Shown here piece by piece: positions 1 through 64,000 of a stretch of 64,000 nt of DNA. The position numbers and the translations under genes are program-made. This DNA comes from the human T2T-CHM13v2.0 reference genome, Homo sapiens: assembly GCF_009914755.1 (NCBI RefSeq), contig NC_060933.1; one strand, 5' to 3'. The stretch's first letter is position 1. Each line of letters starts with the position of its first letter. The notes beneath the pieces were generated by a model that ran no database searches, was not told the origin of the DNA, and saw only the letters and a list, made by a program, of their open reading frames with translations.

Positions 1-1029
1 ATTTTTCCCATTGATCTGGGCCTCATCATTTCATTAGACAGAATTACTCTTTTATTTTAGGAAACAGTTTCATTATCTAGACTAGCTGTTGCTCCTCTTA
101 TTGATAAATTCTCTTTCTGTAATAAGATGTGTATCTGTTGTCTTTTTTATCAGCTGCCCCTAAATTACAATGAGGATGTATTTGGGTGGTGGGTTGAGCG
201 GGAGGTTGGTTATTTTTTTCTCCTTAATAAGTGCAGGTGAGTCAGTCACCCAAGATTTCAAATTGGTCCTTGTTTTTAAAGACCACCAGACACAGATGTA
301 TTTCTAGCACTCACACATGAATTTCCCAGAATTATCTGGGAAAACCCTTTGGTGAAGGATTTTTTTCTTTTTTAATTGAAGTGCTAGTGGTTGCACTTAG
401 CCCAACAAGAAGCACTACACAAAATGTCTCTCTTAGGAGATGTCCTGCTTCTTCTAAACCTTGTGTTGGGCCTGTGAAATACTCTGAACTGCTCAGAGTA
501 AAAATGTAATGCAAATACTGGGTAGTGATAGTGTCATTAATTATGCTGTTTTTGCAGCTGAAAACTAGAAAACTAGAAGTGTTTAAGGTGAGGTTCAGCT
601 GAGATTCACTGAACGGAGAAGAGTCACGTAGCCTGGCTGCGAACCACATCCAAGTGTGGCCATGGCAGGGGAGATGACAAGTTCATAACAATAATGGTAT
701 GCAATAATACACTGATGTTATGACATACGGTATACATGTAAACTATTATAAAAATCATATGATTTTCCTGGTGTGTTATTTTTCTGTTTACCTTTGAAAG
801 AATGGGTAAAAGGCCTTTGGAACCTGCATAACAAATTAAGACTCAGGAATCCTCTGAATGCTATGGTAAACAAAAATCAACAGAGTCAAGAAAGAGAGTG
901 TGTGTACAAAGTGTGTGTAACCATGAGGACGCGACGTGCCATACTTGGCTTTTTGATCCATTTGTCAAAGAACTTCCTGACAAATAGATGTGTGTCTCTG
1001 CTTCACCTTTGTGGATCCGTTTGGAAATA

Positions 1030-1272
1030 GTGTTATATGGTGATTGATAGCATAAGTTATACAGCCAAGTCCAGCTGGCTTGAATTCTAGTTCTACTTAC
1101 TACCTGTGTATTTGAGTTACTGTGTGTAACTCAAAGCCTCAGTTTTGTCGTCTGTGAAACAGGAATAAGAATGTTACCCACGTCATGTGATTTTCAATAT
1201 CATGCAACAATCATGCACATAAAACATACACTGCCTGGCCCTGGCCAAGTGCTCACTAGATGTTGGTTATTA
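1030..1272 (+). mobile_element. MIR
   Basis: gcctcagttttgtcgtctgtgaaacagg core; tgcctggc...gtgctcactagatgttggttatt 3' end. Confidence 0.7.
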
Positions 1273-4200
1273 CTATGAGTTCAGCAAAGGATGCAAAACT
1301 ATAAATGATTACATATACAGAACTCCCGAGAAAGTCATGTTCATTTCCTTGGTTTGAAAGGTCATAGATGGCTACCCATATCTTGTAGGTGTTTATAAAT
1401 GTGACTCTCTTCATATATATTTTTGTTTAAGGGCATTTGTTAATTCCAGGAAGAAATTTGAGGGGTGTGTAGCATAACTACATGTGATTTATTATAGGGC
1501 GGTGGTCACGAGACTCAGGATTGGGAGATGTTGTTCTTTTCTCCAGGTGGGTTAGACTTTTGATCTCTCAATAGTTGCTTGCTTCAAAGCTCTTGTTGCA
1601 CAAGTTTGTCTATTCTTGGAGATCAGAGAGGTCTCAGTTTTCAGAGGCCACTGGAGTGTGGGTCCAAGATACTTGGCAGAGAGAAATAGGTATTAGGGAG
1701 TCCTAAATTATGGTTGTGGACTGTGGAGTTCCCTGCAGAGAGCACTCAGCCTTCTCTCTCTGCATTTGTTTTATAAATGGTTTATGAGATCTCTCATAGT
1801 TTGACTTAGTCTTCACGTCTGCATCATCCCTGTGAGTATAAATACAAATGAAAAGTAAGATGTGAATCAGACGTATCCATAAACAAGAGTCGTCTCTGGA
1901 TTCTAGCAATAAATAAACCATAATGTCCAGCAAAATTAACCTATGGCTATTTCCTGAGCTAATTATCTTCCCACAGATAGAAACACTACTGATTCCAGGT
2001 CCACTGGTTTTTCAATTTATCTTCTTTACTTTATTTTGGTGAAATTCAGGAAATTTTCAAATTAGATCATTTCTGAAGTTGTGCATTACCAAATATCAGA
2101 GTAAAACCATCCAAACACCTTCTTTTTCCATGTGTAGGTCCAATTTCCTGAAGCTAATTTCTTCCTTCTAATTACAAGCACTCCAAGAACTAGGTTTTGC
2201 TACTCAGCATGAAAACAAGTAACTCTTATTTCTTCAGTCTGAGTTTGAATGCAGGAGGCTTCCTGAATCTGCCAGAATACAGGTGCTTAAGGTATAAGAT
2301 CAATGTAAATGTTCCCTGTTCTGTTATGAAAATTAAATTTTTAGTGCTAAGTTTCACTAGGGAAAATGTGGATCTCCCAATGATCAGAATTTCTTGCTTA
2401 ATATTTCTGAAGAAATCTTGCCCTGGTGACAGGTAACATGAGACATTGACTTCTTTTCTTTTTTTCTCCTCCCTAAAGGAGAGTTAAATTTAAGGAGTTA
2501 AAACGTGAAAGTTCTGTGTGTCAAATGTTATTTTTAAATTACTAGGTTGATTTAGATATTTTCGTCAAATCTAAGTGTATTCTTTGGTATCTCACTGTTT
2601 ACTCATGACAAAATAAAAACATTCATGTTCATTTGGGAGGATTCTGCTTTACCATAAATAAGTGGCTAGAATGTCTTTCTGGACCAAGCTTTCTTGTTAT
2701 TTTTGTCATTCACTCTAATAACTAGGACATACCATCTTAGGCAGAGCTAGAACATCTTATGTTGAGACTGGCATTCAGGATTATCCCTTGACTTACTTTC
2801 TAATTTCCGTGACAGTAGTGCATTGAGTCTACTGAATGATCATGTGAATGAATTTAGTGTTTGTCAGCAAAGGCTCAAATCATGCTATTTGTTTTAGAAG
2901 CAAAACATCCTGCTCCTGGATTCCACCAAACAGCCTGCCTCCCTTTCTTGAAAGTTTTTTGCTTTATCAGGTTCTATAATTGATTCCTAACAAGTGCTGT
3001 ATCCTAAGAAAACAAGAATAATTCTGTTTTCATCGTTCTCATATTTTTAAAGTTTATGTAGTTGGGGTTTAATTTCCACAATTCAAGTTCTTTTGTTAAT
3101 ATAACTTTACCAAGTAGTCTAGATCCAGTCTTAACCCGCTCTGGAAACTTTAAAAAATGGCAGGACTCAGTCTCCTTTTATTTTTAATCTGAGACCATAA
3201 CAGAAAAAGTGTCAGAACTCAATAGTACTTTTCTTTCCCCATTTCTTTCATACTGAAGCCACCAAATAAGAGCTGTGGATGCAAATTTTAGCAAAATGCT
3301 TTGCTATCTACCACTTCTTAATAGCTTCTTATGCACCAGGCACAAGGTTAAGTACTTGGCATTATTTTAACTGATTCAATCAGTACAACGACATAAAGCA
3401 GATACTAGCATCCATGTTCTAAGTAGGAATACTAAGACTTTGAGAGGTTAATTTCACATGGAAAATGAAGGAGCCAGAATCTGATCACTAGACCCCTTCT
3501 TACTAGAAGGCCGTCCTGACCACCCTAAAAAACATAGATGTGGTGAGTATGATTGGGAAAAAAATGTAGTATAAAGTGAAGAAACATACAGGCCCTATCA
3601 TGAAAAATTAGGTACAATTAAGATACCAAGTTCTCCCTCTGCCTGAAAGACCTCAGTGTCCATACACCTACAAAAGAGAGTGCAGAAAGACTACCCCAAG
3701 CCCCATCACACCTCAAGGCAGGTAGTGAGTAATTTTCTCCTCTTCCCTAAATCTTCTCTCCCATCCTTTGCAAATATTGTTGCTGAAGTGAAGGTAGCTG
3801 GTGAGAAACAAATAAAATGGCTGCACATGCTGCATGAAAATTGTCATATTTCTTAGTTAAGTAAAAGATCAGCACAACTCAGAATTCAAGACTGAATGAA
3901 ATAAGTATCCTGATTAGAATTGCATGCATGCGCTGAGTCAAATGGCTTCGAGTATATACATAGTCTATGAAAGGGAATAAAAGTCTGTTTGTATGTGCTT
4001 GGATTTGTTTCTGTGTGATTATGATTAGCATTGCAGTTCTCCAATGAAAGTATCTCCTGCTCAGTAGTCTCTTTTGTGTTCTTCAGTGCTAGTAGCCATA
4101 AGAACTAGGTGTCTAATAACACACTATAATAACTACCCATTGCAAATTAAGAATACTCTTACTGCTGTCTGTGCCTTGGAGCCCAGCTTTGGGTTCTGTA

Positions 4201-4751
4201 CCATGTTCTCTTCCTTAAAAATGCTGAAAATTGGGATGCTGTTTCGTTGAGATTTTTCCATATCCCACATATATATGCATAGAAGGTTAAACATTGCTAC
4301 GTTCTTCTGGTAAATTGCAGCTCACTTACCAAACTATTCAATGATTAAAGAAGAAACGTTTCAGAGGCCTTCTGTTTTGATTTTAGCTTATCGTAATCTG
4401 ATGATGATGATCCAAGCTTTTATACAAAGGATGACAGCACCATAGTAGGCAACCATTTTGTTGAGGAAACCGGAAACGCTCACCCTTTTAAAAAACTAAG
4501 TTACCCTGACTACAGTCTTATTATTTCTTCAGTTTAAGGTTACATTTTCTGCCTCCCACAGACTAATGTCACTTCTCCATGTTGAGAACAAGAGCGGCAT
4601 TTGGCATTTGGTTATCCCAAACCCAAATCTCTGACCCTTTGTTTTTAGTACTTTGCCATTTTGATTTTGCTTTTTTAATTTGCTTGTGACTCTCTGCTTC
4701 CCCCATCTTTTTTTTTTTTGGTACAATGATTCTTACCTTGTCTTTCCCCAG

Positions 4752-4855
4752 TCCGTTTCTGACCTGGAGAGACGTACAGCATGTTATTGTCAGGACTTCC
4801 CGTGCGGGACATTTGAACGCTAATGACTGGAAAACCAATGCTGCTGGTTTTAAGG
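4752..4855 (+). CDS. PCSK5: PCSK5 coding exon (probable exon 10), end of S8 subtilisin-like catalytic domain: (N)PFLTWRDVQHVIVRTSRAGHLNANDWKTNAAGFK
   Basis: tctttccccag| acceptor, G|gtgag donor, 104 nt, phase 2->1; LTWRDVQH is the conserved kexin/furin-family motif. Confidence 0.97.
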
Positions 4856-7800
4856 GTGAGAACTTCTTTCATATTCTGTCACAGGCAAAATATTTTTATT
4901 TTTCCCCCATTTTAAATGGAGAGCAGGAAACAGAACCCCTCAAACGAAACTTTAAACTTTGTGCTGACAAACAAAGAGCTTGATCTTTTAGTAAATAAAA
5001 GGCAGGTTGATTTTTTTAAGTTAAAACTACACAGATAAGGGAGATTTCTTTGGCTTCCCACATCATAGGTCAATTTTTTTAAAAGATCGACCAACCCCCA
5101 TGTATAGTCGGCCTATGGGACCCCTGATTAGTTTACTATTTGCTGTCACTGAATATCTAAGTAATATTTATAATAATGTATTTTAAAATTCCTCACCTTC
5201 TATAGGACTACTTCCACTTCAATAATAACTGATATATATTGTTCACTTTAGTGTAGCACTGTTAGTTGCTAAGGCCATGCATTCTACAAATTTTGTTTTT
5301 GTTTGTTATAAATCTTCCACAAAGAAAAGCAGGTAATAATTCTAAGAAATGTTACTTTATATAAACTAAAAATTTTAATGAAGCTTTATAATGTCCAGTC
5401 CTTATGCAATTGTGCACAATATGTAACAAGTACTGAATATTTTCCCATGGCTAATACAGATCATAGTTCCCAAAATAGCTATTCTATTTGTTGTCATAGG
5501 TAATATATGTTATAATAAAAATAAAATTAGCTATATAAAACATATATCCTAAAGTTTAGTATATCTACTCAAGTTGTAAGTGACCTAAGTTATAATAAGG
5601 TTTTAATTCATTAATCTAACTTGTAACAAACATTAATTTGTTTATATCTACAGACTTAAAACATATTCCCAAATAATCTTAGTATCATCATATATCTGTA
5701 TGGATGAAATACAGTGTTCCATAGCACAGGGCACATCTCCTTAAAAATTGAGGTTCTGATGGTCAGACCGTTGGTAACATGGTCCTGGGCAAGTCATTTA
5801 ATTTTTAAGGGCCCTAATAATTTAAGCATTTTGGATGCTAAGTAATATTATCTACGTATCATATCTTACATATGATCTTTATATATCCTTATATGAGCAA
5901 TATATGCAAATATTTCTGCCAGAATGTATATTTTTAAAATTACTTGTAAATAATTTATTATAGACTCATGCTGAAACAAAACCTATAAATATCCTAGATA
6001 ACCAGTGCCACATTAATAATTATTTGATTAATATCTTCACAGAAAGCTTCACTCTATTTTTAGGAAAAGAATATTTCTCTGCTTTGAAGTATTATCAAAC
6101 ACCTTTCCATGCATGTAAACTATATAATGCAGCAGTGTTCAATGAACTTTTAATCTAGAGTTGTAAATACCCGTTGGCATTGCATTCTCTGAAGCCCAAA
6201 TCAGGAGATTTGATCCCAAAATTGTAATTGTATGGGAGACATCAAAATTATTTGAAATTTCGGTTGTTCCGGAAAATCCAGGATGTAATTTGCCATATGT
6301 ATGTTTCATTTTGATTAGCTTCCACATGCTCCCAACTCGTACAATATAAATCCATGAGGCTGCAGGGGAGAGAAGGAGCTGACACATAACCTTAGCTAGT
6401 TGAAAGCTGGAATGAACTTCTTAGTAGAAGGATCACAGACTAAGGACATTAACCTCCATGAAGCTGAAGAAACTTTAACCCGAATAAATATCTTAGTTTT
6501 ACTTATTCCTTTTTGGCAATTTAAAAAGAGCAAATGGTTCTAACAAAAATGCAGCTCTTCTGAAAACCTCTGTTGGTTTAGGAGAGGGGGAGACAGAGGG
6601 TTTAGACTAAGTCACCAGACCCAAACCTGAATCTAAAGGGGTTTGTGCACTGCTTTAAGGAGGAAACGGTATTTTACTATTGCACGTGGCAATATTTAGT
6701 ATAATATTTCACTCTTCTCTTAGATGGCTGCCAAGAGTAACAATTAAAGTTTGCTTTTTCACAGATGAATTATTCTGAATGGGCTGGGCTCCCAGTGGGA
6801 TTGTTTTGTAATTTTGTTGATGGCGAGTCCCGTATTTCATCTAAACAGGATCATAATAAGATGACTTAAGAAAAAAAAAAAGTTATTCTCTACTCTAAAC
6901 GTTACCATCCCCTCCCTAGAGTCCCACAGATAAATGTGATTAAGGCAGAGGCTAGCAGGAGAAGCAACATGCTTTGGGGAAGTGGAGAATGCAGGGTACT
7001 AGGACTGCAGAAAGATGCTATGACTTTTTATGAAATAACATCTGAAAGAACAATAAAGAGCTAATGGTTAGAAAAGGTTCCTACAACAAGAGCTCAACAA
7101 GGGCTTGTATTTAAATGAGGTCAGCCGGCTTTTGCAGGTCTTGCTTAGCAGGAATCCATAGTCACGTATTTCTCCTTAGACTGGGAAAACGGAAGTTGCC
7201 TGCCTACAGAAGTGTGTGGTCCTGGGTGCCCTTCTTTGTCCCACCCAACTCAGCCCTAACACTGAGTAAAATATATGTATGAAATGAATCTGAAAACTCC
7301 TGTTCTTCCTTGGGCTTACTTTTGTTTTCCCAGTGTTGAGTAATTTATTAATAACTTGTTGGAAAAGTAGTTTAAAAAAAAATAGGAGAACAATTTCACA
7401 AATTGCTCAATAGGTACCTGCCAGTAATAGGGACATCAGCGTCACCCATCAGAATTTCTTTCTCATCACGTAAAGCAGAAGCCACTTAGAGTAGCAAACA
7501 ACTCAGTTTTGGAGTTCAGACATCACTAGACTTGATAGTCTTTGTTATCACTGATAACTTCAGTAAAGCCAACACCCCAATGAATAGTCTCTACCAAAAC
7601 CCTACCAAATCCATTTTATCCAACCTCCTTACATTTCTTCAGACATACCCCCATGTCCTACATCCTAGGCAGACAGCAGGGCTGGATGATGTGTGAGCTA
7701 GACTTGTGTGCAGCCCTCCTGAAGGCAGACTTGATCCATTCTTACCCACATGTGTTATGGACTGGAACAGGGAAGGGTTTCTCGTCCTGAAGCAGCTACT

Positions 7801-10800
7801 GGCTTGGACAGATTCTCATTCAGGCCAGGAAGTTGGCCTTGAACAACTAAAGAATGTGGCTTTCTGATGACTCATCTCTGTTTCTCTGAGAGTGGGGTTA
7901 CCCTGGAGGTGCTCACTGATGAGCTAGGGACAGAGAACTTTCTTCTCCTTTTTCTGTGCCCTCCTTATAAAAGCACTCTGTAAATGACCCTGTAATGAGA
8001 TGACCTCACAGAGAGGGAAGACACATGTAAACATTCTTATGTTAATGGCACCTTAATTTTCAACAATTTTAATCAAACTAAGATTATTCTATCCTGCTGT
8101 TTCTTAAATAATAATAACAATCTCATAGTATAATTAAAATATCTTTTCTGGTAGATTAGTTTTTCACAATAAACATAATCTGATGAATACATACCTATGG
8201 AAACTGACTAAACATTGTTTGGCCTTGTTCATCTTGTGAATAATCCTAGCTAAGTTTCAGACAACAGCTTTTGACTTTAAACCTCCTCCAGAGATAGTTT
8301 TTTTAATTAAATGGTATAAATATCATGTACCTATCAGAGAATCTACTTTAGATTGCCCATGAGAATAGGGAATTATTTGCCTTAGACCAGATGAACAGAT
8401 GTGATATTCTGCTACCAGAGAACTGAAATCCAAATTCCAGTATTTTGCTTCTGACCAATATTTGCAATGCCAGAAGGTGACTTTGGCATTCAGCTGTTTG
8501 GGGTTTTGTTAGTATTATTTCTTTCCTCCCCTTGATCCCTTCCCTTTCTGCTTAGGAAAAGTCTTTTCTGTTTTGTTTTGTTTTCTATTCTTTTTAATTC
8601 TCCCTTGTGTTCCCTAAAGCATATGAATTAGCCATAAAAGTGAAGGCTTTTGCCATTCCAGCTGGTTTTCCTTCCTGGAATTTAATGGATGTTATCTCTT
8701 CATTTATTTATTTACCAATATTTCCTGAGCACTTTCAGCATGCCAACCCAACACATGTTGAAGTGAGCGCAGAAAGTGGGAGGGGAAGAAACGTCAGGGA
8801 CACCATGGCGTTGACTAATCTGACCTGCCCTGGTGTAACTTACATACAGAAACAGAAATTTACACTCCATCTCTTTTTTTCTTTAGTCAAGCCCCGACAA
8901 TCTGCCAGGTCATGTTAGATAAGTGTTGATGATCCTTCTCTCATCATCTAAAATTCAGGTTAATGTCGGCAGCAGAAGGCATCTGCTATAGAGAATATCT
9001 TCTGTGGTGTCTGATGTGTATTTTGACCAGCTCCATTTGGGCATATAGTACATGCAGATCCATAGAGCCATGCGGAAGACTTTTAATTCAGGCATTTTTC
9101 ATAACCTACGGCTTGTATCATTTCAGGAAGAAGTTAGCTCTTTCTTGTGATCTCCTCCCTTTTAGTGCTATAATCTGAGGAAACTGTAAATCCACTGACC
9201 TCTCCCACCAGTGCCTGGGCTGTGCAGGCTGATTCTTGGCCCGAGTCCTTATCTTTGGTTTGGGTGTGAAGTTATAATTATAATTGAATGCATGCAACAT
9301 CAGTGATCTAGTTTTCTTTTTTTCAAAGTGTTTATATTGGATTATATGACTGTATACAGTTAAACTCTCTTAAATCTAGGAACAGGAATAGACGTCAGAT
9401 AATAAATTAGGACCTTCTGTCATCTTTACTAGGCGAAAGAATGAAAAAAATGTCATTGAAAATCAAAAAATGACAACTAAGTGAGAGAGGTTACCACGCC
9501 TTCCATTTCACTGCCCTCCCAGACTATGTAAGTCTCTTTTTTTCTACCAGCATGTTGCTGAAACCTCCCCCATCCCCACTGACTCTTTCTTTGACCACAA
9601 CTAAACTACTAGATTTTTTTTTTTTAATTTCTAACTGATTACCAACCGTGGGGAAAACAATTGACAGTCTAACATGACTTCTTAGCCTCCGAGGCCTTAA
9701 CTTTTAATAACCTGTATTACTTTTAATTGCCATCATTTTATTTCCACTGGTAGGGTTGATAATTTTAAGATGTCCAATATATTTTTAATACCTACCTGTC
9801 TTGCTTTCAGTTTGTAACACTTATTAAAAAGAATTCAAAGTGCTGAAACCATTAAGCATGCTGTGTGTTCAATCAAAATGAAAGGTTTTGAAATGTGCTT
9901 TTGAGTTGTGTTTTGAGTATAAAGTGATTTCTGATGTGTTACCATTTGAAAGGGTAAAGTTTCATTTTCCTTTATTATTTCACTGTACAAATAATATTCC
10001 ATCTTCGCCACCTACTATGCTGATACACTGTTGGTAGCTATGATTAAAGCTACATAAGGCACTTTAATTGGTAATGTGTACATTGTGGTTTTAAAGAAAG
10101 GTTGAAGTGAAGTGGTACTCATCTGGTCAGTGTCTGAGGTGGTATTATCAGAAAAATTAGTCCCTTGACTCCAGTCTTGATCCCACTTGCAGAAATGAGG
10201 CCCTTCCTACTTGAAAAGACAGAGGGAAGTAAATACATTTGATTCCACCTAATAAAATGTGCCCCCTGGAAATGCCGCCTAACATATTTTTTTAAGATTC
10301 TATGTTTTCTACCATTGTGCTCTGCAAACTCATACCCATTTCATATTGACTGAAACCCTTTCATTTTTGTATTTATTGACCATTGTGTAGATGAGCTTAT
10401 CTTCTAGCTCATTTACAAAAACAAAAAAACAAAAACTAAACAAACAAACAAAAAAACAATGTGAATCACACAGAATTCAGGAATTTTACCCTTATTGTTT
10501 TGCCTGGTAGATGATTTACCCAAACATCTCCATGGGAATATAGAAGCCCTGATAGCAAACTCTGCTTGGTCATGGCTTAATCCAGAGTCTTTCATCCAAA
10601 ATGCCCACTTGTCTCATCAGAATGTTCAACTCATGCCTACCAAATATGTGACGCTCAAAAATATTTTCTACAAATGAAAAGTGGTGTTTTCTCTGTGCCT
10701 GTCCTTGACTGAATGGTGGTATTAGGTTTGTTAGGCTTTTGGGGGTTTCATTTTGTTTTGCCCTTTCATCCCTGTAAGTTTTAAATGCATGCGGTTTCAC

Positions 10801-12089
10801 ACTTAAAACCCATTCTCAAAATAGAAGTAAAATGATGGTTGCACTATTTACCTGTTATCTCTATACAAGATGTAATTAGTTAATGAAGAGAACTATGTTT
10901 GGAGTGGTTTTGTGATTTTGCCAAAATCTTAAGAGCCTTTAAATTCTAGAAGAAAGTCTATTAATGATATTTTCTGTGGCCTTTGAGGAAGCCAATTAGA
11001 GTTTTTGTACCTTGGTTTTTGAGGAATGTGGATAGCTAATACTAAACATAATGAGAAGAATGAATTGAATGAAAAGTGCTTTGAAAATGGAAAATACCAA
11101 ACAAAAAGAGTCTTAAAAGTATATCTTCATACATGAAGCTTTCTACTCCCTGAAATGAGAATAAAGATGAATTAGAATTTTTTGGGGGTTGAAAATTAGT
11201 TCAGTTACCTGGAGTGGGCTAGAGAAAATATATCAAGGACTTTATAATAAAATTATTACTAATATGGCATCAAAGTTTTTAAATCATTAATCGTGTATCA
11301 ATGATAATGCAACTATACTTAAATTCTGTTTTGCAAATTAATTTAAATGTTTAAATGTCACCTTAAGTCCAACCTACTAAATCTTTAAAGCTGTAATTAA
11401 TTGCTTCAACTTAGGAACTAATGATAGAAATCTGAACTGATTGTAGCCTATCAACAGCCTATCAACTCTAGTAATTGATATACAGTGTAAATCTGTGAGT
11501 TTAAAATATGATTTTTAGCAATGTGTAAAAGCATCTACATTTAAGAGAAAATAGACGTCTCTTTTGTGTAATCACCTGAAGAAATTCAAATCTAATTCTA
11601 ATGAGGCTGGACTTTACCTAGATATTTGTAAAACTCTTCTTTCAGCACATGACTTTGACTATTCTTAATAACAACAACTCTTAATATTTTGTGGTTATGG
11701 TTGATATTTTAGGCAAAGATATATGTCGTCAAGCTCTAAGCTTGTGATTATAGAGGATGTCAGTCCAAAAGTGTATTTTGACTATCAAGTAATGAAATTG
11801 AACCACTTATAACTGGATTCTGAATCCAGTTCCAAAATAAGATGCCCAAAAATGATTTAAGTCAAGAGAGTCTTAGCAAAGTACACACACACACACAACC
11901 CTCTACATTCTTTTTACAGCCTATTTTAAAATTCAACAATCATTTTCTTATTTGAGGTTTTGTATTTATTTAAAACAAAAAAATTCACTCAGCTCTGAAC
12001 TCAGTGGTTCAGTGGTTGGGCTCCAGAGTCCAACAACCTGGAAGTGAATCCCAGCTTTATACAGTATCTCTGGTAATCTTCATACATTC

Positions 12090-12965
12090 TTAATCAGCTT
12101 TATTGAGGTAAATTTACATACAATAAAAAAGCACATTATTTTATGTGTACAGTTCAGTGAATTTTGACACAGGTATACATCCATGTGACCATCACCACAG
12201 TCGAGTTATAGAAACCTCTGTCACCCTAACGAGTTATTCTCTGCTCCTTTTTCATCCTCTAGCCTCCTCCTGCTGTGGCAACCACTGATCTACTTTCTGT
12301 CCCTATAGATGAGATTGTCTTTTGTAGGCTTTCGTATAAATTAAATTATTTGAAACTGGCTTCTTTCTAGCCATATAAGAGTTTTGAGGTTCATCTGTGT
12401 CATTAAGTAAGTCAGGCATTCCCACCATAAAACAGAATGAGATCATGTCTTTGAGGGAACGTGGATGGAGCTGGAGGCCATTATCCTTAGCAAACTAACT
12501 CAGGAACAGAAAACCAAATACTACATGTTCTCACTTGTAAGTGGGAGCTAAATGATGAGAACTCGTGAACACAAAGAAGGAACAACACACACTGGGGCCT
12601 ACTTGAGCGGGGAGCGTGGGAGGAGAAAGAGGAGCAGGAAAAATAACTATTGGATACTGGGCTTAATACCTGGGGGATGAAATAATCTGTACAACACAGC
12701 CCCATGACATGAGTTTACCTATATAACAAACCTGCATATGTACTCCTAAACCTAAAATAAAAGTTAAAAAAAGTAATGTTTTAAATTTTTAAAAGTATAT
12801 CAGGCATTCATTCTCTTTTATTGCTATCTAGTATTCCACTGTATGAATATACCACAATTTCCATACTCATTCACTTTTCCATGGAACATTTTATTGTTTC
12901 TGGTTCCGAGTTAGTATGAGTACAACTGCTCCAAATAGTTATGTAAAAATCTTTATGTGGACAAA
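12090..12965 (-). mobile_element. Old L1M (L1MB/ME-like) 3' end, antisense, interrupted by a younger L1
   Basis: cagctttattgaggta...tgtacagttcagtgaattttgaca...ggcaaccactgatctactttctgt; resumes after 12810 with tattgct..tagtattccactgtatgaatataccaca. Confidence 0.8.
12422..12792 (+). mobile_element. L1PA15/16-like 3' end (5'-truncated), sense
   Basis: gagatcatgtcttt...ggatggagctggaggccattatccttagcaaactaac...cctaaaataaaagttaaaaaaa; 17-nt TSD with 15/17 identity. Confidence 0.88.
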
Positions 12966-15473
12966 TTATAATTTTAAAATATTAGTCAGAAAAGTCCTCT
13001 TTAATTTGAACAGAAACCCTGAAGAATAAGGGAGCATTCTAAGTGGCTAACTAGGTATAGAGCATTTCAGGCAAGATGAATAGCATGTACAAAACCTGTT
13101 CAAAGAAAAGCAAGGAGGCCATCCTAGCTGGGGTGGAGCGAGCAAAGAAAAGAATGAGGAAAATTGTATCATATAAAGAATTTAATGCCCCTCTTCATTC
13201 ATAGTATGTGCTTAAGTAAAATTATTTATGAGCTATATGTCATGCATTCTAATAAAACATATTCAGTTAATAATTCTGTTCAGAGTTTTGTAAGATAAGA
13301 ATCCAGTATATTTTATATAGAGATACAGATGTAGATGTATATAGAGCTATATCCATTAACATGGAATTTGTATTTTAGAAATGAAATTTGGTCTCTAACA
13401 CTTTCAAATATTAAACTCACTACATGATAGTCACATATCTCTTGTGACACTTCTTTTCTCTTCTTTGTAGTCTGTTTTCTCTAATTTGGGCTATTGTTTT
13501 CATTTCATATTGTCAGTGATTTTAGTTGATGGTTCTGGATAAATTATTAACCTCCTTATTTTCTCTTTTTCATAAGATTACTTGGATTTCAATAAACAAT
13601 AAATGGCCTCAAAAGTGTTGGAAAAAGCATAATCTGCCAATGATTATGAATTATATTAATGTCATACACCTAACCTAAATAAAGCATAAATAAGTACAGT
13701 GAGAGGGTGAAAGATGTTTGAGAACTTGAGGGTTACCAAAAGTTGGGGAACCAAGCTTATCTGGAATACCGTAGTTTCTTTTAGTTTAAACAAATGCCTT
13801 CTTTTGTTTGTGTTTCTCGGGGACTGGAAATTATAACTGGAGGAGACAGCCATGGTGAAGGCAACAGGTCAGGGGAAGGGGCAAAAGAGAGGGCTCAGTG
13901 TACAAAAAGGACAGGTATGGTGTGATGAGGAAAGTAATCTAAAAGAAATCAAAAGCAAAGCTACTTGAATCCTGCAGTTAGGAGTTCTCATTTCATTTGA
14001 AAAACATTTTGGAGCCGCTGCGGTGATTGAGAAAGTGAGCTAGATGATAGTAATGACTTTCAAACAAGTTGATTCAAGTTGCTAGTCTGATGTCAAAAAG
14101 AATATTATTTCTTACACTGATGGTGCGAATCCATTGTTCCTATGATATGTCTTACAAAATGGCATGTGTGTAACAAACTGACTGGTTGAAATGAAATTGT
14201 CTTGCAGTGATCATTTTGTATTATCTTAGTATGCAATTATGTATTTGTGACCTTAAGACTGAGACATTCAGCGACATTTTTTATCATCTCTTGGCCTTCT
14301 TCTAAATGAGGAAAGTTGTAGATTTGGGATATATAATCATCTTTGCTACATCCCACTTTTTTTTTTTTTTTAAGAGAAAGAAGTGCTTTTTGAAATGACT
14401 CTTTAATAAACCCCGGGCAAAGGGTGTGGTGAGAAGATTGCTTCTTGAAAAATGTCAGGTCAGAAATTGTGCTTTGAGAAGCCTTCACATATTTCCTTTG
14501 TTTGACCAAAGTCTTTTCGTTGGTTGTTATTGCTCACCATGACTTCCGAAAAGCCATCTAACTTCCCATATTTGAATTTCTTTTTAGCATACAATTGCAG
14601 TCTTTGTATTTGCCATATAACTCCACAAACATTTAAAGAGAGCAAGTATACATAATTGTGGTTAGCATCTTGAGTTGCTGTACACCTATTATGCAAGCAG
14701 AATGACAGAAGCACTTAGGGTTTATAAATGACTTTTCCTCCTTCCGAAGTATTGTATTCATATTCTTTTTCTCGGCCCTGAAGCCAACTTAGAATTTTTA
14801 GTAGTCTTAAGAAGCTGTATTGTTTTTCTGAACCCACCGGAGGTTACAATGTATATGCTTTCTTAATATACTGTATGGGATGGTTTTGTCAGGAAATCAT
14901 CCGCTTCTTTTCATGTTTTACCTTCAGAAGTATATTTACAGCCAAAGTAGAAGATATGTATCCAGCTTGGTTCCAAAGTGCAATTCTATGCATCTTAGAA
15001 GCCTAAAACTCCCACTGAATTGCAGTCACATATCATGAAAGAATCAGAGAAGATAGCTAAAAACATGAGAAATGTCTGATTGTTTGACAGAGCTGCCACA
15101 CCTGGTTGCATAGGTTGTTAACTGCACAAGGGAGCCAAACTAAAGGGTTGAGTGGGTGGGGACAGAAATCTGGCCTTGGATCCAGTCACCAAGGAATGTG
15201 CCCTGCAGTGGGATGATGTCCACCTTAAGGAAAGAGGTACCTTTCTCTAATCGACAGAAGTCCCACATGGGCATCCCTGTTGCATGGAATTCTGTTGTGA
15301 TTTCTTCCAGAGCTAACAAAGGCACAGGTATCTTTTAAGAAGTATGCATCCAGAGATGGTTCTGTTCATTTTAATCTGCAGCCATTGCTTCAGTCTTGAT
15401 ACCCACAGAACCTGTTTCTTCATTGGCAAAATAACTCAGTGTTACTAGAGTCAAATAAAATTTTGCAATAGCT

Positions 15474-15811
<338 letters not shown>

Positions 15812-17136
15812 CTAAACAAAGTTTGAAGTAAAATCTCAGACTCTTAAGTGATCATAAGTGCCAAGCACAAATCTATAATTCTTTTCAGGTACTTTTTTTT
15901 ACATTCAACAAAAATGATGGAAGCTTCATGAATTCAAATGTATGATTCTTTCATTTGAGTTCCAGTAGAAGTTTCATATTTGGGGTGGAGTGCTTGTAAA
16001 CATTGGCATATGTTGGATACGTGAGCCCAGAGCAGCGGTGAAAAGGCTTCATTTGAAGTCTTCCATGATTATCGTCAACCTGTCTTGTGAAAATACCACC
16101 TCCCCCCCAGCTCATTTTTTCTACCAAGGCATAGAGCTTTAAATGTGAAAGGAATAAACTGTGATTGAGGTAAACAGGAGAAACTCTCTTATTGAAATTA
16201 ATACATGCATATCAGTTTGGATTCTGGCATCAGATATTCCTAGCACAGACTGCAGCACCAGTTTCATATCCCACATCAGGGACAGAGGGCTCTAACTTGC
16301 TGTGACCACACTGAGACCATGGTAAGTGGGCACTGTGGAAACTAGTTGAGGATCAATAAGAGGGCCCAAATAAACAAGATGAAAGGGGGCTTATGATTAC
16401 ATCTTTTCCAAATTTAATTTTACTAAAGATGGCTTAGCCTATCCTATTTTGTTATCTAGAGAGATCTTTGTATTGGTGCCAATGTCTGTAATATAAACCA
16501 AATCCAAAGGCTCAAAAAGAAATGCTGAAAATTAATCCTTCCCTGGTTCTATGCATGACTTCCAAGGCCAGTGCACCTAGCACTATAAAGTGAGACTCCA
16601 GGCAGTTGCTTTGCAGAATCCATCTGGATACATCTTCTGGGAAATAAATAGATCCAGACTCTTTTTTTTTTTCTTAGAATCTCAATTCAGTCTCTTTACA
16701 CATGCTCACATCTTGCTAGCCTTTGGCATTTCAAAGCAATTAAACTTCTATCACATGTCCCAGTAATGGCTTCAACAGGCTTCATTTTATGGTATTATAC
16801 CAGAAGACACAGTTCCCCCTGAAATTTCCAAAGTCATCCTTGAAAGAGCCAAAAAGAAAGCTATTGTGATCACTGCTGGATGTTAACAAATGGGAAGTTG
16901 CTCTTTGATACTCAATGTCATTCTTCCATCTATAAGTGCCTGGTTAGCTCTAATAAAAAAAAATAGCCAAAGCGTGAATATAAAATAAAGTATCTTTTCC
17001 ATATTAATATCTTCACACTCACAGAAAATCCCTGATAGAAATGACTGAAGAAGGTCATTTCTCAGCAAGAATATGGGAAAGTGTTAGGGACCAGATGTTA
17101 AACTTTCCTTCCAAGTCCAACATATAAATAAATAAA

Positions 17137-17185
17137 TATGTATATATACATGTATGTATATATATATATATGTGTATATATATAT
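17137..17185. repeat. (TA)n/(TATG) microsatellite
   Basis: Read directly. Confidence 0.9.
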
Positions 17186-18108
17186 TGCACATGATGTTTT
17201 AATGAGTTCTGAAGTTTTGAAGATGAGAGCAGTACTTTGTGTGGTTGACTTGGAAAAGATAAGTTATGTAGATGATTTCCTCATATGTTTTCCCCCTTTA
17301 TTACCTTGCAGGATTATTCTGAGGATTATGATTGATTTGAGTACCTTAGTGGAAAGAAATACTGTATGTCTTGTAGACCACAGTAATCAATGGATAAATA
17401 TATAGTAGAAAGAAATTCTGAAGACTTGAGCTTGAGTTTCTATGACTTTGCACAACTTCTTTTCATGTTCATGAGACCTAGTTTCTTCAGCTAGAAAATG
17501 TGAATAATACCATCTTGCTAATAAGATCATTGTGAAGATTTTATTAGCTACTGTGTAATAAAATACATATGTAAGATATGAATTTTGCCTCCCCTATAAA
17601 ATTTCCCCTCAGCCTCTCATTTTGTGAAGCATGCTCAATGCATTAAATGTGCTTCAGTTGTAGGGGCAGTAGGATTCAGAAATAGACAAGTCAGTGCATT
17701 TTCTGTTTTCACCTTTGTACACTGAGCATGATTTTTCATCTCAACTCAGTCAAACCCTGATTCTTTCCTAACAATGCCATATGTACTTAACGCCTTAAGT
17801 AATGTGCATTCAAAGAAGGAAGTATCTAGACTAATCTGTCCCTGAAGTGTGAGTGATAATGCAAGTCTAGGTTAATTAAGGGAACTTTTATCTTCTCAAA
17901 ATGTTTCTGTAAGAGAAGCAGAAATATTTGGGATAACCATATAAAAAGATACTGACATCATATACTGTGCAGTCAACTCTCATTTCTTTTGCTCCTGGCA
18001 TGAGGGAAAGGGTATTTGAGAATCATGCCTATAGAGTCTCAGGACCTATGCTGGAGAGGTTAGCCTAATTAATCAGACTTTGCCAGGAGATGCCATCCCT
18101 AATAACCT

Positions 18109-18283
18109 AAGTGTTCTCAAAGTGTGGTCCCCGGACCAACAATATACCAGCATCACCTGAAAGCATGTTAGAAATTCACATTCTGGGCCTTACCTCAAAA
18201 CTCCTGAATCACTGGGACTGAGAAATGTGTGCTTTAGCAAGTCCTGGGTGATTCCGATACACATGCAAGTTTGAGGACTACTG
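18109..18283 (+). mobile_element. MER5A-like hAT-Charlie MITE
   Basis: gtgttctcaaagtgtggtccccggacc...gcatcacctg...gttagaaat...aagtttgaggactactg. Confidence 0.85.
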
Positions 18284-18559
18284 TCCCAAGTCGCCCCCCA
18301 TATGTAATGAATTATCTTCTCTCCTGTGCATCTGGAAGTGCCATCCTTAGAAGAATAAAGTGCCATCCCTGGAAGAAACAAAAAAATAGTCTCTCAAATT
18401 GTGTTTTTCCTGCTGTTTCAATAAGGAAGTTGTGAAAGGTTTTCCCCAAACATCTCTTGTCAGTTGCTGAGCCATTTGCTCCCAGCCACATCTGTTCTTT
18501 TTTCTGTCAGTTGGACCATGACCCTATGTTTTCAAACTTTGTATCACTCGTAAAGGGGG

Positions 18560-19680
18560 AGAAAAGAAAAAGAAAACCTTTTCCATTCTACTGCCTTTGT
18601 TCCCTCCCTCCTTTCACAGCTAAAAATTCCCTGCAAGTAGTCTGAATTAGCTGCGTCCATTTCCTTAGTTCATTCAGTCCTTCTGTAATTCTTTGCAATC
18701 TTGTTTCTACTTTTATTGTTTCTACTTCCACCTTTGAAGGGAAATTATTCTACAACTTTGACCCATCTCCTGCTTGCCAAATCGGAAGACCTATTGTCTT
18801 CCTCTAGGATTCATGCTCTAGATCAACCCGGTCTAGATCTCTCTTTGTTTTTAATGATGCAAAGATACAGCCCTGGTTCTTTGGCTCTTTACTTATTCTT
18901 TTCTCCCTTTCTTTAACCTTAGCCATTCCCTGAAGTCTGTTGCTTAGAGAGGGAGAGAGAGAGGGAGGGAGTTTCTCTCTCCCTCTCTCTCCCTCTCTCC
19001 TTTCCTCTCCCATCCTCTTAATGCCACTGCTTTTCTTTCACATATCTGCCTTCTTTTCAGTTACAAGGATCATGTCTTCACCAAAGATTTTCAATTCTAC
19101 GTCTTCAACATTGACTTCATCCACTACCGATCTAGAATCTCTGCACAAGGCCCTCTCTATGTCATTTACAGCTAAGAACTTCTAAAACAGAAGCCATCAG
19201 TCATCTTTCACAAAACAACTTCTCCCCAAAGCTGGCCTCTGTTGACAGGGGATACCCTTCTGTCCATCACCCTGTTCCTGACTCCTTGGTCACCTCCAGT
19301 TTTAATTGCAAAACTCCATTGCTTCTTCCTTACCTGATCTCTCATTTCTTTCACCATTTCCATAACCTGGTTTATGATCTCACATGCCTGCACCATTGCA
19401 ATAGGTTCCCTGCCTTAGTCCTTCTGCCTCTGATATCCCGTATAACAAATCCCAGATTAATCTTTCCAGAATATCAATTCAATTATGTCATTTCCTTGAT
19501 CGTTGGCCCTCATTGCCTCCAGAGTAAATCCAGCCGTGCATTCCAGGACCACACAGCTTCCTTGAAAATGTCACCATTCCAAATATTCTGGTCTCATTAC
19601 CTTCTCTCCATGAATCCAAATCTTACTGAAGGATTTAAGAGCCATCTCAAGTCTTATTTCTTCTAAAAGAACATCCAGTT
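18560..19680 (+). mobile_element. Diverged L2 fragment
   Basis: Pyrimidine-rich L2-like tracts (tgaccc.tctcctgcttgccaaatc; tctcacatgcctgcaccattgcaataggttccc; attgcctccagagtaaatcc); boundaries approximate. Confidence 0.55.
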
Positions 19681-20937
19681 CTCAGTAATGGCTTACTTTT
19701 CATAAATTTTACAGAAATTTCCCTACTGACATCCATTAAGCTTAAAAATCATTTGAGTTTTATGAAAATAAAAGGGAATGCTCCTGAGAAGCCTACATAG
19801 TGGCAGAAACTGAGAAGGATATGTGGTAGCTTTCTTCCCAGTGAAATAGTGACATTCCCAGTGACAAGGAATAATTTTTCTTTGTTTGCCATCATCACCT
19901 CCAACAGTGGGTGAAGAAGGCTCCTTGTGAGGTCAGCTGATGGATGTGTAGCTGGATGAAATAACCAAATCTTTGTAATTACTATTAACCACTGAGTAAA
20001 CAGGCACTCACTTGAAATAAATGTCAACTAAATTCTCTATTCCCTTATCTTAGGAGAACTTAAGGGAAAAGCAAAGCAAAACTAAAGGAAAATTAAATAA
20101 AGAATTATCTAAAAGTAATATGTAAATAATCCACAAATAGGAATTTTGGCTGCCGGCTAACCAAAATCCCATTTCATTCATTGTTTGCTCAAGTTTTACA
20201 TCAAGAAGATCTAGGCTGGGGAACTGACATATGGTCAATCTAATCTTCAACTAGCCTTTACCCAAAGGCCCTTGTAGTACATTTTTTATCTTGTTCTCAT
20301 CTTTGTCCAGACAGTCATTCCTAAAAACAAGCAAAAATGGGATCTGGATATGATGTGGGTTACATGGCTGGGTCTCCCCAAGCTGGTATAGTAGTTTTCC
20401 TACTCCTGTTCAGGAAATACCCATCAATTATCTTAAGCAAATTACTTGCCTATTGTAACCATGCTGGGAGCAAATAAATGAAGACTGGTCAGAAGAAAAT
20501 AAGAAAATAATCTGACACTTTTTTCTTTTCTTAAAATGGATAGAGGCCCTTGACAGAAAGCAGACATATCTCCTTCTTGTTTTAACTCTGCAAATGAAAC
20601 AAATAGTAATAAATATGTTTCTGTATGTTCATACAGAATATAATAAATTGTGTGTGTATATATAAACATTATATTCCTATATGTGTATAATGAAGTACAT
20701 AGTGCGTGGAGAAGAGGAGCTCAGCAGTATTTTCCTGAACTCCATTTCCTTAGTCTGTACTAAAGAGCCTGTCTGACTATGTACAGCTGCTGACCAAACC
20801 CATCCCCAAGAGTAGCTTTGAAGTGCAGGCCCAGGAGACAGTATCTGGAAACTTTCCATGTGCAAGTTCTCAGTAGCACTGGTGACGGCTGGCATGTTTG
20901 GATCTGGCTGGAGTTGTTATGAGAGCCTGAGATTTTA

Positions 20938-21590
<653 letters not shown>

Positions 21591-22825
21591 TCATTTTGTT
21601 TTCATATTTAGCTGTTTCTTTTTACATTAAAAAAAAAAAAAAACTATACTTAGGTGTTTACATTATGCGTGTGGGACGTGGCAACTTGGGAAAGCGTCCC
21701 AGGTCCTCTCAGTTTCATGCTCTCCTCCTGTCCTGCACATTTGGCCTGGTTTGATTAGTAGGTGAGGGAGGCACAGGGTCCCTGGTGGGAGCAGTTATTT
21801 CAGAGCAGGTGGTTCAGCACATTGAGGATCAAAGAATCCAAAGGTGCTAGGACTGCAACAGCTGCAGGCAGCTCTTTGATCTCTGGTTCGGAATTTCTAC
21901 CCAGCCCACAGATCAAGCAGCCCTCCTCAAGAAGGGAATTTGGGTAACTACCTTTTATTCTGGTGGTTTACTTATAGGTAGATGAGAATAGCAACAACTT
22001 GATTGATGGCAGCTGACACCCAGCAATCATGGTTGTCTTTGAGTTCTCCTGCAGTCTGGTCTCACCCTCTATTCCCTGCACACTTACCACTCTCCCCTTC
22101 CCCTGCTGACCATTCACCCGACTGCAGGAATGCTGGTTTCCTCTGTGCCTCAACGAACCACAGAAAGACTTAATTATCTAACCAGGATGCTCAGTCCTGG
22201 CCCCTGCGATGTGCTACCTTCGTCCTCCACCTAACTAAATCCTACACATGCATGAAAGCACAATCCAAATATGGATCACTTTCCCCTCAGGTTACCTTAA
22301 CTGCAGATCTTGGCTCACATGGATTGAGTACTTACTATACACCTGGTTGCTTGATAGCCCTTGTATTTGACTGATTTCTTACTCTTTGGATGTCCTTTTA
22401 TACTTACAGTAATTATGCAGTTTGGTGCTTTTAATTGTTTCTCAAATTATAAAGTTATTCTTGTCTCACCTTCTACTTGAGTGAGAACACAAATTATTTT
22501 CTGTTGCATTTGGATCTCACTGTTGAGTATGGTGTTGAATACAGAGTAGGTGCTTTACAACCTGAGTGATATAATAATTAATTGGATCAATTATTAGCTT
22601 ATATTGGTGAAGTATATTGAAACTGATGCTTTCGAATAATCAAATAATTGAATCTAATTTATCGGCCACGTTTCATATTTTGATGGTTATGTGCATCCGA
22701 ACAAATAGAAATGTAGGTGCAGGATGCCTGACTGCCCTCTAGGAACTAGATTATTGATATTAACAGCTGGGAGAGTACTCTCTCTCTCTCCATAGTACTG
22801 TCACATTCTGATTTCAGTTGCACGT

Positions 22826-22934
22826 ACGGTGACCAGTCTCCTGGTTTGCCCAGGAATGAGGGAATTCCCAGGGCACAAGCATTTCAGTGCTAACATCAGA
22901 CAGTCCTGTGCAAATCTGGACATTTACTCTCCCT
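22826..22934 (+). mobile_element. MER81-like hAT-Blackjack MITE
   Basis: ggtgacca..tcctggtttgcccaggaatgaggg...tttcagtgctaa. Confidence 0.7.
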
Positions 22935-25900
22935 GGTCATAAGGAATAGGAGATATTTTAGCTGGGCTTTTACATTAAATACTCAGTAATGGATAGTGGT
23001 TACTAAGTTGCATTTTTTCAGGTATAGGCAAAATTTAAAGTTTCTCCTAGGCTCCTTGGAGAGAGTTTTTGTTGCTGCTTGTTTGCCTTATTTTATTTGT
23101 TTGCCCTATTTTATTTATTTGTTTGCGGGATGCTGCATAACACTGTGTTTTAGCAGAAAGGTCCTCTTTCACTTTAGGAAGCTCAAACTGTTTTCAACCA
23201 GTCAATTCCTTATAGAGTGATTTACTAATAATCGTGTTAGTGTCATCATGAAATATCCATTCAGTGTAATTTTTAAAAAATGTTAAATAGCTGGCTCCAG
23301 TAAGGACAGTCCACTAAAAGAGATGAACATATACCCAATTTTCCTGCTTACAGCTTCTTATGCCCAGAAACTTCTATTTTTTTTCCTGCTGAGCTTTCTA
23401 GCTTATCTTTAGAATAGAGTCTTTTAGGCTTCTTAGCCAAAGCTGTTACGTATATTAACTGAATCTGCTTTCAAACTATGCAATTACCTACTTGTGCGCC
23501 TAACAATTATCTTCTCTCAGCACTTCCGGTCTCATCAGAAAATAAGAATATACCTGCCAGAGAATATTAACTGTTTTCCTGTGTTCTCTTGTCCATCTGA
23601 CTATTCCAAGCAGGGAAGCCTTTGGATAGCTTTGAATAAAAACTAGCTGTACTTCTGGTGCAAGATGAAACGGCTTTCCTGAGCTTATGTGCATAAATGA
23701 GCCTATTTGTGAGACCTCAACTGATATCTTATACCTATCAAAATGTAAGCAGCCCTGAACTCTAAAGGAACAGATATAACAGTAGGCAAGTTTTGCAAAC
23801 CTCCTTTATTGAAACAGAGCCTGTCCTACCTCACTCCACTAAAAAATAAATTTACTTTCTGAAATGTACTCCAGTAACTCTGCTTCAAGATCTTTAATTA
23901 TTCTGTATACATAACTTGTTCCCTCAATATGTTTTTAATATTTGATTTTTGAATTTTAACTAAGATTAAAACTGAATTGAATGTTTCTGCCCCCACTCTT
24001 AGGAATGAAAAATTCTATTTGAACTGGTCGGGATTCCTGTTCACACCAATGTTAATAGTGCTCTGATTTCATGGAATTTTGCATTTTACACAGTGCTTGC
24101 ACAGAGTGGCTTCCACTTGATCGTCATAAAATTATATTCAGGCTCAGCTTTTGCTCTGAACTGGGTGTGAGAAATGTGCATAAATAAGATTACTTTCGTT
24201 ATGGAATGGCCGTATCGTAACCAACTGTTTGCATGGTATATTTGCTATAATTGTACATTGTAAAATGTGAATATTGGCTCTATCCTTGAGTAAATTTCAA
24301 ACGTTAAGGGTGCCTTTACAGAAATCAGTAATAAAAAGAACAGGCCTCTTAATTTCCCCTTACAATTCCCTGGTAAACGCTTTATGACACTTGGTGAATT
24401 AAATAACATTTCTCTTCTAGGCACCATTCATTCATTTCACAAATATTTATGAAAGCCCTGCTCCAAGCCAGGCATTTCACAGCCCCTGGAGAGAATCATA
24501 TTCTGAACCCTTGGGAGCCCCTCAGGGTAACAGTAGATGTGCAAGACAGACTTGACTCAAATGGTCACCAAAAACGTCAATGTTTCTCTCTTTACAGGTC
24601 ATTTTGAGTATGAAAATTGTATATAAAAAATTGTTAGTGCTTCCAAACTGCATAATGGCTCTTTCCCGTATTGACACCAGATTTTGAGGGAGTTCCTCTG
24701 CCCAACACATTTATTATGCAATTTCCCTTATTGACTTAGTGACCTTCATTGATCTACTCAGCAACCAGTTTTCTTGTTCATTAATATTATATTAGTATGA
24801 AGTTTTTTTCGGTTGACCAGTCTGCAGTTTAACTGTAGCTAGTCAGCCTCTCTTCCGAGCATCTACTTTGAGTGTTTCATGAACAGACATTGTCTCTGGA
24901 GGGTAGAAATTGAATTGGAAAAGGAAACAAATTTATGGCCTTCATAAAGTCTCAAGGTGCTTTTCTACTTAAGTGGTTAACAGGCATGAAGTGTTTGCTG
25001 TATCTGATTGTTCATGTTAATTTATGTCCTCATGGTTGTTAGGTGGACAGTTATGGAGGAGGGGAGAGTGAAAACAGGAGCCAGAGCAGCTGAGTGCAAG
25101 CATGGGCGCTCAGGTGGGGCACGTACCTGGTATTGCAGTGACAGCTCAAAGCCCTGGCCCTGTCCAAGTCCCCACCTCCCTTCTCCACGCCCCCAACATG
25201 CCAATCGAATCTTTCATCTTATTTCCCTAAACTGAAATAAAATGATGAGTTGTGCTAGTTTAAAACCACTTGACACTAGCATGGGGTATATTTAAGGACT
25301 GATCGGAGGTAGAGCTCCTGACATAACATCTTTGGTAAAAATTTCAATTTCCCCAGGGTAGGGGAAAAATACCATCAACTGTCCATGATGACCTGGTATA
25401 TAGGCTATGGTTAAATGATGAGTAAGAACATAATGATTCTCATGAACTTTTACAAAAGATCTCCACAGTTTAGTTCCTTAAGCCCAAATTTGACATTTCT
25501 TCTGTATCATGTGAGTACCTCTGTCCCTTTTTAATTACCCCTCATGATGTTACGGAACTAAAACTAAATATTCAGAATTGTTCATAGAACTTATCAACTT
25601 GTGATCAGGTTTTTGATAATTTTCATTTTGTTTATTTTCTGGATAAGATGTTTTAAAATGAATATGCTTACTTTTTAATTTAAAAAAATAATAAAAATTG
25701 CAGAAGTACCTGTATAAAACTCCCACATTTATCCGTGCCATAGCAAAGTAGGTTTACTTTTTTTATTTAATATGTCCTATCTGGCTAAGTACCTGATATT
25801 AAAGTAAGGAGACCTTACATTCATATGTTTCTTTACACAGATTTTCTCACATAGAGCTCAGTGAACTTAATAATGTAGATGAGATAGATCATAACATCCC

Positions 25901-26225
25901 CAAACAAGGAAATTGTGTATTATTTTCTGGTTTGCTAAGAATTATGTGATTAGCAAATCGCATAATTAAGGCAGTAATTTTTTCAACCTAGCACAGTGTT
26001 CGTTTTTATATACTATAGTTTATTTGTCCTCTATGTGCATCAAGTTCTGTTAACATAGAACATATAAAGAAACAAGACCCAGTTGCTGTCATCAAGCAGT
26101 TTATAATGCAGCTGGAGTAAAAAGACATATGCTGACAGAGAGAGTTAATTGGCAATGCAATTGATGGCACAGATAAAAGTGCAGTGCCTGATAACAGTGT
26201 GTGGTACATCAAAGGCATTCAAGAA

Positions 26226-26298
26226 ATGATGGATGGATGGAGGGATGGATGATGAATGGATGAATGGATGGATGGATGGACAGAAGGGCAGATGGATT
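26226..26298. repeat. (GGAT/GAAT)n microsatellite
   Basis: Read directly. Confidence 0.9.
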
Positions 26299-27227
26299 GA
26301 CAAATTAATTAGTTACCAGAGTAGAAAGGAGAAAAGTTCACTGGTCACAGATAGTCAAATTTCAGTAAATGTCTTTTGACTATTTCATTGGTCAGAGAGT
26401 ACTTCAAGAAGGAAAAGATAGACTAGCCAGGCCTTCAGGAACTTATAAGAGTAGGGCTTAACTCTGCAGAGAGAAAGAAAGAGGGGTTGTCAGGCCAAGT
26501 TCTCAGCCTGGACAAAGGCAGTGGGGCAGAAAGAGCAGCCTCTGACTGGGGTCTCTAAGAGGGGCCTTCCTAAAGCAAAGGTTTGGTGATGAGGTTGTTT
26601 TGCAAGTAGAATGGAACTACATCTGAGCACATCGCGACAATCAAGCTGATGTATTTAAGTAATCCATAAGTATGGGCAGCTACATAAATGTTTGCATAAA
26701 GTCATTCATGTGATGATAATAAAAAATGTTTTAGACAAAAACTGGAAATATGACATAGTGTTGAATGTAAAGTTATAAGAGACAGTTCAATAAGAAGTGG
26801 AGATTTTAAGTGCCAACTGGAATTTTAAAGTATTTTTAGAAAGATCTGCCATGTATATATTACTGTATCAGTCAAGTATTCCTATATCTAATTGAAGTTT
26901 CTGAGACAGTTATGTCAAATTCAGCTTTAGATCAATAGGTTTGCTAACTGAGAACCAAAAGATTCAAAGACCTGAAGGTGGCATAAAAGTCTAGAGGCCT
27001 CCAAATATTTCCTGGATAAAGTTTAATAAATTTTGTATATGCTAGAAGAAAGGTAATAATTTATGTCTTCTAAGGTAGTCAACCTAATTACTAGTTATGT
27101 CAGAACGTTAGCATCTCTTGTATGTAAGTTCTTCTTGCACTATGAGAAGTCATATACATTGTTACTTCTCTTTAAACCTATTAATTATTTTATCTTATGA
27201 AAGCAGTGATGTCATCACTTAAATGCA

Positions 27228-27460
27228 AGTGATTAAACAGTGGGGCCCTGGAGAAAAACTACGTGCATTAAAATCTAGTTCGACCAGTGACTTGCTAGTC
27301 AATCTTGGCCAAGTTTTTCTGTTCTTCAGCTTTCTCATTAATGAATGATGATATAATAATGGCACTAACATCTGAAGATTGTTGGGAGAACTAAATGTAA
27401 AACTGTAGACTAGTGCCTGGCATGGAGTAACAATTCATAAATGATAGGCATATTACTGGT
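27228..27460 (+). mobile_element. MIR
   Basis: cttggccaagtt...cagctttctcat...tagtgcctggcatggagta. Confidence 0.65.
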
Positions 27461-27663
27461 AGTGATAGATAGTCAATGAAAACTGTACATATGTCTTATT
27501 TTCTTGACATGACTATGTATTTGTTTTGCTGGATTTATTTCTCAAATCATTGCTGGAAAGATAGCTAGGATCCCATAGGGTGGTGTCTGGGGTCTCTACT
27601 GAGTGACGTTATAATTTGACCTATGTAGCTTAGTGAAGCTGACCAGTCTCTCGCTTTCCACAG

Positions 27664-27781
27664 TGAGCCATCTTTATGGATTTGGACTGATGGACGCAGA
27701 AGCCATGGTGATGGAGGCAGAGAAGTGGACCACCGTTCCCCGGCAGCACGTGTGTGTGGAGAGCACAGACCGACAAATCAA
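27664..27781 (+). CDS. PCSK5: PCSK5 coding exon (probable exon 11): (V)SHLYGFGLMDAEAMVMEAEKWTTVPRQHVCVESTDRQI(K)
   Basis: ctttccacag| acceptor, AA|gtaatg donor, 118 nt, phase 1->2; SHxYGFG convertase motif; not in the ORF track because it is short. Confidence 0.97.
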
Positions 27782-28619
27782 GTAATGCTTGCTGCCGGCA
27801 AACAGCATGACAATGCCCCAAAATAGAGCAAGCCAGTCAATTGCTCAAGACAGCCTCTTGTTGCACACAGAAGCTAAAAGCTTCTGTAGTTTCTCTCTAA
27901 TGTGACTATGAAATGGTAATAGAACGGCTAGGATTCTGAGCGGTTAAATTCGTACTAGTATAGCCCAAGAATCCTTCAAAGAAAAGCATCTTTAAAAAAG
28001 GGATTGGGGGATATGCTTACCCCTGGGCTCTTGAAAGTTTTCTACTGTCGATATTTCTATTTGATGGTGCAAGTATTCTCCAGAAGTCAGTGTACTTTTA
28101 AAAACTGTAACAACTCTATACTGCGTAGTTATCCAAAGAGTGGTACAAAATGTACGGTAAATGAGATTGCAGTTTACTCACAGCTTTCAGGGCCTATTCC
28201 CCAGTTTTAGTGGCACAAACTTGGAGGCTGTGCTGACAGGGTTTGCCAACAGGATTCTATCTTAGTAGGCTTATTAGTGTTTTGCTCTTGGCTTTCTGTT
28301 CAGAGACTTTTCTCTCTGAAAAATATTTTTGAACTTTGGTTGATGATGAAACTAGAGACATTGTCATTCTTGAGAAAATTTGTTTGGAAGCAGAAGTAAA
28401 TCAACTAAAGTTGTTTGAGTTTATTTTCATTCTACTCTTGTGGCAAAGAATGAGAGAGAAAAAACAAAAGGGTGGAAAGTTAACCAGTGTTTATTGAGCA
28501 CTTACTATGGGCCATGCCAAGGGCTAGACACTTCATGTATGTTTTCCTCTTGAAGCTGTGTAACAACTTGGGTATTATTCTCATTTGAAAAATGTGGAAA
28601 TGGAATCAAAGGAATTATC

Positions 28620-29150
28620 TATTTATTCATTCACAAACTCATTCACTAAGTAACTATTTTTCTCGCACTTACTGAATATCAAGCACTGAGCAAAACATTA
28701 GGAATAAAAAGGAGAATAAGTAATACTTCCTACCCTTGTGGAGGTTACAGTCTAATGGAGGTATCACACCAAAAAAAATAATAAGTATATAATTACAAAT
28801 TCTAATAAACAAATGTTGGAAATTTAAAAAATGTAAAAAATAAGAGATAGGGGACATATTTTCACCTGTGGCTCGATGAAGGTCTCAGGGAGGGGAAATT
28901 TAAGCTTTGACCTTGAAGGAAGAAGCGTTAGCCGTAGGGACATCAGCAACAACAACAAAAGTACTTCAGGCAGAGTAGTGTGTGCAAAGTCCCCAAGGTG
29001 GGAAACTTGAATTATCCCAGAGGTTGAACCTGATGCCATTGTGGCTGCAGCCTAGTGTTCAAGGGGAACTGTGGCACAGGAGGAAGCTAGAGAGGAAGAT
29101 GAGAACCTATAGACAAGAGGGAAGAATGTGCTGGAGGGTTATAGAGCAAG
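28620..29150 (-). mobile_element. L2 3' end, antisense
   Basis: attcattcac...cctacccttgtggaggttacagtcta...tgtgcaaagtcccc.aggtggga. Confidence 0.65.
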
Positions 29151-29200
29151 GGATGTGAACCCCCTTTATGCTAATCCCCAAGCCTCCACTGTACCACAGT

Positions 29201-29373
29201 AAGTGGTTCTCACAGTGTATTCCATAGATCAGCTACGTCACTATCACCTGGGAACTTGTTAGAAATGCAAATTCTTGAGATCCATCCCAGACCTACTCAA
29301 TCATACACTCTGGGGCCAGCAATCTGTGTTTTAACAAGCTGACATCAATGCATACTCAGTTTGAGATCTATTA
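29201..29373 (+). mobile_element. MER5A-like hAT-Charlie MITE
   Basis: agtggttctca...atcacctgggaacttgttagaaatgcaaattct...ccagcaatctgtgttttaacaagc. Confidence 0.85.
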
Positions 29374-29601
29374 CCTTCATGAAGATGAAAGAACCTTGTT
29401 CCTTTTTCACCTCTCCCTTGCATCTTTCCCACTAACTGGTAATCCTTTCAGTGACCCAGTTATTTTGGTGATAGCACTGTTGTTTAGTATCCAGCTATCA
29501 GCTGCTTATCTTACATTGTGTATTTATTCCATGCCTCCAGGTTCACTCACCTGAGCTCTGTGATGTCATTTGCTCAAACTCTCCATCTCTCTCTGTTACA
29601 G

Positions 29602-29790
29602 GACAATCCGCCCTAACAGTGCAGTGCGCTCCATCTACAAAGCTTCAGGCTGCTCGGATAACCCCAACCGCCATGTCAACTACCTGGAGCACGTCGTTGT
29701 GCGCATCACCATCACCCACCCCAGGAGAGGAGACCTGGCCATCTACCTGACCTCGCCCTCTGGAACTAGGTCTCAGCTTTTGGCCAACAG
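29602..29790 (+). CDS. PCSK5: PCSK5 coding exon (probable exon 12), P domain with RRGDL motif (29723-29737)
   Basis: ctctgttacag| acceptor, AG|gtacag donor, 189 nt, phase 2->2; TIRPNSAVRSIYKASGCSDNPNRHVNYLEHVVVRITITHPRRGDLAIYLTSPSGTRSQLLAN(R). Confidence 0.97.
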
Positions 29791-30195
29791 GTACAGCAGT
29801 GGTCTCTGCCCACCAGTGTAGTAGTCACAGCGACACTCGGCTATTCCTTAGGTAGAAGGGAACAGCTGCTGCTTTCACCTAACCTGGGAACCAGCAGAGG
29901 GGGTGCTTAGATGTCAGGATCTCACTGCTCATAAGTAGAGAGTGTGAAGCTGCCTATAATCTGTAGATGTGGAAAAGTGGGGCATTTAATAGTTGGCTAA
30001 GAAAAGGATGCAGTAGAAAAATTGAAGGCCACTTGTTCTTGATCCTACAAAAGAATTGCAGAGCACTAACTCGTAAGGCCTCTGATATCCCCTCCCCCAC
30101 CATTAAGTATCTGTTGTCATTCGTTACAGATTAACCGAATTCTCTTGCCCAAGCACTTACTTTCAAAACTTAAAGGAAATTCTAATTTTTTAAAG

Positions 30196-30411
30196 CAGGT
30201 GTTAACAGATTTTTTCTGCACAGAGCCAGACAATAAATGTGTTGAGCTGTGTAAGCCAGGTCTTTATCCCAACTACTCAACTCTGCCATTCGAGTACAGA
30301 AGCCACCTAGACAATATAAATGAATACGGGTGCCTGTGTGCCAAATCAAACTTCACTTACTGAGAGGCGCAGGCTAGATTTGGCCTGAGGATTATGGTTT
30401 GCTCACCCCTG
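30196..30411 (+). mobile_element. MER58A-like hAT-Charlie MITE
   Basis: CAGG...caactactcaactctgcc...gtttgctcacccCTG termini; 8-bp TSD ttttaaag/tttttaag. Confidence 0.85.
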
Positions 30412-30435
30412 TTTTTAAGGTTGCCTCTTCAGTCC

Positions 30436-30741
<306 letters not shown>

Positions 30742-31364
30742 GACTCTTCAGTCTTTATTGCCCTAGAGGGTATTCAGTTTCGCTTGTTAGCCTCTCCTCC
30801 CTGCTTCCTCCAAAACACTTCCCCAGCATATAAGTAACTGTATTTTGTACAGGCCAAGATCCTGCTGAGACAATGTGGCCAGAATGTTCTATCACTCATT
30901 TTCTTTTGCTCCCTTGGCTTTTTGAGTGGTTGGGAGCATGGGAGAAAGTTGTTAGCAAGTGGGACCGGAGAGGGGAGATGTCAGCTTTTCTTGTGATCCT
31001 CGTTCTCATGGTGGTTCTAAATGACAAACCACAGCCCAAAGCCTAAAGCTTCTTTGATTTTTTTTTCTCTCAGAAGAACATTTAATGGGAGCAAAAACTT
31101 TCTTATCAGTGGCATATATAGTTCAAATGAAAGTCAACCTTTTATATAGACATAGCCACTTGTCCACACACCAGGTGACCATGGCAGAGGTGATCTTTGT
31201 TAGAACACTAACAACAGGCCAGAGGTGTTGAGAGGCAAGAGGCCCATGAAAGTCTGCACGGCCAACAGTGAGACCGAACTTGCCAGTTGCTTTTAAAAAT
31301 CCCTAACTTCATCTACTATAGGACAGTGAGAAAAGGAGAGAACAATAACTTTTCTGGCTTATAG

Positions 31365-31694
<330 letters not shown>

Positions 31695-34600
31695 CGGAAT
31701 CTGAAATCTTCATGTGCATTTTATTTCTGTGCTTAGACTTGCTGTGTTCTTTCAAATCTGATGTCTTCCATTAGTGTATGGGAAACCTGGGTTTAGTACT
31801 TTAAATGTGATGTGCAGCTTTGCCACAATAAGTGTATGCAGGTGCAAGGAACATAAGGATTCCTCAGCATAGGATCGCTGGGCACTTCCTCATGTCCTCC
31901 TCCCACTGCAGACAAAGAGCCCTCAGCAGGCCGCCTGCAGGGTAATTGCAGGTACCTGCCTGAGGTTTCTTTCCAGCAAGCAAAACTTCAGATACACAAT
32001 TACGTGATTAATGAAAGTCTCTCCAGCTGTGGTTACCGAAGCTAGGGAAGGCCTTTATTTCTTGCTTTTTTTTTTTTTTTCTTTACCATTATTCATCTGG
32101 GTTTAACTTGAAAATGTATCCTGGTGAAATACTGTGAAGTGCAAAGGTTTGCTTCACATGTGTGGATCGTGTTCCCCCGAGCCCCCTTCCTTGTAGAGAA
32201 ACAGTCCCTCCGCTGTTGCTGTTTGCTTGAAAAACTCAACCTCTTCAGCCTGTCTGGGCTCTTCCTGCATATTCCGCTATTTATTTTTGGCTTCCCCTGA
32301 AATGACGTCAGTGAGGAAACTTGTGAGCAGAGGAGCTATGGATTCCATCACAGGCATTTGGTGGATTGCAGTGTTGCTGGCTTCAGGCTCGCATGCATTC
32401 TTCAACAGCCAACATCTGCTTTGCTCTTTGCAAAGTGCTGAACACAAGAGTGCTGCGTGACTTGTGTCGGAGAAAAGAAACAGGCATTTCCGACGTGCGG
32501 TGACCGGCACTCCTATAGCGCACCTCAGTCTCCCTCATCAAGACCACCTGGGAATAAAGTTTGCTCCCAGAATGTGTCTTCTTGGTCTGGAGCAGTTTCT
32601 TCAAGTGTGGCTCTCGTTTATCCTCCATCTCAGTCCTGAAAATAAGTAGCCACTGAAGGGAGGTAGAGAGCCTGGAGATTGGAGGGGGCTGGAGACCCCA
32701 AGAGATGTAAAGGATATTGTGAATTCATTTGTCTACAAGCTCTGCAGAATTATTGCTCTGAGCAGCTGACCCTTTCCATGTGAAACAGCTGCACCCAGTC
32801 CCAAAACCATGAATGGCCACCTTCCAAGGCCTGGCTCCCCCGTTCCTGCTGTGCTTGACACTGGTAGCGTCCCTCCTACCGAGGCAGCTAAAGAAAGACA
32901 GTTTCTTTTGGCACTCTATCCATCTGGAGTATTCTGAAGCTTTCATTTCATTAGAGGAAACTTCTCCTCAAAACCTCTCAGTCTCTGACCTAGTGGCAAG
33001 GAGGCCTCATGCCCTCTCACCTTGGCCCCATTTCAAAGCACATTCCCAGAATGGAGAGCTGGGAACAAGGGCATAGAAAGGGGTGGAGAGGAGGTGAAGC
33101 AAAGGCCTGCTTTGGTCCTGGTGTCCTTCATGTTGGTATGCAAGGCAGTCCGTCTCTGTGGTGGGGAAAAAAAATGAAGAGGTCAGGTTTTAGAAGGAAT
33201 TTGCCAGAGATGATTGGTAAGAGCAATAAATATTTCCCCTGCCAGACCCTTGTCTTTTTTTCAGAGAAGTCAAGATTTCTCAGGAGGACCATGTAAAGCA
33301 AAGAACAAAGATTTTTTTTTTAAATAAGAATTCTGAAAAGTTTAAAACAATGTTTCCCTAGCAGAGGTGGTTTGAGATGCAGATGTTGGCTTCTTGTGGC
33401 AGACTTTTCCTCATTTTATCTGTCCTACCCCTCTGGGGGTAGGGGTGATTCTTTTCATCCCGAATTAGAATTTCCAACACTGCACACTTAACTAGCCTGG
33501 CAGCCAACGTGGAAAACTCCCCAAGGCCTTTGAAGCAGCTCCTCTGCTCCATGGCTTACTCACAGCAGGCTGCGTGTTGGCTCCTGGGAGAAGGAACCAG
33601 AATCTGGAGGCTCACTTGGCATCACCTCTCCTTTGCAATGAAAGAACCAGAGACCAGACAATGAGGATGAAGCAGAGGGGGAGAGTCCAGAGGACAGTGC
33701 TCTCCTTTTCAGTATTGACAAAATATACGTCCTATCTGGGGACCTGAAACTATGGTCACTATTTATGGTTGGCTTTCCAGAAGTCCTCATTTACTTAGAC
33801 ATTTCAGTGAGGAATTTCTTCAGAATTGTTTATCTCCTCACCACAGGAATTCCTTGAAAGTCTGTTTTCTGAGAAGTGCTGAACACGTTGATGTAGTCTG
33901 TGTGGGCCGTCTGGAGCCCCTCAGTGGCTCCCTGTCCTGGCTGACGGGCACTTGCCTGAACTCCTGTGAAGAACAGCTGTTGGAGGAGGAACAGTTTCCC
34001 CAAGCATCTGCAGGTGCTAAGCGCTGGAAGGCACTCAGCAGCATTCAGAACTCCAGTCCAGCTTGAGCTCTGTGCCCCATTAGCCCGGCGTGCATGCTCC
34101 CCTGGCAAGCCCCGTGGATCATTCAGTGGGTGTGTGCCGTGGGTCAATGGAGAAGTCCTAGAATGGACTTTCCTTTGCTCTTCCCCTGCCCTCCCACCCT
34201 CTTGGTTCTCCCCTTGGCCTGTATACCCTGCCTAACAAAAAGGCAAATTGAATATTTACAGCAAGTGATTTACTTCCATAAAGAGCATGGAGGTCGAGTG
34301 TGTAGGGAGAAGCCAGGTGGGCTTGGGTCCTTTGAAAATGTTTTTAGATGAGAGCAACTTTAGATATAAGCCTATATACTATGACACATTCAAAGTCTGC
34401 CTGTGTCAAAATTTTTCAAACAAAAGCTTATCCCAGCAGATTCTTTCTTCAGCTGCATCTGTTAGAATTATAAAAAGCTGTCTTTTTTTTTGTTTTGTTT
34501 TTCTGAATCTCCCTTATTGAGTTTTAGATTTAGCTTAGATGTACTGGCCCTCTGTTCCAAATTTTGGCCTCGATTGAAAGGTGAAACTTTGCCTCCCTTT

Positions 34601-34904
34601 CTAAATTTAATTACAGATGAATATCTCTGCTTCTAATTATGGCCTTAAATGGAGAGAAGGTATACTTTCTAATCTGCAAAACCTATGGAGTCCTATAATT
34701 AAATATATTTTAAATGTAGTGTTTATGCTTCAGTCATTTCTGTCACTTCCCTACCCAAATGTTCAATGACAGACTATTGACATTTGTAAGGCATCATGGT
34801 ATATAAATGCATCTGTGGGTTGCAGTAAAAATTACACTTTTGCAGTGAATGTTTTACATTCCAGTAACACCCAACCACGTGAACCTTCTTCCTTCATTCA
34901 AAAG

Positions 34905-35112
34905 AAGGTACAGCCTTTGGAGTTAGACAGAGCTGGGTTTTTCTTGACTTCACTGATATCTGTGTTTCAATTTAGAAAGCCTAATTTCCTCATTTATAAA
35001 ATAGATGTAATAGTATATACCTCACAGGGTTGGTTGGTACACGTATTAAGATCACGTACAGTTACATACTTAGCACAGTGCCTAGCATAGTAAGCACTTA
35101 ATAAGTGGTAAC
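34905..35112 (+). mobile_element. MIR
   Basis: ttcctcatttataaaatag...acctcacagggttg...acttagcacagtgcctagcatagtaagcacttaataa. Confidence 0.75.
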
Positions 35113-35156
35113 TCTTATTTACACAGTGCTTCTCCAAGCACCTGGTACATGACTCT

Positions 35157-35298
35157 ATCAAATGCAGTTGGCTGGGTCCCTCTCCCAAAAAGTCTAATTC
35201 TATCAGTCTGCGGTGAGGTCCAAGGATGTGCATTTCTAATAAGCTCCCAGGTGATCCTGAAGCTGCCTGTCCACAGACCACACTTTAAATAGCAAGGA
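35157..35298. mobile_element. MER5-family MITE fragment
   Basis: tgcatttctaataagctcccaggtgatcctga...gaccacacttt. Confidence 0.75.
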
Positions 35299-38200
35299 TT
35301 TAAAAGATCATCCAGCTTTTTCATACACATTCTTATTACTTTTGTGTCATCAAAAGACTTGGGAGCAGTATGCTGCTGGATGCTGTGCAAGGAAATTACA
35401 AAGGGGCTTATAATATAAAACAGATATTTCAATAAAAGCCATCTACTCTAAAATGAATTAAATCTTGAGGAAGATTAAGTACTTATGTACCCACAAGAAG
35501 GAATGCATTTTGGGGTTGGTGAATGAATTGATAATAGTTTGCATATTGGAAGGTTTTTTACCAAAAAAAAAAAAACTTATCATTTTAGGTATTACAGACC
35601 TCTAGAACCAGTTCCTTTCTCCTTCTCAATCTTTCTTAAAGAAGTAATTGAGATTAGGAAAGAGAGAAAAAGCAAATAGTATGTTTTAAATACCCTGTAT
35701 CAGAAGAAATTATTTAAAACTTACAAAAACCAAACATCTAAAGAAAACCAAAAACTCAACTACAGTGGAGCCAAATGAGTTCTTCAAGCTCTACCTTAAA
35801 TTGTAATGAATCACTTTAAAAAAATAAAAAATAGAAGAGAGAAAAGAGAAAATTTCCAGGAATATTAGCCTGATGTCTAGTTCTGTAGTGGACATAAATA
35901 CCATTTGAATAGTAGTGGATGATTCTGAAATTAAGATCCATTTACAATTTTAGAAATAATTATATGATAACACATAGCTGTCAGTATTTATAAAACATCT
36001 TGTTATTTAGTTGCCATAACATCACAGAAGAATGCTGTGGCCTTGATACATTCACTAGACTCTTTAAGAGGAAGGGAAATAAAGCTTACAGTAATTATGT
36101 AAGTTATTTCCTGAGTTAATTCCTCAAAAGGATATACTACACTTGATGGTCATCTTTTCTACCAGGCTTCATCCAAAGTAGTTTATTTGGAAACCACTTG
36201 CAGGGATAGGGCTGTGGGGCACCATTTTAATAACTGGATGCATAATTTGTGCCATCGCATGCATATATCATTTCATCGAGCACGTGATTATGAAGTCAAC
36301 TTTGACAGGACAGAATTTCACTGCAAGAGAAGTGGATAAAGGCATGGAGTTAATGTACTTAGGCTTTCAGCACACTGGCTCTGCTTTATTGACATTTTAC
36401 CCACACTAATAATGTTGGCATGTGTCTGATCTCTTCACTGTTGGCACAGCGTGGATGTTCACGCTGGGCATTAAGCTTTTTAGTTGATAAAAGAAGATCC
36501 CACAATTGGAATCTCCGTAGCAGGTGTCCATGGTTCGACACTTGATTGTCTTAAGCAAGTATGTTCTTTGCAATGCAAAGCAAACCTACAAGCTATATTA
36601 CCTTTTGTTTTATGCAGAGATGCAGTTTCCTTTAATGTTACAATGGTAGAAAATAAGAAGTAGCTGAAGTATTGAATCCAAGTTAAAACACACAACAATG
36701 TGTACTTATAAAGGACGGAATGAAACTAGCAATGTAAAGCCCAGTTAGGTGATACAACAACCATTGGTGCCTGTTTTTTTTTCCCCATCAACTCTTTCAG
36801 CAAAATGTGATGGTTGTGTTTGGCTGCATTTTCATTCCTCTCCTCAACTCTTATATTCACATGAAATTAATGAACATTCCAACTCTGAATAATGTGAAGA
36901 GACCAGGGGGTGGAAAACTGCTTAGCCACATAGACAGAGCTCATTTATGTTTGGGCTTTGAAACATTTACTTGAATTCTGATTTGTGGATATTTCTTCTT
37001 GGCAGTCAGTTTATATTTAATTTTTGTGCCCGGTGTGATTTGAAAGTGATTGGTAGCAATGAAATGACTTTCAAAGGTGGACAGGAAAGGGTGGAAGGGA
37101 AGAAACGTAGGGTCTGCTAATCCAGCAGTCAAATCATTGACCCATGAGTGATTAAAAGTTGGCTGAGGTTGTGGAAACAAGACTGCCCCTCATGTGATGG
37201 CAGCTTCAAGTCTCCTTTGTAGTTTTTGGATGTGAGGCAATGAGCCAAGTGTTCTGTCTAAACTGTTTGGGAACTGCTTTTAAGTTCGGCACTCTTGGAG
37301 AGGTATTATGTGACAAGTTATTGCTTCAGTGCCCTCAAATGGCACCATGGCCTCAACGAATTAGAGCTTAAGCTGGAGCTGTGGGACTTAAGGAAGGAAG
37401 TGGTTCTAAACTGCTTTTCTGCCTCTAGCCATTTCTATATCAACATATTCCCTTTAACAACATCTCTCTGTTAGAAAGGGCAGTTTGAAAAAGCTCCTCT
37501 TCCCCTTCTCTGTTGTCTTCTTGCCCAACATACACATGTTGTGGGTTTTTAGTGAGGGATTCAATGGATGTAAGTTAAGTATATAATGACACAGCCATTT
37601 CTTCTTGTCCAAGTCTAGTCTTAAGCCATAAACTTGTGAAATGAGCTGATTGTGGTTGTTCAGTGGATTGTAGAATCTCCATAAAGTGCACCATCCTTTC
37701 TCTATTGAGGACCCATTCCAGTGGGAAAATATTCATGTAAAAAGCTACCATCTTCATCCTTGTCACTGTGAGCCAAAGTTGCCAGATCCAACCTGGTTCC
37801 TCATTGAAGTGCCACGCTCCTCTATTTCGAGAGGGAACCTTTATAGATCATATACAGATGTTCTAAAAAGAGAGAGAGAATAGGCTTCATGTCCAGGTAA
37901 ACTTTGAAAATCACTGCCTCCCAGTTAACCCCATTATGGAAATTGATAAAACACATTTGCATATTCTGAAGATCTGAGATGTCCTCTATTAAAGAGTTCT
38001 ACTCATCTGTGTTTGATTCAGCCTTTCCCAAATTTTTTGACCATGGGAGACCTGAGAATGCTGCCTAATAATTTTCATTTTTCTGTCTTTCAAGGGTTCA
38101 GGAACATATAGCAGGTGATTTTCCTGTTTATTGCTTTTCTCTAGGGAATATTGCAAAGTGTTAGCCATTTACCTATCACAATCCAAAATTGTGTTTCTGA

Positions 38201-38780
38201 ACCCTTTAGCTTTAGAATCCTGCTGGCATTTTAGAAAGAGCCTCAGACACACTGATAAAATACGTTTTTAAAAAATCAGAGTTCTAATATACTGTTATAA
38301 GAAGACTGAACTAGTTACTTTTATGTTTAGAAGGGCACATTTTCTCTCAATGGGAAGAGGTACAGAGAAGGTCAAATTATAACCACCAGTTTGTCTGGTA
38401 AACATGAGATTAAAGCAAAGAGAGTTGATTTGTGTGTTCTGAATAGCCATCAAACTTTAGTTACCATAACGTTTGTTACCATTTGTCCCCATTGAAGGAG
38501 AGAAATATCCCAGTAACTGGACATGATTGCCCCTAAGAAAATTTTAGAGATATTTTTCCTCTCTGTTTGCCTCGCTCACTTGCAATATTTTACTCTTTTT
38601 TTATTTTTTTCAGTGAAATAATAGATGAACATCATTTTTTAAAGTTCTGTACAAAAAGGACTTGCCCCGTCTTTCACTTTCCACTATGTAGGTTTCATCT
38701 TTACAGAAAATGTCTTCTGTATCTTTGGGATATTTATTTGGGTAGTCAAGTCTATGCTATATACCTGCATAAGTGATGTG

Positions 38781-39068
38781 TTTATTTATTTGAGACAGAG
38801 TCTCGCTCTGTCATCCAGGCTGGAGTGCAGTGGCATGATCTAGGCTCACTGCAACCTCTGCTTCCTGGGTTCAAGGGATTCTCCTGCCTCAGCCCCCTGA
38901 GTAGTGGGACTACAGGTACACCACCATACCCGGCTAATTTTTGTATTTTTAGTAGAGACGGGGTTTCACCATGTTGGCCAGACTGGTCTGAACTCCTGAC
39001 CTCAGGTGATCTGCCCACCTCAGCCTCTCAAAGTGCTGGGATTACAGGCATGAACCGCTGCACCCACT
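38781..39068 (-). mobile_element. Alu (AluSx-like), antisense
   Basis: tttatttattt tail plus Alu reverse complement. Confidence 0.95.
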
Positions 39069-39329
39069 TATTTCTTAATATGTTAATTTTATACATTATT
39101 AATGTCTCTTTATTCTTGAAAGGGAATCTGTTTGTTTTCTTTCCCTTCATACTTCATATCTTTCAGGATTCCATTGCAGGAAACAGAATAATTCTAGCTA
39201 TTTCAAGCAGGAAGAGATTTTAAACTGCAAATTCGGAGCTTTGGAAATCCCTGGAAGGACTGAAAGAGCAGGATCTAGGCTGGGATTTCAGGCATAACTC
39301 CCTGAACTGGATAAGATTAGTGGGCAGTC

Positions 39330-40045
39330 TTTTTATTGAAGCATAATTTACCTACAATGTAAATTCAGTTTTTTATGTGAATAATTCAGTGAGTTTTGAC
39401 AAATCTGTGTTGCTGTATAGCCACACGCCATTACTTTCAACATATAAAACAATTCTATCACCCTCAAAAATTCCCCATGCCTCTTTTCCTCTCTCCTCCC
39501 CAGCCCCTGGCAACCACTGATCTGTTTCTTTACGTATAATTTTGCCTTTTCTAGAATATTGTATAAATTGAATCATGCAGTATGTAGTCTTTTGTATCTG
39601 GCTTCTTTCACTTAGCATAATGTTTTTTAAATTCATTTATATCATGGTATGTATTAGTAGTTATTACTGGGTAGTTTGTTGTATGGATATACAGTCATCC
39701 ATTTTCAATCTGTGATTGAATTCACACATGCAGAATCCACAGATACAGAGGGCCGACTGTACCATAATTTGTTTACACATTTACCAGTTGATGGACACTT
39801 GAGTTGTTTACAGTTTTGGGGAATTATGAACATTCATATGAAGTTTTTCGTGTGAACATATGTCTTCATTTATCTTGTTTAAATAGGTAGGAGGAGGATT
39901 GTTGAGTTTTATGGTGAGTGTGTGTGTAACTTTATAGGAACTGTCAAACTGTTTTCCAGAGCCTCGTATCATTTTGCACTCCTATCAGCAGTATAAGAGA
40001 GCCCTAGCTCCTCCACGTCTTCAATACTCTGCTGTCAGTCTTGTA
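39330..40045 (-). mobile_element. L1M (L1MB/ME-like) 3' region, antisense
   Basis: ttttattgaagcataattt...cccctggcaaccactgatctg...ttcacttagcataatgtttt...ccagttgatggacac. Confidence 0.85.
39692..39759 (+). mobile_element. Internally deleted MER2-like (Tigger) element with both termini and TA TSD
   Basis: TA|CAGTCATCC...GATACAGAGGGCCGACTG|TA inserted into the L1M sequence gtatggata^taccata. Confidence 0.75.
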
Positions 40046-40325
40046 GGTAGAGTCTTAACCTGGTTTTCCTGATCCCCAGTGGGTTCTCCCTTCCAGATTT
40101 GCTATTACATAGCCAGCCCCAATTCTGTTTCTCTGTGGTAAAACAATGATTTATATATATATGTATATATATATATCTGCAAATTGGTGACATCCAGGAT
40201 GCAGACCAGCTCTAGTGCCCAGCTGAACTTGCTAATGGATACAAAAAACAGTGTCGATTGTGGTATTAACTAGACCCTCATTGGATTTGAAATATCGCAC
40301 ATAACAATGTTTTGTTCACTTTCAG

Positions 40326-40462
40326 GCTATTTGATCACTCCATGGAAGGATTCAAAAACTGGGAGTTCATGACCATTCATTGCTGGGGAGAAAGAGCTGC
40401 TGGTGACTGGGTCCTTGAAGTTTATGATACTCCCTCTCAGCTAAGGAACTTTAAGACTCCAG
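40326..40462 (+). CDS. PCSK5: PCSK5 coding exon (probable exon 13), P domain: LFDHSMEGFKNWEFMTIHCWGERAAGDWVLEVYDTPSQLRNFKTP
   Basis: cactttcag| acceptor, G|gtgag donor, 137 nt, phase 2->1; WxFMTxHCWGE motif. Confidence 0.97.
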
Positions 40463-43400
40463 GTGAGAACTCCCTTTCTATACATTGTTCTACTGTGTAG
40501 AAGAAAATGATGGAGTATATTTTGGCCAGAGTGTTTCACACTCACATATTAGCATCTTTTCTCATGTGGTTCATTTCATGTGTGCTTTGAATTACCTGCA
40601 TGTATTTCAGTTCTCAAGATTACCATTTGAGAGATAGTAATTTAAGGATAGGAAATAAAGAATACATATAGTATAGAACAAAACATGACAGCTTTTGATT
40701 GATGTTTCAGAATACATGATCCACATCTCTAACCAGCTTCCCAGACTTTCTATGTCTGTAAACAAGCCAGCCTGTCCACCGGCACTGAGTTCAATTGCAT
40801 GATCTCACAAGAAGAGACAGGCTTCCTTAGTTATCTATTTCTTTTTAGTTTTCCCTAAATTTACTTTTCAGTTTAGGCAAGACATTGAGCTCGGCCCATG
40901 CCAGCTAATCTGGGTACCACCAAAGAAAATGATGATGATATTCTTCCCTGCATGAGCCCAAGAGCCAAGGAAAAAGAAACCCTTCTTGACATGTAAAACA
41001 GAAATTATGATGTTAACAAAGGTCTTTTCAGGTAGGCTCAGTCTGTTTCTGCACACAGCCTATTCCCGTCTTCATGCTAACCTGTAAAGCTTGTTTATAA
41101 TATAAAATAAGGGAAAGTACAAGGCAACATGGGGTGAGAGACTGTGTTGCCCATTACAGAGCCCTACAGAGTGGCTCAGCAGTGAATGATCTGTTTGATA
41201 ACTAATTAGCTTCCCACCCATCCATGAACACATCTTTAGCCATCAGATAAAGTCCTCCTTCTCAGTGCTCTGTCCAGTCCTCTTTAGAAGAACCAGGCTT
41301 GGGGGAAGTTTTAGGACTGACATCCAGTTCTAGCCCTCTCCAGATTACAGAATAAAGTAACCTAGACATTCTGTAATTGTGGGAGTGTGTAGCATTCAGA
41401 TACAGCTAGCTGCACAGGGCAAAGGAGGCACACAGCAGAACACAGGGATAAAGGGCACGTTTGCCAGACTTTTGCCTGCCAATCTGAGAAAGTTACTCAT
41501 TCTGAGAGATCCATTGTTGACTGTACATTTTGGTTATCCCTTCCCTAGTTCTGTAATGAGGTTCATCTTTGTTTGCCACAGTGGTCCCATAATCAGGGAG
41601 GTCAAAGCCAGAATGGTGGCCAGGTCACAATGAATCAGGATAAACGTTTTGTTAAAGAGTATCTGTGCCCAGCTCACCTCCAGAATGCAGCCTGAATATA
41701 GTGGTAACCAAGTTTTTATCAAGAAAGCAAATGTTTGTCAATAAGGCAGGATTGATAGAGAAAACATGCAGATTATAGCCCAGAGTTTCTAGACCCTTTC
41801 ACCTCTTCATAATCTACATTAGTTCCCAGGATCTTCCTCTCTCCTTTCTTCCTCTTTGCAGCGCATGCTTATTGCCCTGCCATGAGGTTGCACAGGGTCA
41901 TGGCACATAGGTGAAACGGAAGCATGGTGACTGGGCTGTGATCCATTAGCAGGCATCACTGCTGGACTCTTACAGGACAAGAGACCCCGGAGAAATAAAC
42001 ACTGTCAAATGTGGCAGTTGTGTACCAAGGAAGGTGCAGACATAAAGAGTATGTTTTTGAGCATTTTAAAGTTATAAAACTAACTAAACGTGACTCTGTT
42101 CTTTATTACCACCAGACACCAGAAATTCTACTCTCCATGATAAGCCCAGGCTGCTCCTAAGGGCTACTGGTTAACCATGCATTGCATCTAAGGGTCAGGG
42201 GTCACGAATATAAATCCCTCTGCCCTCAAGAAGTTCTGAGTCTATACAGAGCTTACTATGATTATGTGCACTTAAAACTCTACAGTAGCTCAGATAATCT
42301 AGAGTTACCTATTTCATAGCAGAGGCATCTCCTTATACTATTTAAATGTTCACATTTAACCCTAGTCACCTCCAGTCATTTTAGAGGTGTTGAGGTGTTC
42401 TTTTTACGCCAGACGAGAGATACCCTAATGCTATTACTGGCCTGGAGACTTTAATAGAAACATATAGTCTTTGTGTATCTTTACTTCAACCAACCTTTCA
42501 TTTCAGGATTAGTTACACCTTTAGTAAGGGACTTTGAGTGTCCTGTTTATGGGTGGGGGGGTGTGTGTGTGTATGTGCATGTGTCTATATCATTGTTTCT
42601 GTGGTGTACAGTCCTATGATAGGTTTCTTCCTCTCTGATTAATAAGGGTTACATCAGTAAGCGAATAGAAATTCAGTTGGATCTGTAGAATTTTCTAGCC
42701 CAATTAAATGGTAGACTCATCCCCTAATATAGAACTTCCTGGCTCCAAACTGAATTTATATTTATTTATTGTCTCTTGTCATTTATTTATTATTACAATA
42801 CATATTAAGAGCATTTGAGGGTGTTGTTTTGATTTTTGGCACATTGAACCTATATACGCAGATTGCATTTATGTGTTAGCAAGGAAGATGGATTTTTCTC
42901 CTTCTGTATTTACACAGCTATTTCATAATAACAGGTTTCAATATTAATTGCAAAATCATCTATAAAATTTAGCAAACAGAAAAAGGGGTAGAGGAGAAAA
43001 AAAAATGATGGCCCAAATATGGCAGTTATTTGAAGTGAATCATAGTAGAGGTTCTAAGGAAATAAAATTACATAATAAGTGAAATATAAAGAGATGAATT
43101 ACACAGGAAGGATATCCCTAGTGGGCTTATGATGTCCTTCAGAAATGGCACAAAGGGAAATAATCAATTTTGAGACAGCACTCTTCAAAGCACTTAGAGG
43201 GTAAACTTTTGCATCCAAAATGATCTTAAATAAAATGAACTAAATTTTAAGGTGACTAATGATTAGGATGACCTATAGTGTCCTTGTATTATATGCTTCA
43301 TTTGTACACTTGAGAGATGCCATAAGGAAAATGCGTTCTCTTTTGCACTGCTACCTAAAGGCAATCAGATAGGTCATCAATTTCCAGCAGTCATTCACTT

Positions 43401-43639
43401 CTTATCACTCCCTAATGCGTGTTACTTAGAATTCTGGGCCTGAATAATACCCTGATTGTGAAAAGCCTGGTCATTAACAAATGAGTCCAAAGAAAAGCTG
43501 GCAGAGGGCAAACCATACATAAACCGATTGTACTGGTCCAATGTAAAAGTCAGAAAAAAATGCATGCATCACAGAATGTGTTCATTTTTAAATGTCAGGC
43601 TCCTAAACTCCTAGAAATGAATAGGAGATAATTTTGTAT

Positions 43640-43865
43640 ATGGTTTAAAAACACAGGATTTGGAATTGGAGTATGTTTTAATACCAATCTGTCCTCTTAT
43701 TGCCTTTGAGGAAGTTACCAACCTCTGTAGCTCTGTTTCCTCCTCTATATATTGGGACTGTTAGTACCCACCTTAGAGTTGTTTTGAACAGTGAATGAAA
43801 TAAAACTTACAAATCACTTAGACTGGTGCTTAGCATATAGAAAGCACTTAAAAACATCAAACATC
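43640..43865 (+). mobile_element. MIR
   Basis: aagttaccaacctctgtagctctgtttcctcctctat...gtgcttagcatatagaaagcactt. Confidence 0.65.
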
Positions 43866-44116
43866 GATTTGTTGGTGATGGTAGGTGCTCATAGATGAAG
43901 GAAGCTGACAAGCTGAAATCCGTCACTTTCTGAGCTAGCCCCTGACCTTGTCTGGATTCTATGCATTCAGCCAAGGTGAGAGGGGTTCTGAGGGGCATTC
44001 TACCTTCCTACCAGCATATGCCTATGTTTGTAATGGTTTTGTCTTAATCACTTCTGCTTACGGTTGATTCCTTTTGAGATCAGTTTTACTAACTTTAATG
44101 AAATGGAGGCACGTTT

Positions 44117-44118
<2 letters not shown>

Positions 44119-44150
<32 letters not shown>
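44119..44150. repeat. T32 homopolymer
   Basis: Read directly; no adjacent Alu body. Confidence 0.95.
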
Positions 44151-44156
<6 letters not shown>

Positions 44157-44271
44157 TGCATTGAACACAATTTTGTGAAGCTAAGAAATAAGTTAACAAA
44201 TAAGAACTAAACTAAAGCAAAATGTTCCTTGTAAGTGATCCAGACTCATAGAAGGTGAAACACTTGCCTCA

Positions 44272-44596
<325 letters not shown>

Positions 44597-44619
44597 AGAA
44601 AATGCTGTTTTGCACATAG

Positions 44620-44806
44620 ACCCATAGAACATTCTGCAATGATGGAAATGCTGTCCAGTAGGGTGGCCACTAGCCACATATGGCTCTTGAGCACTGGAAA
44701 TATGGTTAGTGTGATGGAGAAGCTGAATCTCAAAATTTTTGTTAATTTTAGTTCATTTAAGTTTAAATAATCAAATGTTTAATGGCTATCACATTGGACA
44801 GCACAG
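44620..44806. mobile_element. MER3-like hAT-Charlie MITE (between two inverted Alus)
   Basis: atagaacattctgcaatgatggaaatg...gccactagccacatatggct.ttgagcact...attggacagcacag. Confidence 0.8.
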
Positions 44807-44814
44807 GTCTATAG

Positions 44815-45227
<413 letters not shown>

Positions 45228-45603
45228 ATATAAGACTTTTTATACCTAGAAAAACAAAGCCTTCTATTAAGTCCTGGGATTCTCTTAAATATTTCTAATT
45301 TGAAATTCAGCCCTTGATCCAGCAATCTGAAGTGTGTTTGTTTCTCAGTCTTCCTATAAATGCTGATTAAATCAAGGCCTCTCTGGTAGTACATGCTCAG
45401 TCAATATGTGGTATGTGAATTATTAAATAATTCTGCAGATGACGAGAAATACGCATTTCTAGCTCTGCGTTTGATGTAGTGATTGATATCCATCTGCCTC
45501 CCACAGTTCTGTTGCTTTTTCTTGAGTGAGAAGGACTTAAAGATGTTACAGAGCTAAAGAGGGAAAATTTGGTCATGCTGTGATTTCATTATTATTTCTC
45601 AAG

Positions 45604-45747
45604 GTAAATTGAAAGAATGGTCTTTGGTCCTCTACGGCACCTCCGTGCAGCCATATTCACCAACCAATGAATTTCCGAAAGTGGAACGGTTCCGCTATAG
45701 CCGAGTTGAAGACCCCACAGACGACTATGGCACAGAGGATTATGCAG
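45604..45747 (+). CDS. PCSK5: PCSK5 coding exon (probable exon 14), end of P domain plus acidic linker: (G)KLKEWSLVLYGTSVQPYSPTNEFPKVERFRYSRVEDPTDDYGTEDYA
   Basis: atttctcaag| acceptor, G|gtgag donor, 144 nt, phase 1->1; WSLVLYGT motif ends the P domain. Confidence 0.96.
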
Positions 45748-45815
45748 GTGAGCTGGCTTCCAGTGGGACACAGGCTAAAAAGAGGCAGCTCATGCATCAT
45801 CCCACCACATGGGAG

Positions 45816-45950
45816 AACAGAATGGAATGGAATGGAATGAAATGGAATGGAATGGAATGGAATGGAATGGAATGGAATGGAATGGAATCGAATCGAATCG
45901 AATCGAATAGAATAGAATAGAACAGAACAGAATAGAATAGAACAGAACAA
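45816..45950 (+). repeat. Compound pentanucleotide array, 27 units: AACAG,(AATGG)3,AATGA,(AATGG)9,(AATCG)4,(AATAG)3,(AACAG)2,(AATAG)2,AACAG,AACAA; (GGAAT)n satellite II/III-like
   Basis: Read directly; strict 5-nt periodicity. Confidence 0.97.
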
Positions 45951-46049
45951 TCTACTACCCATATTCTGACATATTTTCTTCCCCTTAAATATTTGTGTGT
46001 GTATATCAGTGCACTCATATATTCAAATATCCATATGTGTTATCTGCAA

Positions 46050-47560
46050 AGCTAATAGTCCATATTGCGATTGTACCATAATATAGTTAATCTGTAATCT
46101 GGGACATATTGTTCGCTTACAGAATTTTACACTATTTTAAACACGGTTTGGATAAACATCATTATTTATCAATCTTTGTCTATATCTTCATTATTTCTTT
46201 AGAATAGAGTTCTGTTTTGAGACTTACTGCATCAAAGAGGATAATCAGCTTTAGGGCTTGGAAACATTTTGTCACTTGCTATCCAGACAAGATGTACCAG
46301 TCTTCACTGTGACCAGCTATGTGATTGTTTATTACACTCATTCCTGCCAACAGAAAAAAATAAAGAGAAAAAAAAGTAAAAAAAAGAAAGAGGTGAACGT
46401 TTTAAAAGTGTTATAGCTTTGATTGCCTGTAAATCTAAACATTTCTTCCTCTGTAGTTCTCTGAATTAAATACAACTGTCTTATCCATTTTTCTATTCGA
46501 AGTACAGTAATCCTCTTATCTCCTTGTGAACACTCTGTATGTTATTGTCTCTCACATTGTTTCGTCTTTGCTGAAAACATATTCTCACTTATCACTGTTA
46601 AGTTTTGTTTTGGTTTGTGTTGTTTTGACAAAAAAAAAAACTATTAGAGGCTGGGGTTTATGGTCTCAGATATAACACTGATATTTTGCAGAAGTTTTAT
46701 CCTTTAATGTCTACTGAATATTCACATGCTTTGCTTGGTAATCTCTTATTTTTTACATTTGGCCATTAATTCATCTGGAACTCATTTTGGTTTATGATAT
46801 ACAGTGTCAATTGAAGCTCTGTCTTTAGTTATTTTCCAAACAGACTAACATCATTGGCCAAGTAACTATCCCTTCTTTTTGTATTAGTTTAGGATGCTTC
46901 CTTTGTAACAATATAGTAAGTTCTTATACCAGCATCTTTTCTGGTTCCGCCTTTTCTGATTCATCAATCTAATAATTCTCAAACCAATACCACCCACACT
47001 GTTTTGTTTTCATTTCATGATGTTATTTTTATATTTGTAGAACATCTGCTTCCCATTTCCATAGCAATTATTGCCTTATTATTCTTCCAGATGAATTTTA
47101 GAATGATTTTTAAGTCTCCCTTTAAAAGTCTCATTGGAATTTAATTTGAATTTATATGCAGTCTTATGGGAAGAATTGTTTTTGCAACATACAATCTTTC
47201 CATTTAAAACATAGATCATGTCCCACTTTACTGCAATCTTTTAATTTTATGTAGTTTTCTTCTTGTTAGCGTTACACCTAAGTATTTTTGGGCCTTGGTG
47301 CTCTTATAGTGGAAAATATTCCATGCTTTCTAACTAGTGTATGCTGGTGTGTAGGAAATCTATTGGTTGTATTTATTTTATATGGCCACTTTGCTTAACT
47401 CTCTCATTAATTTATATAGTTTAGAGTTGATTTTCTGGGATGGTTTAGGTATTACAGCCTTATCGTCTACAAATTGGTTTTGTTGTCCTTCTTGTCATTA
47501 TTTCTGACTACTGTCTTGTTGCATTGGCTAGCACTCCTAGGAGCATTCAATCCTTCTAAG
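46050..47560 (-). mobile_element. Highly diverged L1M ORF2/3' fragment, antisense
   Basis: attcttccagatgaattttagaatg...gctggtgtgtaggaaatctattg...gcattggctagcac resemble antisense L1 ORF2; boundaries approximate. Confidence 0.6.
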
Positions 47561-47615
47561 ATATGACATGTAACGCATAATGGACAAAGCTTCTCCTAAT
47601 GAAGAACTGTTTATA

Positions 47616-47928
47616 GGCCAGGTGCGGTGGCCCACGCCTGTAATCCCAGCACTTTGGGAGGCCGAGGAGGGTGGATTGCCTGAGCTCAGGAGTTTGAGAC
47701 TAGCCTGGGCAACATGGTGAAACCCCATCTCTACTAAAAATACAAAAAGAAATTAGCCGGGTGTGGTGGCACGCACCTGTAATCCCAGCTACTGGAGAGG
47801 CTGAGGCACAAGAATCACTTGAACTCAGGAGGCGGAGGTTGTAGTGAGCCGGGATCGTGCCACTTCACTCCAGCCTGGGAACAGAGTGAGACTCAGTCTC
47901 AAAAAAAAAGAAAAGAAAAGAAAAAAAA
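47616..47928 (+). mobile_element. Alu (AluS, Sz6-like), sense
   Basis: Full dimer with A/AAAAG tail; degenerate TSD aagaact...ata. Confidence 0.95.
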
Positions 47929-50202
47929 GAACTATAAATACAAGTTTAATGTATCTTTAGATGAGAAATATTTTTTCTTGCAGTTCTGAGGTTTTCCTCT
48001 AAATACTAAAAATAAAAGTACTTCATTAACCACCTGAACAGAGTATCTTAAATACACATGTAGTTACTTTTATTCTAAACAGATAGCATCCTAGAATCAA
48101 TAAACATGCTTGAAATTAAGACCAATTGAGCTTATCAGAGCTGGATTGTATTAGATTTTGTGATGTTTTGCTTTGAGCCTATAGCATTGCTATTTATATT
48201 TTAACTAGCAAACTATTTTGTCTTCTCGGATAGGAGAAAGTAGATCCAAAAAACATAAATAGAGTATAATAGTAAGCTGTTACTCTTTATTCATATTTTG
48301 GTAATGTTTCCCATTCAAATTTTGGAATGTTGAGATTCAGAACAGTTATATATCTTTGTGGTTTTTCTGATTATATCTCTAAAACATCAATATTGGCACT
48401 TGTGAGAGAACCAAGACTATTATTGCATTATTATCCTGCAACCTACAATGCTAAACTTCATCTGGGACAGTTTAAGATGATAAAAGAAACAGCATAGTAT
48501 GTGAATTTGCCATACAGTGAGAGCCCTTTTGGCAAATATCAAGAATAAATGTTTGGGATTTTTTTTTTTTAATTCTAGAAGTCATCTGGTGAAAATTTAG
48601 GGCCACCCATGACTCCTTTCCTTTGGAGCTGCAATTTTCACCTTCATTTAGAAGTCAGCCAGATTAGAGACACAGATGGCGTTATCATAACCAGATTCCC
48701 GTACTGTGTCATTGGATCCAAGGGACTGTGAGATCACAGCTGGCTGAACTTCAGTCCATAGACAGCAGAGACACCACTCCCCTGGTGTACGATGGCAGAT
48801 GGCTAAAATGTCCCAAGTTGCAGTAGCTATGGAATTTGGAGATCGATTTGAAGCTTTGGGGAAAATAGAAATAAGCAGTGCTGTCAAATGACTCTTGCAG
48901 TTAATCAGAAGTATATTCGAGTCTGCAGCATTTTGAAATGACTTATTTCCATTCAGATGGAGAAGTCATCCCTAGTACGTGATTTGCTACATCTAAGCAG
49001 GAATTTTTACCTAAGTATCAGGGCCTATGTTGATCCCCTCTCCTCACCATGTGATACTGGGCAAGCCACTGAAATTCTTGGAAAATCAGTTTCTTCATCA
49101 GTAAAATGAGGGTATTTGACTACCAGATTTTTCTCTAAGTCATTCCACCCGAGTTCTAACATTTTTTTATGTTTCTGTGATTCAGTTAATTATGAAACAT
49201 AGTCCCATAATGACTCAAAGAAACCAAGGTGTAACAGTAAGTCCTTTGGGTTACAATAAGTAGATTTTCTACTACCCTTGACTTACTATTTGTACATTTC
49301 ATTCAATATATTTATTGCTAGTTAAAATCATATGAATTTTCAGTGGGAAAGAGTTTGCAGATTATGAGACCAAATGTTCCAGAATATGGAGAACAAAGAA
49401 GAGAATTAAAAACTTCTATAACTAGCCCATGTCATTAGAAAGTTTTTCATCAATCACAAAATAGCTCCATCTTTCTGGCATTTTTTTTTCTTACTGTTCA
49501 TTATCTTCAGTTCTATACCAAAGAATATGTAGTAAGAGAGATTGGGAACTTTCATCCCAGGTCTGGAATCCTTTAAGCTTGCTTGCGTTTTTTTTAAATT
49601 TATATGTCATTTTCTTTTGTTGAATTGCCCATTGGCCTTTGTGTAGGATGCAATTTTAAATCTATTATCTGTGTCTGAGACTGGATGCTGATAAGCTTGT
49701 GCCAGGTGCTGTAATGGTGTTTCTTCCTGGCCACAGTATTTCAGAGGTATTCAGTAGCTTTAATGAGACAGGTCATTTGGTCCAGGCGTTAAATAATAAT
49801 GCTTTTTTCTTTTTTGTCAACAACTTCTCTCTTTTCTACAAATCCAATCTTTTTACTATTACACATACTTAATTGCAGTTGGTTTTTTTCCAGTTGCTAC
49901 AGTTCATTTGAATTCTCAAATATTTATCTACCACAAGGCAGCCATATATGCTTTGAAGACCAGGCCATGACTAGAATTTACATTCTTTATACCTAGGTAA
50001 TTGAGGTTGCCTAGGAATCAAAAGTCAAAAAAAGTCAAGAGCTCATCTCTGGACCTAAAGCCACATTGACAATTATTCCTCTGTCTTAAAGAAACTCTCT
50101 GCATAAGAAAAAAAAAAGTCTTATTTTTATACCAAATTCAAGGTAAAGCTGACCTGCTCTAAAATCATTTTTCCAAGTATTGTTCTAATGTCTTTTGGAA
50201 AG

Positions 50203-50305
50203 GTCCCTGCGACCCTGAGTGCAGTGAGGTTGGCTGTGACGGGCCAGGACCAGACCACTGCAATGACTGTTTGCACTACTACTACAAGCTGAAAAACAAT
50301 ACCAG
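50203..50305 (+). CDS. PCSK5: PCSK5 coding exon (probable exon 15), first furin-like Cys-rich repeat: (G)PCDPECSEVGCDGPGPDHCNDCLHYYYKLKNNT(R)
   Basis: ttttggaaag| acceptor, AG|gtaag donor, 103 nt, phase 1->2. Confidence 0.95.
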
Positions 50306-50612
50306 GTAAGAGAGGTGCCAAGTCACATCCCCACAGCATGTGCCAGGCATCTTAGGAGTTCCTGCAAGGCTAATACCATGGGGTGTGTGCAGGCCACTGG
50401 CATCTTCCACTATTCTCCCACCAGGACCGAAACATAGAAAAGAGGCTGCTGTGCAGGCCGACTGCCTCCCTGTGTTATTCAGAATGGTGAAAACTATATT
50501 GAGTTACAAAACGCAAAATGTGCATGTATGCTGTGAAACTGCAAATGTCTTCTCTCACGTTTGGAGGACGGTGGAGGAACCAGCTAAGCACCTGCCCCTC
50601 CAGACCTTTCTT

Positions 50613-50677
50613 TTTTTTTTTTTTTAATTGACAAGTAAAAACTGCATGTATTTATAATGCATAACATGATGTTTATA

Positions 50678-50729
<52 letters not shown>

Positions 50730-50920
50730 TATACATACGTACACACATTTTGGAACAACTAAATCCAGCTATTTAACATATGCATTAGCTCACATACTTA
50801 TCTTTTTTTGTGGCCAGAACACTTAAACACTACTCTCGTCACAATTTTCAAGTACACAATAAATTGTTATTAACTCTAGTCATCATGAGGTACAATAGAT
50901 TTCTTGAACTTATTCCTCCC
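50613..50920 (-). mobile_element. L1MA-like 3' end, antisense, carrying an internal microsatellite
   Basis: ttttaattgacaagtaaaa...catatgcattagctcacatacttatc...tacaatagatttcttgaacttattcctcc. Confidence 0.8.
50674..50748. repeat. (TG)9(TA)11(CA)6 compound microsatellite within a 75-nt alternating purine/pyrimidine tract
   Basis: Read directly. Confidence 0.95.
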
Positions 50921-52008
50921 ATCTCACACAAGTTTCATGTCCTTTCCACCCCACTGATGTTTGATTTCATGGCTTCACAAAGATGCCAATGCACAGGCCA
51001 AACTGATGCTTTTCCACATTTTCCAGCACATAGGCCATCAGTGTGGCAAAGGGGTTGGTCCTGCTTGATCTCACTCTTCTGCCCTGGGCACTAAGGTGGA
51101 CCCTGTGCCTCTGAGCCCCTGGTGTCTGCTTGAGCTGTGCAGATATGTTTCCTGGGCAGAGCCAAGGAATGGTGACTGCCCCCATCAGAGTTCATCCTGA
51201 CCTCCCCTTGTCTCCCACAGCCCCACCCACCTTCTCCCTCCTCCTTCAGGCGAAAACTCACTAAGCATAGCTGCCACACGGTTCCTCCATACTCCAGTCC
51301 CCCAGACAGACCCAGACGTGTTAAGAATTCCTGCTGTAAGTCTGCTGGAATTTAAATTCCTTAAGAGAAAGGAGGACTTTGGCTATCTCCCAGCCTCTGT
51401 TATCTCCTGCACTTAGCAACATGCCTGATATTTAATTGGTGCTCAGTAAATATTTGTTGAATGGATAAATAAAGCTCTGTGCTTCCATTATGGGCAAACA
51501 AGGAAGTTTTTTTTTTTTTTAAGTGTTCTCATATACAACATAAATTTAAATATATTTACATTAATTTAGACAACAGCATACAACCACCACCACCACTCAC
51601 ACATGCACATACAGGATCCATATGACAAACAACACACGAAAATAGAAGTCACACCTTTTTAAAGGGACCTTTTTGAATAGAGTTGTGGTTCCCACATAGT
51701 TTTCCTCTGATTCACCACCATAACCTTCCTCTCTGTAACCATCATCATTTTTCAAGAGCTAGGTGCAAACCAGGAAATGGTTTGACAAGTCCTTGGTAGA
51801 TTTGGTGTTGGGTAACTGCATTGCTACTTCAGCACACTGTGCAGGAGGAAGTTTAACAAACAATCTGGCTCTCTGGATGTGGTGTTGGCATCCTGGTTTA
51901 AAAGTGATTTGGAAGCTGAGCTCAGCCATTTGCTCAGCACCTCCAAGAGAATGCTGGGGACTGGTTTGCTCATGACGCTGCCTTCTTTCTTATTGTTTCA
52001 CAATGCAG

Positions 52009-52202
52009 GATCTGTGTCTCCAGCTGCCCCCCTGGCCACTACCACGCCGACAAGAAGCGCTGCAGGAAGTGTGCCCCCAACTGTGAGTCCTGCTTTGGGA
52101 GCCATGGTGACCAATGCATGTCCTGCAAATATGGATACTTTCTGAATGAAGAAACCAACAGCTGTGTTACTCACTGCCCTGATGGGTCATATCAGGATAC
52201 CA
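52009..52202 (+). CDS. PCSK5: PCSK5 coding exon (probable exon 16), furin-like repeats: ICVSSCPPGHYHADKKRCRKCAPNCESCFGSHGDQCMSCKYGYFLNEETNSCVTHCPDGSYQDT
   Basis: caatgcag| acceptor, A|gtaag donor, 194 nt, phase 2->1; CxxCxxxCxxC spacing. Confidence 0.96.
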
Positions 52203-52379
52203 GTAAGCTCACTTCAAATACTTGGGTTTTAGAGAAGAAATGTGGTGTTTTCATTTGAGTGACCTCAGGAGGGATAGCCTCTTTGTGAAATCTGGAATTG
52301 TGCTTCATATCAAACAGGATCTAGTTCATTCATTTTAAGAGAACCCTTTAGAAGCTTCATGTAAAAATGCTTATAACTT

Positions 52380-52862
52380 TGTCAGAGTATCCTCAAGACC
52401 ACCCCCAGATTCAGTGATTTGCTGGGAATATTCACAAGGCCTGGGGTATAGTCGTGCTCATGAACTCACAGATAGGAGATATTACAGCAACAAATCATCA
52501 AAGGGAAAAGGCATATGGAACAAGGTTCAGCCACACAGGGCATATTCACTTCCCCGTGCAACAATGCGTGACGACGTGCATGAAATGTTGTCTACCAGGG
52601 AACCTCATTAGAGACTCAGGGCCCACGGTTGTCACTGGGGGCTGGTCAGACCTGACACATACCAAAATTCCAGAGTCTTCAAAGGAAAATAGGTGTTCAC
52701 CATAAACCATATTGTTTATACAAACAGTTTAGACAAAGTGAGCCACTCTTTTCAGGGTAGTGGGAACCCTCCCAAAATTCAAGTTCCCAGATGTGCCAGC
52801 CATGGGCCAACCTTACAAGCAGATTTGCTAAGGACAACATTCAGGCTGCTCTTTTCTGCACA
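52380..52862. mobile_element. Solo LTR, MER77/MER21-family (ERVL-like)
   Basis: TG...caagaccacccccagattcagtgatt...caaagggaaaaggc...ttcttttctgcaCA resembles recalled MER77/MER21 consensus. Confidence 0.7.
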
Positions 52863-55286
52863 CTGACCAAATAGACACCAGGCCTGTATGATATCAAAAT
52901 ATACTTTTTAAAAAGTTCAAAAAATATGACTGTCTTTTAAGAGTAGAATGAACATTTGTCAATGACTTATTTAACCCACTAATGAGGGAACTTGCAAGGT
53001 GACAAATAGGGCTAAAAGATGATCAGGTACTGTAGTCCACCAGGAAAGGCAAAATGGAAATCCTTTTGCTAAGTTGGAGACAAAATTGAATAATTTAATA
53101 ATTTTCTACATGGCAATACAAGTAGAATTTGGGGGAGTGTTTTTTTTTTTTCTAATGAATAGGAGTAATTTGCAACTTTACCAAACAAAAATGTGTGCCT
53201 TAACACAGAGTTTGGGCCCTAATCAGCCATCATTAGCAAACAGACGAAGGTATATTGCCCTAGAGAATTAAATAGTCTTAAGGTAGACCTATTAGACAGT
53301 GCTCTAGTGTGGCTCTGAAAAGGACTGCAGTTATCTTTTCCTTTATTTCTGAGTTCTGGATAATTTCTCTTAACAAGGACCTCATACCATGGTATATGAT
53401 GGCACTGAAATTTCATGTTTTTGCACAACCTAAGGAGGCAAAGAGAAAACTCAAGTTTAAAAGAACAAGAGTTATTTAAAATAAAATCAGACAAGAAATC
53501 TGAAGTGAATACTCTTGCTTCTTAAGAAGTGAAATTCTCTCTGGTTTCAAAGAGGAGCATTTCTCTGTGAGGCAGAGAGGGTCTTTCAACTTACCCTTTA
53601 GGGCAGTGGGTAAGGACTCTGCCTTTCTTGCTTGCCCCAAAATTTAGAACATGAAATTTGACTTGAGGGAGAAAGGAGAAATTGGGAGACAGAAGGGGGC
53701 ATAAAGAATCCACAGAAATATGCAGTATTCCTTGTGAGGAAAAAAATCAAAATTCTATCAGGAAGGTTGAGCCTTGAAAAAGAAATTTGATTCTGGAATG
53801 TTGTATGACAGAACCAAGGTAATTGAGAGTCCGTTGTTTCCAGAGCCTAGAAGGTAGATAATTAAGGTGTTCAAACTATGACTTCAGCTACCACGAAGTG
53901 TTGATCCAAGTGGTTTGTATATCTCTCTCTTTCTATGTAATTGCCTTATGTTATAGTTTTCCTCTCTAATGAGTCCATTTATGTACAACATGATGATCAC
54001 ATATGATAATGACTAGTAATAATTACTGCCAACACATTTACAGTGCTTAATAGTTCATATCGTTCCCTTGAATAATTAATTTTATTTAACTTCTCAAGAC
54101 AACCAGAGAGGTGGGTAACATTGTAATCTCATTTTAATGAATAAAAGAACAGAGACCCTGAATTTGCCCACTGGAGGTGCTTAAAGCAGAATGCAAATCT
54201 AGGTCATCTGAGTTAAGATTCTATGCATGTGCAGTGTTCTCAATGAGACAGTGAGAGAGACCGTATGATGACTACTGTTAAGATTGTAAGGGGCTTCGTA
54301 TTTCATGCTCAGAGGCTCAGACTTGATCCAGCAGGCCCTTGCAGGGATCCACTAAGCTGTGTTTCTCTATGGAACCCTGAAGAACATCAACATTTAAAGA
54401 GCAGATGGAAGCCCATGAAGAAAGCTTCATTCATTTCTACAAATTCACATGGATATAATCCACTTGCATATCAGAGCAGGTACCAAGACATTAGCAAAAT
54501 TTTATCTAAGGTAGAAGGACTTTCTTAATATGCCAAATATTTTCCTCCACAGAACAACCATAAATTTGCCAACTTTTTTCAATATGGACCTGGTAGTAAC
54601 TAGGAAAGCAAGTATTCACAGTATACTTGTTCAAATGATACATTTCTATTCTCCAGAATATAGATTTCTCCAGAATAGAGATATTATCTGAATTGTAATA
54701 ACATTTATACCAATTCCACTGCAGCTGTAAAGTGCAAGACACTAAAATAGTGTTTAAAATAAACAATGTTAGAAATAAGCAATCCTTACCCTTGCAGTCT
54801 TAAATGTAGATTCCCTTCTCTAGTTCAGCTCAACTGACCAGTCCTAAAAGCTATGAGCATGGGGGTCTACATTCCCATTCCTTCGTCTCAGGCATTGCCT
54901 TTCAATCCCTATACAGTGATGTTGTCCCAGCTTCATGAGGGGGATTTGCACTGTTGCAAGTTAGGAAACCCTCCTGGGGAGAGAGACTAGGAAGAAGAAG
55001 AAAAAAAAAAAGGCCTATAAACTATTCAACTAAGAATTAGCTAGGCTATCATTTTCTTGTCTGCAAAATGGCAGAGAAGTCTAAGGTGTTTTCCAGTGTT
55101 ACAGTTCCTGTCTGTACTTGGTTTGCTGAGAAATGATAACAAATAGTGATTCTGTGGCTTTTCCTGCAATTGTCTAGTCAAGGCCATAGGTACTGTAGCA
55201 TACATTAGCAAGCATTAGAACATCTCTGATGCTTTTATGGAATCCAATTGACCAACTGATTTATAACTTTCTCTTTTTTTTAACAG

Positions 55287-55371
55287 AGAAAAATCTTTGC
55301 CGGAAATGCAGTGAAAACTGCAAGACATGTACTGAATTCCATAACTGTACAGAATGTAGGGATGGGTTAAG
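55287..55371 (+). CDS. PCSK5: PCSK5 coding exon (probable exon 17): (K)KNLCRKCSENCKTCTEFHNCTECRDGL(S)
   Basis: tttttaacag| acceptor, AG|gtaag donor, 85 nt, phase 1->2. Confidence 0.96.
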
Positions 55372-56317
55372 GTAAGAGAGTGAAGGATTTTATCAAGTAA
55401 CACAGCCCAAAGAGCTTCTCAATGTAAATAAAATGAAAAAATGATAAACAAGTAAATAAACAGCTCTCTTATGATCTACCCTGGGTTTGACTCCCATTCA
55501 AGCACTTGATTGCTATTTGCATTATCTCTGCTATTATATGTGAAAAATGGGATGCTGTGTTGGCTAAAGAAGGGTTATATCCAAATAAATTCTCTTTAGA
55601 AAAGATGGCTCAGATAAAACTCAATAAAAATGGCCATTTGAGAGGCATTCTTTGTGCTTTTTAACCTGCATTGTGCCAGTCAAGGATTACTTTGCAGGTA
55701 ATACCAATGAATTATATTTAATCCCCCGATTCATTCCTTGGATGGTCGGAAATTATTCCCTTATCTTTATTATTTCTCTCCACATACCCAATCATTCTCT
55801 TATCTTAAGTACCTCAGGCTTGGTTCCATTATGCTATGGTATGCACATAGATTTAACACCAGGAGATGTTTTCCTTGAATGGATGACTTGCTCATTGCTA
55901 AAGCTCAATAGTTGGTCAACTCTCTAAGAGAACAATGTACAGCTCAAATTAACTAGGTAGCCTCTTGATCTCAGTAGGGAAGGTGAGACCATTCTGCATT
56001 TAGTGAAGAGTTGGACTGAGGCTGTACGTAGAATTAGAACTCTGCTGCACTGGATTTCTTTTAAGTATTGATCATATCTTTATTTCCACCTGTGATTGGA
56101 GGTAAACTAGGCAGGGTCCAGGCAGTTTCCAGGCAGGTACATTCTTCACCATTAACCAGTATTGGAGCATCATTTTCATTTAGATTAATTATCTATGGCT
56201 TCATTTCTTTTTCCCCCCATGAATGCATTCAGTATTAGCTTACTTGGCAATTTTCATCTCAAGACTTCAGTACTGAGAAAGAATTAGCCACCTAATTCTT
56301 CTTGGAGAAGGAGCAAA

Positions 56318-56548
56318 GCAGTATAATAGAAGGAAAGAAAGTAGATGTGGGCTCACATCCTCCTCTGCTATTTATTAACTGTGTGATTTGGGGCAAGTCA
56401 CTTAACTACTCCGAGCCTTCATTTTCTCCTCTATAAAATGATGATAATAATAATCCCTGTTTTGCTGGATTATGATAAAGGTTAACTGTGATAACATTTA
56501 CAAAATACCTATTCTACCATCTGGCACATACTTGGTTCATGAGAAATA
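56318..56548 (+). mobile_element. MIR
   Basis: ctgtgtgatttggggcaagtcacttaac...ctctataaaatg. Confidence 0.75.
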
Positions 56549-56604
56549 AAAGATGATTTAAATTATTTTATTTCTTAGGGAACATTGTATAGAGTATGTT
56601 AAAC

Positions 56605-57107
56605 CAGTGCATGCCGGTAGAAACATGAGAGCCATATATGTAATTTTAAATATGCCAGTAACCACATTAAGAGAAGTAAAAAGATATAGGGGAAATGAGT
56701 TTAATAAAATATTTTATTTCACCTAATATATCTAAAATATTATCATTTCAACAATATAAAAACTTATCAGATGTCTTTCATTCTTTTTCATTGTTGTACT
56801 GTCTTCAAAATCTGATATATATTTTACCCTTAGAACACATCTCAATTCAGACAAAATTGTTTTTATGAGAAATATTTGATCTTTATTTAGGTTTCACAGT
56901 TGAAAAAGAAAATTTTACATAGCCAAGTTGTTCCAAACGTACCCAAATTTTTGCCAGTAATGGAATCAAGTGCCAATTTTTCACATTTAGACTTAAATTA
57001 GTTAAAATTAAATTAAATAAAATGTAAAATTCTGTTTCTTAGCCATACTATAGCCACCTTTCGAGGTCTCAGTAGCCATGTGTGCCAGATTATGTTGTAC
57101 AGCACAG
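56605..57107. mobile_element. Charlie1/MER33-family hAT deletion derivative
   Basis: gccatatatgtaattttaaat..agtaaccacattaa...acatctcaattcagac...agtagccatgtgtg...acagcacag. Confidence 0.75.
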
Positions 57108-57987
57108 GTCTAACCTGGCCAGTTTATCACAGAGAGAACAGAGGCGTTCACAATACCAAGTGCATTAGCCTCGCAGTACCTGTATTTTGGAAGCAGCAGA
57201 AAGCTTCAGGGTTGGTGACTGCTGTCTGTTACACGTCCCCCTTACCTCATTCCTTCTCCATACAGTGCAACCTCTGTGTCCTGCTGAACAGATGCCAACC
57301 TCACAAGGAAGTGCTGTCCTGTATTAGAAAAACTAGGCAGCTTTTTAACTTTGATAAGTGTTTCGGTGGTCCTTATTTCCTCTCAAATGGATCCATTTAA
57401 GGCAGTATCCTTTTTTCTAGTGCTACAGAAAGGGAAAGGGATTTTCTTTTGGCTTTTTAAATGACAGCGCTCTCTCTCTGGCCAGTGAGGAGATCTATGA
57501 ATGAAGTCCACTTTCACTTATGCTGCCCTTAGTCTCCTTGAGGCCCCTTGCATTTTTCTAAGGGCTTCCAGGGTTGACCATTTTGCCTCAAGAGACTTGT
57601 AAATTTTTAAATAGTGGTGAAGAACAAACAGGGGAAAAAATATATCAGTGCACAAAATCCAGGAAGGAAATAAATTAAATGCTAATGGGGACTGTTCGGG
57701 TTTCTTTTTTCTTCAACTTTGTTTTTGTACTTTCCAAATTTTTTTAAGAGCATAGGGAAAAATAAATTTTAATTTTTTAAATTAGCATTATCCACATACA
57801 AAGCAGTCAATTAAGATGTCAATTTGGAGCAGTATAAAGAGTTTAAAACAATGGAAACCATTTAACCCTGTTTAGATACTGATCTTCTAGTTTCATTGAT
57901 TTGGTAGCATAGGATTACATTTTCTCACTATGTTTCCAATCACACTAGTTATTCAGTGAATAATATTTTTTATATTAACTATTGTAA

Positions 57988-58325
<338 letters not shown>

Positions 58326-59191
58326 TAGACTGTGAAAAATATGATAGCTGACAGAAATTAGAAGGGAGAGAAAAATATGCATTTCTCATTTGACATTCTG
58401 ACAACTCATTAAATACTATCTCATATTGCTAGGTAAATAGAAATTTAAATAGGTTATTTAATATAGTTTAGATAACTCCCAGAAACACTAAATAATAATA
58501 TAACAACAAAGAAAAGTCAAGATGATTGGGGAAATAGCAGTACAGTTAGTTTTGATAAATTTTTCATTAGAGTGTTTAAAATGAATAAATCAAGAAATAG
58601 AGGCAAAAGTATTTTAAATCTTGTTGTTTTGATGAGAACCTATAGAAGACTAAAATCAGAAACACTTAAAATCAGAATGGCTACTCCGGAGAATTTGAGC
58701 TGTGGGTTGGACAGGATGGTCGTACACTTTTACTCAGTCATAATTCATTGTACCATGTGTTCCTACTGCATTTATAATCATGAAATAACTGTTTAATTTA
58801 TTATGTAGTAAGTCTGGATATTAAGAAATTGTTGGGCTTATTGCTAGACAATGTGATTGTTTTGTCAATCAAATACTTTTTAAAACCTCTGGGTTGTAAG
58901 ATGTTGCGCAAAGTAGGAGTGTGCCCATCAGTCTAACAAATTAAGGAGGCTGTCCCCGAAGCCTAGCAGCGTGTGTGTATGCTACAGATATCATTGTAGG
59001 CACAGAGAAGCATTATAAGCATTGAGAGGAGAAAAAAAAGGGTACACGGGCTATTTCCCCGGCTTTGAAGCTTTGCCAAATCCACTGGCCTCTGAGGGAA
59101 ACTGTATCTGTTACATATGGAGTTTGGGGAGTCATTACGTTTTGGCCTCATCACAACAGTCTGCTTGAAGCTCCCTTTATACTTCTTCCAG

Positions 59192-59289
59192 CCTGCAGGG
59201 ATCCCGGTGCTCTGTCTCCTGTGAAGATGGACGGTATTTCAACGGCCAGGACTGCCAGCCCTGCCACCGCTTCTGCGCCACTTGTGCTG
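59192..59289 (+). CDS. PCSK5: PCSK5 coding exon (probable exon 18): LQGSRCSVSCEDGRYFNGQDCQPCHRFCATCA
   Basis: cttcttccag| acceptor, G|gtacct (weak) donor, 98 nt, phase 2->1. Confidence 0.95.
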
Positions 59290-59707
59290 GTACCTTCCCT
59301 AGTTCTTTTGTTTATTCTCCCGGTTCTGGTTTTGCTTTTCTTTCTGGTTTGGGCCATCACTCATGCAACCCACTTGATACTTTTAAAGTAATGCTGGAAA
59401 AGTTTATTTCTCGTTTGATAATTGTGTGTGTATTCTCATTGAAAGTCAAGCAGTCATCAGCATCCTATCCTCATTGAGAAACTTACATAGCCCAGTGATA
59501 GCTCCTCTTTCAAAAGACAGTGAATGTTTTTGTCAAGAGGTTCCATTTTAACTTTGAAGGCTTTTTTCCCAGGGAAATCAAGAAAAAGCATGAATATTAA
59601 ATTATTATTCTTTGACGCCATTTTCTCAAACTGTTAAAGAAGAAGCCCATGACACCACCTCCTCTGAGGTTTTATTTCTCGTTTCCTGTGTTTGTCTTGC
59701 TTTTAAG

Positions 59708-59837
59708 GGGCAGGAGCTGATGGGTGCATTAACTGCACAGAGGGCTACTTCATGGAGGATGGGAGATGCGTGCAGAGCTGTAGTATCAGCTATTACTTTG
59801 ACCACTCTTCAGAGAATGGATACAAATCCTGCAAAAA
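59708..59837 (+). CDS. PCSK5: PCSK5 coding exon (probable exon 19): (G)AGADGCINCTEGYFMEDGRCVQSCSISYYFDHSSENGYKSCK(K)
   Basis: gcttttaag| acceptor, AA|gtaagt donor, 130 nt, phase 1->2. Confidence 0.95.
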
Positions 59838-60244
59838 GTAAGTGGATCTGCCCCCTGGGCCCTAGCATTTAGACCTAAGTTCTTTTGATGACTATCTTCA
59901 TAAGAAAATAAGAAAACTTAGAATTTGTAATGATAACACTAGGTTTAAACATGTACCTGTGGACACTGTTCTGAAGCTTTCACCCAGCTTATCATTGATA
60001 TTTTTATTCCTTTGCCTCAGGGGCACCTTAAAACCTTTAATATTTCAATTTCAAGTACATGCTCCATACCCTTTAAAATCACAGTGTCTACCTGTGTCAC
60101 CTAACCTAGCAATTGTTGTGAGGAAAGATTTTTGAGTAATCTTCAGAGGGATAATTAAATGTAAGACATTATGAGGTTGCTAGTAAACACACCTTCCCCT
60201 GTGCATGTGTGAATGGATTAAAAAATTGTACATTTTTCTCATAG

Positions 60245-60360
60245 ATGTGATATCAGTTGTTTGACGTGCAATGGCCCAGGATTCAAGAACTGTACAAGCT
60301 GCCCTAGTGGGTATCTCTTAGACTTAGGAATGTGTCAAATGGGAGCCATTTGCAAGGATG
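60245..60360 (+). CDS. PCSK5: PCSK5 coding exon (probable exon 20), last exon shared by PC5A and PC5B: CDISCLTCNGPGFKNCTSCPSGYLLDLGMCQMGAICKD
   Basis: ttttctcatag| acceptor, G|gtgagt donor, 116 nt, phase 2->1. Confidence 0.96.
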
Positions 60361-60589
60361 GTGAGTACAACTGCCCATATCGATCTTATGAAGCAAAGTA
60401 TAATCTTTCTACTTTCAGGACTAATATTTTTCCACTTAAAAAAGAAACTCACAGCATGCATCAGATATGACATGCTCAATATTTTGGTGGCATTCATTCA
60501 TCTTGAACTTATGCCCTTAATGGATTTGTTTGAATTGCACAAAGAAATAAATCAGCTACAGTGGCACTGGCCAATATGGCTCAAGTTAA

Positions 60590-61030
60590 TTTTTTTAATT
60601 AATAAACTTTATTTTTTGAGAGCAGTTTTAGATTCATAAGCAAAATTGAGCAGAAAGTTCAGAAATTTCCCATATACCCCGTTTTCCCCACACAGGCATA
60701 GCTTCCCCCACTATCAACATCAAGCACTAGAGGAATACATTTGTTACAGTTGATAAACCTACAGTGACACATCATTATCACCCAAAGTCCACAATTTACA
60801 TTAGGGCTCACTCTTGGTTATATATTCTGTGGGTTTGGACAAATGTATAACAACATGTATGCAACATTATAGCGCCATGCAAAGTAGTTTTACTGCCCTG
60901 AAACTCCTCTGTGAATTACCTACTCATCTCTCCCACCCACTACTGATTTTTTTTTTTTTTTTACAGTCTCCATAGATTTGCCTTTTCCAGAATCTGTATA
61001 ATTGGAATTATACAATATGTAGCCTTTTCT
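60590..61030 (-). mobile_element. L1MC/MD-like 3' end, antisense
   Basis: aaactttattttttgagagcagttttagattca...aaaattgagcagaaag...catcattatcacccaaagtcc. Confidence 0.8.
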
Positions 61031-61444
61031 AGCTAATTATTGTTGTATTTCTTTCCAGTTTTCACCATATTAAAAATACCATGCACATAGAGTTTTGTAT
61101 CTTGCTTTTTGCACTAAGCATTAGGCATAAACATTATCCTATGTTTTTACAAAGTTTTAGGAAACTTTATTTTTAATAGCAGCATAAAATTCAATCATGT
61201 GAAGATTCTATAGTTTTTAGCCAATCTCCTATTATTTGGATTGTTTATAATTTTGATGTATAAACAGTAATTAAATGGGTATCTGAATCTTTCATTAAGC
61301 CTGTGAGGCTAGGAAGTAATATTTTCATCTTACAGAAGGGAAAACCCAAGGTGTAGAGCTAGGAAATGATAGACCTAAGTATAGAACTTAATATTTCAAA
61401 ATGTTGGTCTGTTCTTTGCACCAATGATTCTGAACCAGGATGCA

Positions 61445-61550
61445 GCACCATCCCCAAATATTCTGATTGAATTGATCTGGGGTGCAGCCCATGATCATAG
61501 GTTTAACTTCCCAAGTGTTTCTAATCTGCAGCCAGGTTTGAGAACCACTG
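61445..61550. mobile_element. MER5-family fragment
   Basis: ttctgattgaattgatctggggtgcagccc...tgcagccaggtttgagaaccactg. Confidence 0.65.
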
Positions 61551-61949
61551 CACATCCAATTCTCCCTAACAATTTAGCTAATACCAAGTTTCCTCACCTC
61601 TCTAGCCTCAGTTTCCCCATCTGTAAAAATGAATGAATTTAAATTATTCCAACTCCAACATTTTGTGAACTTTTTTGACTCTTGAAATAACTTACGCTGA
61701 AGCGACCCTAAAATTTACTCCTAAATTTATGCAGATATTACATGCCAATGATGTAGAAATTGTTTAAACTATTTGTTTAAACTATTGTTGTTCAAAACAT
61801 CTTTGGATTGTTATAAAAATAGAAAACAAACAAAAAATATGCAGTTGGAACAATCTGACTCACATGATCGCTGCCCTAGGTTTATTCTTTCCCTTCTTTT
61901 GAATGTTTCCCCTTCTGGAAATTTCATGAAAGGAAAAACAGTACCATTG

Positions 61950-62150
61950 TCAGGAGAATGTGGACTTGGAAGTCAGAATGCTGTCATTCATACCTGGTCT
62001 CCAGGCCTTGGGCAGGTTATGAACTTCTCTGGGCCTCATTTCCACCATCTGTAAAAAATGAAGAAGATAATACTACTGACCTCATCTGGTTATTCCACAA
62101 CTCCCTACAAAGAATCTCAAAAAGGTGTCAGAAAGAACGGGGCACATGAT
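61950..62150 (+). mobile_element. MIR
   Basis: ccttgggcaggttatgaacttctctgggcctcatttccaccatctgtaaaa. Confidence 0.7.
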
Positions 62151-62490
62151 TGATAGCACTGATAGGACATCATTTGTGGTCTTATTTCTTTGGAGCATCG
62201 TAGGTGACTTTGCATCTCCATGGTTTTTCCAGTATGTGATTGGTCTGGCAGGCATGGGCCCGACACAGTCAGTTCCTGTGTTCTGAGGTTTTCTCGCCAG
62301 GGCTGATTCTACTATAGCACACTGGGGTGATAAAGGCTTGGGGTGGTGGCACCCCAGGGGCCACGTAAGTATCATTTTTTAGTTACCAGCAAGTGCCTCC
62401 TTTACTTTACTTAAAAACATGGCTCCCCTATTTCTGAATATGACCAGAATTTTTGGTAGGTTAGTAACAGAAAATTGAGGAAGATGAAAG

Positions 62491-62697
62491 TGAGACCAGC
62501 CTGAGCAACATGGTGAAACCCCATCTCTACTAAAAATACAAATATTGGCCAGGCATGGTAGCTAATCCCAGCTACTTGGGTAGCTGAAGCATGAGAATCA
62601 CTTGAACCCTGGAGGTGGAGGTTGCAGAGAGCAGAGATCGTGTCCAGCCTAGGCAACAGAGCAAGACTGTCTCAAAAAAAAAAAAAAAAAAAAAAAA
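62491..62697 (+). mobile_element. 5'-truncated Alu with A24 tail
   Basis: Begins at GAGACCAGCCTG; right arm and polyA present. Confidence 0.92.
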
Positions 62698-63016
62698 GAA
62701 GTGATGATCGATGCAGGAAATCCATTGTAACAACTTGAAATGTTCACCAACAGTACTTGGTACCAGGCATTTCAAGAGTTGTAATGCTTTAACTACTTTC
62801 CCTAAACCATGGTGAGCACTGGATAAGTTATGTCAAATGGCACTTTGCTAAAAGCGGAGTGTCAGGCTTGTGGGCTGAAGTGGGAAAAGAAGAATCATAT
62901 CTGCAGTGAGCCCATTTTCAGGTCAGTTACAAAATGAGAATATTGATGGCTCACCAGGCTTTTGAAATCACATGGCAGCTGCACTTAAGGATGTGTTATT
63001 TATTCTCTTTCAACTG

Positions 63017-63496
63017 TCATATTTCTGTGATTCTAAGACATATATTTTTTACATTTTATCATCTCGGAAATCAGATGCATCTTATAATTTGTGGCAGTTT
63101 ACAACTGCTTTTGACCAGAAAACTGATGTGATATCAGTGTTACTGCCCAGATATGAGAGTTGGATGCAGAGACATCTGTTCAACCGAGTTAGGCACATGA
63201 CTACTTCTTCTTGTGTTGAATTTAATTCTTCTTCTTGTGTTGAATTTAATTGCCGTTCTAAAGAGGTTTGAAAATTAAACTATTGTTCAATATTCGAAGG
63301 AAAGATTCTTGCATAAGCATGGAAACAAAACAGAATGTTACATAAGTATAACAAATACTTTTAATAAGTCTAAAATTAAAATTCTAATTGATAAGACAAT
63401 ATTGTGTCACAGTTTAATATGAAGCATCTTTTCCTTTGTGTTACTTAAAATGATGGTGCATCTTAAATCTTGTGTCTTAGATTCAATGAAATATGG
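63017..63496. mobile_element. Tc2-family (Kanga/MER104-like) DNA transposon fossil
   Basis: Inverted termini (t)catatttc..gattctaagac ... gtcttagattcaatgaaatatgg followed by TA. Confidence 0.7.
63204..63251. repeat. Perfect 24-bp tandem duplication (cttcttcttgtgttgaatttaatt)x2
   Basis: Read directly. Confidence 0.95.
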
Positions 63497-63847
63497 TATA
63501 AATGACTGTATACTCTCTGCTCTAGGTATCTCAAAGAAGACAAATTTCTTGCTTGTGTTATTAATTGATTTCTAATTTATTCTTTTTCTAATCTTTTTTT
63601 TTTTTTCACAAATGGATACCAATTACATTTACCATTGGACTGCAATGTCTCTCCTCTCCTTGAAAAACAATGCGGTTGACTGAAATCACTTTGGGTGGAC
63701 CAAATTTCCTCCTGTTGACTACTCCTGAATGATCTCTTCCAATTCCCCAAATCTGCCTCTCTGGCCAATCACAACCTTCTTCCATGTGTGTACATCATGC
63801 TGCTCTCGTCTTCAACTCCCCTTCTCTCTTGCTGACTTCTGGAAAAG

Positions 63848-63963
63848 CAACGGAAGAGTCCTGGGCGGAAGGAGGCTTCTGTATGCTTGTGAAAAAGAAC
63901 AATCTGTGCCAACGGAAGGTTCTTCAACAACTTTGCTGCAAAACATGTACATTTCAAGGCTGA
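63848..63963 (+). CDS. PCSK5: PC5A-specific terminal coding exon (PLAC domain): (A)TEESWAEGGFCMLVKKNNLCQRKVLQQLCCKTCTFQG*
   Basis: ctggaaaag| acceptor in phase 1, TGA at 63961-63963; CCKTC is the PLAC-type C-terminal signature; matches recalled PC5A C-terminus. Confidence 0.95.
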
Positions 63964-64000
63964 GCAGCCATCTTAGATTTCTTTGTTCCTGTAGACTTAT
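63964..64000 (+). other. PCSK5: Start of PC5A 3' UTR (continues beyond window)
   Basis: Directly follows the PC5A stop codon. Confidence 0.9.

What the first reader, a model, noticed from the sequence alone, without database searches (positions are those of the whole stretch)
45604..45920. Exon 14 reads through into a satellite-like array, giving a candidate ~690-aa convertase isoform with an (MEWNG)n tail
Seen: if the exon-14 donor (45748) is not used, the PCSK5 frame stays open for 57 codons: GELASSGTQAKKRQLMHHPTTWENR-MEWNG-MKWNG-MEWNG-MEWNG-MESNR-IESNR-IE*. A dibasic KKR (45777-45785) precedes the repeat block. Established: pro + catalytic + P domains are the minimal active convertase unit, and the Cys-rich domain (exons 15-20) mediates TIMP/heparan-sulfate cell-surface tethering of PC5A. 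Poly-WNGME is the pentapeptide made from the SCA31 (TGGAA)n repeat. Inference: taking PC5A as 913 aa, this product is 633+57=690 aa. It would be an untethered, potentially active enzyme that could clip off its own satellite-encoded peptide at KKR. I recall a ~690-aa annotated PCSK5 transcript, but that must be verified.
Basis: partly seen in the sequence, partly recalled or inferred. Interest (0 to 1): 0.8.

Follow-up and report, generated by a model that had tools for sequence, protein, structure and literature searches.

The report
Known PCSK5 transcript ending in microsatellite
The open frame running from PCSK5 exon 14 into an intronic (GGAAT)n repeat is real, but it is an already annotated, non-conserved and probably incidental transcript model, not a new convertase isoform.

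Summary
The sequence observation is exact. Past the exon-14 donor (45747|45748) the PCSK5 frame stays open for 57 codons and stops at TAG 45918-45920, after crossing a compound pentanucleotide microsatellite (45814-45947).

It is not more than chance. Of the 11 annotated donors in the window, 2 give read-throughs of 57 codons or more. (GGAAT)n has no stop in the frame used, and 5 of 6 frames are open across its core.

The isoform is already annotated and in print. Nakamura et al. 2015 (PMC4467638) describe Ensembl transcript PCSK5-003 / ENST00000376767, whose exon 14 runs into this (GAATG)n repeat. They place residues W676 and G678 in the tail. These map onto window 45873-45875 and 45879-45881, which fits 633+57 = 690 aa. 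The same paper reports repeat-unit variation in people and no conservation across species, and judges the tail variants unlikely to matter.

RefSeq (hub table) has no such exon. The donor CAG|GTGAGC is strong. The first AATAAA after the stop lies inside a 36-nt A-rich tract, a likely internal-priming site.

The most likely reading is a rare intron-terminated or unspliced by-product whose tail is incidental. The enzyme logic (complete P domain, no Cys-rich domain) is plausible but untested. I rate it already known, low interest.

The parts
45604..45747 (+). PCSK5 exon 14 (constitutive). It encodes KLKEWSLVLYGTS..., taken to be the last strand of the P domain, followed by an acidic linker ...VEDPTDDYGTEDYA.
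   Evidence: Hub RefSeq table; translation; the paper calls it exon 14 of PCSK5-003.
45745..45753 (+). 5' splice site CAG|GTGAGC. It matches 8 of 9 positions of the MAG|GTRAGT consensus.
   Evidence: read directly from the sequence.
45748..45920 (+). Read-through extension of exon 14, as in Ensembl ENST00000376767. With the split codon starting at 45747 it gives a 57-codon tail, then stop TAG at 45918-45920.
   Evidence: PMC4467638 text and Table S2.
45777..45785 (+). KKR tribasic motif in the unique part of the tail. P4 is Ala and P6 is Thr.
45814..45947 (+). Compound pentanucleotide microsatellite of 27 units: GGAAT, then CGAAT, then AGAAT/AGAAC.
   Evidence: TRF; unit list; RepeatMasker (GAATG)n as quoted in PMC4467638.
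45844..45888 (+). Pure (GGAAT)9 run. Its 7th and 8th units (45874, 45879) carry the reported G>C variants rs77249767 and rs62556590 (W676S, G678R), which the authors attribute to repeat-number variation of the 5-nt units.
45839..45843 (+). GAAAT variant unit. It gives K in the PCSK5 frame (MKWNG) and a TGA stop in one other plus frame.
46354..46389 (+). A-rich tract (36 nt) containing the first AATAAA after the stop (46359-46364). It is either a candidate poly(A) site or an oligo-dT internal-priming site.
   Evidence: TRF; hexamer scan; sequence.
46465..46470 (+). Second downstream poly(A) hexamer, ATTAAA, followed by T-rich sequence.

Best explanation
The feature is the already annotated Ensembl alternative transcript PCSK5-003 (ENST00000376767). 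In it exon 14 is not spliced at its donor, and the message continues into intron 14. Translation continues by default for 57 codons: 25 codons of unique intron sequence, then a (GGAAT)n microsatellite that contains no stop codon in the frame used. It ends at the first TAG, made by the degenerate AGAAT units.

The most likely origin is a rare by-product. Either the transcript is cleaved and polyadenylated early in intron 14, or unspliced pre-mRNA was primed at the A-rich tract 46354-46389 when the source cDNA was made. The MEWNG tail is then an accident of repeat composition, not a selected peptide.

If the message is translated, the product would be a PC5 with pro, catalytic and P domains, without the Cys-rich domain, carrying a non-conserved Trp-rich tail. 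That part is inference.
For: Shown:
- PMC4467638 (passages) states that the (GAATG)n repeat is transcribed only in PCSK5-003. It places W676 and G678 in exon 14 of that transcript. It reports that these 'missense' calls come from repeat-number variation and that the region shows no conservation across species.
- Table S2 gives hg19 g.78790172 and g.78790177, 5 nt apart. These map to 45874 and 45879, the first G of the 7th and 8th units of (GGAAT)9, next to the CGAAT block. c.2027 minus 127 is c.1900, which falls on 45747. That gives 633 codons before the tail and 690 in all.
- The open frame is not exceptional. 2 of 11 donors give 57 codons or more, as do 4.5% of 20,000 random starts. 5 of 6 frames are open across the GGAAT core.
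- The donor CAG|GTGAGC matches 8 of 9 consensus positions.
- The hub's RefSeq table (9 transcripts) lists no exon past 45747.
- The first AATAAA after the stop sits inside a 36-nt A-rich tract.
- The tail has no Pfam family at E up to 1 and only chance PDB hits at E about 0.5.
- Only 1 paper in the searched library names this transcript.
Against: - Ensembl curators kept the model as protein coding at the time of the 2015 paper, which implies at least one supporting cDNA. I could not see that cDNA, its 3' end or its tissue.
- A real AATAAA (46359) and a real ATTAAA (46465) lie within about 550 nt of the stop, so genuine intronic polyadenylation is possible.
- A message ending in intron 14 would escape nonsense-mediated decay (inference).
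- The P domain would be complete, so the product could fold.
- I could not examine RNA-seq, long-read, Ribo-seq or mass-spectrometry data, or ape genomes.
Confidence: 0.75

Rival explanations
1. The read-through message is a regulated intronic-polyadenylation isoform that yields a secreted, active PC5 not tethered through a Cys-rich domain. The enzyme may trim off its own repeat tail at KKR.
For: - The model is annotated as coding in Ensembl.
- The P domain lies upstream of the break: Pfam PF01483 profile 1-73 of 86 falls in the two preceding exons.
- The P domain is described as essential for folding, and the Cys-rich domain as the HSPG/TIMP anchor, for PACE4; the title of Nour 2005 extends this to PC5A (review PMC9296861, passages and reference list).
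- Poly(A) hexamers lie downstream.
- From recall: C-terminally shortened PC5A of about 65 kDa occurs naturally.
Against: - The tail is reported as not conserved and as polymorphic.
- The open frame is within chance.
- The donor is strong.
- RefSeq has no such exon (hub table).
- KKR has Ala at P4, so it is a poor PC5/furin-type site (recalled specificity).
- De Bie 1996 (abstract only) places a granule-sorting signal in the last 38 residues of PC5-A, which this product would lack.
- No paper in the library reports the protein.
Confidence: 0.1
2. The repeat matters as RNA, not as peptide. About 12 GGAAU units, 76-141 nt downstream of the 5' splice site, bind SRSF1/SRSF9-type proteins. This tunes use of the exon-14 donor (intron retention or early termination), for instance during recovery from heat stress. 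The coding tail is a side effect.
For: - SFRS1 and SFRS9 bind UGGAA repeats directly, and SatIII GGAAU RNA recruits SRSF1 (PMC8185138, passage).
- The array lies close to the donor.
Against: - Only 12 perfect units are present, against hundreds in SatIII or SCA31.
- The region is reported as not conserved across species.
- The RNA fold is no more stable than shuffles: z = -0.35, and 72 of 200 shuffles fold at least as well.
- There are no Rfam matches in 44500-47500.
- No binding or splicing data for this intron were available.
Confidence: 0.08
3. The feature is purely a cDNA-library artefact. Oligo-dT primed on the genomic A-rich tract of nuclear pre-mRNA, so no such mature mRNA exists.
For: A 36-nt A-rich tract at 46354-46389 lies about 435 nt after the stop. 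The hub's RefSeq table lists no such exon.
Against: The tract also holds a canonical AATAAA (46359) with T/GT-rich sequence after it, so a true site cannot be excluded. I could not see the supporting clone or its 3' end.
Confidence: 0.07

Closest known systems
Ensembl transcript PCSK5-003 / ENST00000376767 (as described in Nakamura et al. 2015, PMC4467638)
   Same: It is the same object. Exon 14 extends into the (GAATG)n simple repeat. W676 and G678 lie in the repeat-coded tail, and their codon and genome positions fit this window's sequence.
   Different: None found. The model's 3' end and its protein length in GRCh37/38 were not visible to me. 690 aa is computed from T2T-CHM13 plus the paper's codon numbers.
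PC5A lacking the Cys-rich domain: engineered deletions, and the natural C-terminally shortened form of about 65 kDa (Nour et al. 2005 seen as title only; De Bie et al. 1996 seen as abstract only; the 65-kDa form is recalled)
   Same: A pro + catalytic + P domain enzyme without the HSPG/TIMP-binding region.
   Different: Those forms arise by proteolysis or by construct design. They carry no repeat-coded tail.
PCSK6/PACE4 splice variants
   Same: The sister convertase has eight described splice variants differing at the C-terminus, 'most of them found only at mRNA level' (PMC9296861, passage).
   Different: Different gene. None is reported there to end in a microsatellite.
SCA31 poly(WNGME) pentapeptide-repeat protein and HSATIII MEWNG-rich proteins
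   Same: The same GGAAU-coded pentapeptide unit, identical in every frame (PMC8185138; bioRxiv 10.1101/2025.11.12.688122).
   Different: Here there are only 4 MEWNG-like units (3 perfect), fused behind a secretory-pathway enzyme and read from the gene's own AUG. This is not a kilobase expansion, not RAN or internal-AUG translation, and not cytoplasmic.

Membership tests
Ensembl ENST00000376767 (PCSK5-003) terminal exon | Exon 14 continues past its donor into a (GAATG)n simple repeat | tested here: met
   The paper's passage agrees with window 45748-45947. The RepeatMasker start, 59 nt before c.2027, maps to 45815. TRF starts the array at 45814.
Ensembl ENST00000376767 (PCSK5-003) terminal exon | Codon 676 is TGG (W) and codon 678 is GGA (G), with G>C variants 5 nt apart | tested here: met
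   45873-45875 is TGG and 45879-45881 is GGA in the read-through frame. Positions 45874 and 45879 each start a GGAAT unit next to the CGAAT block.
Kexin-like proprotein convertase with complete P domain | Pfam P_proprotein (PF01483) lies wholly upstream of the break | tested here: inconclusive
   Profile 1-34 of 86 falls in exon 29602-29790 (E 1.3e-11) and profile 39-73 of 86 in exon 40326-40462 (E 2.4e-9). The last 13 profile positions gave no separate hit in exon 14. Exons could only be scanned one at a time.
Kexin-like proprotein convertase with complete P domain | Prodomain and the catalytic triad present | not testable with these tools
   These exons lie upstream of the window. Only the end of the catalytic domain is in the window.
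Pentapeptide-repeat (poly-WNGME) proteins of SCA31 / HSATIII | Long uninterrupted GGAAU-coded repeat (kilobase-scale expansion or satellite) | tested here: not met
   The window has 12 perfect GGAAT units (3 + 9), which give 4 MEWNG-like pentapeptides. SCA31 insertions are 2.5-3.8 kb (PMC8185138 abstract).
Functional intronic-polyadenylation isoform | A poly(A) signal with a genuine cleavage site downstream of the new stop | tested here: inconclusive
   AATAAA at 46359 lies inside an A-rich tract. ATTAAA lies at 46465. No read data were available.
Functional intronic-polyadenylation isoform | Conservation of the extension | not tested
   No primate genomes are available in these tools. The paper reports no conservation across species.
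PC5/furin-type cleavage site | R-X-(K/R)-R, or basic residues at P1 plus P4 or P6 | tested here: not met
   T-Q-A-K-K-R|Q has P1 R and P2 K, but P4 A and P6 T. The motif definition is partly from PMC9296861 (given there for PACE4) and partly recalled.

The most novel reading that the evidence does not exclude
In some human tissue or stress state, the GGAAU tract just inside intron 14 recruits SRSF-type proteins, weakens use of the exon-14 donor and promotes early polyadenylation. The result is a human- or ape-specific secreted PC5 without its Cys-rich anchor. Its MEWNG tail would be detectable with the existing anti-MEWNG antibody and would vary in length between people.
Probability: 0.05. Interest if true: 0.5.

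Novelty: already known. Interest (0 to 1): 0.15.

Why it matters
As it stands it matters little. The model has been in Ensembl since before 2015, and one paper has already discussed it and dismissed its tail as non-conserved.

It has practical value as a caution. Exome pipelines call repeat-unit variation in this intronic microsatellite as PCSK5 'missense' variants (W676S, G678R) only because this model is labelled coding.

If the protein were shown to exist, it would be a naturally untethered PC5 and a rare case of a microsatellite-coded, length-polymorphic C-terminus on a secreted enzyme.

Tried and rejected
- The protein database search with the tail (residues 48-104, longer proteins) gave 118 hits at E up to 0.001 among 967 candidates. 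All were 183-532 aa. None listed a convertase Pfam domain. Coverage was mostly about 40-60%, which is the repeat part. The best coverage was 88% at 44% identity (P0064), and that protein is itself a repeat-only ORF. The human 690-aa record is evidently not in that database, so the search says nothing about annotation or about apes.
- The PDB sequence search with exon 14 plus tail gave 2 hits, both immunoglobulin chains at E 0.46-0.49, which is chance.
- Pfam on the tail alone and on exon 14 plus tail gave 0 families at E up to 1.
- Rfam on 44500-47500 gave 0 matches.
- The RNA fold of 45735-45960 gave z = -0.35.
- Nour et al. 2005 (PMC1266420) is not held. For De Bie et al. 1996 only the abstract and references are held, so the 65-kDa truncated PC5A is cited from recall.
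- Paper searches: 'PCSK5' + 'intron retention' gave 2 papers (listing only, not read). 'PCSK5' + 'intronic polyadenylation' gave 0. Six identifiers recalled from memory gave 4 papers holding at least one, 3 of them listed, and only PMC4467638 names ENST00000376767. Q5JSG7, BC012064 and AAH12064 had 0 occurrences in the 3 listed papers, so my recollection that an MGC clone underlies the model is unverified.
- I first took the hub's 'other transcript' exon 4862-9527 for an intron-terminated exon. One search shows that it ends at a perfect donor, so I dropped that parallel.
- Conservation in apes, population repeat lengths and expression data could not be examined with these tools.

Full report
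**Observation.**
- Exon 45604-45747 is read in codons from 45606 and ends ...VEDPTDDYGTEDYA.
- Its last base starts a Gly codon that is completed by the intron's GT.
- Without splicing, the frame runs GELASSGTQAKKRQLMHHPTTWENR MEWNG MKWNG MEWNG MEWNG MESNR IESNR IE. That is 57 codons, ending at TAG 45918-45920. KKR lies at 45777-45785.
- Tandem Repeats Finder reports a period-5 array at 45814-45947 (26.8 copies).
- In register the array reads AGAAC, AGAAT, (GGAAT)3, GAAAT, (GGAAT)9 at 45844-45888, (CGAAT)4, (AGAAT)2, (AGAAC)2, (AGAAT)2, (AGAAC)2.
- It is the only such array in the window: 13 overlapping matches to a three-unit probe, all within 45819-45893, against 0.01 expected.

**Is the open frame more than chance? 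No.**
- Reading in frame past each of the 11 annotated donors of the window gives 42, 1, 10, 12, 57, 1, 18, 1, 62, 1 and 36 codons. Two of 11 reach 57, and the longest is at a different exon (59192-59289).
- Of 20,000 random start points in the window, 4.5% are open for at least 57 codons. 28.6% are open for at least 22, the length of the unique segment before the repeat.
- GGAAT repeats contain no stop in any plus frame. [quoted passage not shown]
- Stop-to-stop ORFs span the GGAAT core in two of three plus frames and in all three minus frames. The remaining plus frame is closed only by the single GAAAT unit.
- Whichever frame leaves the GGAAT run meets a TAG in the AGAAT units within 6-9 codons, at 45908, 45913 or 45918. 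Changes in unit number would therefore alter the tail's length but never abolish it. This is a property of the repeat, not a sign of selection.

**What it is.** A full-text search for transcript identifiers that I recalled led to Nakamura et al. 2015, BMC Res Notes 8:228 (PMC4467638). I read passages of Results, the whole Discussion and supplementary Table S2. The paper states the following.
- Ensembl transcript PCSK5-003 (ENST00000376767) carries in its exon 14 a RepeatMasker (GAATG)n simple repeat (hg19 chr9:78790113-78790255).
[quoted passage not shown] **These coordinates fit the window exactly.**
- Counting 633 codons before 45747, codon 676 is TGG at 45873-45875 and codon 678 is GGA at 45879-45881.
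- Positions 45874 and 45879 are the first G of the 7th and 8th units of (GGAAT)9, directly before the CGAAT block. That is where a shift in unit number would look like a G>C change.
- c.2027 minus 127 nt gives c.1900 at 45747, the first base of codon 634, in the phase found.
- The RepeatMasker start, 59 nt before c.2027, maps to 45815. TRF starts the array at 45814.
- I could not see the model's own length or its 3' end.

**Surroundings.**
- The donor CAG|GTGAGC matches 8 of 9 positions of MAG|GTRAGT. The hub's RefSeq table (9 transcripts) has no exon beyond 45747.
- Downstream of the stop, the first plus-strand poly(A) hexamers are AATAAA at 46359 and ATTAAA at 46465.
- The first of these lies inside a 36-nt A-rich tract at 46354-46389. 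A cDNA ending there could come either from a true site or from oligo-dT priming on unspliced RNA.
- Pfam places the P domain (PF01483) at profile positions 1-34 of 86 in exon 29602-29790 and 39-73 of 86 in exon 40326-40462. Exon 14 and the tail give no family.
- By inference, the first residues of exon 14 (KLKEWSLVLYGT) are the last strand of the P domain. A product ending after exon 14 would then have the P domain and none of the Cys-rich region, which starts in the next exon (PCDPECSEVGCDG...).
- The tail has no PDB relative (2 chance hits at E about 0.5). The RNA has no Rfam match and no unusual fold (z = -0.35).

**Mechanism.** The best-supported account (confidence 0.75) is that this is a minor, non-selected transcript, either terminated early in intron 14 or captured as unspliced RNA. 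The ribosome simply continues until the first stop, and the repeat happens to lack one.
- Shown: the annotation, the sequence fit, the polymorphism and lack of conservation (from the paper), the strength of the donor, and the ordinariness of the open frame.
- Inferred: low abundance, escape from nonsense-mediated decay if the message ends in the intron, and the domain content of the product.

**Rivals.**
The domain logic is sound. The review PMC9296861 describes the P domain as essential for folding and the Cys-rich domain as the HSPG and TIMP anchor for PACE4, and cites Nour 2005 for PC5A. Nothing, however, shows that the protein is made. KKR has Ala at P4, and the PC5-A C-terminal sorting signal (De Bie 1996 abstract) would be missing.
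- An RNA-level role for the GGAAU tract (0.08). SFRS1 and SFRS9 bind UGGAA repeats directly, and SRSF9 released from HSATIII bodies represses splicing of many introns. Here, though, there are only 12 perfect units and no reported conservation.
- A pure priming artefact (0.07).

**Comparison with the known.**
- The feature is identical with an existing Ensembl model.
- As an enzyme form it resembles Cys-rich-domain-less PC5A and the many C-terminal PCSK6 variants 'found only at mRNA level'.
- Its tail shares the unit of SCA31 poly-WNGME and of the HSATIII MEWNG-rich proteins. It is not a member of those: it has 4 units, not an expansion, and it would be read from the gene's own start codon.

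**Searches that led nowhere.**
- The large protein search with the tail found only repeat ORFs: 118 hits among 967 candidates, lengths 183-532 aa, and no convertase domain.
- Nothing in the searched literature links PCSK5 to intronic polyadenylation (0 papers).
- Two papers holding 'PCSK5' and 'intron retention' were seen as listings only.
- bioRxiv supplements and any expression, proteomic or primate data were out of reach.

**Verdict.** The object is already known and is most probably incidental. Interest 0.15.

Noticed in passing
window 4856-9527: The hub lists an exon of another RefSeq transcript at 4862-9527. It ends at a perfect donor, TAT|GTAAGT (9527|9528). Its start, 7 nt after the donor of exon 4752-4855, is not preceded by AG. 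It therefore looks like a very long alternative first or internal exon, not a terminal one. Separately, read-through of the donor at 4855 is open for 42 codons, with a stop at 4981 and AATAAA at 4994.
   Followed up: partly
window 59289-59477: The donor of exon 59192-59289 (CTG|GTACCT, a weaker match to the consensus) has the longest in-frame read-through in the window: 62 codons, with the stop at 59475. This shows that such open extensions are ordinary here.
   Followed up: no
proteins P0001, P0003: Predicted proteins in prokaryote assemblies carry long perfect (MEWNG)n blocks fused to ordinary bacterial sequence. One is a Saccharothrix sp. 'hypothetical protein' of 321 aa on an 8.5-Mb contig; another is a Rossellomorea 'VanW family protein'. 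They look like human GGAAT-satellite reads assembled into bacterial genomes, or chimeric gene calls.
   Followed up: partly
window 45909-45947, minus strand: The 3' part of the array reads (ATTCT) and (GTTCT) units on the minus strand. ATTCT is, from recall, the SCA10 repeat unit. Only 2 + 2 such units are present here.
   Followed up: no
whole window: AWTAAA hexamers number 267 on both strands, against 196.6 +/- 11.6 in dinucleotide-preserving shuffles. A poly(A) hexamer near any intronic stop is therefore weak evidence in this AT-rich gene.
   Followed up: no
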